DNA of 64,000 nt from assembly GCF_048593235.1 (NCBI RefSeq), contig NC_133621.1, positions 302,321,146-302,385,145 of the forward strand, read 5' to 3'. The translations under genes were made by a program, and so were the position numbers. Origin of the DNA: Sminthopsis crassicaudata. Its lineage: Eukaryota. The notes under the pieces are model-generated. The model was given only the letters and a program-made list of their open reading frames with translations, had not been told where the DNA came from and searched no databases. This document shows, piece after piece, positions 1-64,000 of this stretch; position 1 is the stretch's first letter, and every line of letters starts with the position of its first letter.

Positions 1-1145
1 GCCCTTTGGCCAGCTCCCAGCGCCCTCCCCCAACAGTTGGGTGTGCGGGGCAGGCCAGACTGAGATGGGATTCCCAGAGGGGCGCCCAGCCCTCCCGCCC
101 CGACCCCCCGGGGAGCTGGTCACCGACACAATTAACTTCCTAACGATTAATTACCGATCGGATCCGCTCTCCCTGCCCCAGCTGGATCCCAGTCAGTTTC
201 CCCCAGGGACATCTTGGCTTTTATTGGGAAGGATATTTTTATATTTGCCTGCGGGGAGATTCAGGGGATCAGCTCTATTTCCACCCCCCCAGGGTGGTGG
301 GGGTGGGAGGGGGTAGGAGGTGACTCTCTGCCTCAGGTGACCAGTGACACACATCTTCCAGTCATGATTCCTGGATACCCGGTAATCGACCCAGTAGTTA
401 GGGATCTCCCTCCTCCCACACAACTTTTGGCAGCCCTGGAACTCAGACCCAGCCCCTCTGATGATTGACAACAGGCTCAAGCCTGAGTTTTCCTTCCCTG
501 TAAATTGGATCCACTGCTTAAGCCTCAGTTTTCCCTTCCTGTAAAATGGAACCACTTCGTGGGGCTCAGACATGACAGGACTTTGCCAGCCTTTGAGCAC
601 TCTCCAGATGTCGGCCATGTTATTGCCACCTCTATTACTCCTGCTCATGTGCTCCTAAGGCCCCCCGGGTTCTGGCACGGGCCAGATCATGCAGGGCCAT
701 CCTTCTGAGCTCAGCCGGGGCGCTGCCTCCTCGGAGCCTTTGCTGCTGCCCCCCACCCCCAGAATCACTTTGTATTTGTTTGGCATATGAGCACATGGAG
801 GGGAGGGGATGTCAAAGGCTTCCTGGGGCAACCCAAAAGGGGATGAGGCTGCCTCAGGAGGTAGTGAGCGCCCTGTCTCTGGAGGGAGTCAGGCTTGATA
901 ACCCCTGTTGGACGTGTTTAGAAGCGGCTCCATTCCCTGGTGCCAGTTGGCACTCTATAAATGCTTACCCCCTCCCCCATCCATGACTCCTTTAGAAGGA
1001 GAGGGCGCTGGGTGCCGGGAATTCTGGCTCAGAGAGGGGAGCTTTCCCAGCAGTCGCTGGGGGGTCGGACCAGACGCGAAGCCCGGGGGTGGAGGGGGTG
1101 GGAAGGGGGGCCGGGGCGGCACCCTTGTCCTGTCTGTCACCACAG

Positions 1146-4100
1146 TGATCGAGGAAGGCGGAGTCAAGATGAAGCTGACAGTCATCGACACCCCGGGCTT
1201 CGGAGACCAGATCAACAACGAAAACTGGTGCGTCCCCCGGCCGGGCCCAGGCCTAAAGCCCACTGGCAGGGGCAGGGTGTCGGGGCGCCAAGGGCCCCAG
1301 GGAGCTGGATCCCAGCTCCGAGCACGCAGCCCAGCACAGAGTTGGGGCTTACTAATGCTTTGGGTCTGGGCAGCCTGCCAGACAAGACTGGCTGAAGCCT
1401 GAGGAATAGTGGAGGCAGGACAGGGGTACAGGGGTCTCCTTTATCAGCTCCAAGCCGTTCTGCCAGGCCCCTAGGGGGTGGGGGAGAGAAGGGCGGAGCC
1501 CCCAAGGGCCCCAGAGTGCCCAGATGATGAGGGCGGGCCCTGGGGGTCTGTGGGAGTCCTTCTGACCCCGGGGCTCCGTGTCCTGGGAGGCCGGGCCAGC
1601 CTCCATCCCTGCCCTCGGCAGCCCTCCAACCTCCTGTGTCTGGCCTCCTCAGCTGGGAGCCCATCGAGAAGTACATCAACGAACAGTACGAGAAATTCCT
1701 GAAGGAGGAGGTGAACATCGCCAGGAAGAAGCGCATCCCGGACACGCGCGTCCACTGCTGCCTCTACTTCATCTCTCCCACGGGACACTCGTGAGTGCCT
1801 GCCCCCCCGCACAGAGGAGGGCCCAGGCTGGCTGCTGCCCGCTGGCAGTGCCCACTAGCTCCCGGGCAGTGCCAACAGGGCTCACAGGAACTGGCTGCCA
1901 TCTCAGCGGCCACAGAATCCAACCCTCTTAGCTAGGAAGTGGCCAGGTCAGGATTTGAATCCAGATTCTGTGCCTCCTGCTGTGAAGAACAGATGGCTGT
2001 GGGGAGGGGCTACTTCCCCTCCCTCCCTCATGTGCTCCTCCTTTGGATAAGCTCCTTGTCTCCGGTCATTGGTGCCAGGGACGGCCCAGAAGCAGGGAGG
2101 GCAGTGAGGAGGCCGCTGGGCTGGCCAGGGCCTTTTCTCCCCCAGACCGCGATGGGCCAGGGTGTAGAGGCTCAGAAAGAGGGCCACGAGGGGCGGCTGA
2201 CCTGGGGGGCTGAGCCCAACTCGGGAGGGGCCCCGGGCCCCCCTTCTGCCTCAGCTTCTTCCCCTGCAGAATGGGTCAGCGGGCCGGCTCCCCTCAGACA
2301 CCTCCCTGTCCTCCTGTCCTGGGTGGGGGACCGGGACCCTTACTTCCTGCTTCTCCCTGGGGCCAGGCTGAGACCCCTAGACCTAGAGTTCATGAAGCAT
2401 CTCAGCAAAGTGGTCAACATTGTCCCCATCATCGCCAAGGCCGACACCATGACCCTGGAAGAGAAGATGGAGTTCAAGCAGAGGGTGAGCCTGTCGCGGC
2501 CTCCGCACCCCTCCTCTGGCCCCTCCAGGAGGCCTTCCCTGCGGGCCTCCGCCCACCCTGCCCTATAGCGCTCCCATAGGCATTCACCCCTTCTATCCGG
2601 GAGCAGTCTGAGCTTGGGGAGCCCACAGCCAGAATCTGGGCCGAGCTGAATCCCGCTCCTGTGGCCCTCTGCCCAATGAGGAGCTGGACAAGCTGACCCC
2701 GGGGGGCCTGTGTGAGCTCTGCCCCTTCTGAGACCCTCCACCTCCTGCTCTGTGAGGTGAGGTCCCTTCTGACCCTCGGTCTCGGCCTCTGGCCCCCAGG
2801 TCCGGAAGGAGCTCGAGGTCAACGGGATTGAGTTTTACCCGCAGAAGGAGTTTGATGAAGACCTGGAGGACAAGACAGAGAACGACAAGATCAGGGTAGG
2901 GGGCCAGCAGAGTGGAAGCCCCAGGGCAGGAACACCCCCGCCCCTGGGTCTCTGGGGCTTTGAGACAAGTTGGTGGAGGCGGCCTAGGAGAGGGAGCGGA
3001 CGGACTTGGAGCCGCAGGATGGAGTAGGGAGAAGCAGCTCCCCTGACCCTGCTGTGGTGGGAGGCGGGCCTGGGCCTCTCGGGGGCAGCGAGGCACCTTA
3101 CTGACCCAGCTGCGAGATTGGAACCAGGCCTTGGACTCCGAACTCAGGGAGTCCACTGTCCCCCGGACCGAGGGAGGGCACCTCGTGGGCAGGACTGGCT
3201 GGAGGAGAATGACCTTGAGCCCCCCGCGCTGTCTCCCCTCCAGCAGGAGAGCATGCCCTTCGCCGTGGTTGGAAGCGACAAGGAGTATCAGGTCAATGGC
3301 AAGAGAGTCCTTGGGAGAAAAACCCCCTGGGGAATCATCGAAGGTAAGAGCAGCATCTACTGACTTTTATTGGGCACCGGCTGGATGCCATTTGCTGGGC
3401 TGGGAGCTGTGCAGGAGACACGGAGGCTGTGCCAAGCCTCTGCATACAGTGGGTGCTAAATAAGTGTGTGCCACTGGAGGAAGATGTGTGTTGTGAAGCC
3501 AGACAGCAGGAGGGGAGGGGTCCTGCCATAAGGGAGGCTGCCAGTCTGTTAACATGCAGACAGCCGTGGGCAAACCGGCTGGAGAAAATGACCTGGAAGG
3601 GGCGCCCTGACCTTGCAGATGGGGAGACTGAGGCCTCCAGAGCTTGAGGGGCCTGTGCCAGACTATACCAGCAAGCATCAGACCCCAGGCCCTTGAGCAC
3701 CTGCACTGCCTCCCGGGGGGGGGGGGCATCCTCCCATCAGAGCGCCCCTCACTGCCTGACCAGGGTGCGACAGGGCAAGGCCGTCTGTCTGTTCTCTTTG
3801 TCCTGGATGCCCTGCCACACTCACTGCCACTGGGGCCCCCAGGTCTTTTTCAGCGGGATTGTTCTCCAGCCCCATTCTCCCCAGTCTGCGTTTGCATGGC
3901 AGCTGGCAGAGATCTGGAACCCCAAGAGGTGGAAGGGCACCCAATGGTCTAGTCTAGAACTACAAGGTTCCTGACTTTCACTGGCTGGTAGAATGGCAGG
4001 GCAACAGTCATTTAGCTTCTCCATCTGTAAAAGGGGCAGCCCCAACTGCCCCTGCCTGTGTGCCAGGCACTCAGAGGTGGCCAGAAAAGAGCCTGGGAAT

Positions 4101-7100
4101 CTTCTGCAGGCTCTCTCCTTGTCCCCCCCTCCAACAGGAGAAGCCGAGACTGACCTCCATGCCCCTCTGGTGAAGGGGAGCCCCGCTCCCCAGGGCCTTG
4201 TTTTTATGAGGTCTGATGCCCAAGGTGCAGAAGAGGCAAAACTCGGACCTTGCTCCCCAGGGCCCAGAATCACAGTGGGCCAGCGAGGGTCGTTCCCGGC
4301 GCCTGAGTCGTCACCTGGGACGAGAGAGGGTGGTAATGGGGAACAGAAGTAATGGGGGCTCCCAAAGCACCAGACCGAGGAAAACGGGACGCAGATGGCT
4401 CTCCGGCCGCTCCCATTGCTACACGAGTGAGCCTCGGAGCTGGAAAACAAGTGGCGGCCGATACCCCGAGGGGGGCCGGCTGTAAGAACCTGTCTTGGCT
4501 AATTATCCCTTGGTGATGTGTGTCAGACTAACAAACTGATTAGGGCCAGCCACAAGGGGCGTCCAAATGGCAGCTTCTGGGTGACCTTGGGGTCACCGGC
4601 CGGGGTAGAGGGCACAGGTGAGGAACATGACGTCCCAAAGGCTGCCCCACAGCCTGCATGTGGCCTAGGCTCCCCAGGCTCAGGGGAGGGGATTCAAGCT
4701 AGTAATCTAATCACCATGGCAGCTGGCCTTTCTAAAGCACGGGCCTGTAAGAGATGCTTGCTGACTAGTAGAGATCGAAGTAGTTGACTGAGAGTTTTCC
4801 CATCCATTAGTTCATCCCATTTTCCCAATAGTCACATGAGGTAGGAAATGCAAATATGACTCTCCTCATTTTACAGATGAGGAAACTGAGTTTTAAAAGG
4901 GAAAGTAACTTGCTCAAGATCACCCGGCTCCTATCCAAGAAAGAAGCCTTACGGCCCTCGCCATAATAGGCCTGGGTCTGATTTTGGAGGATCTCTTGCA
5001 AGAGCTTTCGGGCCGGTTGCCATTAGCGTGGGCAACGGGACTGTCTGTGTCCGCTTTGTGTTTCTCAAAAGCACAAAGTCTGTGGCTCAAGCGTCCATCC
5101 AGAGCAATGTCAGTAGCTGACCCATTTTGCTTCCCCTCAAAGATCCTCCTGCTAGCACTCAGGCTAATGAGATTGAAGCTACAGGATAGTTTCTCCTGAC
5201 AAAACTGCAGGGAGTTTCACCAGGGAGCCCCTGAATCATTCTGAAGAGTTTTCTCTTTCCAGGGATTATGAAACCACCCTGCCCGTGGTGGGTGCCAGCT
5301 TTCTGGCCAGTCTGGGTGACTCATGGCATTAGTGAAGGGAGAGTCCAGTGGGGCTTCCCAGAGTGCTCCTCGCAGTGCCCCGCTGTCGCTGATAAAAGCA
5401 CTGACCACTTTGGTCGTGATGGGGTGAAATGGATCTCGACGAAACGGTTGGTTTCAGACCACACTGACCGCCAGGGTTTAAAGGGCGTCATGGAAGGAGG
5501 GATAACTGAGTTCTGCTTGGTAGAACAGGACGTGGTGGGCGGTGGGTGCAGAAGAGCAGATGCGAGCTTCACTTCGGGGAAAACTTCCTCACAGTTAAAG
5601 CCAAGCGAAGGTGGGCCCCATCAGGGGCGCCCTCAACTGGAGGACCAGTGGCTAGTCAGGAACTGCATACAGAGGAGGCAGCCGTTCCAGGCGCCGAGGT
5701 GTTTGCACGATGTCCTCCCACCCCTTCTGAGGCTTAGCTTAAAGTAACTTCTCTCTGTTTTGGATTTTCAGTGGAAAACCTCACCCACTGTGAGTTTGCC
5801 TTGCTCAGAGACTTTGTCATCAGGTAAGGTCCTCCCCGAAATCCGGACCCAGTTTAGTCAGGCCAGTGGAACTGTAGAGAGACGCGCCCAGCCTCAGGCC
5901 TCCCTGGCTTGAGCTCCCTCCTCTCCCAAACCCCCTCTGCTTCCTGGGAGGATGGGGCCCCAGAGAGCGGGCCGCGTCCGTCCATGGAGCCTGGTGGTGG
6001 GCCCTGCCAACGCCGGCTGCCTGCCCCTGCCTGAGCCCCTTCTCTCCTCAAGGGGATTAGGAACAAGCACTTATGTGTGCCAGGTTCTGTGCTGCCCTAC
6101 ATTACAAGCATCATTTGGGAGGGGATATGGGTGTTCTCCCCATTTTGCAGATGAGGAAACAGAGGCAGAAGTGAAGTGAGTTACTCAGGGTCCTGCAGCT
6201 AGCAAGTATCCATGGAGGGGAGGGGGTGTTTCTCTTCCACCTGGCCCCAGTGCCCACTGAGCTGCCAGCTGCCGAAGAGTCAGCCACAGGGAGTGCTGTC
6301 TGCCCTTGATGAAGCCCCCTCCCTCTTCCTCCTCTCTACCCAAGGTGCAGCAGGAACACTGAGGGGAGTCTCTGCCCAAGGCCTGAGCCCCAGGCCTGGC
6401 ACAGAGAACCCGACCAGTCACTAACCCCCTCTGCCTGCAGAAAAAAGAGATATGAGGATCCCGGCTCTGCCCCTGCTGGGACCCCAAGCCTCAGTTTCCC
6501 CCTCTATAAACCTGTAAGGGAGAGGAGAGCCAAGATGGCCCACTCCAGCCCCAGAGCCCATGGTCATGGTTCTGCAGGCATCCCCTCCCACTCAAAGAGC
6601 TTTTCCAGTATTTCAGGGGACAAAGGGAGACTTGGGCCTGTCCTCAGGGGTCTCACAGTCTGGTAACAGGAAGTTAGCTAGCAACAGGAGGCAGAGGCAG
6701 CGCCTGGCAGTCAGCCTGCAGTCACACAACCAGCTCAAATACAGCCTCGCTCCCTTCCCCACTGGCCTGTAGCCCATGAGCCCGTTCCCTTTGGCCATCC
6801 AGCCTGGGCTGGGAGCTGACCCCCCCCCCCGGCTTCCTCTCTCTTTCATGGCTCCTTCAGGACCCACCTCCAGGACCTTAAGGAAGTCACCCACAACATC
6901 CACTACGAGACCTACCGGGCCCGGCGGCTCAACGACAATGGCGGCCTCCCTCCGGTGAGCACGGGCACGGCGGGCAGCCGGGGCACACAGGACGCCTGTG
7001 ACTCACCCCCCCCCCCCGTCCTAGCCCACTTAGACATGTGTCCGGCAGTCCCTGTGGCCCCTGGTGTTTGTGGAACAGCGTGAGCCCATGTAACATGGGT

Positions 7101-8577
7101 GTTGGGCTGGACTGTTCTCTCAGCCTTCCTTCCTTAGCAGCCCCTTCTCTATTCGGTTTTTCTCCATAGCCCCCCCCCCCTCCAAATCTAGGTGAGGGAG
7201 GGGAAGGGCCAGTGGGGCTGCTTGGAACTCAGAGATTTGTGGGAACTCAGGGATGTGGGCAGCAGCCAAGGCAGGAGGTACTGGGGAGGGCTTCAGGCCC
7301 GCGGGCATCTAGGGAGGGCGGGAGAGAATGCCAGCCCTGCACCCGTGTCTTGTCCACTGTCCAGCAGCCACCATCTGTCATGAAGCTGCCCGCTGCTTCC
7401 CCATCAGCCACTGCCTGCTCAGCCCCCGCTTCCTTCCAGCCTTCTGTCTCTCCCCATCGCTTTCTCTTTCCCCTCCTCTCTCTCCTTCCCTCCCACTTTC
7501 CCTCTCCCCTCTTNNNNNNNNNNNNNNNNNNNNNNNNNNNNNNNNNNNNNNNNNNNNNNNNNNNNNNNNNNNNNNNNNNNNNNNNNNNNNNNNNNNNNNN
7601 NNNNNNNNNNNNNNNNNNNNNNNNNNNNNNNNNNNNNNNNNNNNNNNNNNNNNNNNNNNNNNNNNNNNNNNNNNNNNNNNNNNNNNNNNNNNNNNNNNNN
7701 NNNNNNNNNCTCTCTCCCAGCCTTCCTCTCTCCCTCCTCTCCTCTCTCCCTCTCTCTCTCCCTCCCTCCCTCCCTCCCTCCTCCTTTCCCCCCTTCACCC
7801 GCACGGCTTTTTGCTCCCAGCCTGCCTGCATGTAGGGCGCCAGCCTCATATAGCATTCTGGACCTGGGAGTCAGGAGAGCCAGGTCAAGTCCAGGTTCTG
7901 ACAGCTGGGGGAGCCTCTCTGTGCCTCGGGCTCTTCTCAGGCCCAGGCCCCCGCCTGCCCAGGGAGCCCCGCCCTGAGCCCTGGGCCCCGTATTTCCGGG
8001 GCTGGGGTGACCGGGGGGCTTGGCAGGGAGGCCACGAAGGATCCGTAGGAGAGGAGCCTGGCAGCACTGACCACTGGCCGTGACCTCTTTCTCCTGGTCC
8101 GTTCCATAGGCACCTCATCCATCAAATGTCACCTCCTTCAAGGGCTTGGAAAAATAAGTCCCAGAGACGCTAGATTGAGCAGGTCAGTGGGAAGGAGGCC
8201 AGAGCAGTGGGCCCGGAGTGCCCAAGCACCAGGACCCCGACTCCAGGGTGTCTGGCTCTCCCGGCCCGGTGCCCACTCACCCTCTCTCCCTCCGGGCCCC
8301 TCCCCCCGTGAGCTCCTGCCACCAGAACTCAGTGGCTGGCTCCCGCCTCCGGGTGCTGATGGCGGCTGGGCCTTAGGCCCAGGACTGTGCCATCAGGGCC
8401 GCTGTAGACTACAGGAGAGTGGGGGCCGGTGAGGGGGCAGCAGCGAAGGGTGGCAGGGAGTCGGGGCTCCCCAGGCCCTCACCCGCTGTCCTCCCGCTCC
8501 CCCCGCAGGGAGAAGGCGTCCTTCCTCCAGCGCCAGCCTCCCCCCGCCCCGCTGCCGCCGCCGCCACCACCGAATGA
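1146..8577 (+). CDS. SEPTIN3: Neuronal septin-3, 5'-partial (upstream exons lie before the window). Exons 1146-1227, 1653-1790, 2367-2484, 2800-2895, 3244-3343, 5772-5823, 6861-6954, 8509-8577 (TGA)
   Basis: The spliced translation [47 protein letters not shown]...HCCLYFISPTGHS|LRPLDLEFMKHLSKVVNIVPIIAKADT...|VRKELEVNGIEFYPQKEF...|QESMPFAVVGSDKEYQVNGKRVLGRKTPWGIIE|VENLTHCEFALLRDFVIR|THLQDLKEVTHNIHYETYRARRLNDNGGLPP|GEGVLPPAPASPRPAAAAATTE* matches recalled human SEPT3 isoform A nearly residue for residue. G3 (DTPG) and G4 (AKAD) motifs are present. All introns are GT-AG and phases are consistent. Confidence 0.97.
7514..7709. other. Assembly gap (196 N) inside a TC-rich tract
   Basis: N run. Confidence 1.
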
Positions 8578-10654
8578 AGGTCATTTCCAGGCTGCTCCTC
8601 CTCCCCTTGCTGCCCCCCACCCCGGCCGCTCACCCTTCAGGGTCAAGGTCTCTAGTACTTTGCCAACTGTCCACCTGCCACAGCAGGAGGGAGGGGGGCC
8701 AGCCCTATCCTGCCTGCCCCCGCGGGTCCCTCTGGGCGCCTGGCTCTGCTGGGCCAGCACCCTCACCTGCTCCAGCTTCCGCAGACCCCTCGCCAGCCAT
8801 TCACCGCCTTCTCCTGGGGAAATGGCGCTGAGCCCCCCCCCCCAAATTCCTGGGCCACTTTCCTGGACTCCAGGAGCCAGGAGGGCTTCTCCTCTGGCTC
8901 CTCACCTCCAGGGATGAGCCTCAGCACGGGGCCGGGGGGATAACTGGGACCTAGCTCCCATGTCATCAGGGGGCTAGACGGTACCCCAGGCTTGGCTGGC
9001 CCAGAGTGTGGCCAACATCCCCCCCACCCCCTCCCCCATGATGAGAAGCCCAGGAGGAGACAAGTAGCCTGAAAGCACATTTTTCTTTATCCTTAACTTA
9101 AAAAAAAAAAAAAAAAGAAAAAGTTTAGAAAGCCCGTGAGATGTGAAGTTGCAGATAGAGCTCCCCCCACCCAGTCTGTGTCCCTTAGCAATAAGAGGAG
9201 ATGCCCGTCCTTTCCGGCCCCTGCCCCGAGCCCCCATTAATGTGAGTTTTGGCCTAGATGGGCCTAGGGCCTGTAGAGCCCCGATGCATGAGTGTGTGAG
9301 CGTTGGCCGACACTGCCGTCCCGACCGGGTCTTCGGGAAACGCCCTGCCCTCTCTCCGGCAGGACATGGTGGCCCCCAAGAACCGGGGGGCCCGGCGAGG
9401 GGCCCGAGCCAGCTGGCGGCGATGGGAGCCCCGGCCCACCACAAGCCACCCGCCACACACCGTGTTGACTTTGACTTTCTATGTGTTGTTTAATTCCACA
9501 AGACTTTGCTGTTTGAACAAGAGGGACCTGGTCTACTTGTTATTTCTTTGCCACTGACCCCTGCCCCAGCCCCCCACTCCCCTCACCCTCTCTGGACTTG
9601 CCATGGACCTGGGGGTCCTTCACGCCCAAGCCCCTCCCCGAGCCTGTCTATACCCAGCACCAATCCGACCAGTCCCCCTTCTCTGGGGGTGAGCAGCCCC
9701 CCATCCTGGGGCAGAAGGCCTCAGCAAGCCCTGCCCTTGTTTGTTGCAAAGAAACCTGTGAAAGGGCCTTTTAGATCCACTCCCAAGTACACCCATTCCT
9801 ACAGACACAAAGTAACAGGGAGAGGGAACAGCACAAAGTGATGGGGGAGCAGCAGAAAATAATCGGGGAGCAGTACAAAGTAATGGAGGGGAGAAACAAT
9901 AACCAAGGAGGTCAGGAAAGGGCTCATGTAGAAAGGGGCCCTTGAACTGAGCCCGGAGGCAAAGCTGTGGAGGCCGGCCTCTGTACTGCCCCCCCCACAA
10001 AGCCTGGCCCCTAAGAGGCCTGGTCGAGAAAGGGGGATGATGCCCTTCTCCCCCCAGGGGGCAGCAGGGGGCTCCAGGCCAATGGCAGCATGGCAGAGGA
10101 CAGGGCCCTGTCCTTGGTCCTAGCCAGAGAGGAAATGCCTGTGAGGCCCTTGGGAAGGGCAGGAGAAAGGCCCCCCTGGGCCTTTGCTTGGGTCTGTGGT
10201 CCAGGACGGGCCAGTCCGGGCCTCCCTGCTGCAGTCTGGGCAGCGGGGAAAGTGTTGCACCCAGAATCTGAGACCAGAGGCTGCCATTGACCCCCTGGGC
10301 AACGTGGGCAAGGCACTTCCCAGAAAGAACTGGGGAACTGGAGGGGCCTTAGGGACCACCTCACAGACCCCCTTCCTCTATAAATCCTGCCTGAGACCTT
10401 AAAGGAGGGGCCCACTGCCTCACAGGACAGCCTTCCCACACCGGGACAGCTTGAAGCCCTACACTCTTCATGCCCCCAATCTTCTCTTGTCCCCGCTAAG
10501 TACGCACAGCCAGCTTCTCCCACGGTGCCCAGAATTGTGCCCAGCATTCACAAGGAGGCCCGCTACAGCGACGGAGGATGGGAACTTCCCCACCTTCCCT
10601 TTCTTCCAAGTCGACTCACATCAACTGGATGGAGCTTGGGCTAGCCCATGAAGT

Positions 10655-11230
10655 AGCACAAATAACAAGCATTGATTAAATGCCTGCTGTGTGCTAGGGG
10701 CATCCCACAAGGAGCTTTGGCCAAGCATTTCGCTGGATGGAGATGCTTTAATAATAACAGCATTTATGCAGCACCTACTGCATGCCAGATGCTTTACAAC
10801 ACCCTGGGAGGAAGGTGCTCCCGTCCCTCACTCCCAGTTAATGAAGGCCCAGCCGGCCAGTGTGTGGATTTGAACTCAGGTTTTGCTGCCTCCAGGCCCA
10901 GCACTCTATGCACTGGCAACCGTACATTACCATAGCCCACAGAACAATCCCTTCATTTTTCAGAAGAGGAAACTGAGGACATGAAGGGATTGCTGAGCTA
11001 GAAAATGGTGAGATGGGATTTGAACCCAGAGCCTTTTGACTGATCCCAACATTTTGAAAAGGAGGAAACAAGTACTCATTATGCACCTACTGTGTACATT
11101 GTGCTAATCCCGGATGATAATCTCAGGGAAAAAGTCCCAGCACCGAGGGGCATTGGAAAGGTATTATTAGGCCCATTTTACAGATAGGGACGCTAGAGTC
11201 CAGAGGGGGTGCAGAGCTTTTCCTAAGTCA
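10655..11230. mobile_element. Cluster of L2 3' ends and MIR fragments
   Basis: caagcattgattaaatgcctgctgtgtgctagg (L2 end); ttttcagaagaggaaactgagg...gggatttgaacccag (MIR core). Confidence 0.7.
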
Positions 11231-11687
11231 TAAAGCCCCACACGCTACATTCGAACCCGTGACTCCACAGCTTCTAGACGCAGAGTTTAAACCGCCGTCA
11301 GGCACAGACTGCGAGGGGCGGAGCCTAGGAAAGATCGGACTGTGATATCATCTGCCCCAGGGCGCGGTCTCCCTCCCTCCGCATCATTTACTTTGTCTCG
11401 CTCGCGTCGTCCCTTTCCCCGCCCAAGGGGCGTGTCCTGATCAGACCCTGCCCCCGGTGTTCTGGAAACCAGACCCCGCCCAGAGGCCCCACGTGACGAG
11501 CCTCACCCTCTCTCTTTCTCGCTCTCTCCATGCGCCTGCGCCATAATCTCCGCACCCTACACCCGCTCGGCCCCCGAGAGCCCCGCCCCTCGCGGAGCAG
11601 ACCCCGCCCCCTCCCTCCCTTCCCTCCCCTTTCCCCCCCTTTGTCCCCCACCCCCGGTCAGGGGCGGCCCGCCCCGGAAGGGCGAAA

Positions 11688-14600
11688 ATGGCGGTGAATC
11701 AGCACCACACCGAGGACAGCCAAAACGCCGTCATCATCCCTCATGGAGAAAGGTGCGGGGCGGAAGCGAGCGAGTGGGGGGGGCGGGGCCGGGGGGGACG
11801 AACAACTTCTGAGCCCGCCCCTCCCCACGCGTCACCACGGAAGGCCACACCCCTTTCACCCACGAAGAGCGTGGGCCGGGCCTTCTCGAAGGCGCATGGA
11901 GCGCGCGCCCCCCTCTGGTGGGGAGGGGAACGGAAGCACACTGGAGAGGCGGGAGAGCAGGCGCGCCCCCTGGTGATGCGGAGCGCCAGGGCATGTCAGT
12001 AGTTACAGCCTTTATTGAGCCGATTCTCCTGGATACCGGGCTCTGTGCTAACCACGTGGTGGGGACCCCCAGAATAGTTAGAAACAAAACAAGGGTTGTG
12101 GGAAGAAGGGTGCGGGACATCCCGGAACGCTTCCTGGAGGAGGCGCCATTTATTAAAGAATATAGAAGCACACGAGGAAGAGGGTGGGGCGCCCCAGTAG
12201 AGCTGGAGGCGCACGTGGGACACTTGGGGATGGGGCCCCTGGCAGCAGAGTGACAACAGCAGCGTTCCAGCAAAGGGGGGGGGCTGCAGCTGCGGGGTCA
12301 GCGAGGGACGGTGGGCGCGAAGGCGGAGAGCAGAGGGTCCGGCAGAGGCGCCCTCAGCCTAGGGTCGGCCGGCCCCCCAGAGCAGGAGGAGGCCCGGCGC
12401 CGAGAGCGCCTCAGCCCTTACCCCGGGCGTGCCCGTCCCGCGGCAGAGCCAGTGCCCCGCCCCCTCCCCGCCCGGAGCCTGTCCCGGTGCTCGTGACTGC
12501 TGCCGGGCACGAGGCTCTGACTGGTGGGTGACGTCACCGAGGAGCAGAGCGGCTGGCCCAGGACGGGACCTGGGGGGGGGAGAGAAGGGGGACCAGGGAG
12601 CTGATTTCTCAGATCGAGGGAACAGAAAGGGCTCAACCACCTCGGAGACCCCGAGAACGCGGAGGGAAAAGCCGACAAAGTTGGAGAGCGCCGCCCCCAG
12701 GCCCCGCGGCCTCCAGCCCCGTCACTTGCACGTGGCTAAGGTGAATGAGAACTGAACAGAATTCCCCCGACTCCAGCCCGGATGGCGGGACTCCTCAGTG
12801 GCCGGGGAGGGCGGTTGTGCCTGCATTGTGGCCTCCCGGTGACCCCGGTGCCCAGCCCCCGGGGGTGCTCTGTCAGTAGCGGGCCGGGGCCTTCTGGTCA
12901 ATAAAGCCGACCATTATGGAATATTCCATCCCAAAGGACCCTCATCATACTCATCACCCTATAGAGAAACTAAAACTTATTCTGAGCGCCCCGTTCCCGG
13001 TCACTTCTGGGAAGTCTCCCCAGATTGGGAGCTGTGCCCTCTGTGGCGGGTTTGTGCCGGGCTGTCGGAGTGACACCGCCACTCACTGGGCCCGCTGCCG
13101 CCGGGGAGCCGCGCCCCTCCCCCCTCTCCGACCCCTCCCCTCCGCCAGCTCCCGGCTGCCCCGGCCCGAGTCCTGCGCTCTTGCCTTCAGCGCCCATTTC
13201 CGTGGCCAGCTTGGCCGTCACGGGGTGGAGAGCAGCGAGGACGGCGCCCAGGCCCGGCGCACACCAGCCTGGCCTGGCACGGACCCCTGAGCCCCGGCTC
13301 CGCCCGCCTCACGGTCGTGTTTGTGACCGCACTTTGCAGAGCTCAGAGCAGCATTAAATGGACGAGAGCTCCCAGGCGGACCCCAGTCCGGAGCGATGGC
13401 CACCCCCATGACCTTCCTGCACAGCCCTGAGGAGCGCTGCTCAGCCCTTTGTGTGACCAAGCCCGGTGGAGGCAAACGCGCCGGGCCGAGCCTCCTGGGA
13501 CTCTCCGAGCCCCCGCTGGAGGACCGGCCTCGGTGCCCACTGGGTCTCGTCGCAAACCCGAGTCTCATTATTGGGGGCCGCCACTCCTCGGGCCATTTCT
13601 TCTCAATTCTTGGGTGACTCAGATTTATAATTTCTTTCTCAGTGAGACAGATCAACGAGCTCATTTATCCAGATGAGGTCAGAGATCCTTCCTTCTAGTC
13701 ATTTTCTATAATACTTAATCCCATTTTCTGTAGTACTTAATCCAACAAGCATTTATTAAATGCCTACTGTGTGCACCCAGACTTTTTTTCCTATCTTTTT
13801 GCTGAAGCGATTGGGGTTAAGTGGCTTGCCCCATGTCACACATCTAGGAAGTGTTAAGTGTCTGAGGTCCCATTTGAACTCGGCTCTATCCGCTGTGGCG
13901 CCACCTAGCTGCCCCCGCATCCAGATTTTTACCAAACATCCCTGTCCATCAGAACCATCCCAAAGTGCAATGTGGGGGGAGGGTGATCCGCTGGAGTCCC
14001 CTTCACTGAAGGCCCTTACACTGGATGCCCACTTGCTGGGCTACTGGAGAGAGGCTTCTTGGGCAGATACCAGCACTAGCGGAGGGGCAAAGGTGGATAG
14101 GTGACTGTTCTTGCCTTAAGGAATGGAGTAAAAACACTGATAACAGTTATTATTCTTGCTCTCATCCTTCCCTCCGTCATGCCAGGAGGGGGTTTGTGCT
14201 TCAAGCGCTGTCCAGACGAGTCACTTGGACTCCCACTGAGACGTCGTGAGGCGACGAGCCTCCGGCCGGCCATTCTCTCTTGTGTTGCTCTATCGGGGGT
14301 GCCTGGGCCCCGGCCTTGCCCCCTCGGTGCCCTGTGGGGCCAGCCCCGGTTCTGCTGCGAATTCTCTCCCAGAATGGCGCATGATCCCCAGGGTGGGGCT
14401 CCACCAGCCTGTGCGGACTTTGTTATTCTTTTGCTTTAGAGCCATCACATGGAAGGGGGAGGGTCCCATTAGCAAGAGAGGAGCTGAATGTGAACCCAGG
14501 CCCCTACCCCTGCTTCTGGCTCTGATATCTGGGGCCCCCAGACCTCAGGTGGGCAAAAGGCACTGGCCTGCAGAGATAAGGCCCAGTTAATAGAGACAGG

Positions 14601-17600
14601 CGACTCACGAAGACTAACCTTGAGATTCCCTTCTGGAATAAGCTACAAAACAGACAAGCCCACAAACCCGTGCTCTGGTGATAAGGCTGAGGCCCCAGAG
14701 GCACCTGACGGGAAGGTGACCCTCTGCATGGGGCCCAGCAGGGACAACAAAAGGAGATAGAAAGGGAGGATTACGAGGGGGAGTTGTGGAGGACGCCTCT
14801 GCCACAGTGGGCTGATCCATTTCCCTCTTTTCCTGCTGAGCCCCCAGAGAAGGGGGGTTCTGGTCTCCCCCTCTTAGAGTCAGGGAGGAGGAACCACCAT
14901 CTTTTCTCTTCGCAGGAGTAACTGCCCCTCCCTCCATCCATTCCTCAAGGCATGAGGCTGTGGGACCCCAGCACTGTCTGTGCTCTGGCCATTGGCGGTC
15001 TCCAAGGCTCTGGGGGGATTTCCCAGAAAGAGGATGGTCTCCACCTGACACAGTCCCTGGGCTGCTCCATCTGGGGTCCGTCTGCGCCCTCCAGATCTCT
15101 CTCATCTCCTCCGCGTGACCTCCCTGCCCTGGGGGCTGCTCTCTGACTTACGGGACATTCTTCCCAAGAGGGGGCCTGCTCGAGCTTCTGGTGTAAGCCA
15201 TCCCATGGAAGAGATGAGCTTGTTCCGTCTGGGTCTGGGGACGAGAACTGGGCAGATTTGGAAAGGGAAAGAGCGGGCATCGAGCCCCTCTTAACAACCG
15301 AGCTGTCGTGGGGAGACCCCTTTAGCCTGCTGGGAGCGACGCTGCTCCCACGGAGGCGAAGGTTCCCCTGAATTTGGGGTTCGTGGGTCACTTCTGTTTT
15401 CCTCCCAACGAGCCTGTGAAATGTGCCACAAAGCCCTTGTACAAGGGAAGACTGAGACCAAAGAGGAAGATGGCTCATTTAGTCGATTAAAGCAAGATCT
15501 AGACTCCCCTGCTACGGGTGCCTGCTCTTAGGGGAGAGAGGGAGGTGATTACTCCCTTTTGATGGGCCTGGCACAGGAGGCTCTGTGGGGAGGGGCCAGC
15601 GCTCGCTGGTCGGGGCAGCTCCTGCTCTCACCATTCTAGGCCCTCTTCCCCATCTGAGGCAAACACTGAGAGGGAGCCATCGACACTGACTGCCTCCACT
15701 TCCTCTCCTCCCCCTCTCTTCCAAGCCTCCGAAAGCGGGTCCCCAGCCTCTTGGCTCTCCTGACACTTCCCTCTGCAAAGTGACCGGCCGTCTCCTGCCG
15801 CCTCCCAGACAGCCTCCTCTCAGGCCTCAGCCTCCGTGACTCCCACCTCCCGCCTGGGTCTCCCAGAGCCCCTCTGACTGCCCCTTCCCAGTCCTGTCCA
15901 AGCCACGCCTCTTTTCTCTGTGCATCTTCCCAAACCAGCAGCTTTATCAGCTCAACCATTGCCGCTCCTCGGGTGGCTCAGCCCTAGCGTCTCTCCTTGG
16001 CTCCACTGACACAGTCCAGCTGCCCTGTGGGACTTCAGACCGAATGCTCCGTACTCACTCAATAAGCATTTATTAAGCACCTGTTATGTGCCAGGCCTGT
16101 GTAGGATCCTGAGCTGCAGGAACACAAATTGGAGAGACGCCTGTGGAGGCGTCAGTTAGACACATGGCTCTGTATGAACAAGGCAGACAGAACACGGATA
16201 ACGAGGAAGATTTCCTAGTGCCTCCTCCTCCTGGCTGGCCAGCTCTAAAGGCAGTGGGCAGCCTCCCTCTGCCCCAACCATCCCCACTCTTAGCTCGGGC
16301 AGGTCCAGCCACACTGGACGCTCTCTTGTACGGCCCCGCCCCCACTAGAATGTAAGCTCCTTGAGAGCAGGGATGATTCCACGTCACTTCCGTATCTCTA
16401 GGGACTGGCACTCAGGGTGCTTCCTGGCTGCTCTTCTTGGCCAAGTGACTCCCTCCAAGTGAGGCACTCCCTCTGCCACTGCTGGTCGGCCCCTGCTCTG
16501 CACCCAGGCCCTGCGTCCCTGACCTCGGCGCCGGAGGAGTGGTCATCCGCTGCTTGGCGGCTGTGGGGACGGCCCGCGTCCCTCCCTCAGACCCCCAGTC
16601 AGTCATCAAAGATCAGATTGCAGGCCTTTACCGTCTCCTCCGGTGCCTCCCCAGCACCCAGAACTCAGCGTGGAACTTCAGACAGGGCCCGGCCAGAGCA
16701 AGGGCGGCGAGACCCTCGCCTTTCTCCTCCTGGAGCCACTGAGGTTGTAATGAGCACAGCCTAAGATTTCATGAGCTCGGGAACTCCCGGATGAGGAATG
16801 ACCCTCTCCGGGTGCAGGCTAGCCCCTCCTCTGGAGCTACTCTTCTCAGAGAGGTGGCCCAGTGGCACCCGCCAGCATGGCTCACGGGCAGAACCCGAAC
16901 TGGGGGTCAGTGAGCCCAAAGCCGTGCTGCCCTTGAGCCTGAGGGGAGCTATTTCACTAACTTGTTGTCCACTGAGACTCCCTGATTCTTTTCACAGGAC
17001 CTATTGTCTACCCAGACTTCTCCTTCCTGTACTTGTTTGGGATTTAAAAAACCCAGATGTGGGCTATTACATTTATCCTGATTAGCTTTCATATTATTAG
17101 ATTCATCCCATAATATTCACCTGTTGAAAGCGAGTTGGCTGCTAATTCTGACTTTTAACGGCTCAGTCACTCAGCGAGCATTTATTAAGCACTAACTGTG
17201 TACCAGGTGCCATCTGCTCTGTTATTTATCTCTCCCAAGTGTGTGTGACCTGAAAATCTCATTTTAAAAACATGCCATTTATGCTTTGACCCTAGTCACC
17301 ACGTGGAACGGCTCAGGGCTGCGGGTAATTCCCTGGGACACTCCGACAGAAACCCCTCTCCTGGGTGACAGTTAATCTCAGTTCGTCTCTTTGGACTTAC
17401 TCGTCCCGCCATTCTGGTACAACCCAATTATACTCCCATTTCTTCCGGGTCCAGAAGGAACAAGGGAGAGGCTTTGCCAAATATTTGCTTAGAAATCAGG
17501 GACCTCGAGCAGGATGCTCTCCGAAAGTCCTCCAGAGACTCAAGCCAAGCGAAATGTTGCGTGTACTAATTGATAACGCTCTGGGATGATCAGCGGTGAA

Positions 17601-20600
17601 GGACTTTGCTATTCTCGGCAATACAATGATCCAAGACCACTCTGAGGGACTTAGGAGGCAAGCTCCCATCCATATCCAGAGAGGAACTGATTGTGTTGGA
17701 ATACGGATTGAAGCATTCTCTCTTTTTAATTATATATGTGAATTCATATAGATTTATATTCATATATCTATATGAATTCACATATATAATTAAAAAGAGA
17801 GAATGAATATTTTCATATTTATATTTGCATATCTATATATGAATGTAAAATATTCATTATTTTACATTCATATATAGATATGCAAATATAAATATGAAAA
17901 TATTCATTTTTTAAACTTTATTTTTCTTGAGGGAGGTCTATGTTTTCTTTTACATACATGACTTTTATGGAAATGTTTTGCATAATTTCATATGTCCCTT
18001 CTTGATGGGGGGTTGGGGTGGGGATAAGGGAAAGAATGTGGAACTCAAGGTTTTAAGAACAAATGTAAAAAATGTTTTAAATGTAACTGGGGGAAAATAA
18101 GAATATTAAATAATTTTTTTAAAGAGTGAAAATGCTAAGTTGTGAACCACCCTCAGTTCCCACAGTCCTCTCTGGGTGTCCCTGGCTCTCTTTATCACTG
18201 CTCAATTGGAATTGATTTGGTTCATCTCATTGTTGAAGAGAACCACGTCCATCAGAATTGATTGTCGTATAATCTTCTTGTTACCGTGTACAACGATCTC
18301 CTGGTTCTGCTCCCTTTACTCAGCATCAGTTCATGTCTCTCCAGGCCTCTCTGAAATCATCCTGACGATCGGTTCTTACAGAATAATAATTCCCATAACA
18401 AAATATTAAATAATTTTTTAAAAAATCAGGCACCTGTGGGCCTTGGCCATGTTTAGTGACTCACGAGCCCAGTGACTACCTGATCACTGAAGCCAACAGG
18501 ATTATCTGAACACTCCCAGCTCCTGCCACTTCTTCCAAATCCGGCTCCTTCTCTTGCCGCTAACCTCTCTCTCTCTCTTCTTTTTTATTGAAGCTTTGGG
18601 TAATTTTTCCAACATTGACGCTTGCATTACCTTTTGTTGCAAATGTTCCCCTCCTTCCCTCACCCCCTCTCCTGGACGGCAGGTAGTCCCATACATGTTA
18701 AATACACTGAGAGACATGTTAGATAACTCTCTTTTAATAACACGTCCCGGAACATGCCTGGAACCCGAGTTAAGCTCGCCGTTTCTCATCTCAAAATCAG
18801 CCGCCCTCTCCCCCTTCCAGAAAGTCAAGCCATTGAGTGCCCGTTGCCAATCCCTGGCAAACGGCCCAGAAGCTCCCCTTTCAGAACTTTTACTTTTGTC
18901 ATTCAGCTGTTTCCATCATGTGTGACCCCATTTGGGGTTTCCTTGGCAGAGATACCGGCATGGATGGCCATGGCCTTCTCCGGCTCTTTTTGCAAATGAG
19001 GAAACTGAGTCAGAGTCAAGTACCTTGCCCAGGATCACACAGCTGGGAGGGCCTGAGACCCTCTAAGACAGCATTTATCGTGGCTGCACCCTCTGCCCGC
19101 AGCCTTCCCCAGTGCCGCCCCTTCTGCTTCCTTCTTCCTCCCCAGGCCCGGCCCCTCTCCTCTTCCTCGGGCCTCCTGCCCCAGATGCGGTGCCAGTGCG
19201 CTGGCCGGATGCTAGGGCCATCAAAGCGTCATTTCCCTCAGTTGCCAGATTGTCCGGCCGGTCTCTTGGGAGTAATCCCGGCCCTGCTCCATCTGCCAGC
19301 AGGAGCACCCGCATGGGGCTTCAGCCTGGAACGGTGGGAAGGGCGCTGGATTGGGCGTGGGGGACCGCGGTTTGACAGGAAGCCGCCTTTCTCTGTATCT
19401 TGGCGCCTGGCACCCCATAGGAGCTTAATGAATGCGCGTTGATGGTCTAACCTTGCCTTGTTTTTGTAGAAGGGTACCCGCTGATTCCCAGGACTCCAGA
19501 AGTGGCTGCGGGCAGCGTTCAGGATGCATGGGATTGGCCCCGTGGTGGAGCTGGGCAGCCCGGTGCCTCAGGGCCCTCTGGGGCTGCGGGACCAGTGCAA
19601 GAGCTAGATGAGAAGGGGTCGCTATCGGCCTCAGGCCAGGGCGTTCTCCTGACCTCCATGAGGAGGTCTGCCCAGGAGGGCCATTGCCAGACCCATGTTT
19701 GTTGGGGGCTGCAAGCCGTAGGATGTGCAGCTCAATGGATGAGAGAAAGGGCGGGAGGTGGGGGCTCTGGGGCCGGCCTTCGGTGACCCCAGGCCCCCCG
19801 CTTCCTCCTGTCTCCACAGCGTTCTGATGCGCACCGAGGACGTGGACCTGTCCTTCTCCAACCTGTCTGTCACCAACAGTCTCTTCAAGGGCTCCAGGAG
19901 GGGAGTGCTGTACCTCACTCAGTACCGGGTAACGGGAGCCTCGGGTCAGGAGCTGGGGCGGGAGGCGGGGGGGCCCACACGGGGGTCTCTCTGGTGCTTG
20001 AGAAGCTGCAGGCCCATTTTGCAGATGGGGCCTTGGGGGCAGAGCCAGGAAGAGGCCAGGTCCAAGTCTCCCCTCTGACCCTCGGGCCCCCTGCAGGGGG
20101 CCGGGCCTTGGAGGGGGGAGCCACCCGCCCACGGAGGCATGCGCATGCGCCAGCGGTCCCCCCCTGAGCTGCCGTTCCTCCGAGCCCCCGGGTCCCCTGC
20201 AAGGAGGGCTGACCTTGCGTCCCTTCCTTCCCCCTGCCCCTCGCCTGACCCCTAGGTGATCTTTGTTTCCTCGCGCCCCGGCAAGGACACGCTCAAGTCC
20301 TTCATGATGCCCTTCAATCTCATGAAGGACTATTCGATAGAGCAGCCCACCTTTGGCGCCAACTACATAAAAGGGATCATCTCTGCCGCACCCAATGGTG
20401 TGTACCACCCTCAGCCCCAGTGGGGCAGCCCCAGCCCCCGGGGCCCCCTCCCGTGCCCCCCTCCCCGCGCCCCCTGGGTGCATCCCCAGCCCTCCCCCGG
20501 GTGCCCAGGCTGCCCAGCCCCTCAGGTGTGGGCTCCTTCTCCCCTCAGGGGGCTGGGAAGGACAGGCCAACTTCAGAATGACCTTCCGGAGCGGAGGGGC

Positions 20601-21999
20601 CATGGAGTTTGGCCGGCTGATGATGAGATGCGCCTCCAACGGTGAGTGACCAGGCCGGTCTGGAGACTCTGGATACGCCCTTGGGGGCGGGCCGGGGGCC
20701 AGGGCCCCTTGAGCTGAGCGCCCCATTGTTTTGCCTTTCAGCCTCGCGAGGACTCCCACCTCCAGTGCCCTTCTTTGGCTTCAGCCCCCACAGTGCCCTG
20801 ATGATCACTATGTACCCCCGACCGATCCAGTCGGCCCCCACCCAGGTCATCTACATGATACCAGCCAACTCAACCTACGTGCCGTCCTCAGGTCAGGCTC
20901 TGGGCGGGAAGCCCCTCACCCACTCCGGGCCCCCCCAGTCTGCCAGTCCCGTCTGGCCCCTTCCAGAGGGGGCGGGGCTTTGGAGAAGGATTCAGGCCTC
21001 CTCAAGCGTCCTTCGAGTTCGATGATGGCGGCCGGCCAGGCCGGGTTCATTCTGGGCCCCCCACACCACAGACGCCACGTCCAAAACCGAGCTCCTCCTG
21101 CCCCCGTGGCCTCCGGGCTACAGACGGGCCCTCCCCTGGGAACCATCGTGAGAGGGCAGCCCCCAAATAGCTGCCGTCCCAATAGCAGATGTGGCGAGTC
21201 CATAGGTGGGGTGCAGGCTGAGCCACATGGAAAATCCAGAGCCTGCGGGCTAGGCCGGCCGGACCTGGGGCCCAGGGCCAGCCTTCCTGCCTGCTTTGGG
21301 CCCGTCTAGCCTCCATCTTCCCCTCCCCTCCCCTTTCCTCCTCCATCGCCTGAGCCCGAGCCCCCATATCCCGCTTTAGCCAGCCTTCGCCCCCATTGGC
21401 ACCCAGCTCCGGGGCCCCTTTCTCTGGACTCTTCAGAACCCGCGTGTCCCTTTGGATTACAGCTATTCAGATGAGGCATCTGGCAGTGGCGAGAGGGCCG
21501 GGCCGGGCCGGGGTATCCTCGAAGCTGGCCCAATACTGAAGGCTTCATAAGTCACATTGAATACAGTCTTTCTCCTTTTTGTTACCTAGGGTATCAATTC
21601 CCTTCGACCTCAGCCCCTGGATACGGACCCCCTCCCCCTGGATACGGGCTCCCTCCCCCTGGATACGGACCCCTTCCCATCAGATATGGGCCTCCTCCCC
21701 CTGGATATGGACCTCCTCCCCCTGGATATGGACCTCCTCCCCCTGGATATGGACCTCCTCCCCCTGGATATGGACCTCCTCCCCCTGGATATGGACCTCC
21801 TCCCCCTGGATATCGACCTCCTCTCCCTGGATTCATAGGCCCTCCCATCCCCCCTCCTGGATATGGACCCCCTCCTCCTGTATATAGACCTGCTCTTCCT
21901 CCCTCAGCCACAATCACTGAAATTTCTGACTCCCAAGCCCCTGAGGGTCAATCAGAACCCCCCAAAAAAGGTAAGAGAAAGCTGTTTCAAGGGATATGA
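11688..21999 (+). CDS. WBP2NL: WBP2 N-terminal-like / PAWP (GRAM domain plus PPxY-rich tail). Exons 11688-11752, 19820-19928, 20256-20397, 20549-20641, 20742-20891, 21590-21970. The 3' end is ambiguous: read-through to TGA 21997-21999 (322 aa) or splicing from donor 21971
   Basis: [22 protein letters not shown]|[12 protein letters not shown]...GVLYLTQYR|[48 protein letters not shown]|[30 protein letters not shown]|ASRGLP...|[19 protein letters not shown]... aligns by eye to the WBP2/WBP2NL GRAM domain and YGxPPxG repeats. The syntenic position between SEPTIN3 and NAGA supports the call. Phases 2,0,1,1,1 are consistent. Confidence 0.93.
13735..13905 (-). mobile_element. Marsupial CORE-SINE (WSINE1/SINE1-like) adjoining an L2 3' end
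   Basis: ggggttaagtggcttgccccatgtcacacatctaggaagtgttaagtgtctgagg...tttgaactc. Similar copies at about 45975-46040, 49945-50050 and 54885-54985. Confidence 0.75.
17714..17908. repeat. Two abutting perfect AT-rich inverted repeats (40-bp arms 17714-17753/17766-17805; 51-bp arms 17802-17852/17858-17908)
   Basis: Base-by-base reverse-complement comparison shows no mismatch in either pair. Loops are 12 and 5 nt. Confidence 0.95.
18120..18720 (-). mobile_element. Two old L1-like 3' fragments (about 18170-18410 and 18570-18720)
   Basis: ttggaattgatttggttcatctcattgttgaagagaaccacgtccatcagaattgat... matches the L1 at 23125-23230 by eye. Confidence 0.65.
21688..21813 (+). repeat. WBP2NL: Coding 21-bp tandem repeat (GGACCTCCTCCCCCTGGATAT; GPPPPGY) in WBP2NL exon 6
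   Basis: Five exact copies at 21709-21813, one copy with 1 mismatch at 21688-21708, and degenerate copies on both sides. Confidence 0.97.
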
Positions 22000-22735
22000 C
22001 GGAAGTCTTGTCTAGTCGTCCGTGGGACAGGAAAGACAGGCTAACCACGGGCAGGTGGAGTCTGGGAAGTTGCCCTTGGGATCCTCTGGGTTGGGCGCCC
22101 GAGGACAAAGTATCCAAGGCCAGCGGGTGGGCCACAAGGGAGTGCCTTTGTGGGCTTCATCCCATTCCCCAAACTAGCTACAAGCAGACTAAAACGGGGC
22201 CATGTGGGGCTGGATTCAGGGATCCTGGAGAATCTCTCCCATGTACCCCAGCCCTCCGTGATCTGAGGTCAATCAACAGCCAGGAGGATCCAGGGCAAGG
22301 CCAAAAGTGGGGGACTGGCAGGAGAGTAGCCATCAGGGGACTGTCACCTTCCACACTGTGGCTAGGGACCTGCAGGGGCGGCAAGACTAGTGGCCTCACC
22401 CTGATCAGCCAGCCTAGGAGGAGACCAAACGAGAGCGGGGGAGACCCGGTGTGGGGTGGGGGAGCCTCTCCCTGTTTTATCCTAGAGGACCCGGGACATC
22501 CCACATCTTGGCTAGGAAGGCCCTGGGGCAGGCAGACCTGAGGAGTGGCCATGGGAAACCAGGCTGAAAGCCACCGGGCTCCTTCTCCTAAATCCAAAGG
22601 AGCTTGGCTGATGGGAGAGGCAAGGGGGGGGGATGCTTTAAGAACCCAACTAAGGCCCAATGTGATTCACAAGGAAAAATGAATGTCCATGAATAACCAA
22701 AAAATGGGTTTTTTCATGTAACTGGGGAAATTTTA

Positions 22736-25128
22736 TTTATTATTTATTTGTTTTTTTGTTTTTGTTTTTGTTTTTTATTTTTACAAAAAATTTATGCATA
22801 GGTAATTTTCTAGCATTGATAATTGCAAAACCTTTTGTTTCAACTTTTCCCCTCCTTCTCCTCACCTCTTCCCCCAGATGGCAGGTTAACAAATACATGT
22901 TAAATATGTGAAAGTATAAGTTAAATACAATACATGTATACATGTCCAAACAGTTATTTTGCTATACAAAAAGAATCGGACTTGGAAATAGTGTACAATT
23001 AGCCTGTGAAGGAAATAAAAAATGCAGACAGACAAAAATAGAGGGATTGGGAATTCTATGTAGTGGTTCATAGTCGTCTCCCAGAGTTCTCCCGCTGGGT
23101 GTAGCTGGTTCAGTTCATTACTGCTCTGTTGGAAATGATTTGGTTCATCTCATTGTTAAGAGGGCTTCGTTCATCAGAATTGATCATCATATAGTGTTGT
23201 TGTTGAAGTGTATAGTGATCTCCTGATCCTGCTCATTTCACTCAGCATCAGTTCCTGTAAGTCTCTCCAGGCCTTTCTGAAATTCTTCTGCTGGTCATTT
23301 CTTACAGAACAATAATATTCCATAACATTCATAGACCACAATTTATTCAGCCAGTCTCCAGCTGATGGGCATCCACTCATTTTCCAGTTTCTGGCCACTA
23401 CAAAAAGGGCTGTCACAAACATTTTGCACATACAGGTCCCTTTCCCTACTTTAAGATCTCTGTGGGATATAAGCCCAGTAGTAAAGCTGCTGGATCAAAG
23501 GGTATGCACAGCTCTTTGAGCATAGTTCCAAATTGCTCTCCAGAATGGCTAGATGTATTCACAATTCCACCAACAATGTATCAGTGTCCCAGTTTTCCCA
23601 CATCCCCTCCAACATTCTCCTTTATCTTTCCCTGTCATTCTAGCCAATCTGACAGGTGTGTAGAGATATCTCAGAGTTGTCTTAATTTGCATTTCTCTAA
23701 TAAATAATGACTTGGAGCATCTTGAAGCATCTTTTCATCTGGCTAGAAATAGTTTCAATTTCTTTGTCTAAGAATTGTCTGTTCATATCTTTTGACCATT
23801 TATCAATTGGAGAATGGCTTGATTTCTCATAAATTAGAGTCAATTCTCTATATATTTTGGAAATGAGGCCTTTATCAGAACCTTTGACTGTAAAAATGTT
23901 TTCCCAGTTTATTGTTTCCCTTCTAATCTTGTTTGCATTAGTTTTGTTTGTATAAAACCTTTTTAATTTGATATAATCAAATTTTTGTATTTTGTGATCA
24001 ATAATGACTTCTTTGACAACAATGACAATAATGTTCTTTGGTCATGAATTCCTTCCTTTTCTACAGATCTAAAAGATAAACTATCCTATGCTCTTCTAAT
24101 TTATTTATGTATAATCTCATTCTTTCTGCCTAGGTCATGAACCCATTTTGACCTGACCTTGGTATATGATGTTAAGTGTGGGTCAATGCCTAGTTTCTGC
24201 CATACTAATTTCCAGTTTTCCCAGCAATTTTTGTCAAACAGTGAGTTCTTATCCCAAAAGCTGGGGTCTTTGGGTTTGCCAAACACTAGATTATTGAAAT
24301 TATTGGCTGTTTTTTCCTTTGAACCTAACCTATTCCCCTGATCAACTAGTCTATTTCTTAGCCAATACCAAATGGTTTTTGGTAACCACTGCTTTATAAT
24401 AAAATTTTAGATCAAGTGCAGCTAGGCCACCTTCATTTTTTTTTTCATTAATTCCCTTGAAATTCCTGACCTTTTGTTTTTCTATATAAACTTGGTTGTT
24501 GTTTTTTTTCTAAGTCATTAAAATAGTTTTTTGGGAGTCTGATTGGTATAGCGCTAAATAAATAGATTACTTTAGGTAGTATTGTCATCTTTATCATATT
24601 TGTTTGCCCAATCCAAGAGCATTTAATATTTTTCCAATTGGTTAGATCTGACTTTATTTATATGGAAAGTGTTTTGTAATTTTTGCTCATATAGTTTCTG
24701 ATTTTCCCTTGGCAGATAGATTCCTAAATATTTTATACTATTGGTAGTTCCTTTAAATGGAATTTCTCTTTGTAGTTCTAACTGTTGGATTTTGTTAGTG
24801 ATCTGTAAGAATGCTGATGATTTATGTGGGTTTATTTTGTATCCTGCAACTTTGCTAAAGATGTGGATTATTTCTAATAGCTTTTTAGTAGAATCCCTGG
24901 GGTTCTCTAAGTATACTTTCATATGATCTGTAAAGAGTGATAGTTTAGTTTCCTCATTACCTATTCTAATCCCTTTAATTTCTTTCTCATCTGTTATTGC
25001 CAAAGCTAGCATTTCTAATACAATATTGAATAGTAATGGTGATAATGGGCAATCTTGTTTCTCTCCTGATCTTATTGGGAATAGTTCAAGTTTATCCCCA
25101 TTACATATGATGCTTACTGATGGGTTGT
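22736..25128 (-). mobile_element. 5'-truncated marsupial L1 (ORF2 RT/C-terminal part, 3'UTR, A-rich tail)
   Basis: Minus-strand ORF fragments KEIKGIRIGNEETKLSLFTDHMKVYLENPRDSTKKLLEII (decayed FADD RT motif) and KMFVTALFVVARNWK...YCSVRNDQ...[16 protein letters not shown]-rich tail on the + strand at 22736-22785. Frame disrupted. Confidence 0.95.
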
Positions 25129-25687
25129 TTATTTTTTAAAGAAGAAAACACTAAAGAAACCAAGAAGTGAGGAGAGCGGTAGAGCTGCCATCTTTCCAAA
25201 GAGAGCCCTTCCCCACTCCCTGTGAATATGCCCCAAACAGTAAGGTAAGAACTGGGAACAAGCCTCCCAAAGGGAAACCCAGGTCATCAAGGGGACAAAA
25301 GCAGCTTCCCAAGTGTGAGGTGGGGGAGGTCTGGATAAAGAACAGGAGCTCTGAGGAAAGTCTAGGGATGGGGACAGGGTGTCTTAGTGGACCACAAGCT
25401 CAGTAGGTCAGCAGCTGGGATGCAGCAGTCGAAAAAGGTAATGAGGTCTTGAGATCTGGTTTTCAGGAACAGGGAGGGGAGAGTCACCCCCTTCCCCCAC
25501 TGTCCTCTGCTCTTGACAGAAGTGATGCCGTGCCCAATTCTGAGCATCCAAGTTTAAGATGAACATTAATAAAGTTAGAGTCATGAGGAGGGCAGTCAGG
25601 ATGGTAAAAGAACCCATGACAATAGGAAGAGTGTGTGTGTGAAAGAAAGAGACAGAGAAAGAGAAATAGAGACAGAGAGAGAAACAA

Positions 25688-25835
25688 NNNNNNNNNNNNN
25701 NNNNNNNNNNNNNNNNNNNNNNNNNNNNNNNNNNNNNNNNNNNNNNNNNNNNNNNNNNNNNNNNNNNNNNNNNNNNNNNNNNNNNNNNNNNNNNNNNNNN
25801 NNNNNNNNNNNNNNNNNNNNNNNNNNNNNNNNNNN
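25688..25835. other. Assembly gap (148 N) next to a GA-rich microsatellite
   Basis: N run. Confidence 1.
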
Positions 25836-26451
25836 CCTCATTTTAGGCTCTGGCGACTGACTTGCCCAGGGTCCCATAGTAGTAAATATCAGAGGCTAGA
25901 TTCAAATCTGTATCCTCTGGCTCTTTCCATTGCCCCTCTGCTTACTGTCCAGGCAGGACAGGAGAGCTGCTTCTAAGCATGTGTGGGCAATGGTGTGGGA
26001 GCCGGGGCTTGGCCGGTGCTGCCTTGGGGCTGCGAGCAAGGGCCTGAGGGTCCTCCTGTGGGCTGGGGCTGCCCCAGACTTGGCCTCTGAGCTGCCTCTC
26101 TGCTGGGGGCAGGGGAGGACAGTCAGCTCAATTTCATCCCAGAGGCTGATAATTCTCTGTCCTCCCTCCAGGCTTATGGAGGCTTTGGCAGCCCCAGGCC
26201 CAGGCTCCACGGCTGCTTCTGACCAGGAGTCAGAACCCCGGGAGCCTCCCTGGCTTCTCCCAAGTGAGGCCAGCTGGGCACTGATTTGTGAGTCGGGATG
26301 CTGGGGAGCCCGGGAATGAGCCTCTCCATGCCCAAAGTTGGAGACCTGGCTCCCAAACGGGAAGGATTTGGGGAACGGGGACTGAATTTCCTCCTGGTGA
26401 ATGAGGGGGCTGGGCATCTCCCCATCTCCTCAGGCATCTTAGATGAGGGAG

Positions 26452-26455
<4 letters not shown>

Positions 26456-26509
<54 letters not shown>
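26456..26509. repeat. (TC)n microsatellite
   Basis: About 27 uninterrupted TC units. Confidence 0.97.
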
Positions 26510-26514
<5 letters not shown>

Positions 26515-27900
26515 ATTATTAATTTCCTTTATTGTAGCTCTCATTTCTGAATATATCCTTCCCTCAGCTCCTCCCCAGAGAGTCAATGTTAAAAAAAGGA
26601 TTTTAAAAGAAAAAAATAAAATTCAGCAAAGCCAGATGACACATCCCAGCATCCTCCTGATAGTGTATGCAACATTTCATATCCATAGTCCCCCCACCTG
26701 TCCCCGGGTCAGGATGGAGGAGCCTTTTTCCTCTTCAGAGGTCAAGCTTGCCCCTTAGGTTTCTGCAGCCACCGGTGCTGACTGCTGCATTCCTCCTCCT
26801 TCCGTTTATGTTGTCGGAGACATGGAGTAAATCACTGACCTGGCGCTGCTTGCTTCCTCTTGGTCTTCCCATAAGTACCGGGTTTTTCTGACCGAGCAAT
26901 AGCCATCCCATTCACTTGACTCCTTCCCAGTTCTTTGCTCCCACAAAAAGGACTTTGACATATGTTGGGGGGCTTTTCATTTGGCGTGTTTGCCCAGCAC
27001 CAGAATCTGAGAGTCAAAGAGTATGGACTTTTTGGTCATCTTTTCCCAGGGGTTAAGTGACTTAACTAAGGTCACTCAACTAGTGTCCGAGGCCTCATTT
27101 GAACTCGAGTCTTCTGACTCAAGACCCATTGCTCTAAACACCGAGCCACCCGGCAGCCTCCTTGCAAACCTTAAAGTCCTATAAAAGTCTATTATCTTTA
27201 ATTATTAAAATCTTTTTCATAGTGGTTAGTAGTTTGCAATTCTTTTGAAAACAATTCATATCTTTTTTTCCCTTTAGTAGTAGAATTTTATTTTTCCAAA
27301 TGCATGTAAAGATAGTGTTGAACATTTTCATAAGATACTTTTTGTTCCAACCTTTTTCTCCTCCTTTCCTTATTTCCTCCCTCCCTTCCCAAGGCAACAA
27401 GCAATTTGCTATGGGTTATATATGTGTAATACTTTTAAACGTACTTCCATGTTGGCCATGTTATACAAGAAAAATCCGACCAAAAGGGGAAAAAAAACAC
27501 GAGAAAGAAAAAGCAAATAAGCCAACAAGGTGAAAATACTCTGCTTCCATTCATCTTCCGTCTCTATAGTTCTTTCTGTGACATGGATGGCATTTTCTTT
27601 TCTTTTCTTTTTCTTTTTTTTCTGAGGTAATTGGGGTTAAGTGATTTGCTCAGGGTCACACAGCTAGGAAGTAAGTGTTAAGTGACTGAGACCAGATCAG
27701 GTCCTCCTGACTTCAGGCCACTGAATCCACTGCCCCACCCGCCTGCCCCACAGATGGCATTTTCTATCCCAAATCTATTGGAATTGCCTTGAATCCCCCC
27801 CATTGTAGAAAAAGCCGTGTCCATCAGAGTCGATCATCAATCTTGTTGCCGTGTACAACATTCTCCTGCTTCCACTCACTTCCCTCAGGATCAAGAACAG
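26500..27900 (-). mobile_element. Cluster of old LINE 3' fragments and SINEs (WSINE1-like at about 27600-27740)
   Basis: L1-like 3'UTR motifs (aaatctattggaattgccttgaatc...gtgtacaacattctcctg) and the SINE core ggggttaagtgatttgctcagggtcacacagctaggaag. Boundaries approximate. Confidence 0.6.
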
Positions 27901-28329
27901 TTCCTGTCTTTGTGTCTTGCGGAACGATTCTCAGTTTCATATATTTGATGTAAAGCTACTTCCCCTGTGTTTTGGTTGGTAATCTTAATGAAAATTCTCC
28001 ACAAGTAGGCCACAGGACTTCTACTCAGGCCATCATCCAGGAGGTTGGGGAGAGGAATCTTTTCTCAGTAGGGTAGTTTTCTAAATTACCTGGAACCTTG
28101 ACAGGAAAGGGAATTGCTTGGTAACTGGGTAGCATGCTACTAGAGCAGATATTGGCCGGGAGCATCTGTGACACCCCAGGGTGCTGCTGCAGAAGCCATG
28201 GCCTGCTCCAACCATGCTGGAAGCAGTTGGGACCAAAATGCCCATACCCTTTGACCCAGAGATTCCCCAGCCAAGCTACGTCCCCAAAGGGGTGCTTGTA
28301 CCTAGCCATGGATAGTCCCAAGAAAGAGA

Positions 28330-28860
28330 AAGCAAGCAACAAACAAAAAAGGGGAAAATACTCTGCTTTCCAGTCTCCATACTTCTCTGGATGCGTGTTT
28401 TTGTAGCAGCAAAGAGCTGGAGTAGATGCCCACCTTGGGCTTCACAAGCATGGCAGCCTATTGTATAAGGCACACTGAATGGAGGAGCCTGGAGAACTTC
28501 TATGAACTGATGCAGAGGAAAACAAGCAGAGCCAGGAAAAGCAAGCATTGGGATCACAACAGTGGTGGCAGAAAGGTTCACCCCACTGACAGACTGAATA
28601 TTGTGCAATTGTCACCCCAGAGAAGAGATGAGAAAATGTACTTCCCTCCCTCCCTGTTCTGCAGAGGTGGTGGGCTATGGATGTGGAGCACTGAATACAC
28701 TGTCACGTTCGACTGAGGAGCTTTATTTTATTGACTGGCTTTTTTCTTCCTTCTTATATAATAATAAGGGATAACTCTCTGGACATGGGAAGGAGGAGCA
28801 TATATTTGGAAATAGAGGTGATAAAATAAAAGTCAATAAAACTTTTCTTTAAAAAAAAAA
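28330..28860 (+). mobile_element. Old L1-like 3' fragment
   Basis: EWRSLENFYELMQRKTSRARK resembles the ORF2 terminus [22 protein letters not shown]. Ends in an aataaaa/A-rich tail. Confidence 0.65.
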
Positions 28861-29271
28861 GATAAACTAACCCGTCTTATTTATTATTACCACTGTCCTT
28901 CCTGATAGAATCATGATGGCATTCGGGCTGGCTCAAAGACTTCTCAAGCAGTCCACGGCGGTAGTCCTTCATTTGGGAAGCAGGAGCTTCGTTTTGGGTG
29001 AGGGGACGGGCCCCCAAAAGTGGCAGGCATGAAACTGTCATTCCCTCAGCCCGCTGCCCACCGAGCAGTCTATCCAGCTGACCACCCAGCCTGGAAAAAT
29101 GTCAGAATCGCCAGGAGGGAGAGAGAGCTGGGGTTATGGAGGTGGTGAAGGACAGAGAGCGAGACCTCTGCTTGTTTGTGGTGGAGGTGTGTGTTTTTGT
29201 GTCTGTGTGTATGGGGAGCTTCCTGGGGGGTGCTCACCTTTTTGGGGTGCACCTTCCTTGCTTCCGTGAAG

Positions 29272-30398
29272 ATCAGCCATTCCTTCCAAACAACAAGACC
29301 TTGAAAGCATCATCTCAGTCCCTCCCAGACCATCCCCCGGCCAGGACCCAGGTAGGGACGGGCCAGCCTTCATAGCCAGACATCCCTTCTTTTGTTTGTC
29401 TTAAAGGTTCCTAGGAGAGGCTGGGAGATTTTCTGCTTGAGGTGGGCCTCAGTCTACTTGGCTCAGCCCGTATTGGAGGTACGTGTTTCTAGGAACTTGT
29501 CTCTAATAATTTTACAGAATGTTGATGTAATTAGTGCTTTTAAAATGCTGAATGCTAAGAACAAATCCATTGGTAATTAATATAATAGAATATAATAAAT
29601 TAATATAATAAAATAGAATGGAGAACGATGGGTAGTTGAGAATAACTGAGGAGCTAGGCCTGTGAGATGGAGGGAGGACCAGATTTTTGCAAAGGCACCA
29701 GCGTGCACACGGCTCAGCTGACATTATCCTAGGATAGGGTCACCGACCGATGGGGTAACAAGTGCTGTCCCTTGGTGACCTCTTTACAAAGCAGGGATAA
29801 TGGTGATAATGACCGACAGCTAGCTGCCTTAGGAGCATTTTACAAGTATCTCACAGCCCTGGGAAATAGGTGCTATTATCACGTGGGGCAAAAGGAGTTA
29901 AGTGACAGAGTCCCACAGCTAACCAACGTCTGAGGCTGGATTTGAACTTGGGTCTCCCTGATTCTTTCCCACTGAGTTAGGCTAGACTGAAAATTGGTCA
30001 CATTTTCCCAGGGGCTTTTAATAGCTGAGCCCCGGACACAGCCAGCCGGCACGGCGGCTCGAGTTGGAGGCAGAACGCCGGCCGGGAGTCAGGCAAAAGC
30101 CCGGCTCTTGGTCTCTTGGAGGTTTTAGCCTCCTCTCAAGCTTAGTCCTTGTGTCCATCCACAGAAGGAGAGCCCAGATGGGCACTTTGAGTCACTTCTG
30201 AGAGAAGTGCAAGCCCAGGTGAAGAAGCAAACACAAAGATCCAGACCGAAAGAGGCAGCGAGGCGGCAGCTTCAGAGAGTGGGCGCTCTGGCCGCAGAGA
30301 AGAGAGCCGCCTGGGAACGGGACGGAGCGCCAGCCCGGGCAGTCAGGAGTGGAACTCTCTTAGGCCTGGTGGGGAAGGGCTCCGAGGGGCGCACATGA
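29272..30398 (+). CDS. Candidate additional 3' exons of WBP2NL: 29272-29351 (phase 1->0) and 30165-30398 (phase 0, TGA)
   Basis: The strong donor AAG|gtaaga at 21971 is phase 1. Exon 29272-29351 begins at the first AG after a pyrimidine tract and ends CAG|gtaggg. The second exon (ccacag|AAG) reads KESPDGHFESLLREVQAQVKKQTQRSRPKEAARRQLQR...EGRT*. There is no homology support, only splice signals and phase. Confidence 0.35.
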
Positions 30399-31248
30399 TC
30401 CCTGCACGTGAGCCTCAGTCTCTGTTGTCTGTTCTCGCTTCCCAAGCACTCTGTGTTCACGGGGAGTGGGGTGGGTGGGCTGGGAGGAAGGTGTCCCTGA
30501 CTAGTGAGAAAGGGTCTGGGGAGGAGGGCACAGAGAGAACCTCGCCTCGGCAGGTGAACCGAGGATCTCCCGGGGAGGGGGGCGCCCCGGTCTGGATCTG
30601 AGGGGATTAAGGACCTCCAGAGCAGGGTCACCTGTGGGACGTGGCCACACAGGAAGACACTCTCAATGGGCTTTTAAAAAAAAGGGCTAGAATTGTGTTG
30701 GGTTGGAAGGTACTTGGAGATGCTCGAGCAGAAAGTGGCATATACTTTTCATTGATTCCTTTTTAAGTTAAAACTCACTTCTGAACAATCTGCCCCTGCC
30801 CAACCTTCCCCAAGCCTTCTGGGCTAACAAAGTCTACAATCATATCTCTAAATGAATCTGGACTAAGCTGCCATTTTGGCTGTGATGGATCTCTCCCCTG
30901 TCGGGAACTTCAGCCTCTCCCAGGTCACCGCGGGCCGTGGGGTGGAGCAGAGCCTCGGAATTGTGGCACAGGGCATTTTTTCTCACTTCTGTTCACTCTC
31001 TGCATCGGTCCCCAATCCAGTTTTGTTTGTGGCCCCCTGAGCCAGTAACCCGGCACAGCCGGGAGCTGGGAGAGGAGAAATCCCAGGGGCCTAGGGACAA
31101 GCATGCTCCCGGAGGAGCCCACGGCCCTTCAGTGACGACCCTGACGATGTCTGTCCTGGCCCAGGGGCACGCCTCCAAGCCCGGGAGGACAACGCATGAA
31201 TTTTTCCCATCATTTTCCAACAGTACAATCTGTTTCATCTCCTTAGAC

Positions 31249-31430
31249 AAGCGGTCCTCAAACTTGTTAAATAGGGGGCCAGTTCCCTGTCCCTCAGACT
31301 GTTGGAGGGCCGGACTATAGTAAAAACACTCTGTCTCCGCCCCTCAGCCCATTTGCCGTAACCCAGTGGGGCCAAATAAATGTCCTCAGCCGCTGCATCT
31401 GGCCCGTGGGCCATAGTTTGAGAACCCCTG
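31249..31430. mobile_element. Non-autonomous hAT DNA transposon (MITE), OC1/OposCharlie1-like
   Basis: 16-bp TIRs aagcggtcctcaaact / agtttgagaacccctg and an 8-bp TSD ccttagac / ccttagtc (7/8). The internal ggggccagttccctgtccctcagactgttggagggccggactatagt is as recalled for OC1 non-autonomous elements. Confidence 0.8.
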
Positions 31431-33642
31431 CCTTAGTCTGTGCAGCCCCCCATTGTCCAGCGGTTACCTGTTTTGTTTCCAATTCTGGGCTGCCGACTCC
31501 CATCCCTGCCCTCCTTGGCGCCCACGCGTGGCATCCGAGTCAGAGGCCATGAATCCAAAAGGCTTCCGGGATGGCCGGGCTGCCTGTGGGTGGGCCCGAC
31601 TCTCGGGATCGGTGTCTCGTCACCTTACCACGCCGGCCACTTCCCTGTCCTTTAAAGGGATTCTGAAAGGCAGAAGTCACAGAGCAAGGTTCCACTTTCT
31701 ACCACAGACACCGACAAGTTCGGGCCTTTTTGTGGGGGAAGCCGGACCGGGCCAGGGCCTGTGGGCCAAGGGCAAAGGGAAGGGGGGTGGCTGGAGGACG
31801 AGGTTCTCTGTGGTCCCGGCTCCCTGATTGGGAGGGACGCCCCATCCCCAGGGATGGAGGCACCTGAGCACCGGGGTCCCGGGTCAGTTCTAAGGCCCCC
31901 CCCCCCCATGTTCTCTCCAAAGGCAGCCCACTTCCTGGCCACTTCCCGAGGAGGACACGGAGAAGGGGCGTCCCACACCTTTCCTGTTTCACCCAGACAG
32001 CTGCCCGCCCTTCTGCCCTCTCCTCTCCGGAGGTCTCTCCTGGGCACCTGAGCGGCCAAACCCCTGGGACCGTGGACGAGGCGGCTGAGGGCCACCTGGC
32101 CCCAGCATGGCTGCCACGCTTGAGGATGAAGCTCCGGAGCTACAGGGGTCAGTGTGGGCCTGGCCTCAGTGGGGCTAAATAAAGTGAAGTGAGAGGCTTT
32201 AGGCTGGCCGGCCCTTTCCTCACTAGGGTTCCCCAGCAGAGCTCCTGGGGCTGCTCAGTGCAGACAAATCCAGCTCCAGACGGGCCAAGAGGCCTCACCT
32301 GTCTGCCTCAGTTCCCTTAACTGGTAAATCACATCAATAGCTCCACCCTCCCAGGCTCCTTGAGATGGAATAAGGTAACAGTTGTAAACTGCTGGCCACA
32401 GTGCCTGGAGGGGAGTCAGCACTTAATACATGGAAGCTGTTATTATTAGGCTAGAGGAGGGCAACTCTCTGTGGAGGAAGGGCCTTTGGGTGGGAGGGGG
32501 AGCCCCTGGTTCGTCCTCAGCCCACCTTAGTGAACCAGGCGGCCATGAAGGAATCGGCAGGGCCCTGGAGCCCTCCGGCCCCGCAGACCGAGGCCTGAGA
32601 CCAGAGAGACCCTTGGGCCCTCATCTCCCAGCTCCAGGCCCTGGAGCCCTCCGGCCTGTGGAGGGTCTGTTTGCACAGGACCAGTGCACGGCCTAGTTTG
32701 TTGCAGGGGATGGACAGACAGACCAAAGGAGGATTGAAATGACCCCTGCCGAGAGGGCGGCTCTCGTGTGGACCGCTCATGCCGGTGGCTTTTGGGACCC
32801 CGTGGAGGCCCTGCCGGAGGTCGCCAGGCCCAGCTGCCCGTGAAAGGGAGCGAGGGAGCCAGACCGCAGTCACGGCCACAGACTGAGCTGGTAGTTGGTA
32901 TGGGCCCCCCAGAGGGTGGTGACCTGCCCAAGGCTCCGAGGCAGGACTAGAACTCGGCTCCTGGGTCCAAGGCAGTCCACTCTGGCCAGCACACCCTCCC
33001 AGTGCCCCCAGCCTGATCTCACTCGGGCTTCTTCTGCTTCCAAATGGGGAAGTGGCCAGATCCCCCATGGGGCCCAGGAGCAGGTGCCTCTGGGTGGGGC
33101 GGCTGAAACTAAGCAGCAAATTTGAGCTTCTTTTTTTTGTACTAAGTTTATTTTATGACACTTTACGCAGCACATTTGTTTTCCGCCGTGCATTTGGTTG
33201 CTGTTTAAGAAGGTGGCCCGATGTCCCGTGCCCCAGGTCGTGCTGGCCGTGGCCCAGGGCCGGGCCTGGGGGGGGGGGAAGGATTTCCTTGGACAGCCTC
33301 TAAGAGCCCTGGCCAGGCAAGTGAGTGCCCCTCCTGGTGGGCCTCGCATTCACAAGCTGTGGCTGAGTCCTACTCTGTCCCAAGGGTGGTTTGGACCGCT
33401 CAGAGACCCCAATGAATGTGAATTCTGCCCACAAGCCCGCAGTTGGCTGGCAAAGCGTGGCCGGGGGCAGGGAGGCAGCTATGAGCTCTGGCTGCCCAGC
33501 CCAAGGCCCCTGGGCATGGTAGGGGGGACAGCGGCCCGCGCCACACCACAAGCTCTGCTGCCAGCAGGCGCTCTCCGCTGCACCCAGAGGTGCCCCCTGC
33601 CCCCAATCAGAGCCGATACCGATGATCCCGTTAAAGAGCAGA

Positions 33643-33648
33643 TTTATT
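33643..33648 (-). terminator. NAGA: NAGA polyadenylation signal (AATAAA); a second one lies at 33147-33152
   Basis: TTTATT on the + strand, about 290 nt beyond the NAGA stop codon. Confidence 0.6.
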
Positions 33649-33938
33649 AGGGTCCAGGGCAACCAGGAGAGGGCCGGGGGCAGAGCTTGCAGCGCCCTCC
33701 ACGCCGCCCCTCTGCCCAGAAGGGAGGTAGACACACATGAATCAGTCAGGCTTCAGAATCACCAGTTCCCGTGAGAGCCGGGCCCGGCTTTCGGACCCGG
33801 ACGGCCCAGGCGGGGCAGGGAGTGGAGGCAGGCACCCAAGCGTGTTCAGGCCCAGCCAAGCCGTGACGGCGCCGGCGGGCAGTCGCCCCCTTCCCGAGCC
33901 CGGGCAGTCGAGGCTGCAAGTTGGAATCCAATGAAGTT

Positions 33939-36500
33939 TCACAACCAGGGGCGCTTCTTTCCGACCATGGGGTTCTCCAGGTCCATGATGGGGTACAGGA
34001 ACCACATGACCACGCCCGATGGGTTGATGACCACAGTGATGTTGGTGTCCACCGTGAGCCCGCTGATAATGCCCCCTGTGTAGACATCCTCGGCCTGGCA
34101 GGAGAGAGGGCGAGCGTCAGGACCCAGCACGGGGTCAGCGGGACCGCCCCGGGGGGACCCCGGGAGCCAGAGCTGGGACGGACGGCCCAGGCCCAAGGCG
34201 CTCCTCACCTCATACAACATGGAGTCGGTGAAATTCAGGGCCCGGAGAGAGGTCTGAAAGCGGTACGGCATGTCCACCCTGCGGCTGAAGAAGACGATGG
34301 CTTTGGCCTCCTTGGACAGCGGGCGCAGGAAGACATCGATCCTTTGTTTGGTCTGCGGCAGAGAAGCCGGAAGCGGCTCAGCCCCCCACCTGCCCAGCTC
34401 TGGCCGGCCTGGGGGCCTCCTTCAGGGCTGGGAGAGGTCTCCCCAAGAAGAGGAAGGACGGCTGGGGAAGTATGGCCAAGCCCCCGTGGGTGGGTACAGG
34501 GCGCTTACTTCCCAAGGGGGCCCCCACGCTGCTCCGCCCGGCCCCCTCCATCCGCGGCAGTGCCCCCGGCTGCCAGCTCCCAGCCAGCCTTCTCATACCG
34601 TGAGGACCCTGCGCCCCTGGATGCCCAAGGGATCCTGGTTAATCTTAATCATGAGCTTGTTCTGTAGAATGTCCACGTTCTGAGGCGAGATGGCGCGGAG
34701 GTCCGTGGACATGAAGAGAGGGGCGGCGAAGATCGTCCAGAGGGCCATCTGCGCTCTGGCCTGCTCAAAGCTCAGGCCGTAGTTCCCTATGAGCAACTGG
34801 GGAACGGAGAGAGGCGGACCCCGAGTCACTCAGGCGTGGGCTCGAGCACCGTTCCCCCCCCCCCCCCCCACGGCCCGCCTGGGCCCTCCCCCGCACCCAC
34901 CCCTACCATGTCCGGGTCGTTCCAGTGGCCGGGGCCTGCCACGGACTGCAGCACATCCTGGTGCTCCGTGTACCAGTCCACCACGGAGAGGACGCTCTCC
35001 CACGAGTCCTGGATGTCATCAAAGTTACGCCACAGGTTGCATATTTCTATCAGCAGGGTATAGTTCACCTGGAAATCAGCAGCAGCCAGGTGAGCCAGGT
35101 GGGCCAGGTGGGCCAGGTGAGCCAGGTGGGCCAGGTGAGCCAGATGGGCCAGGTGGGCCAGGTGGGCCAGGTGGGCCCTCCTGGTCCGCAGGAGAGGATG
35201 CACCACAACCCCCCCCCATCCCAACCCCACAGGGATCTGGAGCCCCTTTCTGCTCAGGCTGGACCCTCTTAGCCCCATCATCCCAGGGGCCTCCCCTTGG
35301 TCTCTGTCCTGCTGAGGGCTCAGGGGGGGGAAGGGGAGACCCACCTTAGGGGGGAGACCGTCATCGTAGGCCGGCCAGCTGCAGGAGTAGGCAATGGGGC
35401 GGCCCGTGGCATTCAGGGCTCTGGCCATCTTAGGGTACCCTGCAAAGGGACGAACACCCTGTCACAGAAGTTCCAAGAACGGGGACTGGCAAAGCCCAAT
35501 GTGCCCTGTGGTGACTGGCACGGCCGGGGGAGCCCCTAAAGGGAGGGCAGCCCTGCCCCCTTGTTTCTAGGCCAGCTCTTCCCTCAGACACTCCCCTAGC
35601 CTGGGCACCGACGGTGCAGGGCAGGCCCGGCCCCCTCCCACAAGCTTTCCCGTGGGCCCGGGCACTCAGTCACTGGCGCACCCTGGGCCCGGTCACGGAA
35701 AGACGAGTAACACCCGTCCAGCTTCAGCATGTCCACGGTCCAGTCGGCGAAGGTCTCCGCGTCCAGTTTCACCTTGTCCAGGGTGGTGCCCGGGTAACCC
35801 ATGCAAGTCTTGTTGCCCATGTCTTCGTAGATGCCCAGTTTCAGGCCGCGGGCGTGAGCCTGCGGGCGAGGGAGACAGCGGCGCTCGGGACGGCCCGGCC
35901 CGGCTGGGCCCGCCCCTCCCCCGGCCCAAGCTTACGTAGTCCGCCAGGTATTTGATGCCGTGGGGGAATCTCTCGGGATCGGCCACCAGGGCGCCATTCT
36001 CGTCCCGCTCGGGCGCCATCCAGCAATCGTCGATGTTGAGGTAGACGTAGCCCAGGTCCCTCCAGCCGTCCTCCACCAGCCGGTCAGCCATAGCCATGAA
36101 CAGGTCCTCGCTGCCCCGGCCCAAGGAGCCCGTGCTCAGACCCTCGGGGGCCAAACAAAGCCCTTCCCCAAACGCTGGGAACCCCGCCCACGGACCCTGC
36201 CAGCGGCCACCCCCTCCGGCGCCCTCCTCCCACCCCCTCCCGCGCCCTCCTCCCACCCCCTCCCGCGCCCTCCTCCCCCTGCCAGCGGCCACCCTCTCCA
36301 GCGCCCTCCTCCCCCGGCCGTAAGCCTCTCAAGCCCCCCCCCCTTGCCCACCTGACACAATTATCAGGGTCTTCCTTGCAGTTGGTGTTGCAGCGGTAGC
36401 GTTCCCAGGCCAGCCAGCCCATGGGGGGCGTCCTCAGCAGCCCGTTTTCCAGAGAGAACGCCCGGACTACCAAGGCCAGCAAGATCACCGTGAGCCTCAT
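33939..36500 (-). CDS. NAGA: Alpha-N-acetylgalactosaminidase (GH27), 418 aa. Coding exons 36500-36352, 36110-35936, 35859-35682, 35439-35345, 35068-34907, 34796-34599, 34352-34209, 34094-33939
   Basis: [37 protein letters not shown]...IDDCW...KLDGC (nucleophile)...SCSWPAY (the NAGA-type Ser/Ala specificity pair)...WRNFDDIQD (acid/base)...[10 protein letters not shown]...INQDPLG. Exon sizes 178/95/162/198/144 equal those recalled for human NAGA. Sequons NKT, NAT, NYT, NFT and NIT are present. All introns are GT-AG. Confidence 0.98.
35085..35174. repeat. 9-bp tandem repeat (GCCAGGTG[G/A]) x10 in NAGA intron 5
   Basis: Ten consecutive units counted; one variant unit is GCCAGATGG. Confidence 0.97.
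36195..36315. repeat. 23-bp C-rich minisatellite (ccaccccctcccgcgccctcctc, about 4 copies plus 2 spacer units) in NAGA intron 2
   Basis: Direct inspection. G-runs lie on the NAGA sense strand. Confidence 0.85.
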
Positions 36501-37249
36501 GGCTGAGACCTGGGGGGAGGGGGGAGCTCGAGCAGCAGGCCGGGCCGCAGCTTCTCCCCTGGGGCTCACAGGAACAGCAGCCGCCCCAACTTCTAAGGAG
36601 ACCGCCCCCCGGCCTCTAATGGTACAACTGCCCGCCCGCCCCGGCTCCAGGGCAGGGTTTTGGGGTGCACACGAATGGGGGACGAGGGGGCCTCCCAGGA
36701 GGCCCGGCCCGCAGCTTCCGGGGGAGATCCCAGGCTCCCCACACGGGGAGGGCCCCGCCCTCACGTTCCCAATTAATAACAACAGGTGCAGGACCTACTT
36801 TGTCTCAGGGACCTCTAAGCCTGGCTGGAGATCTGCAGGCACCCAACCCTCGGGCCCCCTTCCCTCCACCCTGGACGAAGCCCATCCCCATGCAGCCAGG
36901 CCCCTAAGCCCATTTTACAGAGGCTCTGAGTCTGCAGAACTTTCCCAGACTCCTCCCGCCCGAGAAGGGGAGAGAATTCCTAGGGAAGAAAAGGCGGGAG
37001 GTAGCGGTCGGGGAAGTGGGAGAGGGGGCTTGGAAACTGTCTCGTCCAGTCCCTCCCCCAGTTTTACAAGAGAGGAAACTGAGGGACGGGGAGGTTTGCT
37101 TTTGTGCGTGCCATGCGTCCGGGGCTCCCCCAACTCGGCGCGAGCCCCTGCCTTACACTAGGCTCGAAGCTCTTTTACACTCAATGCTGCAAATGTAGAT
37201 CGGCGGGCAGAGCTGGAAAGTGGACAAGACTTAGAGGAGCAGAGGGGGA

Positions 37250-38300
37250 AACTGAGGCAGGGGAGAAGTCCTGGGAGTGCTCACGGGACTCCCTCCCCAT
37301 CGCCGCGCGGTCCCGGAGCCGGGCCACTTACCTGGACAGCTGCGGCCAAACCTGCGCAGCTCTGCACCTCCGACCCCTCCGCCAGAGCCCGGGGAACGCC
37401 AGCTATTTGCCCGACACACACGTGACGCCCCCCCCCCCCCGCAGCCACCGACCAATCAGGGGAGCCCCACGGGGCGGGGTTGAGTGATGTCACCCAGAAG
37501 GCCCGCCCTCTGGGAGATCCGCCCCGCGGCCCTTCCGAACTCTCCTACTGCAAGTCCCGCCCCTCTCATGACAGGCCCGGGAGGTCCGGCCTCCGCTCCC
37601 AGCCCGGGCGGCCCGAGGTAGCACGCCCTACCCGGCGGGGGTGGGGAAGGAACGAGCGGAATGGGAGGCGGACTCGCCCTCTCCCCCCGGATGTCCCCGG
37701 GAGGGACGCGGCCCGGGGCTTCTCCCTCCGCCCTTGGATAACTATTGCAAAACAATCGGCTTCCTTGGCAAATCCATCCATTGGGCTTCTCGCGTTTGAT
37801 ACCGTTCCCCAAAGGGGGTGCCAACGTCCCAGGGCCCCGCGCGATGGAGATGAACCATGACCTAGCCCCATCCCCCGGGAGGTTTCACGGGGACTAGGCG
37901 GGACCACGCCCAGCTCTGGCTACCCCGGTTTTCCCAGCTAGCGCCAGGGTTCCGGTAGCCAGGTTCCTTCCCAGCTCTGATGCTCCCAGTTCCCAGATCA
38001 GTCAACAGGTTTTCATTTTCTCCTCTCGGCCCCGGGGCTACCAGAAAGGCACCAACCAGTCCCTGCCCTCACGGCGCTCATGGTCCTCTGGGTACTGTAC
38101 ACAGTAGGCGCAGACAGGTAAGCGGAGGTTGTGGCAGAGGAAGCCGCTGGCCACAAGGAGAGCCCAGCAAAGTTCCTAGCAGCTCGGAGATGTGAGCTGG
38201 GGACGGGAGCCGCGAGTGCTTCTGGGAAGGAGCACGAGAAGCGGCCCGGGCTAGTGCAGAGCAGCTGGCTACCCGGAGAGGGCCAGGAGAGGGCGCTCAC
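37250..38300. promoter_or_regulatory. CpG-rich divergent promoter region shared by NAGA (-) and PHETA2 (+)
   Basis: High CpG density with CCAAT and GC boxes. A + strand donor GACAG|gtaagc at 38118 probably ends a non-coding PHETA2 exon. The head-to-head layout is as in eutherians. Confidence 0.6.
37332..37400 (-). other. NAGA: Probable non-coding exon 1 of NAGA (5' boundary approximate)
   Basis: Donor TCCAG|gtaagt at 37331-37326 on the minus strand. No ATG on the minus strand in 37332-37480. A CCAAT box (37452-37456) and a GC box lie just upstream. Confidence 0.6.
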
Positions 38301-38449
38301 CGAGCAGAGGGAGGGATCTCAGGTGGAAGAAGACTGAAAGGGGGAGGGAGGCTAATGAGGAGAGGATTTTATATTTGAGCCCCAGAGTAATGAAGAACAA
38401 TGAGGAATGAAGTAATGAAGAACTGAGGAGGAAGAAGGGGGGCAATAAC

Positions 38450-39100
38450 ATGATTTCTTTTTATTTACAATTTCAATAATATTTTCCCAATGATGTGGAA
38501 AGATGGTTTTCAACATTCATTTTTGTAAGATTTTTGAGTTCCAACTATTTTTCTCCATTACCTCCCAAGATCGCAAGCATCGTGGTACAGAGTATTCCTC
38601 TAAAGTCAGTTTAAACATGCTTTCATGTTAACCATGTTGTGAAAGAAAAATGAAAACAAAAGGAAAAAAAAAAAACGGGTGGGGGAAGCAACTAGACAAA
38701 CCTACAACCAGCCACAAAGTGAAAATGCCGTGCTTTGATGGGTATTCAGCCCCCACAGTCTCTCTCCGGATGCTGATGGCATTCTCCATGCCAAGTCCAT
38801 TGGAACTGACGTGAATCACCCCCTTGCAGAGAAGAGCCACGGCCATCAGAATGCATCATGTGGCCCGGGACGATCTCCTGGTCCTGCTCATTTCCCTCAG
38901 CATCAGTTCCTGTAAATTTCTCCAGGCCTCCCTGAAATCCTCCTGCTGGTCGTTTCTTACAGAACAGTCATATTCATAACATTCCTAATTTACTCAGCCG
39001 TTCTCCAGCTGATGGGCAGCCGCTGTTTCCTGTTTCTCGAGGCTACAAAAAGGGCTGCTGCAAAAAGTTTTGCCCATGTGGCTCCTTTTCCCTTTTTGGT
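38450..39100 (-). mobile_element. Older L1-family 3' fragment
   Basis: Similar to the 3' part of the 22.7-kb L1 (ctgctcatttccctcagcatcagttcctgtaaatttctccaggcc...; AAKSFAHVAP on the + strand complements KLFAAALFVASRNRKQ). More diverged. Confidence 0.75.
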
Positions 39101-41685
39101 GACTTTTTCATACGGACCGTTATCATACTTGACTTTTGGAGTTTCCAGTTTTATCTCTGTTTTCTTGGCTCTCGGGCCCCTAAAGCCCTGACCCCCTGGT
39201 TCTGAGCTGCCTCCTGCCCTGACAGCCTCCATTTCCAGCCCTGCCCTTCTCTTCATAGGGTCTCTGCAGCTGTGACCCTCCAGGGGCCCCTTCCCTTTCC
39301 CATTCCGGGCCTCCGCATTTGGTGGGAGGGCCCTCCTTTGGGCTCTGCCTCCTCCTCTTCCTCCCTCTATCCAGCTGCGGAGCAAACCCCGGGTGCTTGT
39401 GCTCTGCCCAAATCAGGCAGGGCGGCCAGCCTTAGCCCTTCCCCTCAGCCGTTGCCTTCTTTCGAGCCCTCCTTCCCGCCGCCTTCTCTACCTAATGGGG
39501 ATGGGGGACTGGAGAAGGGAGACCTGAGAGCCAAAGTCAAGGTAATGCCCCACTTTCCCCTTGTGGAGTCCCTGGGTGGAGCGTGCAAGTGTGTCTTTGG
39601 GGTGGAGGGGCGCTGCCACGTAGCTTCTCCGGCAGCTCCAGAGCCTGGCCTCCTCCTCTGGCTCCCCTTCCCCCATCTGCTCTGAGGTAGGTGGGTGGGC
39701 AGCAGGAGCATGCTGGGCTCCGGGGGACCCATTCCCCAGAAGGTAGTCTCAGATCCCCGGGGTGGGGGCCAAAAGGGAGAGAGAGAGACAGAGTGACACG
39801 TGCCTGGAGTCTGCAAGTACTTGGGGGGGGGGCTTGAAGAATTACTCCCCTGGAATCCCACAATAGGAGGGACCTTGGACAGGGTCAGAGGGTGAAGCCA
39901 CTTGTGGGGCCCTGGGGATGGTGGGACCAGTGATAGCAACAAGTGGGGATAGCGGTCGGGGTGGGGACGACCAGTGATAGCAGCAGACTTGGTGTTTGGA
40001 TAACCTGGGCCCCGCCACCTTCTGGGGCTGCCGCCGCCCCCGTCTGCTTTCAGAGTGGGGATGGGCTGGGGTCAGTGTCCTCCAGGGGGCCAAACCCCTC
40101 TGTCCTCCCTGTCCCCCACCCAAGAACAGAGCGGCAGCCCAGGCCACCGGCTGGGGGAAGGGGAAGGTGCCTTTTGCTGTCAGACCAAAGTCTGAATGTT
40201 AGCTCCAGCTCTTACATTCTGGGGAAAGTGATATAAAATATTAGTGGTCACTAAACCCCAGCCCCTGACAGCCCCCTCAACGTGCTACCATCCCCCCATT
40301 AGACTGGAAGCTTCTCAAGGGCAGGGCCCGGGTTTGCCTTGCTTTGCGCTCCTAGCCCTGAGCATGGAGACTTGACATTGCTTCAATGCTTGTTGGCTTC
40401 GGGGAGACCCTGCAGTACCGTGGCACAGCCTTCCTTCAGCCCTGAGTGTGACAGAAAGAAAGCAGAGATCCTCCTGACATGCTCCTGCAGAATCTCTAGA
40501 CTCTGCATGAGATGAGAATGTCCTACCAGAATGTCATTGCTAGTGAGGGATTATAGTATTCCCTCCTTCTGCAGCCTTTGGACCTAATGGACTCAGTGTT
40601 TTTGTTTTTGTTTTATCAGCCCCAGCCTTAAAAGGCAGAGAATGAAGACTCCGGGTTATCAGAGCTGGAGGGATTCCATTTTACAGATGGGGAAATCAAG
40701 GCTGCCAGACCTTCTGCTCCCAGGAGAATGGGAGGGCTCCAGAGAGGAGGTCATAGGATTCTAGGCTTAGCACTTTGAGGGACCAGATGAGGCAAAAGTC
40801 CTCTCCTTCGTTTGACAGAAGACCCAATTGGGAGAGAGGGCCATAGCTGCTGGGTCCAAAGCAGTCCTGACCTAAGCAGGTATGCCCTAAACGCCAATCA
40901 CTCCAGGTTCTTTGAATGTCGGACAGTCCTGTCCCATTCTCCCCTTCCCTCCCCTTCCCCCCTCCCTCTGCTCTCAGGCCCCTCCTGGACTTCTAGTCTT
41001 GACCCACTTCCCGGTTTGGGCCCCATAAAACAAGGGGTTTAGCTTTGATTTTTATAAGTGAGACTTCCTTGATCCTATTGATTTTCCCATCATCCCAGGT
41101 TCTCCCATCTTTCTTCTCCTTCCCCTTCCGAGAGTGATGTCTTGTGACAGTGTCTGCAAGGACACCAGTGGCAGCCCCGACATTTGCTGCATCAAAGCAC
41201 AGCTTTTGGTTTCCATGAGAGGGGCCTTGTCCTTCAAGGGCTTACAGTCCATGTGACCCACGGGCAAATAAGCACAGTTGGGGGGGTGGGATGGGGGCAG
41301 GGTTAATCCCACCTTTACCCAAAGGGCTCTAGGAGAATTTAAGTGAGGAGGGGGGCTAAATAGAGAGCTCACACTATGTTTTCCCCTCTGTCTTTTGGGA
41401 TGTCATTCCCAGAATCCCCCCTAAAGGGGCTTCAGGGGTCTCCAAACCTACTGCCTAATTGGACAGATGGAGGGACTGAGTGATGGGCCTGAGCTCCCAG
41501 AGCCAGGACTGGGCTCCAATTCCCACATAGGCCAGAGGCGGACTCCTTTAGGGAGTGGGGGGCTGGCACCAGCTCAGCCACCTTTGTGGGGGAGGAGCAC
41601 GTCTGGTTGTGAGTCCAGCCAGCCCCAGCCCTTGCTCAGCTCTCTGGGCTTCCCCCATTTCCCCAGGGCCTTGGGAGTCGGTGCC

Positions 41686-42423
41686 ATGAAGCTGAATGAG
41701 CAGAGCGTGGCCCACTACGCTACGAGCGGCTCTCCTGCGGACCACGAGGGCTTCCTACGCTGCTGCAGCACCCCAGGGGGCCGCCAGCCCGCGACCCCTC
41801 GCTGCTGGTTTGTGCTCAAGGGGAATCTGCTCTTCTACTTCTAGGGGCAGGAGAGCCGGCCGCCCCTGGGGCTCATCGTGCTGGAGGGCTGCACCGTGGA
41901 GCTCTGCGAGGCCCCCCAGGAATTCGCCTTCGCCATCCGCTTCGATGCGCCCGGGCTGCGGCCCTACGTGCTGGCGGCCGAGGAGCAGGAGGTCCAGGAG
42001 GCCTGGGTGAAGGTGCTCTCCAGGGCCAGCTTTGGCTACATGAGGCTGCTGGTGCAGGAGCTGGAGGGCCAGCTCCACGAGCTACAGCTAAGCCTCGCCT
42101 CCCGCAGCTCAGCCCCCAGGTCCCAGGCCTGGGCCTCTGCCGGCCCCCCTCCGGATAGGCCGCCCCCCCAGCTGGAGGAGGGCGGCCCCTCGGCAGAGAC
42201 GGAAGGAGATGAGGGGGCCACAAAGCCCCCGGCTCCTGTTGGCCGGCGGCGCCCGGCAGAGAATTGGGCCTGGAGCCAGGCCTGCCTGCCCCTGAATGGG
42301 GGCGACAGCCCAGTGTCCCCAGAGACCTCCTGCTTTCCCAAGCTTCATGACTGGTACGGCCAGGAAATCATCGACCTCCGCAGGGAGTGGCTACAGACCA
42401 GAGCCCTGGGGGGTGGACTGTGA
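41686..42423 (+). pseudogene. PHETA2: PHETA2 (FAM109B / Sesquipedalian-2) single coding exon, interrupted by an in-frame TAG at codon 53 (41842-41844). Pseudogene, null allele, recoded stop or sequence error: undetermined
   Basis: Acceptor ccccag| at 41666, then gccATG at 41686: [25 protein letters not shown]...[34 protein letters not shown]...[22 protein letters not shown]...[28 protein letters not shown]...GL*. PH domain, coiled coil and the C-terminal F&H (OCRL-binding) motif are all recognisable in one frame. Gene identity is secure; functional status is not. Confidence 0.9.
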
Positions 42424-43799
42424 GGGGCCGGGAGGGCAAGAAATGGGGCTCCTGACCTCCCCACTCCCAAGAGTCGGGCTTCCCCCCCATACATTGCTTG
42501 TGGGGGCCTGGATCAGCTCCGAGGGAGCCACCCCCTCCCCCGGGACTGCCACTGTCCACAGAAAGGTGTGAGGCCCCTCTTTCTTCAGGACACAGAACTC
42601 AGGGTCCTCGGAAGAAAAGTCGGCAAGGAATGATGGCTAATGAATGGCTGGGGGGCCAGAAGGGGGCCATTGAGCAGCTCGGAACCTCAGTTTCCTCATT
42701 TGTAAAAGTAACCAGGATGGGAACCTCTTTTAACAACTCTGAATGAAGTAATAGCTGGACATGACCTGAGCAAAAGGGTAACAAGGAGACCGTTTCGCCT
42801 AGTGGCTAGGGCTTGTGATGACTCCTTTACAGATAAAGAAATTGAGGATTGGTGGAAGGGCCAAAGTCTCCCCTCAGTCAGCATCCGCTTCCTGCCCAGC
42901 AGGACAAGGAAGGCCCCAAGCCCACGGAAGGGTGGGGCGGCCTGTCTCCACCCCCCACTCAGTCTCTCCCAGGCTGCAGATGGCCGGATCTGAGTTCAGA
43001 TCCAGCCTCAGACACTGTGTGGACAAGCCTGCAGCCTGCCTCGGTTTCCCCAGCTGTAAAACTCGGTAATAGCCCCTTCATTCTGGAAGACTGTGGGTTA
43101 TCGCCCGCGGGCACAAGCACTGACCAGCTGGGGGGCTTCTCTCATTTGCTCCCCCGGGGCCCGACAGGCCGGGTCCTGGGCCTGGGTCTCCCCTGTCATA
43201 CGTCCAACTGTAAAGTTCTTCAGAAGACCCTCAGAGTGTCCTTGTGTCCTTGTTCTGAGCCCCACCCAGTGCCTCCCCGCCCCCCCCCCCCCCCGCCCCC
43301 AGGGGGCCTTAAGGTGGCAGGGCAGCGGTGGAAGATTCTGTGCAGGAGAGGTGGGGGGAGCGGGGGTTAGGAGAGGGGAGGGGGGTCCCCTGAACTTGGA
43401 GGGCAGGAAGGTCGTTCTCCTCTGCGACCTCGCAGCACGAAGCAGGCAGGGGGAGGCGGCCCCTGAGGGGCGGAGCACGTGGGGTCCCACGGGCTCTGGG
43501 ATCTCGCCCAGGCCACCCACCCAAGGGGAAAGATCACAGGGACCGGGGTCGGGGCAGAGCGACAGCCTGAGGTCGGTGCCGCTCTTACAGTCCCCGATTT
43601 ACATCCGAGGAAACTGAGGCACGGAGAGGGGGGCCTTCATCTGTCAGGCTAGGCCCCAGACTCTAGGGCGTCCCAGGAGTATCCTCCTTGCCGCTGGGCG
43701 GAGCCACACTCAGAGCCTCAGTGGCTCCTCAGTAAAATGGGTGATCCCAGCCCAGCCTCGCGCCAGGGCTCGGCTCTTTGGATGGAGTTCAGGACCGCC

Positions 43800-43835
43800 C
43801 AGGGGCGGGGTACGGCAGTCGGTGACGTCACCATG
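43800..43835 (+). promoter_or_regulatory. SMDT1 promoter: GC box plus full palindromic CRE (TGACGTCA at 43823-43830)
   Basis: GGGGCGGGG at 43802-43810 and GGTGACGTCACC at 43821-43832, about 190 nt upstream of the SMDT1 ATG within a CpG island. Confidence 0.65.
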
Positions 43836-44010
43836 CATCGGGGACGCACGCCGCCCCCGTCCTCCCCCTTTTCAAGAGCGCGCCCGCTCGGACGCGAGCA
43901 GGGGGAAAGTCCAGGAATCTCGCCGGGAGCTATCGCGAGAGCCGAGGGTGGGCGTTTTCCTCCGGGCACCGGCTGTCAGCGGTCAGGCCGTCCGTGAGGT
44001 TGGGGATAAG

Positions 44011-45381
44011 ATGTCGCTGGGAGCGGCTCGCTGGCTGGTGACGGGGACGGCCGCGCGGAGCGGGGCTCTCGGGCTTGGGCCCGCCGCGCGGAAAGCCGGG
44101 AGCGGCGTGGGCCAGGGCCCGGCCCCTTCGCGATCGCTCATCGCTACCCGCAGCGGAGCCATCTTACCCAAGCCGGCTAAAGTAAGTGAGGGGTGGAGCG
44201 AGGTAGAGCTACGGCCAATCCGCGCCAGGGACCTTGTGGGAGGGCCAATCATAGCTCCTGGCTGCGCTGATGGGCGGACAAACTGACCAATGGTGGAGGC
44301 CTCGGGGGCGTCCCGGAAGCAGTTAAAGGCGTGGCCAGAGCTGAGGACCAGGAGGGTGGTGGCCTGGGCTCCGGGCCCCAATGGGGGGCTGCGACCCCTC
44401 GGGCCGGCGTAGGTCGGGGCCATACCCCCCCACCCCCCGAGATCAGCAGTAACCGTCCAGGATGTGTTTAACGGGCCACTGGGGAAGGAGGAGTCATTCC
44501 TAATGAAGGGCATAAGGGGCAGTGGCTGGAGTCCGGAAGGGGGACTCGGGACATTGGGTAGATGTGGGATCCTGGGTGAGACTGGCCACCTCTGCCCGCC
44601 TCGGTTTCCTCATCTCTAAAATGGGGATAACGGCAGCATTGAAAAAGCAGGTGCTTTGTAACTCTTGGCCGTTTTCACTATCCCCCTCCCCCAGAATCAC
44701 TTCATTTGGCTCCTGGAAAAGGGCAAGGATGGTCCCGATTCTCAGGGAGGGTGAGGAAGGTCTGAGTGGAGTGACTTGTCCTGCCCGGCCCAAAGCCCTG
44801 TCCTGTGTCCCCACCCCCAGCTTTGGCTTGGGAGGTCAGGGGTCAGTCCCAGGTCCTTCCAGAACCATTGCTGGGCCTTGGTTTCCCTTCTCCAGGCTCC
44901 GCTTGCTGGCCAGCGGGCCCACGGCCAGAGCTGAGCATGAACAGAAGCCCTTTTTAAAGCCCCAAGGGTCAGAGGAACCATCCTGAGGGGCCCTCCTTCC
45001 TAGCAGCTGGCCACCGTGCCCAGAGCAGAGCCTGGCGGCTGTCCGTGTCCTGGGTACCTCCGGACGGGGGCCTGTTTTTAGCCTGGGGGATGCTTTCTTG
45101 AACTCCCTCCCCCCAAACGTCACCCCCTGGCCTTTTACTTCCTGGCTCACCTTGCTCCCAGCCTGGCTTCCCTGTGTGTGCAAGGATGAGGAGTTTGGGG
45201 GCTGCAGCCCCTTGTGTACCTTCCTGTGTCTCATATCCTCCAGATGTCCTTCGGCCTCCTCCGGGTCTTCTCCATTGTGATTCCCTTCCTCTATGTTGGG
45301 ACGCTCATTAGCAAGAATTTTGCCGCCCTCTTGGAAGAGCACGACATTTTTGTTCCCGAGGATGATGACGACGATGATTAG
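44011..45381 (+). CDS. SMDT1: Essential MCU regulator EMRE, 102 aa. Exons 44011-44181 and 45244-45381 (TAG), followed by a donor at 45385 to a UTR-only exon
   Basis: MSLGAARWLVTG...SRSLIATRSGAILPKPAK|MSFGLLRVFSIVIPFLYVGTLISKNFAALLEEHDIFVPEDDDDDD* has the conserved TM helix and the poly-Asp tail. Splice sites are AAA|gtaagt and ccag|ATG. Confidence 0.98.
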
Positions 45382-46465
45382 TGGGTAAGACTCGATTTCT
45401 CCCTCCCGGGCCAGGGGGCTCCTCCGTGTGGCTGAAGGGCAGGAGAGTCAGAGGAGGCTCAGCCCGCACACTTCCAGCACACTTCGGGGTCTGGATTCAG
45501 ATCCCGCCAGTGGGCCCGGGGCGGCTCTGCCTCCGCAGTTCCCTTAGTGTGGTTACGAGGCTTTCTGCGGAAAGCGCTTTGCCCATTTTTCAGTGCCATG
45601 GAAAGGGGAGCCGCGTTGGGCCAGGCTGTCTGGAGACGCCCGGCTGTCGGAGAGGGACTCGGGTAAACCTCGAGGGCTTGACCTCCTTCAGGCCAGGGCA
45701 CAGAGTAGCATTTGGTCAGTGTTGATGGATGACGGACTGAGCCCAACTAGAACCCCACAAGATAGAGAGGTCAAGAACACACATGAGGAAACAGGCTCCC
45801 AGACTTGGCAGATGCTACCAGGGAAGCATCAGAGCCGTGCTCCCGGCCAGACTTTTCCCATTCCCCACGTCTCCAGCCTTCCAGGCCAACCTTCTAAGGA
45901 GGTTAGGAAATGCCTCCTTCACTGAGGCCTCTGAGGTACTTACTGCAAGGCCCCATTTCCCCCCCCCCCCCGCTGGGGTTAAGTGACTTGCCCAGGGTCA
46001 TACTGCTAGGAAGTGTTAAGTGTCTGAGACCAGATTTGACCCATTTTACAGATAAGTAAACTGAGGCTCAAGAAATTAAAGAGCTTTCCTGCTGTCACTT
46101 GGCTAAAAATTGGAAGCCAGGAGTCAAATCCTGAGGATTTCTTAATTTAATGGTTTTTAAATTATTCTCAAGAAAATAAACATTCTTCCCCAGAAGAGAG
46201 GCCTGGCTTAACTATTAACACAGGAGATGAAGGAGGTCATGTGACATGACCCCATGTTGATCCCAGGCTGGACCTTGGAGAGGGGAGCTGAAGTAACAGG
46301 TGGGCTTGGGGCAGAAGGTTGAGAGGCTGAGGGGGTGTCCCCCTCCCCTCCAAGAGCCCCTGAGCCTTTGTTAGAGGCCGATTGGGATCATGGCCACCAG
46401 GAAGTAGGAGGAGGAAGAGCTGACAGCGCTGCCTCCTCTGACCCCAGCTCTGCTTTATACCACAG

Positions 46466-46715
46466 GGTACCCTGGCCCCACTGAGGCCCCAGCCTGATGC
46501 CGAAGCCTCTGTAGCAATCATGCTCTTTCTCCGGAAGCAGAGGGGCAGAGCGCCCGCCCTCAGCCCTCACCTCCCTGACTGGCATCCCTGCATGACCCAG
46601 TGGACGTGGCGTGTATCCGTAGCCTCGTTAGCCCGAGCTCCCGGGCCCTCTGTGAAGGCCAGGCTGCGGCCCCAGAGCACTGAACTAGGAATAAATAGCA
46701 CTTTGTGACCCAGGC
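46466..46715 (+). other. SMDT1: Probable 3'UTR-only exon 3 of SMDT1, with AATAAA at 46690-46695
   Basis: Acceptor ctgctttataccacag| at 46465 with an AATAAA downstream. An alternative acceptor at 46193 is possible. Confidence 0.4.
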
Positions 46716-47880
46716 CGGGGTGGGGCTGTCTGTGTGCGTGCCGTCTCCTGGGTGATGTCTGGGAGTCAGCTGCGGGCCGCCGACTGGAGGCTCAGGCAGG
46801 TCCCATTCCCAGGAGCACAGAGGGGGGGTCGGCTGTGGAGATGGTGGGGGGTACACTGCCTGCCCAGGAGGACCATCCTGGACTAGCTTTTTCTGGCACC
46901 CTGTCCTCAGCTACAGGAGGCTGGGTGCCCTCTGGGCCAGGCCAGAATCTGGGTGGGTTAGCCTCCCGGTCCTGCAGGCCCTCAAGAGGAACTGATTTCT
47001 TACTCTGCAGGGATCAAGGCCACATGGGAGAAGGGACACCTTTCTCCCTAATATGGAAGCGCACTTTTCATTTGTAAGTCCACCCAGAGCTCATTCATTT
47101 TTTTTTCTGAAGCCATTCTATAAAAAAAAAAAAATCCATCCATCTCATCGGTAACTTCTCTTGGCATAGAACCGGACACAAGTTTTGAGTTTCCTTTATT
47201 CTCATTTCATCTCTCGTGTCTCCATTCTCATATCTGAAAACACAGGTCTGAGTGGTATTGAAAGCCCGATGTTTCAGGTCCTCGTTTTCCTCCAGTGCCT
47301 TGCACCCGGTCTCCCAGGAGGACCATTGTACGAGGCCTGCCTTGGCAACTGGGAAGGGCTCATCAGCAAGAGGTTAAACATCTGGGGACTGATGTTTGTG
47401 GCTGCAGCAACTTGGGAAAACTCTCCAAGTCATAAGGGAGCCCCTGCCTCAGTGAAACCTGCCCCGGAACAGGAACACAGTGGGGACATCTGCAACCTTC
47501 TCCTCCTGGGAGGAGTGGAGGACAGTAGGAAGCAGACACTGCAGAGACAGGGTGGGAGAGCTCCCTTGGCTAAAAGAGGAATAGGCCAGCCCACTATGGG
47601 AGGCCTTTGGACAGGGGCGGAATGCTGGCAAGGGGAGGGGGACCCCGAGTTTCCTTCCCACTCTGATTTTAGGATCCCTAAAAGTTAGCCACTCCAGGGT
47701 CTGACAGGAGGGGCTGGCCAGTCCTAACTGCCAGCACCCCCGCCAGGAGCACCAAGCGATGTAGAGAGAGCAGGCCCGGCAGGCCAGGCCCATTCAGGAA
47801 ATCCCATCACACAAAGGTTCCACCATAGAGTTTATTTGCAGTATCAGAATTAAATAAATGTGCCTCTTTCCAGAGTCTCA

Positions 47881-49536
47881 TCACGGGTCGTGACCAGCAT
47901 AGAACTTGGAGAGGAAATCCTTGGGTCTTGGGGGTTCCGTTTCATGGAAGAACCTCATGACGTGGGTTCGCTGCTTCCAGACTTTAATTGTCTCCTCCAA
48001 TTCCATCTTTCCCTGCACAGGGAGGGAGGTGTCAGTCACCCGCCCCCTCGTGGGGGTGGGGGGCTGGTGGCCAGGAAAATGCTTTCCTGACACATGGCCC
48101 ACACACACTGGTTCTGCCTCACCCTTCGAGATACAGAAGAGGGACAATGGGCCCGAGGGGGTTCCACCAGAATGAATATCAGGCTCACCCAGCTCTCACA
48201 CCATGGCCTGGACACACCCCCAACCCAACATGTGTCCATCACCCCCTGCTATCTCCGAACCGCTCTCTCTCTGCTGCGGTCGGTCCTGATGTCCAAGGCG
48301 GCAGTGGCTCCCACTGGCCCTCCATGCAGCTGCCAAAGTGAGGGTCCTGCAGGGAGAGGGGGCCAAGACCTGCCTTCCCAGCCCACCCCGGCCCCTCCAG
48401 GAGCTTTTCTCTTGGGCCTGGATCAAAACTAGAGACGCCTCTGCTTGAGATGACACCTCGCTGGGCCAGCCACTTTCTGCCTCAGTGTCCCCATCCCTAA
48501 GATGGGGACCACACCTATTTCCCAGGGGTGCGGTGAGGGTGCCAGACCACACTGGCAAAGTGCACGGCATCCGGTACCTTAATGACCAACAGATCCACCA
48601 CCCGCGGGTCGGTGACGTGGGCGTTCTTCATGAACATCTCTCGGACTTTGTCCCGGCCCTGCTTCACCGAGATGTCCAGCTGAAAAAGGTGCACTGGGGA
48701 CAAACGAGGTCCGGGTCAGGCGGAGCCCCAACGGCCAAGGGGCGGAGGAGACCCCCAATGCAGGCCGGGCCCACATCCGGCAACCCCCCCCACGCCGGCT
48801 CCCCCAGGACGAGAGCACTCAGCCCACGGCCGCATCCGGGCTCTGGGGGGGAGAGACGGGACTGCTGTGCCGGGACAAGGAAGGAAACAGTCCCTCCTCC
48901 CCCAGCCCGGCACTGATGCTCACTGCCCCCTCCTCTTCTTAGTCTGGTAGGTCCTGGAGTTGGGGGGAGGGCGCCCTCTACAGGAGCTCCCTGGACCTGC
49001 CTCATCCCCTCCCTGTGACTGTTTCCTACCCTGCAAAATGACATCTTCCCAGACCTGTTGCAGGGATGGGGAAACAGGGAGAGGGGGCGGAGAACGCGGG
49101 GCTAAAGTGTTTGAAGGGCCCAGGGTTCGAAAACCATTAGTGCTCCAACTGCCTGCGTGACCTCGGCCCCGTCCTTTGTTTTCCCGGGGTGTCTCTGGGC
49201 TCTTTCGCCGGGGAAGCCGCGCCTCAGTTTTCCCTCCATGAGAGCGGCATCCCCGCGGAGCCACGGGACGCCCGTCCCAGTCCCCCTTCGGCACAAACTC
49301 AGGGCCTGTCCCTTTAAGAGCGGCGGGATCACGACCTTGACGGAGAGCGCCCGCCCCGCCCCCTCCCCGCCGGACGGCCCCTCACCAGTGGTGGGCACCT
49401 CCCGGTACCAGGCCCGGTACAGCTCCCGCACTCGCCGCTTGGCTTCCTTCAGGTCCCGGCTGAAGACGGGCTTCACCGCCGTGCCCACGGCCCCTGACGC
49501 TACGGAGGCCGCCCGCCCCACACCGCTCGCCGCCAT
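47881..49536 (-). CDS. NDUFA6: NADH dehydrogenase 1 alpha subcomplex subunit 6 (LYRM6), 132 aa. Exons 49536-49386, 48693-48578, 48012-47881
   Basis: [11 protein letters not shown]...[30 protein letters not shown]|[39 protein letters not shown]|[43 protein letters not shown]. The LYR motif is present, phases are 1 and 0, and AATAAA (minus strand) lies at 47831-47836. Confidence 0.98.
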
Positions 49537-49870
49537 CTTGGCGCAGCCGCCGCTAGCTCCGCCTTCGAAGGCGGGGAAACGTTCCTCCAGGCCCGGCCAT
49601 TGGCCGCCGCGAGCGCGAGGATGGAAGGAAGGGCCGAAGGAAAGTCGGCCTCCCCGCTCTCTGATTGGCTATGGGTTCGGAGACAGCACGCTCCCTTAGC
49701 CGCAGGGGGGTGGAGCGATGAAAAGCCAGCTGGACCTCGGAGCACTTTGATTGGTTCTCAGACCAGGACCGGGAAGAGAGCTGTTGAGGCGGCGTGCGCA
49801 TGCGCCTGAGCGTGGCGCCATGAAAAGGACGTAGGGGCGTATGTGTGTGTGTGTGAGCGCGCGCGCGTTT
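49527..49870 (-). promoter_or_regulatory. NDUFA6 promoter with YY1, CCAAT and NRF1 motifs
   Basis: CAAGATGGCGGC (YY1 consensus) overlaps the ATG at 49529-49540. ATTGG/CCAAT motifs lie at about 49663 and 49750, and TGCGCATGCGC (NRF1) at 49795-49805. This set is typical of nuclear OXPHOS genes. Confidence 0.75.
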
Positions 49871-50359
49871 GGAGCGCCCGATGGGAGGCGCTGCTCTCGT
49901 CCAGATCCGGGCACGGGCGGGGATGGGATGTTGCCGTAGTAACCCTCAGTGACTTGCCCAGGGTCACACAGCCAGGATGTGTTAAGTGTCTGAGGCTGGA
50001 TTGAACTCAGGTCCTCCTGACTTCAGGGCTGTGCTCCACCCATTGCGCCCCCAGTGCTGCCAGTCCCCTCCTTTCACAAACGGGGAAACTGAGGCAGGGG
50101 TGGATCAGAGTAGGGCGGGCTACTTACAGAAGGGGAAGCCAAGGCCCAGGGCCAGGCAGAGCTGGAGCCCAGCCTGGGGAGCCAGTCAGGTGGCTTTAGG
50201 GACCCTCCCCCTTAGTCTCCTGGAGCTGGCTCTGCGCACCCACCGCCTCGGCCCGCCTCAGGGGCTCCCCTTCTAATCCCGGCGGGCTACGTTCTAGGCC
50301 TCAGCTCCAAAGTACTGAGAGAAGTGACACGCTGGGAAGTGTCCAAGCCCCTCTCAACC

Positions 50360-51353
50360 AATAAAGAGATGAACAGACAATCTCAGATGATGAAATGGAA
50401 ACTATTTCCGCTCATATGAAAGTGTTCCAAATCACTACTGATCAGAGAAATGCAAATTAAGACAACTCTGAGATACCACTACACACCGGTCAGATTGGCT
50501 AAGATGACAGGAACAAATAATGATGAATCTTGGAGGGGATGTGGGAAAACTGGGACACTGATGCATTGTTGGTGGAGTTGCGAAAGAATCCGGCCATTCT
50601 GGAGAGCAATCTGGAATTATGCCCCAAAAGGTATCAAAATGTGCATACCCTTTGACCCAGCCATACTACTACTGGGCTTATACCCCAAGGAAATACTAAA
50701 GAGGGGAAAGGGACCTGTATGTGCCAAAATGTTTGTGGCAGCCCTTTTCATAGTGGCTAGAAACTGGAAGATGAATGGATGTCCATCAGTTGGAGAATGG
50801 TTGGGTAAATTATGGTATATGAATGTTCTGGAATATTATTGTTCTGTAAGAAATGACCAACAGGAGGAATACAGAGAGGCCTGGAGAGACTTACAGGAAC
50901 TGATGCTGAGTGAAACGAGCAGAACCAGAAGATCATTATACACTTCAATAATGTTACTGTACGAGGATGTATTCTGATGGAAGTGGAAATCTTCAACATA
51001 AAGAAGAGCCAACTCACTTCCAGCTGATCAGTGACAAAGCCGTCTCCAAGCAGAGAGGACCGCGGGGAGCTGCATTCTCCCTCTTTCTGTTGTGGTTCGC
51101 TCCTATTTTCTTTTTTTCTTTTTTTTTTTTTTTTTTGCTTTCTGATATTTTTCTTATGCAGCGACATAACTGTATAAATGTGAACCCATATATTGGATTT
51201 AATATATATTTCTACCATCCTTAACATAAATTGGAGTATTTGCCATCTGGGGGAGGGAGAGAAAAAATTGGAACACAAGGTTTTGCCAGGATCGGTGTTG
51301 AAAAATTACCCATGCATATATTTTGAAAATTGAAAAAAAACTTCAACAAAAAA
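50360..51353 (+). mobile_element. 5'-truncated L1 (ORF2 C-terminus, 3'UTR, A-rich tail)
   Basis: ORF 50450-50977 reads [19 protein letters not shown]...HCWWSC...[15 protein letters not shown]...[15 protein letters not shown], the typical L1 ORF2 end. A-rich tail at about 51330-51353. Confidence 0.95.
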
Positions 51354-51978
51354 CCATAATCTTCTTAATAAGGGGCCAGTGTTGTCTGCCAGGAAATAGA
51401 TAAAAAATTTCACTTAGCTATCTCCTCTAACACTTGTGGGATATTCAGGGAGAACTAGCACCTCAGGGCCCCCCCCCCCCGCAGCTCCCAGAGGCCCCTG
51501 CAGGCCGCCACCCCTGGTCCAACCGTCCCAGCAGACGGGCCAGACAAGGTTGAGGGTGACCGAGGGGCTGCAAAGCCTCAGTGAGTTAGGGGGCGTCCGC
51601 CCCAAGCGGGTGGAGACGTCCCCTGGTGGGTGAAAACAGCCTTTCTAATGGCCACGAAGGCGACCGGCCGGGGCCCGCTCAGACACTGACGTGGAGCCGG
51701 GCGTCCCGGGCGGCCTGACTTCCGTCCTGCCGCCGCCTTGGAGGACTCGGGGAGAGCGAGGCGGGGCTCCGGCGGCTCTGGCTCAGCCCGGGGTGACATC
51801 ATCTGTCCTCGGCGGCTGTGTCTGCCCCCCCACGCCGTCTTCCTCTCCGCCTGTCTCCTCATCTCCTCTGTCTCTCTCCCCATCCTCTCTCCTTTGTCTC
51901 TCTGTCCCGCCTCTCTCTGTGTCTGGGTCTCCCCTCTCTCGCCTCTTCTCACCATGCAGGCGCCCTCCCCCGGCAGCC

Positions 51979-54900
51979 ATGGTGGTCTTGCCCTTCTGGC
52001 ACTTACTCCTTTGGGGGGGCCTTTTGCTAATGGCCGAGAACTCTCAGCACTCTTTCCCCGGGGTCACGCCCCCTAGTGTCCCCACCAGACCAGTGGCTCC
52101 GTGGCTATCTGGCCTTGATTCTCTCTCCTCCAGCTCCCACCAGTGCAGGGCGTCTCCTCCGGCCGACCCGAAGGCAGCACGGCCCAGAAGAGACCCCCGG
52201 CCCCTCCCCCACTGTGGTCCGAACTGCTTCCTAACGTCCTGTTTCCCGAGCACCCACTGACCTCTAGGGCCCCGGGGTTCCGACCTCAGACTCCTTCTTG
52301 ACCTTTGACCCCCCTTTGCGTGTCCCCCGTTTCCCAGCCTTGCTATTTCTGACACCAGCCCCAGAACGGGCTCCCATGTCCCTCCTGCTGCTTCCTCCAG
52401 GGCCCCCCATCTTTCGTCGCTTCCGAGCCTTCATCCATTGGGCCAAGCAGGTCTCTGGACGACTTCCTTCCCAGAACAAAGCCGGAGGAGGGGGCGGGGC
52501 CCCTCTCTCACCCCCGGCCCCTCCACCGGCCAAGCTTTAAGTCCACCATGAGGGCGCCTCCTCCCAGAGCCTCCCCAGGCAGGGCCGCCGGACGTGCCGG
52601 CCCAGGCCGCGGCACAGAGGTGCAGAGCGGGCCGTTCCCTCTGTCTCAGCCCCAGCTTTCCCCTTCCCCGTGTCTCGGAGCTGATCCCACCCGTCTTGGC
52701 CACTGCTCACTTGGAGACCCCTTTGGGGAATATGTTCTCGGCGCTTCAGGCTCGGGTTCAAATTCTGACCCCGCTCCTTGGCTGTCAGTTAAGGGCCCGG
52801 GCCTGCAGCTCCGTCCAGGGGCCTTTTCTTCCCCATCTGTAAGATGAGGAGCCGGACGCCCCTCTCCGGCTCTAACTCCAGTTGTGTGCCCATGATCATG
52901 TGGGGCCGAGCCCCCGGCGCTGGGAACCTTGGGGGGGGGGGCGTGCCGGGCCCCGTCACCCTCCGCTAAGGGCCCCTTTGTCCGGCCGTGGCGTGTCTGG
53001 GCAGGGCGGGGGCCGCCGTCTCCCCACCAGACTGGCGGCTCCGGGAGGGCCGAGCCCCCGCTGGGTGAGTACATGGAGATCCCCTCCCAGGCTGGCAGGC
53101 CCCGCCCGGCCTCCCCCTGCCCGGGCCGGTGATGAGGCGCCCTGTCACAAAGCCCCCCTCCGTGTGAGGTCACACTGGGGCCCCATCCTGGGAAGGGCGC
53201 CGCCCGGGCAGACTTCAGAGGCCGGCCAGCGGAGAGCCAGCCACGGAGACTTCTCACCCGGGGCCTGGCGTTTGGAATATGGTCCTGCCCGCGCTGGGGG
53301 GGCCGGCCCGCAGCTAGAGCCCGCAAGGAGCCGCGGGGGAGGCCGGTCAGTGCGCGAGCTGACATGCCCAAAGGGTAGACCCCAGACTCCGAAATCACTG
53401 AGACCCCAGCTCAGGGTGAGCAGGCTCCCCAGGCCCTCCCGGCCCTCCCAGGCCCGTGCCCCCCCCCCCGCCGTAAATCCCCAGTAGAGCCTCAGGGGTC
53501 TGCTTCCTGGGGGGCTGGCGGGGGTTCCTGTCCCAGCGGGGAACTTGCCACTAGGAAGGACGGAGCCCCCAAGTCCTGACTCCGGGTTTCTGGCCGGACG
53601 AGGGCCCTTCCCCTCCGGCCTCGGCTTCCCGTGTGGCCCGGGGAGCTCCGGGACCCCTCCCCGCTCCCAGTCTGGGACCGACGCGGCTCATAAACCTTCC
53701 CCCGAGGGGCAGGGCTTAGAGGCCCTTAAGTGGTATTGAAAAAAGAGACCTTTGGGCTCAGAGCAAGGAGACACAGGGAGACCCCCGTCCTGCTGTTAGC
53801 TCTGGGGGACCTCGGCCAAGTCACCTCCCCCAGCCTCAGTTTGCTCATCCAGAAAATGGTTATATATAATGATAATAATTGTTGTTATTATTATTATTAT
53901 TATTGTTTCTGTGGTCCCCTGAAACCTTCCTTAACCCCAAGCCACAAAGTCTCCCAGCCTGCCCAGCTAATGCCGCCCCATGATCCCCCGCCGGGCTGAA
54001 GCAGGACTCTCCCTGACACGTGGGAGCCATTTGGGAGCAAGGACTGTTGTTTCTGGGTTTCTGTCCCAGTCTTTTGAGTTNNNNNNNNNNNNNNNNNNNN
54101 NNNNNNNNNNNNNNNNNNNNNNNNNNNNNNNNNNNNNNNNNNNNNNNNNNNNNNNNNNNNNNNNNNNNNNNNNNNNNNNNNNNNNNNNNNNNNNNNNNNN
54201 NNNNNNNNNNNNNNNNNNNNNNNNNNNNNNNNNNNNNCTCCTCCCTGCACTACCTAGTCTTGAAGTTCTCAAGTCCTGGGCACCCAGACTCACAATGGCC
54301 ACGGGTGGTGGGGAGTCCTGGATTCGAATCCCATCTCTGCTACTTCCCGGCCGCCTGGGTGAATTGGGAGGAGGGGGGGAGAAGCCTCCGAGCTGCCTTG
54401 AAGCGAGGGGGGACAGATGGGTTGGCCCCCATGCCTTCCGCCCCTTCCTTATCAATAAGATGAGGAGCGGCGAGAGCCCTGAGCCCGGAGTGGACCTCCA
54501 TCAGCCTCAGTTTCCCCTCCCAGAGCGGGCGTCTCCGTGGCTTGGGTGGGGGGCCCCAGGAGACCCTTTGGGAGATGTCCCTCGCTGATTACTGGCTTTT
54601 ATAAGCGGAGGCGGGGCATGAGTGGCGGTTGGAAGGGGGTGGGGACCCCGGGGGTCCTGAGACCACATCAGCAGCCTGGCAGGCCCAACTGCGCTATTAT
54701 CGCATTAATGGTAGAATTTCTTTTTCATGTACAAATCCACTTATTCCAATGCTATTGTTCGATAGATGAAGGCAAAAAAGCTTCATAGAAGTGAAAGTAG
54801 AAATAATAGAATTTCGAACACGGCCAGTGTCCGCGGACATCGCCGAATAAAGGCTCCTCAGTGTTTTCAGGGGGAGGCAACTGGGGTTGAGTGACTGGCC

Positions 54901-57900
54901 TAGGGTCAGCTAGGAAGTGTCCGAGGCTGGATTCGAACTCAGATCCCCCGACTCTAACCACTGCACCAGCCGTGACCCCAATCCTCAATAATTTTTAAGC
55001 ATGAGGCCCTGAGCCTGAGGAGGCTGAGAATCTCTGGACTGGGCCAGCGCTCAAGGGGCCTTGCTGCCCCAGGGCCGGAGCCCTCCACCGGGCTGACTTC
55101 TTCTCCTTCCCTCCCCAGACCGAAGATGGTGCTGATTTTGTGTTGCCCAAGAGAAAGGTAGGTGTGGGGCAGAGCCAGGTGCCACCCCCTGAGGCTGCCG
55201 GGGAAGAGGAGCCAGCGGGGCACAGTGGGCCTGGGTCCCCTTCCTCATTTGTGAAATGGGCGCTTAGGGGATGGTGGGGAGGACTCAGTGAGGAAGCGCC
55301 CAAGGCACGTGGCGAGCTTAAAGCTCTGAAACGGGAGCTGGGAGGATGAGGGAGCTGCCAGAAGGGTCCCAGCCCGGGGCCGCCCAGAAAGGGCCAGGGG
55401 ACTCTGCCCTCGCTGGGGAGCCTGGAGGAAACCAGCTTCTCTGTGCCTCAGTTCCCTCATCTGCAAAGCGAGGGCATTGGACCCGAGGACCGCCCAGAGC
55501 CCACCTGCTCCACATTTTGGGTCTGAGGCAGGAGGACCGGCCCAGAGTTCCGGTCAGGCCTGGGGAGGCGCCCGCAGACTGCAGGGGGTGGGCTTGGCTG
55601 CTCTAGTCAGGGGCCCCAGGGAGGCCCTCCCTGCCCTGAGCCTCAATGGGTCTGTCTGTAAAATGGGAGCGATAACACAGACCCCAGCTGCCTCCCTCCC
55701 CCTCAGCCCGTGCGGTGAGAAGAGTGCTCCCAGAAATGGCTCAGGGGATTTTGATGAGTTTTGTTATCCTGGGGGTCTAGAAGGAGGGGCTGCCCTCTGT
55801 CCCCCCAGACCCGGCAAGGGTAGCAGTAGCAGCCCACACAGCCCTGGCTCACAGTGGGGGAGAGGGTTTACTGGTGGAGAAAGGGCCATTATTAGCCACT
55901 CACTGTGAGCTTGGCCCTGGAAGTGCAAACCGCCATTTCTCCGGAGGAGGAAAGCTTAAGGCTCAGAGGGGGGAAGAAGGGACGGGCCCCAGGCGGCAGT
56001 GGGGTTCTGGCCCAGCTCCCTGGCTCCCAGCAGCGCAGCCTTTCCCACTGCTCCCCAAGGCCCCCCTCGTGAGGGGGCGCTGACCCCAGAGGGGACCTGG
56101 AAGCCTTGGGGAGCCGCGTGGCTCCGGGGCCCTGGACAGAGCCGAGGACTCACAGGCTTTCCAGGGCTGGGCCCTTCCCAAGCTGCTCTCGGGCCCGGCG
56201 CGGAAGGGGGGTCACGGCCCCTCCCCGAGTGCTGAAGCCACCCAGAAGGGAATGGCGTTTAAGGTCCCTGGCCAAAGAGAGGGCCCGTTTGCGGTCTGAG
56301 GTCCCTCCCTGGGCAGGCCACTGGGGAAGGAGGAGGCCACGGCCCCCCATGGGGTGTCGGGGGCAGATTCGGGTTCCGGGGGGGCTGGGAGGTGGGCTGC
56401 GGGGTCTCAGCTAGCTTGTTCTCTCTTGCAGAATTTCCAAGTCCCTATATGTGATGCAGGCTTTTTATTCTGGCAGGTGAGTTAGCCACCCTGCCCCAGG
56501 AGCCCAGGGGCTCCTCTCCCTGGCCAGGGCAGCCCCACGGGCGGCGGGGGGGTGGTCTGGGAAAGTCTGGGACCCCAGCCCGGCTCACAGCTGTCCTAAT
56601 CAGCCGCCCGAGCAAGGGGACAGGGAGGACCTCCTGATAAATGACCTCATCTCCCAGAGATGGAAAGCAGGGCTCAGGAGACAGAAACGGGGCTCAGGGG
56701 ATGGAAACTGGGGCTCAGGGAGACTTAGCCAAGCTCACGGGGGCAGAGCATGTCAGATCTGAAATAAATCAAAGCCGTGAGGGGAGGAAAAATAGTGTCT
56801 TGGATGGAGATGAGGGCAGCCAGCGGGGGGATGTCCGGGGGACTTCCAACCAAAGAGAAAAGGGTCGAGTTTTAGGGCCGGAGAGGAAGGAGGCCGCAGC
56901 GGGGAGCCAGGCTGGTCAGCGGCCTTGGCCATCCCGCAAGGACCTCCTCCTGGCCCGTGTGGCCCCGCTGCATGGATCCCAGCGGAGGGGGCGAGGACCA
57001 CGAAGGCCGAGACTCAGCTGGGTCCCCTCCACAAGGCGAGGTCTCAGTGAGGGGGGGCCGAGGGGGTGGGTCAGCCCAACCGGAGCAAGAATAAGTAGAA
57101 ATGTGGGGGGGTTTGTGACATTCTGACATTACAAGGATCGCTCGAGGGAATGGCTGTCGGATTACCTTAGTATACACAATCTCTCTCAGAACAGAAGTCT
57201 TCTGCCTCCAAATTCAGCGTTCCTTCTACTAGTTAATTTAACAACCAGCTCTCCCAAAAAACCCTCCACAAAATCCCCCAAATTTCTATACCCATGACAC
57301 ATTTAGTAACATTTTCTACATTACTTTAAATCCAGAGATGGACAAAACAATAAATCAGGCCCTGATTTCTAGCATTATCCCACTTCCAAAGTGTTGATGC
57401 TCACATAGAAAATTTAACAATCAGCTCCCTAGAGGGTCTGGAGCACTAGAATACACTGCTAAGACAGCTAATAAGCCAAATGGTCCTGAATCATCGGGGC
57501 CAGGGGGTCTCTATCGCTGCAGATAACTGACTCTAGGTGAAGTGGTCCCAAGGGCCACTATTTGTGATCTTGCTTTTTCGGTACAAGAGACCCTGGAGGA
57601 CACTGGGATAAATAACTCACCATGGGACCAGAGTTTTACCCAGACACAGTGACCTTAGCTGGGGCTGGGCAGAACATGTGGGCAGGGACCAGGCCCCAGG
57701 CAGCTGGCAAGCGGGGGAGGGACAGCAATCCCAGCCTGAGCTATTTATAGCAGGAGAATGGGCCACAGAAAATGCCCTTGAATTTCAACTCGGTTAGGAG
57801 CCGGGACCAGGGCCAAGCCCATCTTCCCCAGGTAAGAGATTCAGGACTTCCAGGGGAGTCAGCTGTTTGTGAATTCCCTTAGGAGGGGCCATTCACACAC

Positions 57901-58705
57901 CTATTGGCTAGCACTTCCCAGTTTCTTTACCTGCGGAGAGACCTAAGGGATCCGGAGCATAGCCTGCCTGATAATAAAAGCATCATGTAGCCTTGTCACC
58001 TAAAGGTGGAAGCTTCCTTGTCTTTCCTGGTAGCACATAGGGCACATAGCAGGCACTGGATCTCACTGGAGCTGGGCAGCCTGTGGGAGCCCAATAGTTT
58101 CCTGGGCGCCACTGGCTGAACAGCCTTGGAAAAAAGTTTCCCTTTACGAAAATGAAATGTGTTCACCTTCTTTTTTCCTCTGTTTCCCCCCGCTCTATCA
58201 TGGCTTTTCCCTTTTGTTCTTTTTTTCTCTTCCAACATGATTCGTAAAGAAATATTATATTAGTATATTATATATAATATTAAAAAGTTAATACACATGT
58301 AAAAATATAACAAAACATGTAAAAATGGAGGTTGAAAACTATATTACACATATTTAAAAAGTTAATATGCATGTAAAAATATAATAAACATATATATGAA
58401 AAATGAAGGTTGAAAACTATGTGCATAATATATGTGTAAAATATAATAAAACATGTAAAAATGAATGTTGAAAATTATATATGATATTTTAAAATTAATA
58501 TATATAAATGTAATAGACCATGTATATGAAAATGAATGTTGAAAATTATATGATATTTAAAATTTATATATATGTATATATATAATAGACCGTGTATGTA
58601 AAATGAATGTTGAAAATTATATGATATTTAAAAAATTAATATATATAAATGTAATAGAACATGTATGTGAAAATGAATGTTGAAAATTATATGTGATATT
58701 TTAAA

Positions 58706-58755
<50 letters not shown>

Positions 58756-61700
58756 ATATAATCAAACATATGTGAAAAAATGAATATTGAAAGCTATCTT
58801 TACATGTATTTGGAAAAATAAAATAATATTGAGGGGAAAAAACAAACCAAGAAAGAAAAGGGTTTTTCCTCTTTGTGACCCCGCAGGTGGGTCAGTTTCC
58901 CTTTCCCAGAATTCTGTCTTCCTCAGCAACCATCTCTGGGTCTGATGCTGGGTTTGGGGGCCTCTTGACAAAGGGGGGGTGGGGATCACCGACTGGTGAG
59001 ACCCCCACAGGAGGAACGACCTGCTTCTCTCTCTGCAGGCATGGTCTATTACTTCTTCCATGCAAGACCCGAGAACATCTCTGAGGATAACTTTGGGATT
59101 CTGGCAATCTCAAAGGTAAGGGCAGCGCCGCTGGGGCAGCTGGGCAAGACTGGCATCAGTCTGATGGGCAGGGATCGTTACTGCTGAAAGAGCATTAGCT
59201 GCTACTCTCTCCAAAGCGCCCCATTATACAGAGGAGAAAACTGAGGGGCCGCTTGTAAGGTCTCTGGGTCCCTGAGGCTCATTTTATGGGTGAGAGGGTG
59301 AGCGAGGGGGTGCACTGGCGGGCCGGCCTCCCTGTGGGGCAGGGGTCCTCCCACCATCGCTTCTTTCTTAGCTTCCCTCCTCTTCCTCTTCAGTGTGTAG
59401 GGGAGACCTTGAGGCCTGTGTGGGGCCCGGCAGATAAATGCTATCCAGTGACCCAGGTAAGAGAGCATCCCCCACCTCACAAGGCCCTCCCCAAACCCCA
59501 GGGGCCCTATCTTGCCTGCCCTGAGCCTTGGGGAGGGGAGGGGTGAGGGATATGGGGACTGAGCAGGGAGCATCAAGGTCACCTTGACAGCATCATGTCC
59601 CAGGTGCGGGCACCTCTAATTGTGAGGGGTTGGGGAGGGATTGGGCAGGAGGCAATCAGGCGGCCCAACTTCTGCCCTTTTCTCGGTGTCCCCACAGAAC
59701 CACAGAACCGAGAACCGGAAATGGAGAGCAAGGCCGGTGAGCTGGTCCGGCTGGGCGGGGGGCCCACCGCTGGTAGGATCCAGAGACTGTTTGGCTAGAC
59801 TCTCCCCATTTTACAGATGGGGAAACTGAGGCTCGGGGAAACATTAAACGACCCCCCAAAGTCACGCAGCTCTTTATATCACAGACCCGAGTCTTTAGAT
59901 CTGCAGATCTAGCTTAAAATCCAACCATGAATTAAACACCCTCTGTATTTGAGGTTCCTTAGCAGCTGCCAAGGGTTACTGAGATATGGCCGTCCTCCCC
60001 TTCCTCCTCCTCCCTGGGGCCCCGTATTCTGTTCCTCTTTCCATCTGGGAGGACCACCCCTGTGGCTCAGGAGGCTCGCCAAGCCCCCAGCCCCTCCGAG
60101 ACTTGGTGGCGGCCTTCCCACAGCTCCCTGGAGCTAGAGGGAGGAGCACGAGCCCGAGGGGAGCTCAGAGAGGGAGGACAGGCGGGCAGGCCGGCGGGCA
60201 GCTGGTGGGTCTGGAGTCACAGGGGCAGCTCCGATCGGCCGGCCCCTCTCTGAAGACGGGGCTTAGCTTGGGCCGGAACCAAGCCTTTGGCTGCTCAGGG
60301 AGGGAGAAGGGAGGGAGGCTGGAGCTTGAGAGACTTAGGCAGGGTAGCCCTCCTCCCTTTCCTCTTTGTTTCTTTTTCTCCCCTTCCTCTTCCTCCTCCT
60401 CCTCCTTTTCCCCTTCCTTCCTCTTCATCTTCCTCCTTCCCTTCATTAACTTCCTCTGAGAATTTTCCCCTTCTCTTTCTCCTTTTCCTCCCCTCCCTCT
60501 TCCCTCCTTTTCATCTTCTTCCCCTTCTTCTTTCTCCCCCCCTTCATTTTCCTCTCCCCCATCACCTTCCCCCTCCTCCCCCCCCCTCCCTGCTCCCCCT
60601 CCTCCCTGCTCCCCCTCCTCCCTGCTCCCCCTCCTCCCCCCCCTCCTCCCTGCTCCCCCTCCTCCTTCCCCTCGGACCTGGCCCTCAAGGACTTCTGACC
60701 ATTCCCCAGAAGCCTTCCCAGAGGACTGCCAAGATCCCAAACCCGGCAGTCGCCACCTTGGAGGCCTCTAAGGACCCAGTGGACTTCGTGGGCAAGGAGA
60801 AGCTGGGCGCGGCCTCCAAGGTGAGGAAGACCCCCCTGGGCTGGCTCGGCCGGGCCCTCCCGTTAGCGAGCAGCAGTGAAGGGTTTCAGGTGTTTCCTTA
60901 ACGGAAGCGCCCCCCTGAGATTTCGGAGGAAGGCGCTCGCATTCCAGTTGCATGGGCTCTGCCAGTCCTTCTCCAGCAGGTTTTACAGCTGGGGAAACCA
61001 AGGCAGACAAGGACTTGTGGGTCACACAGCTGCTGAGCAAGAAGACCTGCGTTCAGATCCGTACAAGGGCTTGGGTTACGCCGGGTGACTCCTAGGCTCC
61101 CCCCGGTGTTCTGTCACTGACTCTCTGTGGGGGTGCCTGCCTCAGTTTCCTCATCTGTGAAATGGGTGATTTTGTCCACAGGAGAACATGCATTTCTGGG
61201 TCTTCAAGTTCTCCTTAAACTCTGCTTCTCCAGGAAGGGCCTGGGGCCTCTTGGGGCCTCTCTGATTGAGGGGGGCTGGACCCCTCCTTCATGGAGCAGA
61301 TGCTCCCCCCCTCCTCCCAGCCCCACCCCCCTCGGGGCCCAGGAACAGCAGGGAAGGAGCCGGGGGCTCAGCCATGATGGCGGCTCCCCCCCCCCCCCAG
61401 CTTTGAGGCTCCATTTCCATCCCGCCCCACCCCCGACCTCTCACGGAGCCTGGCACACAGCCAGTGCTCAGCAAATGCTTGTGAATGAGTGAAAGACTGG
61501 ACACTGATGAGGGGAGGCCCCTTGCCCACCCAGGCCCCATTTCCCTGCCTCGGAGCTCTGCGCACCTCACACCTGGTGAGGAAACCGAGGTCCAGGAAAC
61601 CTCTGCTTTAAGATGGTGGAGATCTGGGGGGTGACTGGCTGAGCTGGGGCCGGCCCCAGGCTTCGCCTTCCCGACCCCTCGTCTCTTGATCCCACAGGAA

Positions 61701-62239
61701 AGTCAGCGCGAGCAGAAGGCGGCCAAGGTCTATGGCATGGGTAAGGCCGGCGGCAGCTGCCCCCCCCCGGAGCCCACCACCCCATGCTGGGCACAGGTCC
61801 CTGGGTCTCGCCCTGAGCTGCTCCCGTGGGGTGGGCGGGCAGCCAGGCCTGGACAGCATGGAGCCCGGGCCCGCACCAGCCAAGCCGGGCCTCTGGGTCT
61901 CAAGGCTCTGGAAAAGGCCGGTGTCCACTGAGGGGCGGGCAGAGCCAGTTCTCCTGGCTGCAGAGGGGGTAAGGGCCCGTGGGAGCTGGCCGCGGCAGGG
62001 ACCCCACTGCACCTTCAGTCAGGTGCGCCATAGGCCCACCCCGGAGCCCCCTCCCCGGGCCCTCAGAAAGCAGGGTGGGCCCAGGACGGGGTCCCCGCTG
62101 ACAAGCCCCCACCCTTCTCTGTGTGTCCCTTTCAGAGCCCCCTACGGACAGAGGGCAGGGCTGGGTCAGCCAGCTTCTCCAAGGCCTCTGGGTAGACTGG
62201 TTCTCAGCTCCCAACCTCCCCAAGACCCAGAACCACTAA
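51979..62239 (+). CDS. Candidate unannotated multi-exon gene, possibly a secreted protein of about 240-280 aa. Candidate exons: 51960-52062 (or to 52216), 52401-52450, 53031-53064, 55119-55157, 56432-56476, [57754-57831], 59011-59115, 59394-59456, 59698-59736, 60710-60820, 61698-61740, 62136-62239 (TAA)
   Basis: Signals seen: a 140-nt pyrimidine tract plus acceptor at 51959; Kozak gccATGG at 51979 with a hydrophobic N-terminus; a series of strong Py-AG / GTRAG exon pairs that join into one open frame; stop TAA 62237-62239 followed by AATAAA 62255-62260. No homology recognised. The first two donors and the 59010 acceptor are weak. Confidence 0.45.
54081..54237. other. Assembly gap (157 N)
   Basis: N run. 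Confidence 1.
56659..56723. repeat. Degenerate ~21-bp tandem repeat x3 (gatggaaa..ggggctcagg)
   Basis: Direct inspection. Confidence 0.7.
57102..57405 (+). mobile_element. Probable solo LTR (304 bp)
   Basis: Starts TGTG and ends CACA, is flanked by a perfect 6-bp direct repeat TAGAAA (57096-57101 / 57406-57411), and has AATAAA at 57349-57354, about 50 nt from the 3' end. Confidence 0.6.
58290..58830. repeat. AT-rich minisatellite: 7 copies of an AAAATGAATGTTGAAAA-core unit (about 60-105 bp) with embedded (TA)n
   Basis: Core starts at about 58321, 58399, 58457, 58529, 58600, 58670 and 58775. (TA)n at about 58709-58751. Confidence 0.9.
60340..60670. repeat. Polypyrimidine/polypurine tract ending in a 16-bp unit (ctccctgctccccctc) x4
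   Basis: About 330 nt of almost pure C/T on the + strand. Confidence 0.9.
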
Positions 62240-63129
62240 AGGAAGGAAGGTCCTAATAAAGCCTGATTGAAAATGCCGTCGTTGGGTGCATCTGTACCGC
62301 CCGAGTTCTGTCACTGGGCTGTAGCTCCCCGGAGAAGCGCCGCCTGGGGCAGGGAGGAGGCACAGGGTGAGGAGGATGGGGAGACATCCCGGGCCAGAGT
62401 TGTTCAGATCGCCTCGGTGCCCCCCCCACCGCTCCAGGACAGACAGCAGCCCAGGGCCCACCCCGGCCATGGGCTGTGAGGCCTTCAGAGGAGCGCAGCG
62501 GCCCGCCAAGTGCAGGGGCAGTGTCCAGGCTCCCTCCTCCTGACTGCCCTCTCCACTGCGCCCCCATTTCTTTTTTCAGTGTCCTTTTTCTACTGTACCA
62601 ACTTGTTCCTGGTTAATTGTGAGGTCCACTAGGGACCTCAGCCCTTGTCTTTCCCCTCGTTAATTGCTAAAACCCCTTTTCTTTGCTCAAATCCCCACAT
62701 AGACTTGGCTCACTATTAACAGTGTAACAAAATCTTTGCCTCTTCATTTGGAGATGGCCCAAACCCACAAATTCTTTTGAGACACCCTTGGGGGACCGGA
62801 CCGGAACCTCTTCTCCCCGATACTTGGTAGCAAGCCCCACCAGTCCTTCCTGTGACGGAGTGCTGCTCCAGGTGTGCTCTTACCAACACCGAAGACTGGA
62901 CAAGAGTCCCCTGCCTTCTCTTCCTCTGGGGGGGTCCCCAAAGTCTGTAGGAGTCTTCAGCCTCTGAGACCGGGCTCCTAGTCCTGCTCCCCTCCGCGGC
63001 CCAGTCTGTCCCCTGACTGCCTCTGCCCCAGGCTTCACACAGGGAGCTGATGTTTTTAATTAATGGGAGGAGACTCTCATATACGTGTCACTATTGAATT
63101 ACATTAGGTCCATCGTCCTGGCTCTATAG

Positions 63130-63430
63130 ACAGACCCCATTTGGGGTTTGGGGGTTTTTGGCAGAGATGCTGATTTTACATTTTACAGATAAGGAAACTG
63201 AGGCAAATAGTGAAGTGACTTGCCCATTCCAGCTCTACAGTCAGACCCCATTTGGGGTTTTCTTGATAGAGATCCTGGAGTGATTCGCCACTTCCTGCTC
63301 CGGCTCATTTTACAGATAAAGAAACCGAGGCAAACCAGGGGGAGTGATTTGCTAGGAAGAATCCACGGCCAGATTTGAACTTGGGAAAACAAGTCTGAAT
63401 TCCAGGCCTCAATCCTGTACCACAATCATG
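63130..63430 (+). mobile_element. MAR1-like (RTE-related/CORE) SINE copies
   Basis: accccatttggggttttcttgatagagatcctggagtgattcgccacttcctgctccggctcattttacagataaagaaaccgaggc. A similar copy lies at 18920-19045. Confidence 0.7.
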
Positions 63431-63519
63431 ACCTGGGTTCAAATTCCCCTTCTGATTGGATCTTGGGCAAATCACGTAAAACCACCTTTGACCTCTGTGT
63501 CCTCATTTGTAAATTGAGG

Positions 63520-63900
63520 AAATTGGATTAGACCCAACTGACTCTTGGATATATCTTAAACTGGCTATGTTGAAAGTAGGTCTCGTTATCTTTCCCTCTT
63601 TCTAACTTCCCCATTACTGTAAAGCCCTCGCCACGGTCCCAGTTCCCCAAGTTCACAATCTCAGGGTCACCCTTGATTTTTCACTCGCAGTCACGCCACA
63701 CGTCCACTCCGTGGTCAAATCTGTGTCTCCCTACACTCTAGTTATGTCCCCACACCAAGGCCGCTGGCCTAGTGAAGAGCCCTCGTCACTTCTCTCTCGG
63801 ACTGTAGCAAAGGTCTTTAAAGTCCAGTTTCTTCCCCAGTCCCGTCCGTCTGGTGATTTTGTGGGGTGCGGACCCATCCATCGTCAGCCTCCTACCCAGT
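63520..63900 (+). mobile_element. L2 internal fragment
   Basis: cccagttccccaagttcacaatctcagggtcacccttgatttttcactc resembles the L2 ORF2 3' consensus as recalled. Confidence 0.5.
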
Positions 63901-64000
63901 AACCCCCCGCTACTCCCCCCGTGTTGGCAAATGTTGTTGGGCGATATCCAGGGCTTGCTGACGGCCGTCGGAGGCCCGTAAGTGGGGGTTCTGTGGGGAA

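What the first reader, a model, noticed from the sequence alone, without database searches (positions are those of the whole stretch)
41842..41844. In-frame amber stop at codon 53 of PHETA2 in an otherwise intact ORF
Seen in the sequence: ...CTC TTC TAC TTC TAG GGG CAG GAG AGC... The frame continues without further lesion for 192 codons to TGA 42421-42423 and keeps the rest of the PH domain, the coiled coil and the F&H motif (FPKLH). Established: the aligned residue in human PHETA1/PHETA2 is Glu (LFYFE / LFSFE), so one G>T change (GAG>TAG) explains it. PHETA1/2 link OCRL/INPP5B to endosomal trafficking and are partly redundant. Inference: a very recent loss-of-function allele or incipient gene loss (no secondary decay yet), or a consensus error (G>T is the typical oxidative-damage artefact). 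The stop lies in the last exon, so exon-junction-dependent NMD would not be expected. The product would be a 52-aa fragment, or a PH-less fragment from the in-frame ATG at 42040.
Basis: partly seen in the sequence, partly recalled or inferred. Interest (0 to 1): 0.72.

Follow-up and report, generated by a model that had tools for sequence, protein, structure and literature searches.

The report
Early stop in dunnart PHETA2 gene
The reference genome of the fat-tailed dunnart has one base change that puts a stop signal early in PHETA2, an otherwise well-kept gene; it is either a very young null allele or a sequencing error, and the public annotation hides it behind an improbable spliced model.

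Summary
TAG at 41842-41844 is codon 53 of a 245-codon PHETA2 (sesquipedalian-2) frame, ATG 41686 to TGA 42421-42423, with no other lesion.

The window is an exact piece of the Sminthopsis crassicaudata assembly GCA_048593235.1. The gene lies in the expected NAGA-PHETA2-SMDT1-NDUFA6 order. Tasmanian devil (two assemblies), Antechinus, Dromiciops and Trichosurus all read GAG here. The residue is Glu or Asp in 120 of 120 aligned vertebrate proteins.

On the dunnart branch the gene shows 15 synonymous against 5 replacement changes (omega 0.11, like its relatives). The stop is therefore very young, not fixed, or not real.

New points:
- RefSeq XP_074125762.1 (384 aa) avoids the stop. It uses the AG of the TAG as a splice acceptor and adds a 192-residue N-terminus that is not conserved as an open reading frame in relatives.
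- The G>T change turns GAG|G into a consensus TAG|G acceptor and makes a perfect tandem CTTCTA hexamer.

Interest is low to moderate. Earlier scan notes on other DNA of this genome report many homopolymer frameshifts and an intact third PHETA paralogue.

The parts
41686..41841 (+). First 52 codons of PHETA2, from the native start to the end of PH-domain strand 3
   Evidence: They align codon for codon with devil and Antechinus sesquipedalian-2. The start has a good context (G at -3).
41842..41844 (+). In-frame TAG at codon 53. The ancestral codon is GAG (Glu), and the changed base 41842 was the G of a CpG.
   Evidence: The residue is Glu in 115 and Asp in 5 of 120 aligned vertebrate proteins.
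41845..42423 (+). Remaining 192 codons plus TGA: the rest of the PH domain, the helical region and the OCRL-binding F&H motif. It is also the last exon of the RefSeq model.
   Evidence: Pfam PH hit at 1.1e-05 covering profile positions 40-104. The piece is 100% identical to residues 193-384 of XP_074125762.1.
42334..42369 (+). F&H motif region ([12 protein letters not shown])
   Evidence: Read. It is conserved in all nine marsupial orthologues.
41649..41666 (+). Ordinary 3' splice site of the coding exon: a pyrimidine tract with AG at 41665-41666, 19 nt before the ATG
   Evidence: In the frame this splice would give, the upstream exon has a stop four codons before its end, so 41686 is the native start.
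41826..41844 (+). Pyrimidine-rich run ending in TAG|G. The G>T change converts a poor GAG|G into a consensus YAG|G acceptor, which RefSeq uses.
   Evidence: The consensus rule is established knowledge. Its use in RNA was not tested.
41832..41843 (+). Perfect tandem hexamer CTTCTA x2, created by the derived T. The ancestral second copy was CTTCGA.
   Evidence: Read and compared.
39207..39541 (+). Conserved upstream, probably 5'-untranslated, exon with donor AAG|GTAATG. It is exon 3 of the RefSeq model.
   Evidence: It is 87-88% identical to devil and Antechinus, against 79-81% for the intron, and carries 1-nt and 11-nt indels that break any frame.
37575..37692 (+). Exon 2 of the RefSeq model. 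Its acceptor is not conserved in Antechinus.
36499..36621 (+). Exon 1 of the RefSeq model. Its ATG overlaps the NAGA start codon on the other strand by 2 nt.
   Evidence: Relatives have non-3n indels here.
42040..42042 (+). First in-frame ATG after the stop (127 codons). Weak context, and preceded by an out-of-frame ATG at 41945.
33939..36500 (-). NAGA coding region, the upstream head-to-head neighbour
   Evidence: Melibiase_2 domains; locus coordinates plus 26498.
44011..45381 (+). SMDT1, the downstream neighbour
   Evidence: DDDD domain.
47881..49536 (-). NDUFA6
   Evidence: Complex1_LYR.

Best explanation
The T at 41842 is a genuine and evolutionarily very young nonsense allele (Glu53 to stop, GAG>TAG) of the single-coding-exon gene PHETA2, carried by the fat-tailed dunnart animal behind assembly GCA_048593235.1. 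Translation from the native ATG would end after 52 residues, at the end of the third strand of the PH domain. No full-length adaptor would be made from this allele. The mRNA should largely escape junction-dependent decay, because the stop lies in the last exon. The allele would be tolerated because PHETA paralogues overlap in function (inferred). It may have drifted up in an inbred laboratory colony. Whether it is heterozygous, fixed in the colony or species-wide is open. Shown here: the lesion, the ancestral state, orthology, and the lack of relaxed constraint. Inferred: that the base is real, the fate of the mRNA and protein, and tolerance through redundancy.
For: - TAG is in frame at codon 53, and the rest of the frame is intact.
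- The codon is GAG in five other marsupial sequences. The residue is acidic in 120 of 120 aligned proteins.
- Gene order NAGA-PHETA2-SMDT1-NDUFA6 matches devil, Antechinus and human (PMC7272357).
- The dunnart branch has 15 synonymous and 5 replacement changes, omega 0.11, against 0.08 for devil and 0.11 for Antechinus. A neutral phase longer than about 22% of the branch is rejected at 5%.
- Replacements fall at variable columns.
- Local assembly quality looks good. A C7 run inside the ORF and the three neighbouring genes are in frame.
- The change is G/C to A/T, like 18 of the 21 changes inferred on this branch.
- The dunnart colony is described as inbred (PMC13408496).
- Zebrafish pheta1 and pheta2 single nulls are viable and fertile, with redundancy (PMC7272357).
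- On base rates from general knowledge, an individual genome carries tens of true nonsense alleles, and long-read consensus errors are mostly indels rather than substitutions.
Against: - No read, second individual or second assembly could be examined. The RefSeq protein derives from the same assembly.
- No dunnart gene calls from public run assemblies were found.
- Earlier scan notes list many 1-bp homopolymer frameshifts in conserved genes of this assembly, so its base accuracy is imperfect.
- The site is the G of a CpG and sits in a near-repeat. Both contexts can mislead long-read consensus.
- Long-term purifying selection (omega 0.11) argues that a null is not neutral.
Confidence: 0.55

Rival explanations
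1. Consensus error. The animal has GAG, and the T was introduced during long-read assembly or polishing, so PHETA2 is intact in the dunnart.
For: - The gene shows no relaxation at all, as expected if nothing is broken.
- The residue is conserved in 120 of 120 relatives.
- Many probable homopolymer errors are noted elsewhere in this assembly, including in genes unlikely to be truly broken (HOXA2, PCSK2, IFT22). One follow-up concluded long-read errors.
- The ancestral base is in a CpG, and the change copies the base 6 nt upstream within a CTTCTA/CTTCGA near-repeat.
Against: - The noted errors are indels in homopolymers. This is a transversion outside a homopolymer.
- The ORF's own homopolymer runs are correct.
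- On general knowledge, substitution errors that create a stop should be only a handful per genome, fewer than true nonsense alleles.
- The assembly's technology and quality value could not be established from the papers searched.
Confidence: 0.33
2. The T is real, but the gene stays productive by a new route. The change creates a TAG|G acceptor, transcripts splice from the upstream exon (donor after 39541) directly to 41845, the stop and the native start are removed as intron, and a protein like RefSeq XP_074125762.1 is made. That protein has a new N-terminus, a partial PH domain and an intact OCRL-binding motif.
For: - The RefSeq model has exactly this structure and matches the window 100%.
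- The site fits the acceptor consensus: 11 of 13 pyrimidines at -5 to -17, T at -3 replacing the disfavoured G, and G at +1.
- The donor AAG|GTAATG is conserved in devil and Antechinus.
Against: - The 192-residue N-terminus has no family hit. Its frame is broken by 1-, 2-, 4- and 11-nt indels in devil and Antechinus.
- The model keeps only PH profile positions 37-104, at 26 bits against 49 for the intact devil protein, so a working PH domain is unlikely.
- The strong ordinary acceptor lies 178 nt upstream and should be met first.
- A gene predictor forced to avoid the stop could only place an acceptor at this AG, so the model may rest on no RNA evidence.
Confidence: 0.07
3. Established gene loss: PHETA2 has been a pseudogene in the Sminthopsis lineage for millions of years.
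For: A disabling stop lies early in the protein. Paralogues may compensate (PMC7272357; scan note s1-153221, untested).
Against: - Omega is 0.11 on the whole branch.
- P(at most 6 replacements of 21 changes) is 0.0015 if half the branch were neutral.
- There are no indels in 738 nt, while neutral flanks carry about 31 gap openings per 1.7 kb against devil.
Confidence: 0.03
4. The UAG is recoded, by programmed readthrough or by A-to-I editing to UGG, so a full-length protein is still made.
For: The frame after the stop is perfectly kept. The base after the stop is G.
Against: - The 99 nt from the stop fold no better than shuffles (z +1.7, 198 of 200 shuffles fold at least as well).
- No known readthrough motif is present.
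- Relatives simply encode Glu, so there is no history of recoding.
- A kept frame is equally explained by youth or error.
Confidence: 0.02

Closest known systems
PHETA2 / FAM109B / sesquipedalian-2 / IPIP27B, PH-domain endocytic adaptor of OCRL and INPP5B
   Same: - Single coding exon and the same length as the devil protein (245 aa).
- PH domain at the N-terminus and an [12 protein letters not shown] motif near the C-terminus.
- Neighbours NAGA, SMDT1 and NDUFA6 (PMC7272357).
   Different: Codon 53 is a stop in this assembly. Every other sequence examined has Glu or Asp there.
Engineered zebrafish pheta2 (vt3) and pheta1 (vt2) null alleles
   Same: They are early premature-termination alleles of the same family. 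Single mutants are viable and fertile, transcripts are not degraded, and the paralogues are redundant (PMC7272357). This makes a tolerated natural null plausible.
   Different: The zebrafish alleles are frameshift deletions made in the laboratory. The authors found no synteny between the zebrafish pheta2 locus and the human PHETA1 or PHETA2 loci. The pheta2 mutants did show craniofacial changes, so a null is not necessarily without effect.
Segregating nonsense alleles and incipient unitary pseudogenes in reference genomes
   Same: One disabling substitution in an otherwise conserved, syntenic single-copy gene with no secondary decay.
   Different: The defining confirmation, meaning reads, other individuals or relaxed selection, is missing or negative here.
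Residual consensus errors of long-read assemblies
   Same: It is an isolated lesion in a gene under constraint. The same assembly carries many suspected one-base errors.
   Different: Those are homopolymer indels. This is a G>T transversion outside a homopolymer.
Annotation models that splice around a lesion (Gnomon-type work-arounds)
   Same: XP_074125762.1 places an intron end exactly on the stop codon and draws its N-terminus from untranslated exons.
   Different: Here the lesion itself happens to create a good acceptor consensus, so real use of the site cannot be excluded.

Membership tests
PHETA2 (sesquipedalian-2) orthologue | Best similarity to named sesquipedalian-2 proteins over the full length | tested here: met
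   96% identity to the devil protein, then eight other marsupial sesquipedalian-2 proteins. One search gives the N-terminal alignment.
PHETA2 (sesquipedalian-2) orthologue | Conserved gene order NAGA - PHETA2 - SMDT1 - NDUFA6 | tested here: met
   for dunnart, devil and Antechinus. PMC7272357 states the human neighbours.
PHETA2 (sesquipedalian-2) orthologue | N-terminal PH domain | tested here: met
   The piece after the stop matches Pfam PH positions 40-104. The intact devil protein matches 3-104. The 52 codons before the stop align to the missing strands. The domain is encoded but interrupted.
PHETA2 (sesquipedalian-2) orthologue | C-terminal F&H motif that binds OCRL/INPP5B | tested here: met
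   The [12 protein letters not shown] sequence is present and conserved in all marsupial orthologues. Binding itself was not tested.
PHETA2 (sesquipedalian-2) orthologue | Uninterrupted reading frame giving a full-length protein | tested here: not met
   TAG at codon 53.
Unitary pseudogene / lineage gene loss | Disabling lesion in the syntenic single copy | tested here: met
   There is no second copy in the window.
Unitary pseudogene / lineage gene loss | Relaxed selection or further lesions | tested here: not met
   Omega is 0.11 with no indels.
Unitary pseudogene / lineage gene loss | Lesion confirmed in reads and in other individuals or species | not testable with these tools
No independent dunnart calls were found.
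Functional 3' splice site at 41844/41845 | Pyrimidine tract followed by YAG|G | tested here: met
   The ancestral GAG|G would not fit.
Functional 3' splice site at 41844/41845 | Spliced reads across the junction 39541 to 41845 | not testable with these tools
The evidence behind the RefSeq model is not visible here.
Functional 3' splice site at 41844/41845 | Upstream coding frame conserved in relatives | tested here: not met
   Non-3n indels in devil and Antechinus in all three upstream exons. No family hit.

The most novel reading that the evidence does not exclude
A single G>T both stops the gene and creates the splice acceptor that removes that stop. Dunnart transcripts would join the conserved upstream exon directly to 41845, discard the native start and the first three PH strands, and produce a protein with a newly recruited N-terminus that still carries the OCRL-binding motif. 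In that case the RefSeq 384-aa model would be a real, lineage-specific remodelled adaptor, or a PH-less competitor for OCRL.
Probability: 0.06. Interest if true: 0.5.

Novelty: new member of a known kind. Interest (0 to 1): 0.25.

Why it matters
If the allele is real, the laboratory dunnart, an emerging marsupial model, carries a natural null of one of the adaptors of OCRL, the Lowe-syndrome phosphatase. That would be a ready-made test of paralogue redundancy in a mammal. It is also a caution for anyone using this colony for kidney, craniofacial or trafficking work.

If it is an error, it adds a substitution-type case to the assembly's known indel problems.

Either way, the RefSeq protein XP_074125762.1 should not be used as a dunnart PHETA2 sequence. 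Its first 192 residues are not conserved as an open reading frame in devil or Antechinus, and its PH domain is truncated, which would distort alignments and selection tests.

Tried and rejected
- **Reads:** No reads were seen.
- **Independent dunnart gene calls:** exact look-ups of the 125-aa ORF ending at the stop and of the 181-aa ORF after it found nothing. A word search with the 80 residues before the stop found no candidate. The 90% cluster of the devil protein holds only devil, Antechinus, the dunnart RefSeq model and three unrelated short peptides.
- **Bilby DNA as outgroup:** not on record. Dromiciops and Trichosurus were used instead.
- **Literature:** no paper links PHETA2/FAM109B to loss in marsupials. 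The method and quality of GCA_048593235.1 could not be found. The dunnart transcriptome paper has no supplements held.
- **Readthrough-promoting structure:** rejected.
- **N-terminally extended isoform through the ordinary acceptor:** rejected, because there is a stop four codons before the end of the upstream exon in that frame.
- **Bacterial promoter/terminator scan:** irrelevant to this genome and uninformative.
- **PHETA1 in the dunnart:** not checked. I held no mammalian PHETA1 query, and a reptile query was unlikely to bring the dunnart protein into the listed hits, so I did not spend the costly search.
- **Joined exon model:** I built none of my own. The RefSeq model was mapped as a stored protein and its exons were examined one by one by reference.

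Full report
**Observation.** The window reads ATG at 41686, TAG at 41842-41844 as codon 53, and then 192 open codons to TGA at 42421-42423. The piece after the stop matches the Pfam PH domain.

**Identity of the DNA.**
- The best protein match of the 192-residue piece is sesquipedalian-2 of the Tasmanian devil (245 aa, 96% identity). Eight other marsupial orthologues follow.
- The 90% cluster of the devil protein also holds sesquipedalian-2 of Antechinus flavipes (243 aa) and a 384-aa RefSeq protein of Sminthopsis crassicaudata, XP_074125762.1.
- The genomic locus of that protein, GCA_048593235.1 chromosome CM109185.1, is an exact substring of the window (26499-52423, no mismatch).
- The window is therefore the fat-tailed dunnart reference assembly. 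The RefSeq record is not independent evidence.

**Orthology.** In dunnart, devil and Antechinus the gene lies between NAGA (other strand) and SMDT1, followed by NDUFA6. These are the neighbours of human PHETA2 (PMC7272357). Only one copy is in the window. It is not a retrocopy: an ordinary acceptor sits 19 nt before the ATG.

**Ancestral state.** A codon alignment shows GAG at this position in devil (two assemblies with identical coding sequence), Antechinus, Dromiciops and Trichosurus, and TAG in the dunnart. Among the 121 vertebrate PHETA proteins aligned (one has a gap here), the residue is Glu in 115 and Asp in 5. The stop falls at the end of the third strand of the PH domain. This follows from the alignment to solved PH domains and from Pfam coverage: profile positions 3-104 in the intact devil protein, against only 37-104 downstream of the stop.

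**Age.**
- Parsimony on the tree ((dunnart,(devil,Antechinus)),Dromiciops,Trichosurus) puts 15 synonymous changes, 5 replacements and the stop on the dunnart branch. Omega is 0.11, against 0.08 for devil and 0.11 for Antechinus.
- With a background omega of 0.117, the chance of seeing at most 6 replacements among 21 changes is 0.07 if 20% of the branch had been neutral, 0.035 for 25% and 0.0015 for 50%.
- The replacements sit at variable columns, with the partial exception of A103V.
- There is no indel in 738 nt, while the neighbouring intron has about 31 gap openings in 1.7 kb against devil.
- An old pseudogene is therefore excluded. The stop is very recent, polymorphic, or not real.

**What the annotation did.**
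- XP_074125762.1 maps to four exons: 36499-36621, 37575-37692, 39207-39541 and 41845-42423.
- The last intron ends on the AG of the stop codon itself.
- The 192 residues from the first three exons have no family match.
- The homologous DNA of devil and Antechinus carries 1-, 2-, 4- and 11-nt indels in these exons, so this frame is not conserved coding sequence.
- Exon 3 is better conserved than its surroundings (87-88% against 79-81%) and keeps its donor AAG|GTAATG. It is probably a genuine untranslated exon.
- Spliced to the ordinary acceptor, exon 3's frame has a stop four codons before its end, so 41686 is the native start.
- I read the model as most likely a predictor's way around the stop.
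- I built no joined model of my own. The exons were examined one by one by reference.

**Sequence context of the change.**
- The ancestral base was the G of a CpG (TTC GAG).
- The derived T makes two perfect tandem copies of CTTCTA at 41832-41843.
- It also turns GAG|G, a very poor acceptor because of the G at -3, into TAG|G behind a run with 11 of 13 pyrimidines. The acceptor consensus is established knowledge.
- Real use of this site is therefore possible, but the strong ordinary acceptor lies 178 nt upstream.
- The repeat and CpG context fit either a templated real mutation or a consensus artefact, so they do not discriminate.

**Expected consequence if the base is real.**
- The product is a 52-residue fragment.
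- Reinitiation at ATG 42040 is unlikely. It has a weak context, and an out-of-frame ATG at 41945 opens a 21-codon frame before it.
- The RNA after the stop is no more structured than shuffles (z +1.7), so nothing supports programmed readthrough.
- The stop is in the last coding exon, so junction-dependent decay is not expected. The zebrafish pheta null transcripts were likewise not degraded (PMC7272357).

**Real or error.**
- Exact look-ups and a word search found no dunnart gene calls from public run assemblies.
- For a real allele: the locus is otherwise cleanly assembled, including a C7 run. The change is a transversion outside a homopolymer. It follows the strong G/C-to-A/T bias of this branch, 18 of 21 changes. 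The colony is inbred (PMC13408496). Single pheta nulls are viable in zebrafish (PMC7272357).
- For an error: earlier notes of this scan report many one-base homopolymer frameshifts in conserved genes of this assembly, such as HOXA2, PCSK2, IFT22 and ACP5. One follow-up blamed long-read errors. These notes are unchecked leads, but they lowered my trust in the consensus. The total absence of relaxed constraint is also what an intact gene would show.
- My odds: real allele about 0.6 (including 0.07 for the splice bypass), error about 0.33.

**Comparison and novelty.** This is either an ordinary young nonsense allele in a reference animal or an assembly error. Both are known kinds. No paper in the library connects PHETA2 with loss in marsupials. 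The useful by-products are the flag on the RefSeq model and the observation that the lesion creates a splice-site consensus. An earlier scan note (s1-153221, other DNA of this genome, untested here) reports an intact third PHETA paralogue, which would add to redundancy. PHETA1 was not checked.

**Verdict.** Interest is low to moderate (0.25).

Noticed in passing
window 41686-42420, compared with L002, L004, L005, L006: On the dunnart branch, 18 of 21 inferred changes in PHETA2 are G/C to A/T (13 of 15 synonymous). The devil branch runs mostly the other way. This suggests a lineage difference in mutation bias or in GC-biased gene conversion at this locus.
   Followed up: partly
window 36498-36501: The start codon of the RefSeq PHETA2 model and the NAGA start codon on the opposite strand overlap by two bases (CATG). 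Exon 1 of the model therefore lies antisense to the NAGA 5' end, which is a further reason to doubt that start.
   Followed up: partly
window 39207-39541: The upstream non-coding exon is clearly better conserved with devil and Antechinus (87-88%) than the surrounding intron (79-81%). It has a conserved donor but an 11-nt indel, so it may be a conserved leader exon or a regulatory element.
   Followed up: partly
window 42424-44200: No AATAAA or ATTAAA lies between the PHETA2 stop codon and the start of SMDT1. The polyadenylation site of PHETA2 is not obvious, and the two genes may share or overlap transcripts.
   Followed up: no
L002 12103-13853 and L003 12108-13857: Devil SMDT1 is called as 180 aa in both devil assemblies, but the orthologue is 102 aa in dunnart and Antechinus. 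This is probably an annotation difference at the 5' end.
   Followed up: no
protein cluster of P0001 (P0123, P0124, P0125): Three short peptides of 38-53 aa from run assemblies, unrelated in sequence to PHETA2, are filed in the same 90% cluster as the devil protein. This is an oddity of the clustering.
   Followed up: no
window 7514-7709, 25688-25835, 54081-54237: There are three N runs of unequal length (196, 148 and 157).
   Followed up: no

What the first reader, a model, noticed from the sequence alone, without database searches (positions are those of the whole stretch)
51793..62285. Unrecognised multi-exon gene downstream of NDUFA6: phase-0 exon chain with a signal-peptide-like start
Seen in the sequence: a CpG island (~51580-51800), a donor at 51793, and a 140-nt pyrimidine tract ending catgcag| at 51959. 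Next come a strong Kozak gccATGG (51979) and MVVLPFWHLLLWGGLLLMA-ENS. Strong exon pairs follow at 53031-53064 (|gtgagt), 55119-55157, 56432-56476 (|gtgagt), 57754-57831 (|gtaaga), 59011/59039-59115 (|gtaagg), 59394-59456 (|gtaaga), 59698-59736, 60710-60820 and 61698-61740 (|gtaagg). A terminal exon starts at 62136, with TAA 62237-39 and AATAAA 62255. Seven internal exons are multiples of 3 (39,45,78,105,63,39,111), and two (57754, 59394) are open only in phase 0. They join into one frame: ...TEDGADFVLPKRK|NFQVPICDAGFLFWQ|EERPASLSAGMVYYFFHARPENISEDNFGILAISK|CVGETLRPVWGPADKCYPVTQ|NHRTENRKWRARP|KPSQRTAKIPNPAVATLEASKDPVDFVGKEKLGAASK|ESQREQKAAKVYGM|EPPTDRGQGWVSQLLQGLWVDWFSAPNLPKTQNH*. Established: in human this interval holds the divergent lncRNA NDUFA6-DT before CYP2D6, with no coding gene I know of. 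Inference: either a marsupial or ancestral secreted-protein gene lost in eutherians (the lncRNA could be its remnant), or a spliced lncRNA. Caveats: I selected the exons by eye, the 5' donors are weak, and a shifted frame is also partly open.
Basis: partly seen in the sequence, partly recalled or inferred. Interest (0 to 1): 0.78.

Follow-up and report, generated by a model that had tools for sequence, protein, structure and literature searches.

The report
Unnamed conserved membrane-protein gene beside NDUFA6

Summary
Partly confirmed.

Evidence that it is coding:
- Exons are much better kept than introns (95.6% vs 84.8% with devil; 82.3% vs 68.0% with koala).
- dN/dS is 0.37-0.43.
- A profile search finds relatives in all four placental superorders, every one named "uncharacterized protein LOC...". 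There is no Pfam or PDB match.

So the gene was not lost in eutherians, and as an annotated locus it is not new.

The product of about 170 aa has a Cys pair, one transmembrane helix, an invariant GETLRPVWGxxDKCYPVT motif, a disordered middle and a Trp-rich C-terminal helix.

ATG 51979, 53031-53064, 57754-57831 and acceptor 59011 are not conserved. The real start is ATG 55126, in another frame of exons A and B.

The dunnart reference has one extra G (56459-56460) that shifts the frame inside the membrane helix. The assembly gap lies in the intron upstream of the start codon.

The parts
53125..53415 (+). Candidate promoter and non-coding first exon, ending at a donor AGG|GTGAGC (53415|53416). 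Inferred only.
   Evidence: This is the only block between NDUFA6 exon 1 and exon A that is conserved in all three species. Identity is 86.7% with devil and 74.3% with koala, against 64-84% in neighbouring stretches. The donor GT is kept in dunnart, devil and koala. Exon A has a conserved acceptor, so an upstream exon must exist. There is no RNA evidence.
54081..54237 (.). Assembly gap (N), inside the intron upstream of the start codon
   Evidence: Searches show the gap. Its flanks are colinear with devil: 52647-54080 matches L001 6593-8106, and 54674-56699 matches L001 8230-10243. All eight coding exons lie downstream of it. I did not fill it.
55119..55157 (+). Coding exon A. Start codon ATG 55126-55128 in the context GAAGATGG; encodes MVLILCCPRE plus a split Arg codon.
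   Evidence: The tblastn match to devil P0002 residues 1-11 is 100%. Nucleotide identity is 97% with devil, and the acceptor and donor are kept in devil and koala. Dog has the same exon boundary.
56432..56476 (+). Coding exon B (ISKSLYVMQ..., first half of the transmembrane helix). It is 45 nt here and 44 nt in devil and koala. The extra G is in the GG at 56459-56460.
   Evidence: Apart from the one inserted G it is 100% identical to devil; koala is also 44 nt. Read from ATG 55126, the reference letters give 40 aa and then a stop.
59039..59115 (+). Coding exon C (split Gly codon, then MVYYFFHARPENISEDNFGILAISK; second half of the transmembrane helix)
Evidence: Identity is 98.7% with devil.
59394..59456 (+). 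Coding exon D: CVGETLRPVWGPADKCYPVTQ, the invariant core motif of the family
   Evidence: At protein level it is identical to devil. It holds 10 columns that are invariant across 39 mammals. Devil vs koala has 5 synonymous and 1 non-synonymous change.
59698..59736 (+). Coding exon E: NHRTENRKWRARP, a basic patch
60710..60820 (+). Coding exon F: 37 aa, variable and predicted disordered
   Evidence: This exon found devil protein P0001 in the database (86% identity, E 7.7e-10). See; the koala acceptor is shifted by one codon.
61698..61740 (+). Coding exon G: ESQREQKAAKVYGM plus a split codon
62136..62239 (+). Last coding exon H: ...GWVSQLLQGLWVDWFSAPNLPKTQNH, stop TAA 62237-62239
   Evidence: 91% identical to devil at protein level and 97% at DNA level. 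The Trp-rich helix is kept in placental mammals. The model predicts a helix at residues 144-158.
62255..62260 (+). Polyadenylation signal AATAAA, 16 nt after the stop
   Evidence: TAATAAAGCCTG is identical in dunnart, devil and koala.

Best explanation
Window 55.1-62.3 kb (+ strand) holds the fat-tailed dunnart orthologue of an unnamed protein-coding gene. The gene is present across therian mammals and always sits tail-to-tail with a CYP2D gene; in marsupials NDUFA6 lies on the other side.

Shown: eight coding exons (A-H) specify about 170 aa.
- A 14-residue N-terminus with a Cys pair and net positive charge.
- One hydrophobic helix, about residues 15-34.
- The invariant motif GETLRPVWGxxDKCYPVT, containing the only conserved Cys outside the N-terminus.
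- A basic patch, then a variable, disordered stretch (acidic in placentals).
- A Trp-rich C-terminal helix ending PKTQNH.

Inferred mechanism: a small single-pass membrane protein inserted by its N-terminal signal-anchor. Charge bias (+2 before the helix, -2 after it) predicts that the short N-terminus faces the cytosol, where its Cys pair is a candidate palmitoylation site, and that the tail lies on the luminal or outer side. The invariant motif and the C-terminal helix are the likely contact surfaces for a partner. Release of the tail at the basic patch is possible, but that is speculation.

The transcript probably starts at a non-coding exon ending at 53415.

In the reference letters, one extra G in exon B shifts the frame inside the membrane helix. 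I judge this about 60-65% likely to be a residual single-base error of a noisy-long-read assembly. Otherwise it is a very young null allele.
For: - Orthology: exon F hits devil KAM8980996.1. The full devil models P0001 and P0002 and koala LOC144454902 follow the same exons.
- Synteny: NDUFA6 (-), the gene (+), p450 (-) in devil and koala. The gene (+) followed by p450 (-) in dog and sloth.
- Selection at DNA level: exon identity 95.6/82.3/81.7% against intron identity 84.8/68.0/66.6%. One gap column in 521 exon columns against 26% gap columns in introns.
- Selection on the frame: dN/dS is 0.365, 0.373 and 0.43 in the conserved frame, against 0.63-1.32 with 6-8 stops in the other frames. Fisher tests for dN<dS give p=0.012, 2.3e-5 and 4e-4.
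- Family: 48 clusters at E<=1e-3 in 1.84 billion representatives and 99 proteins in the word search. The names cover Laurasiatheria, Glires, Xenarthra, Afrotheria and marsupials.
- Transcription elsewhere: a 1077-base Logan contig carries an unbroken 174-aa ORF, so spliced mRNA exists in at least one species.
- Structure: AlphaFold2 gives helix 11-36 (pLDDT 79-92) and helix 144-158; the rest is disordered.
- Frameshift. Nothing else is damaged in the dunnart copy, and the dunnart lineage has 3 synonymous and 6 non-synonymous changes, none in exons A-C and only one, synonymous, in exon D.
- Assembly: the published dunnart assemblies were built from ONT and PacBio CLR reads with Flye and polished with Pilon (PMC11091235).
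Against: - There is no dunnart RNA or read evidence.
- As written, the reference does not encode the full protein.
- No protein-level evidence (Ribo-seq, mass spectrometry) was seen for any family member.
- Most marsupial annotations in the database carry no protein for this gene; only devil and koala appeared. That could mean low expression.
- dN/dS of about 0.4 is only moderate constraint, and exons E-G evolve fast.
- Topology, palmitoylation and cleavage are predictions from sequence alone.
Confidence: 0.82

Rival explanations
1. The extra G is real. The dunnart, or the sequenced animal, carries a very young null or hypomorphic allele. Translation from ATG 55126 stops after 40 aa. Alternatively, a product lacking most of the membrane helix starts at Met 59041 (context GGCATGG).
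For: The reference letters show it, with no compensating change. ATG 59041 has a good context. Dunnart-lineage changes are 6 non-synonymous to 3 synonymous, against 6 to 7 in devil, a non-significant hint of relaxation.
Against: The other 167 codons are intact. Exon B is otherwise 100% identical to devil. None of the dunnart changes falls in exons A-C, and exon D has only one, synonymous. Single-base indels are the typical leftover error of CLR/ONT assemblies in GC-rich DNA (local GC is about 0.67). Two lesions within 15 kb fit an error-prone stretch at least as well as two real nulls.
Confidence: 0.3
2. The locus is a spliced non-coding RNA, a counterpart of human NDUFA6-DT. Its exons would be kept for RNA-level reasons, and the open frame would be incidental.
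For: In human the same position, downstream of CYP2D6, is annotated as the lncRNA NDUFA6-DT (PMC10324673; papers listed). No primate or mouse/rat protein appeared in the searches. There is no proteomic evidence. Few marsupial annotations call it coding.
Against: dN/dS is 0.37-0.43 only in one frame; the other frames give about 0.6-1.3 and carry stops. No frame-breaking indel occurs in devil or koala. The same frame and exon phases run from marsupials to four placental superorders, with 10 invariant residues. Synonymous changes dominate in exon D (5 to 1).
Confidence: 0.06
3. One reading: a secreted protein of 12 exons starting with a cleavable signal peptide at ATG 51979 and read in phase 0 through 53031, 55119, 56432, 57754 and 59011.
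For: The frames are open in the dunnart letters and the splice consensus is present. In dunnart, phase 0 through exon B with acceptor 59011 does reach MVYYFF in frame.
Against: ATG 51979 is ACG in devil and GTG in koala, and devil has TGA at codon 7. Exon 57754 has a frame-breaking indel and a lost donor in devil and is absent in koala. Acceptor 59011 is absent in koala. Exon B is 44 nt in devil and koala, so phase 0 cannot be kept there. Placental proteins align to the +1 frame of exons A and B.
Confidence: 0.02

Closest known systems
Tasmanian devil 'uncharacterized protein ACOB8E_002292' (KAM8980996.1, 152 aa; older models UPI0002270B4F 170 aa and G3WHN0) and koala LOC144454902
   Same: Orthologues. 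They occupy the same position next to NDUFA6 and CYP2D, use the same eight coding exons and phases, and are about 93% (devil) and 72% (koala) identical in protein.
   Different: Devil and koala have a 44-nt exon B and an unbroken frame; the dunnart reference has 45 nt. The GenBank devil model starts at an internal Met in exon B. The conserved start is in exon A.
Placental 'uncharacterized protein LOC...' family, e.g. dog LOC111097639, dingo LOC112666670, Rice's whale LOC132373627, kangaroo rat LOC105992058, elephant G3ULY1, sloth LOC119541313
   Same: They share the N-terminal CC plus transmembrane helix, the invariant GETLRPVWGxxDKCYPVT motif, the Trp-rich C-terminal helix ending PKTQNHE, the exon boundaries at RE|R and ILAG|, and a neighbouring convergent CYP2D gene.
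   Different: Identity to marsupials is only 31-53%. The placental middle part is longer and acidic, and the basic patch reads RRRVRSGKK. Many isoforms exist. None has a name, a Pfam family, a solved structure or a paper.
Human lncRNA NDUFA6-DT (formerly NDUFA6-AS1)
   Same: It occupies the same position: downstream of CYP2D6, on the NDUFA6 side (PMC10324673).
   Different: It is annotated and studied as non-coding (papers). Sequence homology was not tested here, because human sequence was not to be used. The candidate first exon in dunnart lies about 3.6 kb from the NDUFA6 start, so it is not a tight head-to-head promoter.
Small single-pass membrane proteins of the 'small integral membrane protein' kind (a works-like comparison only)
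   Same: Short length, one membrane helix, an otherwise disordered chain, and poor annotation.
   Different: No sequence or profile similarity to any named family was found. At 170-210 aa it is longer than most microproteins.

Membership tests
Unnamed therian gene family (devil KAM8980996.1 / koala LOC144454902 / dog LOC111097639) | Position: + strand gene between NDUFA6 (-) and a convergent CYP2D gene (-) | tested here: met
   NDUFA6 exon 1 ends at ATG 49536 on the - strand. The window is colinear with devil L001 up to 63596 = L001 17552, and the devil p450 gene begins at L001 18104, just past the window end. Koala, dog and sloth have the same order.
Unnamed therian gene family (devil KAM8980996.1 / koala LOC144454902 / dog LOC111097639) | Eight coding exons with the same boundaries and phases | tested here: met
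   All AG/GT sites are kept in dunnart, devil and koala. The dog boundaries RE|R and ILAG| match.
Unnamed therian gene family (devil KAM8980996.1 / koala LOC144454902 / dog LOC111097639) | Invariant motif G-E-T-L-R-P-V-W-G-x-x-D-K-C-Y-P-V-T | tested here: met
   Exon D translates to CVGETLRPVWGPADKCYPVTQ. The invariant columns of the 39-sequence alignment fall in this motif.
Unnamed therian gene family (devil KAM8980996.1 / koala LOC144454902 / dog LOC111097639) | N-terminal Cys pair and transmembrane helix in one frame with the rest of the protein | tested here: inconclusive
   The coding letters are present and, apart from one inserted G, identical to devil. That G (56459-56460) breaks the frame. 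I could not test whether it is real.
Unnamed therian gene family (devil KAM8980996.1 / koala LOC144454902 / dog LOC111097639) | Trp-rich C-terminal helix ending PKTQNH(E) | tested here: met
   Exon H encodes GWVSQLLQGLWVDWFSAPNLPKTQNH. See the alignment and the predicted helix 144-158.
Unnamed therian gene family (devil KAM8980996.1 / koala LOC144454902 / dog LOC111097639) | Purifying selection on the shared reading frame | tested here: met
   dN/dS is 0.365-0.43, with p down to 2.3e-5; the other frames give about 0.6-1.3 and carry stops.
Divergent-promoter lncRNA (NDUFA6-DT type) | No conserved open reading frame; substitutions blind to codon position | tested here: not met
   The frame is conserved from marsupials to placentals and dN/dS is well below 1 in one frame only.
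Divergent-promoter lncRNA (NDUFA6-DT type) | Transcription start head-to-head with NDUFA6, within about 1 kb | tested here: inconclusive
   The only conserved candidate first exon lies about 3.6 kb from the NDUFA6 ATG, with an L1 fragment in between. No RNA data were available to place the real start.
   The codon is ACG in devil and GTG in koala, and devil has an in-frame TGA at codon 7.
Any Pfam-A family or protein of solved structure | Significant profile match | tested here: not met
   There are no Pfam hits for the dunnart exons or for devil P0001. A 39-sequence profile finds no PDB chain at E<=1.

The most novel reading that the evidence does not exclude
A membrane-protein gene at least as old as the marsupial-placental split, and kept in all four placental superorders, may have lost its coding frame in primates and in mouse/rat. 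If so, the much-cited human 'lncRNA' NDUFA6-DT next to CYP2D6 is the transcribed relic of this gene, or still hides a shortened ORF. That would explain why a widely conserved mammalian protein has no name and no literature.
Probability: 0.35. Interest if true: 0.6.

Novelty: new member of a known kind. Interest (0 to 1): 0.45.

Why it matters
For the dunnart genome this adds a gene. No dunnart protein with these exons turned up in the protein collection. It also flags a single-base frame break that is either an assembly error to fix or a natural null allele.

More broadly, it draws attention to a therian-wide gene family that automated pipelines predict in dozens of species, yet it has no name, domain, structure or paper. 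One likely reason is that no primate or mouse/rat protein is annotated for it. It lies beside CYP2D6, one of the most studied pharmacogenes, where the human annotation shows only the lncRNA NDUFA6-DT. If the positional equivalence is also homology, this is a clean example of a conserved coding gene turned into a lncRNA in our own lineage. Dog, cow or bat cells would then be the place to find out what the protein does.

Tried and rejected
- Pfam on six exon translations, two in-frame ORFs and devil P0001 gave nothing; the only hit was a chance Cellsynth_D match at E 0.14. A PDB profile search found nothing.
- The ESM Atlas returned only an unnamed chordate cluster at 0.93, probably the protein's own. 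A mannosidase-IC-like cluster at 0.86 is below the level worth trusting.
- I did not run fold search. The model is mostly disordered (mean pLDDT 54.7), so matches would be meaningless.
- The look-up of encoding contigs had no record for bat P0006.
- Rejected on conservation: ATG 51979, exon 53031-53064, exon 57754-57831, acceptor 59011 and donor 51793 (GT absent in koala).
- I looked for a way the extra G could be compensated. There is no nearby -1 change or alternative donor, and acceptor 59011 adds 28 nt, which does not restore the frame from ATG 55126.
- I did not search a joined dunnart protein. Searches used single exons by reference, an unspliced in-frame ORF with a region, and the devil and koala database proteins as stand-ins. 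One search translated exons A+B+C locally, only to find where the shifted frame stops.
- No human contig was fetched or compared.
- Literature searches for NDUFA6-DT / NDUFA6-AS1 found only papers treating it as a lncRNA biomarker, none on a coding ancestor.

Full report
**What is in the sequence**

The neighbourhood reads:
- PHETA2 (+) at about 41.5-42.4 kb;
- SMDT1 exon 1 (+) at about 44.0 kb;
- NDUFA6 exon 1 on the minus strand, ending at ATG 49536;
- an L1 ORF2 fragment at 50450-50977;
- a GC-rich stretch from 51.5 to 53.7 kb.

The gap 54081-54237 was checked first, as asked. It lies between the GC-rich stretch and the first coding exon, upstream of the start codon. Its flanks are colinear with the Tasmanian devil: 52647-54080 matches L001 6593-8106, and 54674-56699 matches L001 8230-10243. 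No coding exon of any orthologue model falls there, so continuity or frame across the gap does not affect the coding sequence. I did not fill it.

**How the gene was identified**

Pfam found nothing in the exon translations.

Exon 60710-60820 was given inside its unspliced in-frame ORF, with a region restriction. It hit one protein: Tasmanian devil 'uncharacterized protein ACOB8E_002292', 152 aa, 86% identity, E 7.7e-10.

Using the devil database protein as a stand-in, the word search added koala LOC144454902 (72% identity over the full length) and a bat protein.

The devil and koala loci both show NDUFA6 (-), this gene (+) and a cytochrome P450 gene (-).

**The true gene model**

Aligning dunnart exons to the devil and koala loci gives eight coding exons with conserved acceptors and donors:

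| Exon | Coordinates |
|---|---|
| A | 55119-55157 |
| B | 56432-56476 |
| C | 59039-59115 |
| D | 59394-59456 |
| E | 59698-59736 |
| F | 60710-60820 |
| G | 61698-61740 |
| H | 62136-62239 |

The stop is TAA 62237-62239. AATAAA at 62255-62260 is identical in all three species.

- ATG 51979 is ACG in devil and GTG in koala, and devil has an in-frame TGA seven codons in.
- Segment 53031-53064 is no better conserved than its surroundings.
- Exon 57754-57831 has a net 5-base indel and GA in place of the GT donor in devil, and is missing in koala.
- Acceptor 59011 is not kept in koala.

Between NDUFA6 and exon A, only one block is conserved in all three species: 53125-53415. It ends at a conserved donor, AGG|GTGAGC. 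Exon A has a conserved acceptor, so I take this block as the likely promoter and non-coding first exon. This is an inference without RNA support.

**Is it coding?**

Exons are far better kept than introns:

| Pair | Exon identity | Intron identity |
|---|---|---|
| dunnart-devil | 95.6% | 84.8% |
| dunnart-koala | 82.3% | 68.0% |
| devil-koala | 81.7% | 66.6% |

Between dunnart and devil there is one gap column in 521 exon columns, against 26% gap columns in introns.

I made Nei-Gojobori counts exon by exon and skipped split codons. In the conserved frame dN/dS is 0.365 (dunnart-devil), 0.373 (devil-koala) and 0.43 (dunnart-koala). The two other frames give 0.63-1.32 and carry 6-8 stops. The excess of synonymous change is significant: p=2.3e-5 for devil-koala and 4e-4 for dunnart-koala.

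A profile of devil, koala and bat proteins, scored against 1.84 billion representatives, found 48 clusters at E<=1e-3 and 30 at E<=1e-10. The word search with a 15-sequence alignment found 99 proteins. Every name recovered is 'uncharacterized' or 'hypothetical' protein. The species include:
- whales, deer, bovids, camelids, pig and horse;
- dogs, bears, cats, hyaenas, mustelids and seals;
- many bats, plus hedgehog and pangolin;
- kangaroo rats, ground squirrel, mole-rats, hare and pika;
- sloth and tamandua;
- elephant.

Dog and sloth loci again show the gene followed by a convergent P450 gene. Dog shares the exon boundaries. One 1077-base Logan contig carries an unbroken 174-aa family ORF, which can only come from spliced mRNA.

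No primate, mouse, rat, monotreme or non-mammal name appeared. That absence depends on what has been annotated, so it is only suggestive.

**The protein**

The 39-sequence alignment shows four parts:
- an N-terminus M-x4-CC-x-RER-x2-K-x-LY-x2-Q-x-FILAG-x-VYYYF;
- invariant residues G54, R58, P59, W61, G62, K66, C67, Y68, P69 and Q72 in exon D;
- a basic patch (RRRVRSGKK in placentals), followed by a variable and often acidic stretch;
- a C-terminal GGWVPQLLRKLWLGWFPASDIPKTQNHE.

Devil residues agree with the placental consensus at 8 of 11 positions in exon A, 10 of 15 in B, 17 of 21 in D and 18 of 33 in H. They agree at only 3 of 13 in E and 8 of 37 in F.

AlphaFold2 run with this alignment predicts helix 11-36 (pLDDT 79-92), helix 144-158 (about 61-66) and disorder elsewhere. 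The hydropathy maximum is residues 16-34, with net charge +2 before it and -2 after it in devil, koala and dog. By the positive-inside rule (established knowledge), this predicts a signal-anchor with the N-terminus in the cytosol and the tail outside.

There is no Pfam, PDB or named Atlas relative. The mechanism I commit to is a small single-pass membrane protein whose invariant motif and C-terminal helix bind a partner. The Cys pair as a palmitoylation site, Cys67 as a disulphide and cleavage at the basic patch are hypotheses only.

**The frame break**

Dunnart exon B is 45 nt; devil and koala have 44. The difference is one extra G, the GG at 56459-56460, in an exon otherwise 100% identical to devil. 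A local translation across exons A, B and C, done only to locate the stop, gives 40 aa and then TGA when read from ATG 55126. I found no compensating change.

The remaining codons are intact. With koala as outgroup, the dunnart lineage has 3 synonymous and 6 non-synonymous changes. None falls in exons A-C; exon D has one, synonymous. Devil has 7 and 6.

The published dunnart assemblies were built from ONT and PacBio CLR reads with Flye and polished twice with Pilon (PMC11091235). In such assemblies, single-base indels survive in GC-rich DNA. I do not know whether this window comes from exactly that assembly. The same window carries another single-base lesion in PHETA2 (note s1-189176, not re-tested here).

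I put about 60-65% on an assembly error and about 30% on a real young allele.

The decisive test is reads over the site. 

**Comparison with what is known, and novelty**

What remains is a conserved, unnamed family with no domain, no structure and no literature. Searches found only papers on the human lncRNA NDUFA6-DT.

That lncRNA lies downstream of CYP2D6 (PMC10324673), which is the position this gene holds in other mammals. Whether it is the gene's remnant was not tested. No human sequence was fetched, compared or searched.

The scan's notes hold nothing on NDUFA6 or CYP2D elsewhere.

**Verdict**

- This is the dunnart member of an automatically annotated but uncharacterised therian gene family.
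- It carries a probable reference error in exon B.
- Interest is moderate.

Noticed in passing
window 58264-58751; L001 about 11449-12090: An AT-rich tandem array (period about 71/141 bases, ending in a (TA)21 run) sits in the intron between exons B and C. Devil has a matching array at the colinear place, so the minisatellite predates the dunnart-devil split.
   Followed up: partly
window 50450-50977 (+): A 175-codon open frame that reads like the C-terminal end of an L1 ORF2 protein lies between NDUFA6 exon 1 and the GC-rich stretch. It was recognised from memory only and was not searched against any database.
   Followed up: no
window 60340-60680: A long CT-rich, low-complexity tract with several overlapping short-period repeats lies just upstream of the exon F acceptor. 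It also creates a 204-codon open frame running into the exon.
   Followed up: no
window 53150-53180; L001 7171-7206; L002 8581-8618: Inside the candidate promoter block, the sequence GCCCTGTCACAAAGCCCCCC followed by GTGAGGTCACAC (GTGATGTCACAC in koala) is nearly invariant in three marsupials. It looks like a transcription-factor site, but none was tested.
   Followed up: no
L001 8106-8230 (devil): At the place colinear with the dunnart assembly gap, devil has about 120 bases of TCATTCA-like simple repeat and no exon. The dunnart stretch 54238-54673, just right of the gap, has no devil counterpart in that search and looks like a SINE. This describes devil only and was not used to fill the gap.
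   Followed up: partly
P0003 (devil G3WHN0), P0005 (koala isoform X2), dog isoforms X1-X4: Database isoforms skip single in-phase exons: F in devil G3WHN0 and D in koala X2. Placental models vary widely in the middle part. This may be real alternative splicing or prediction noise.
   Followed up: no
   Followed up: no
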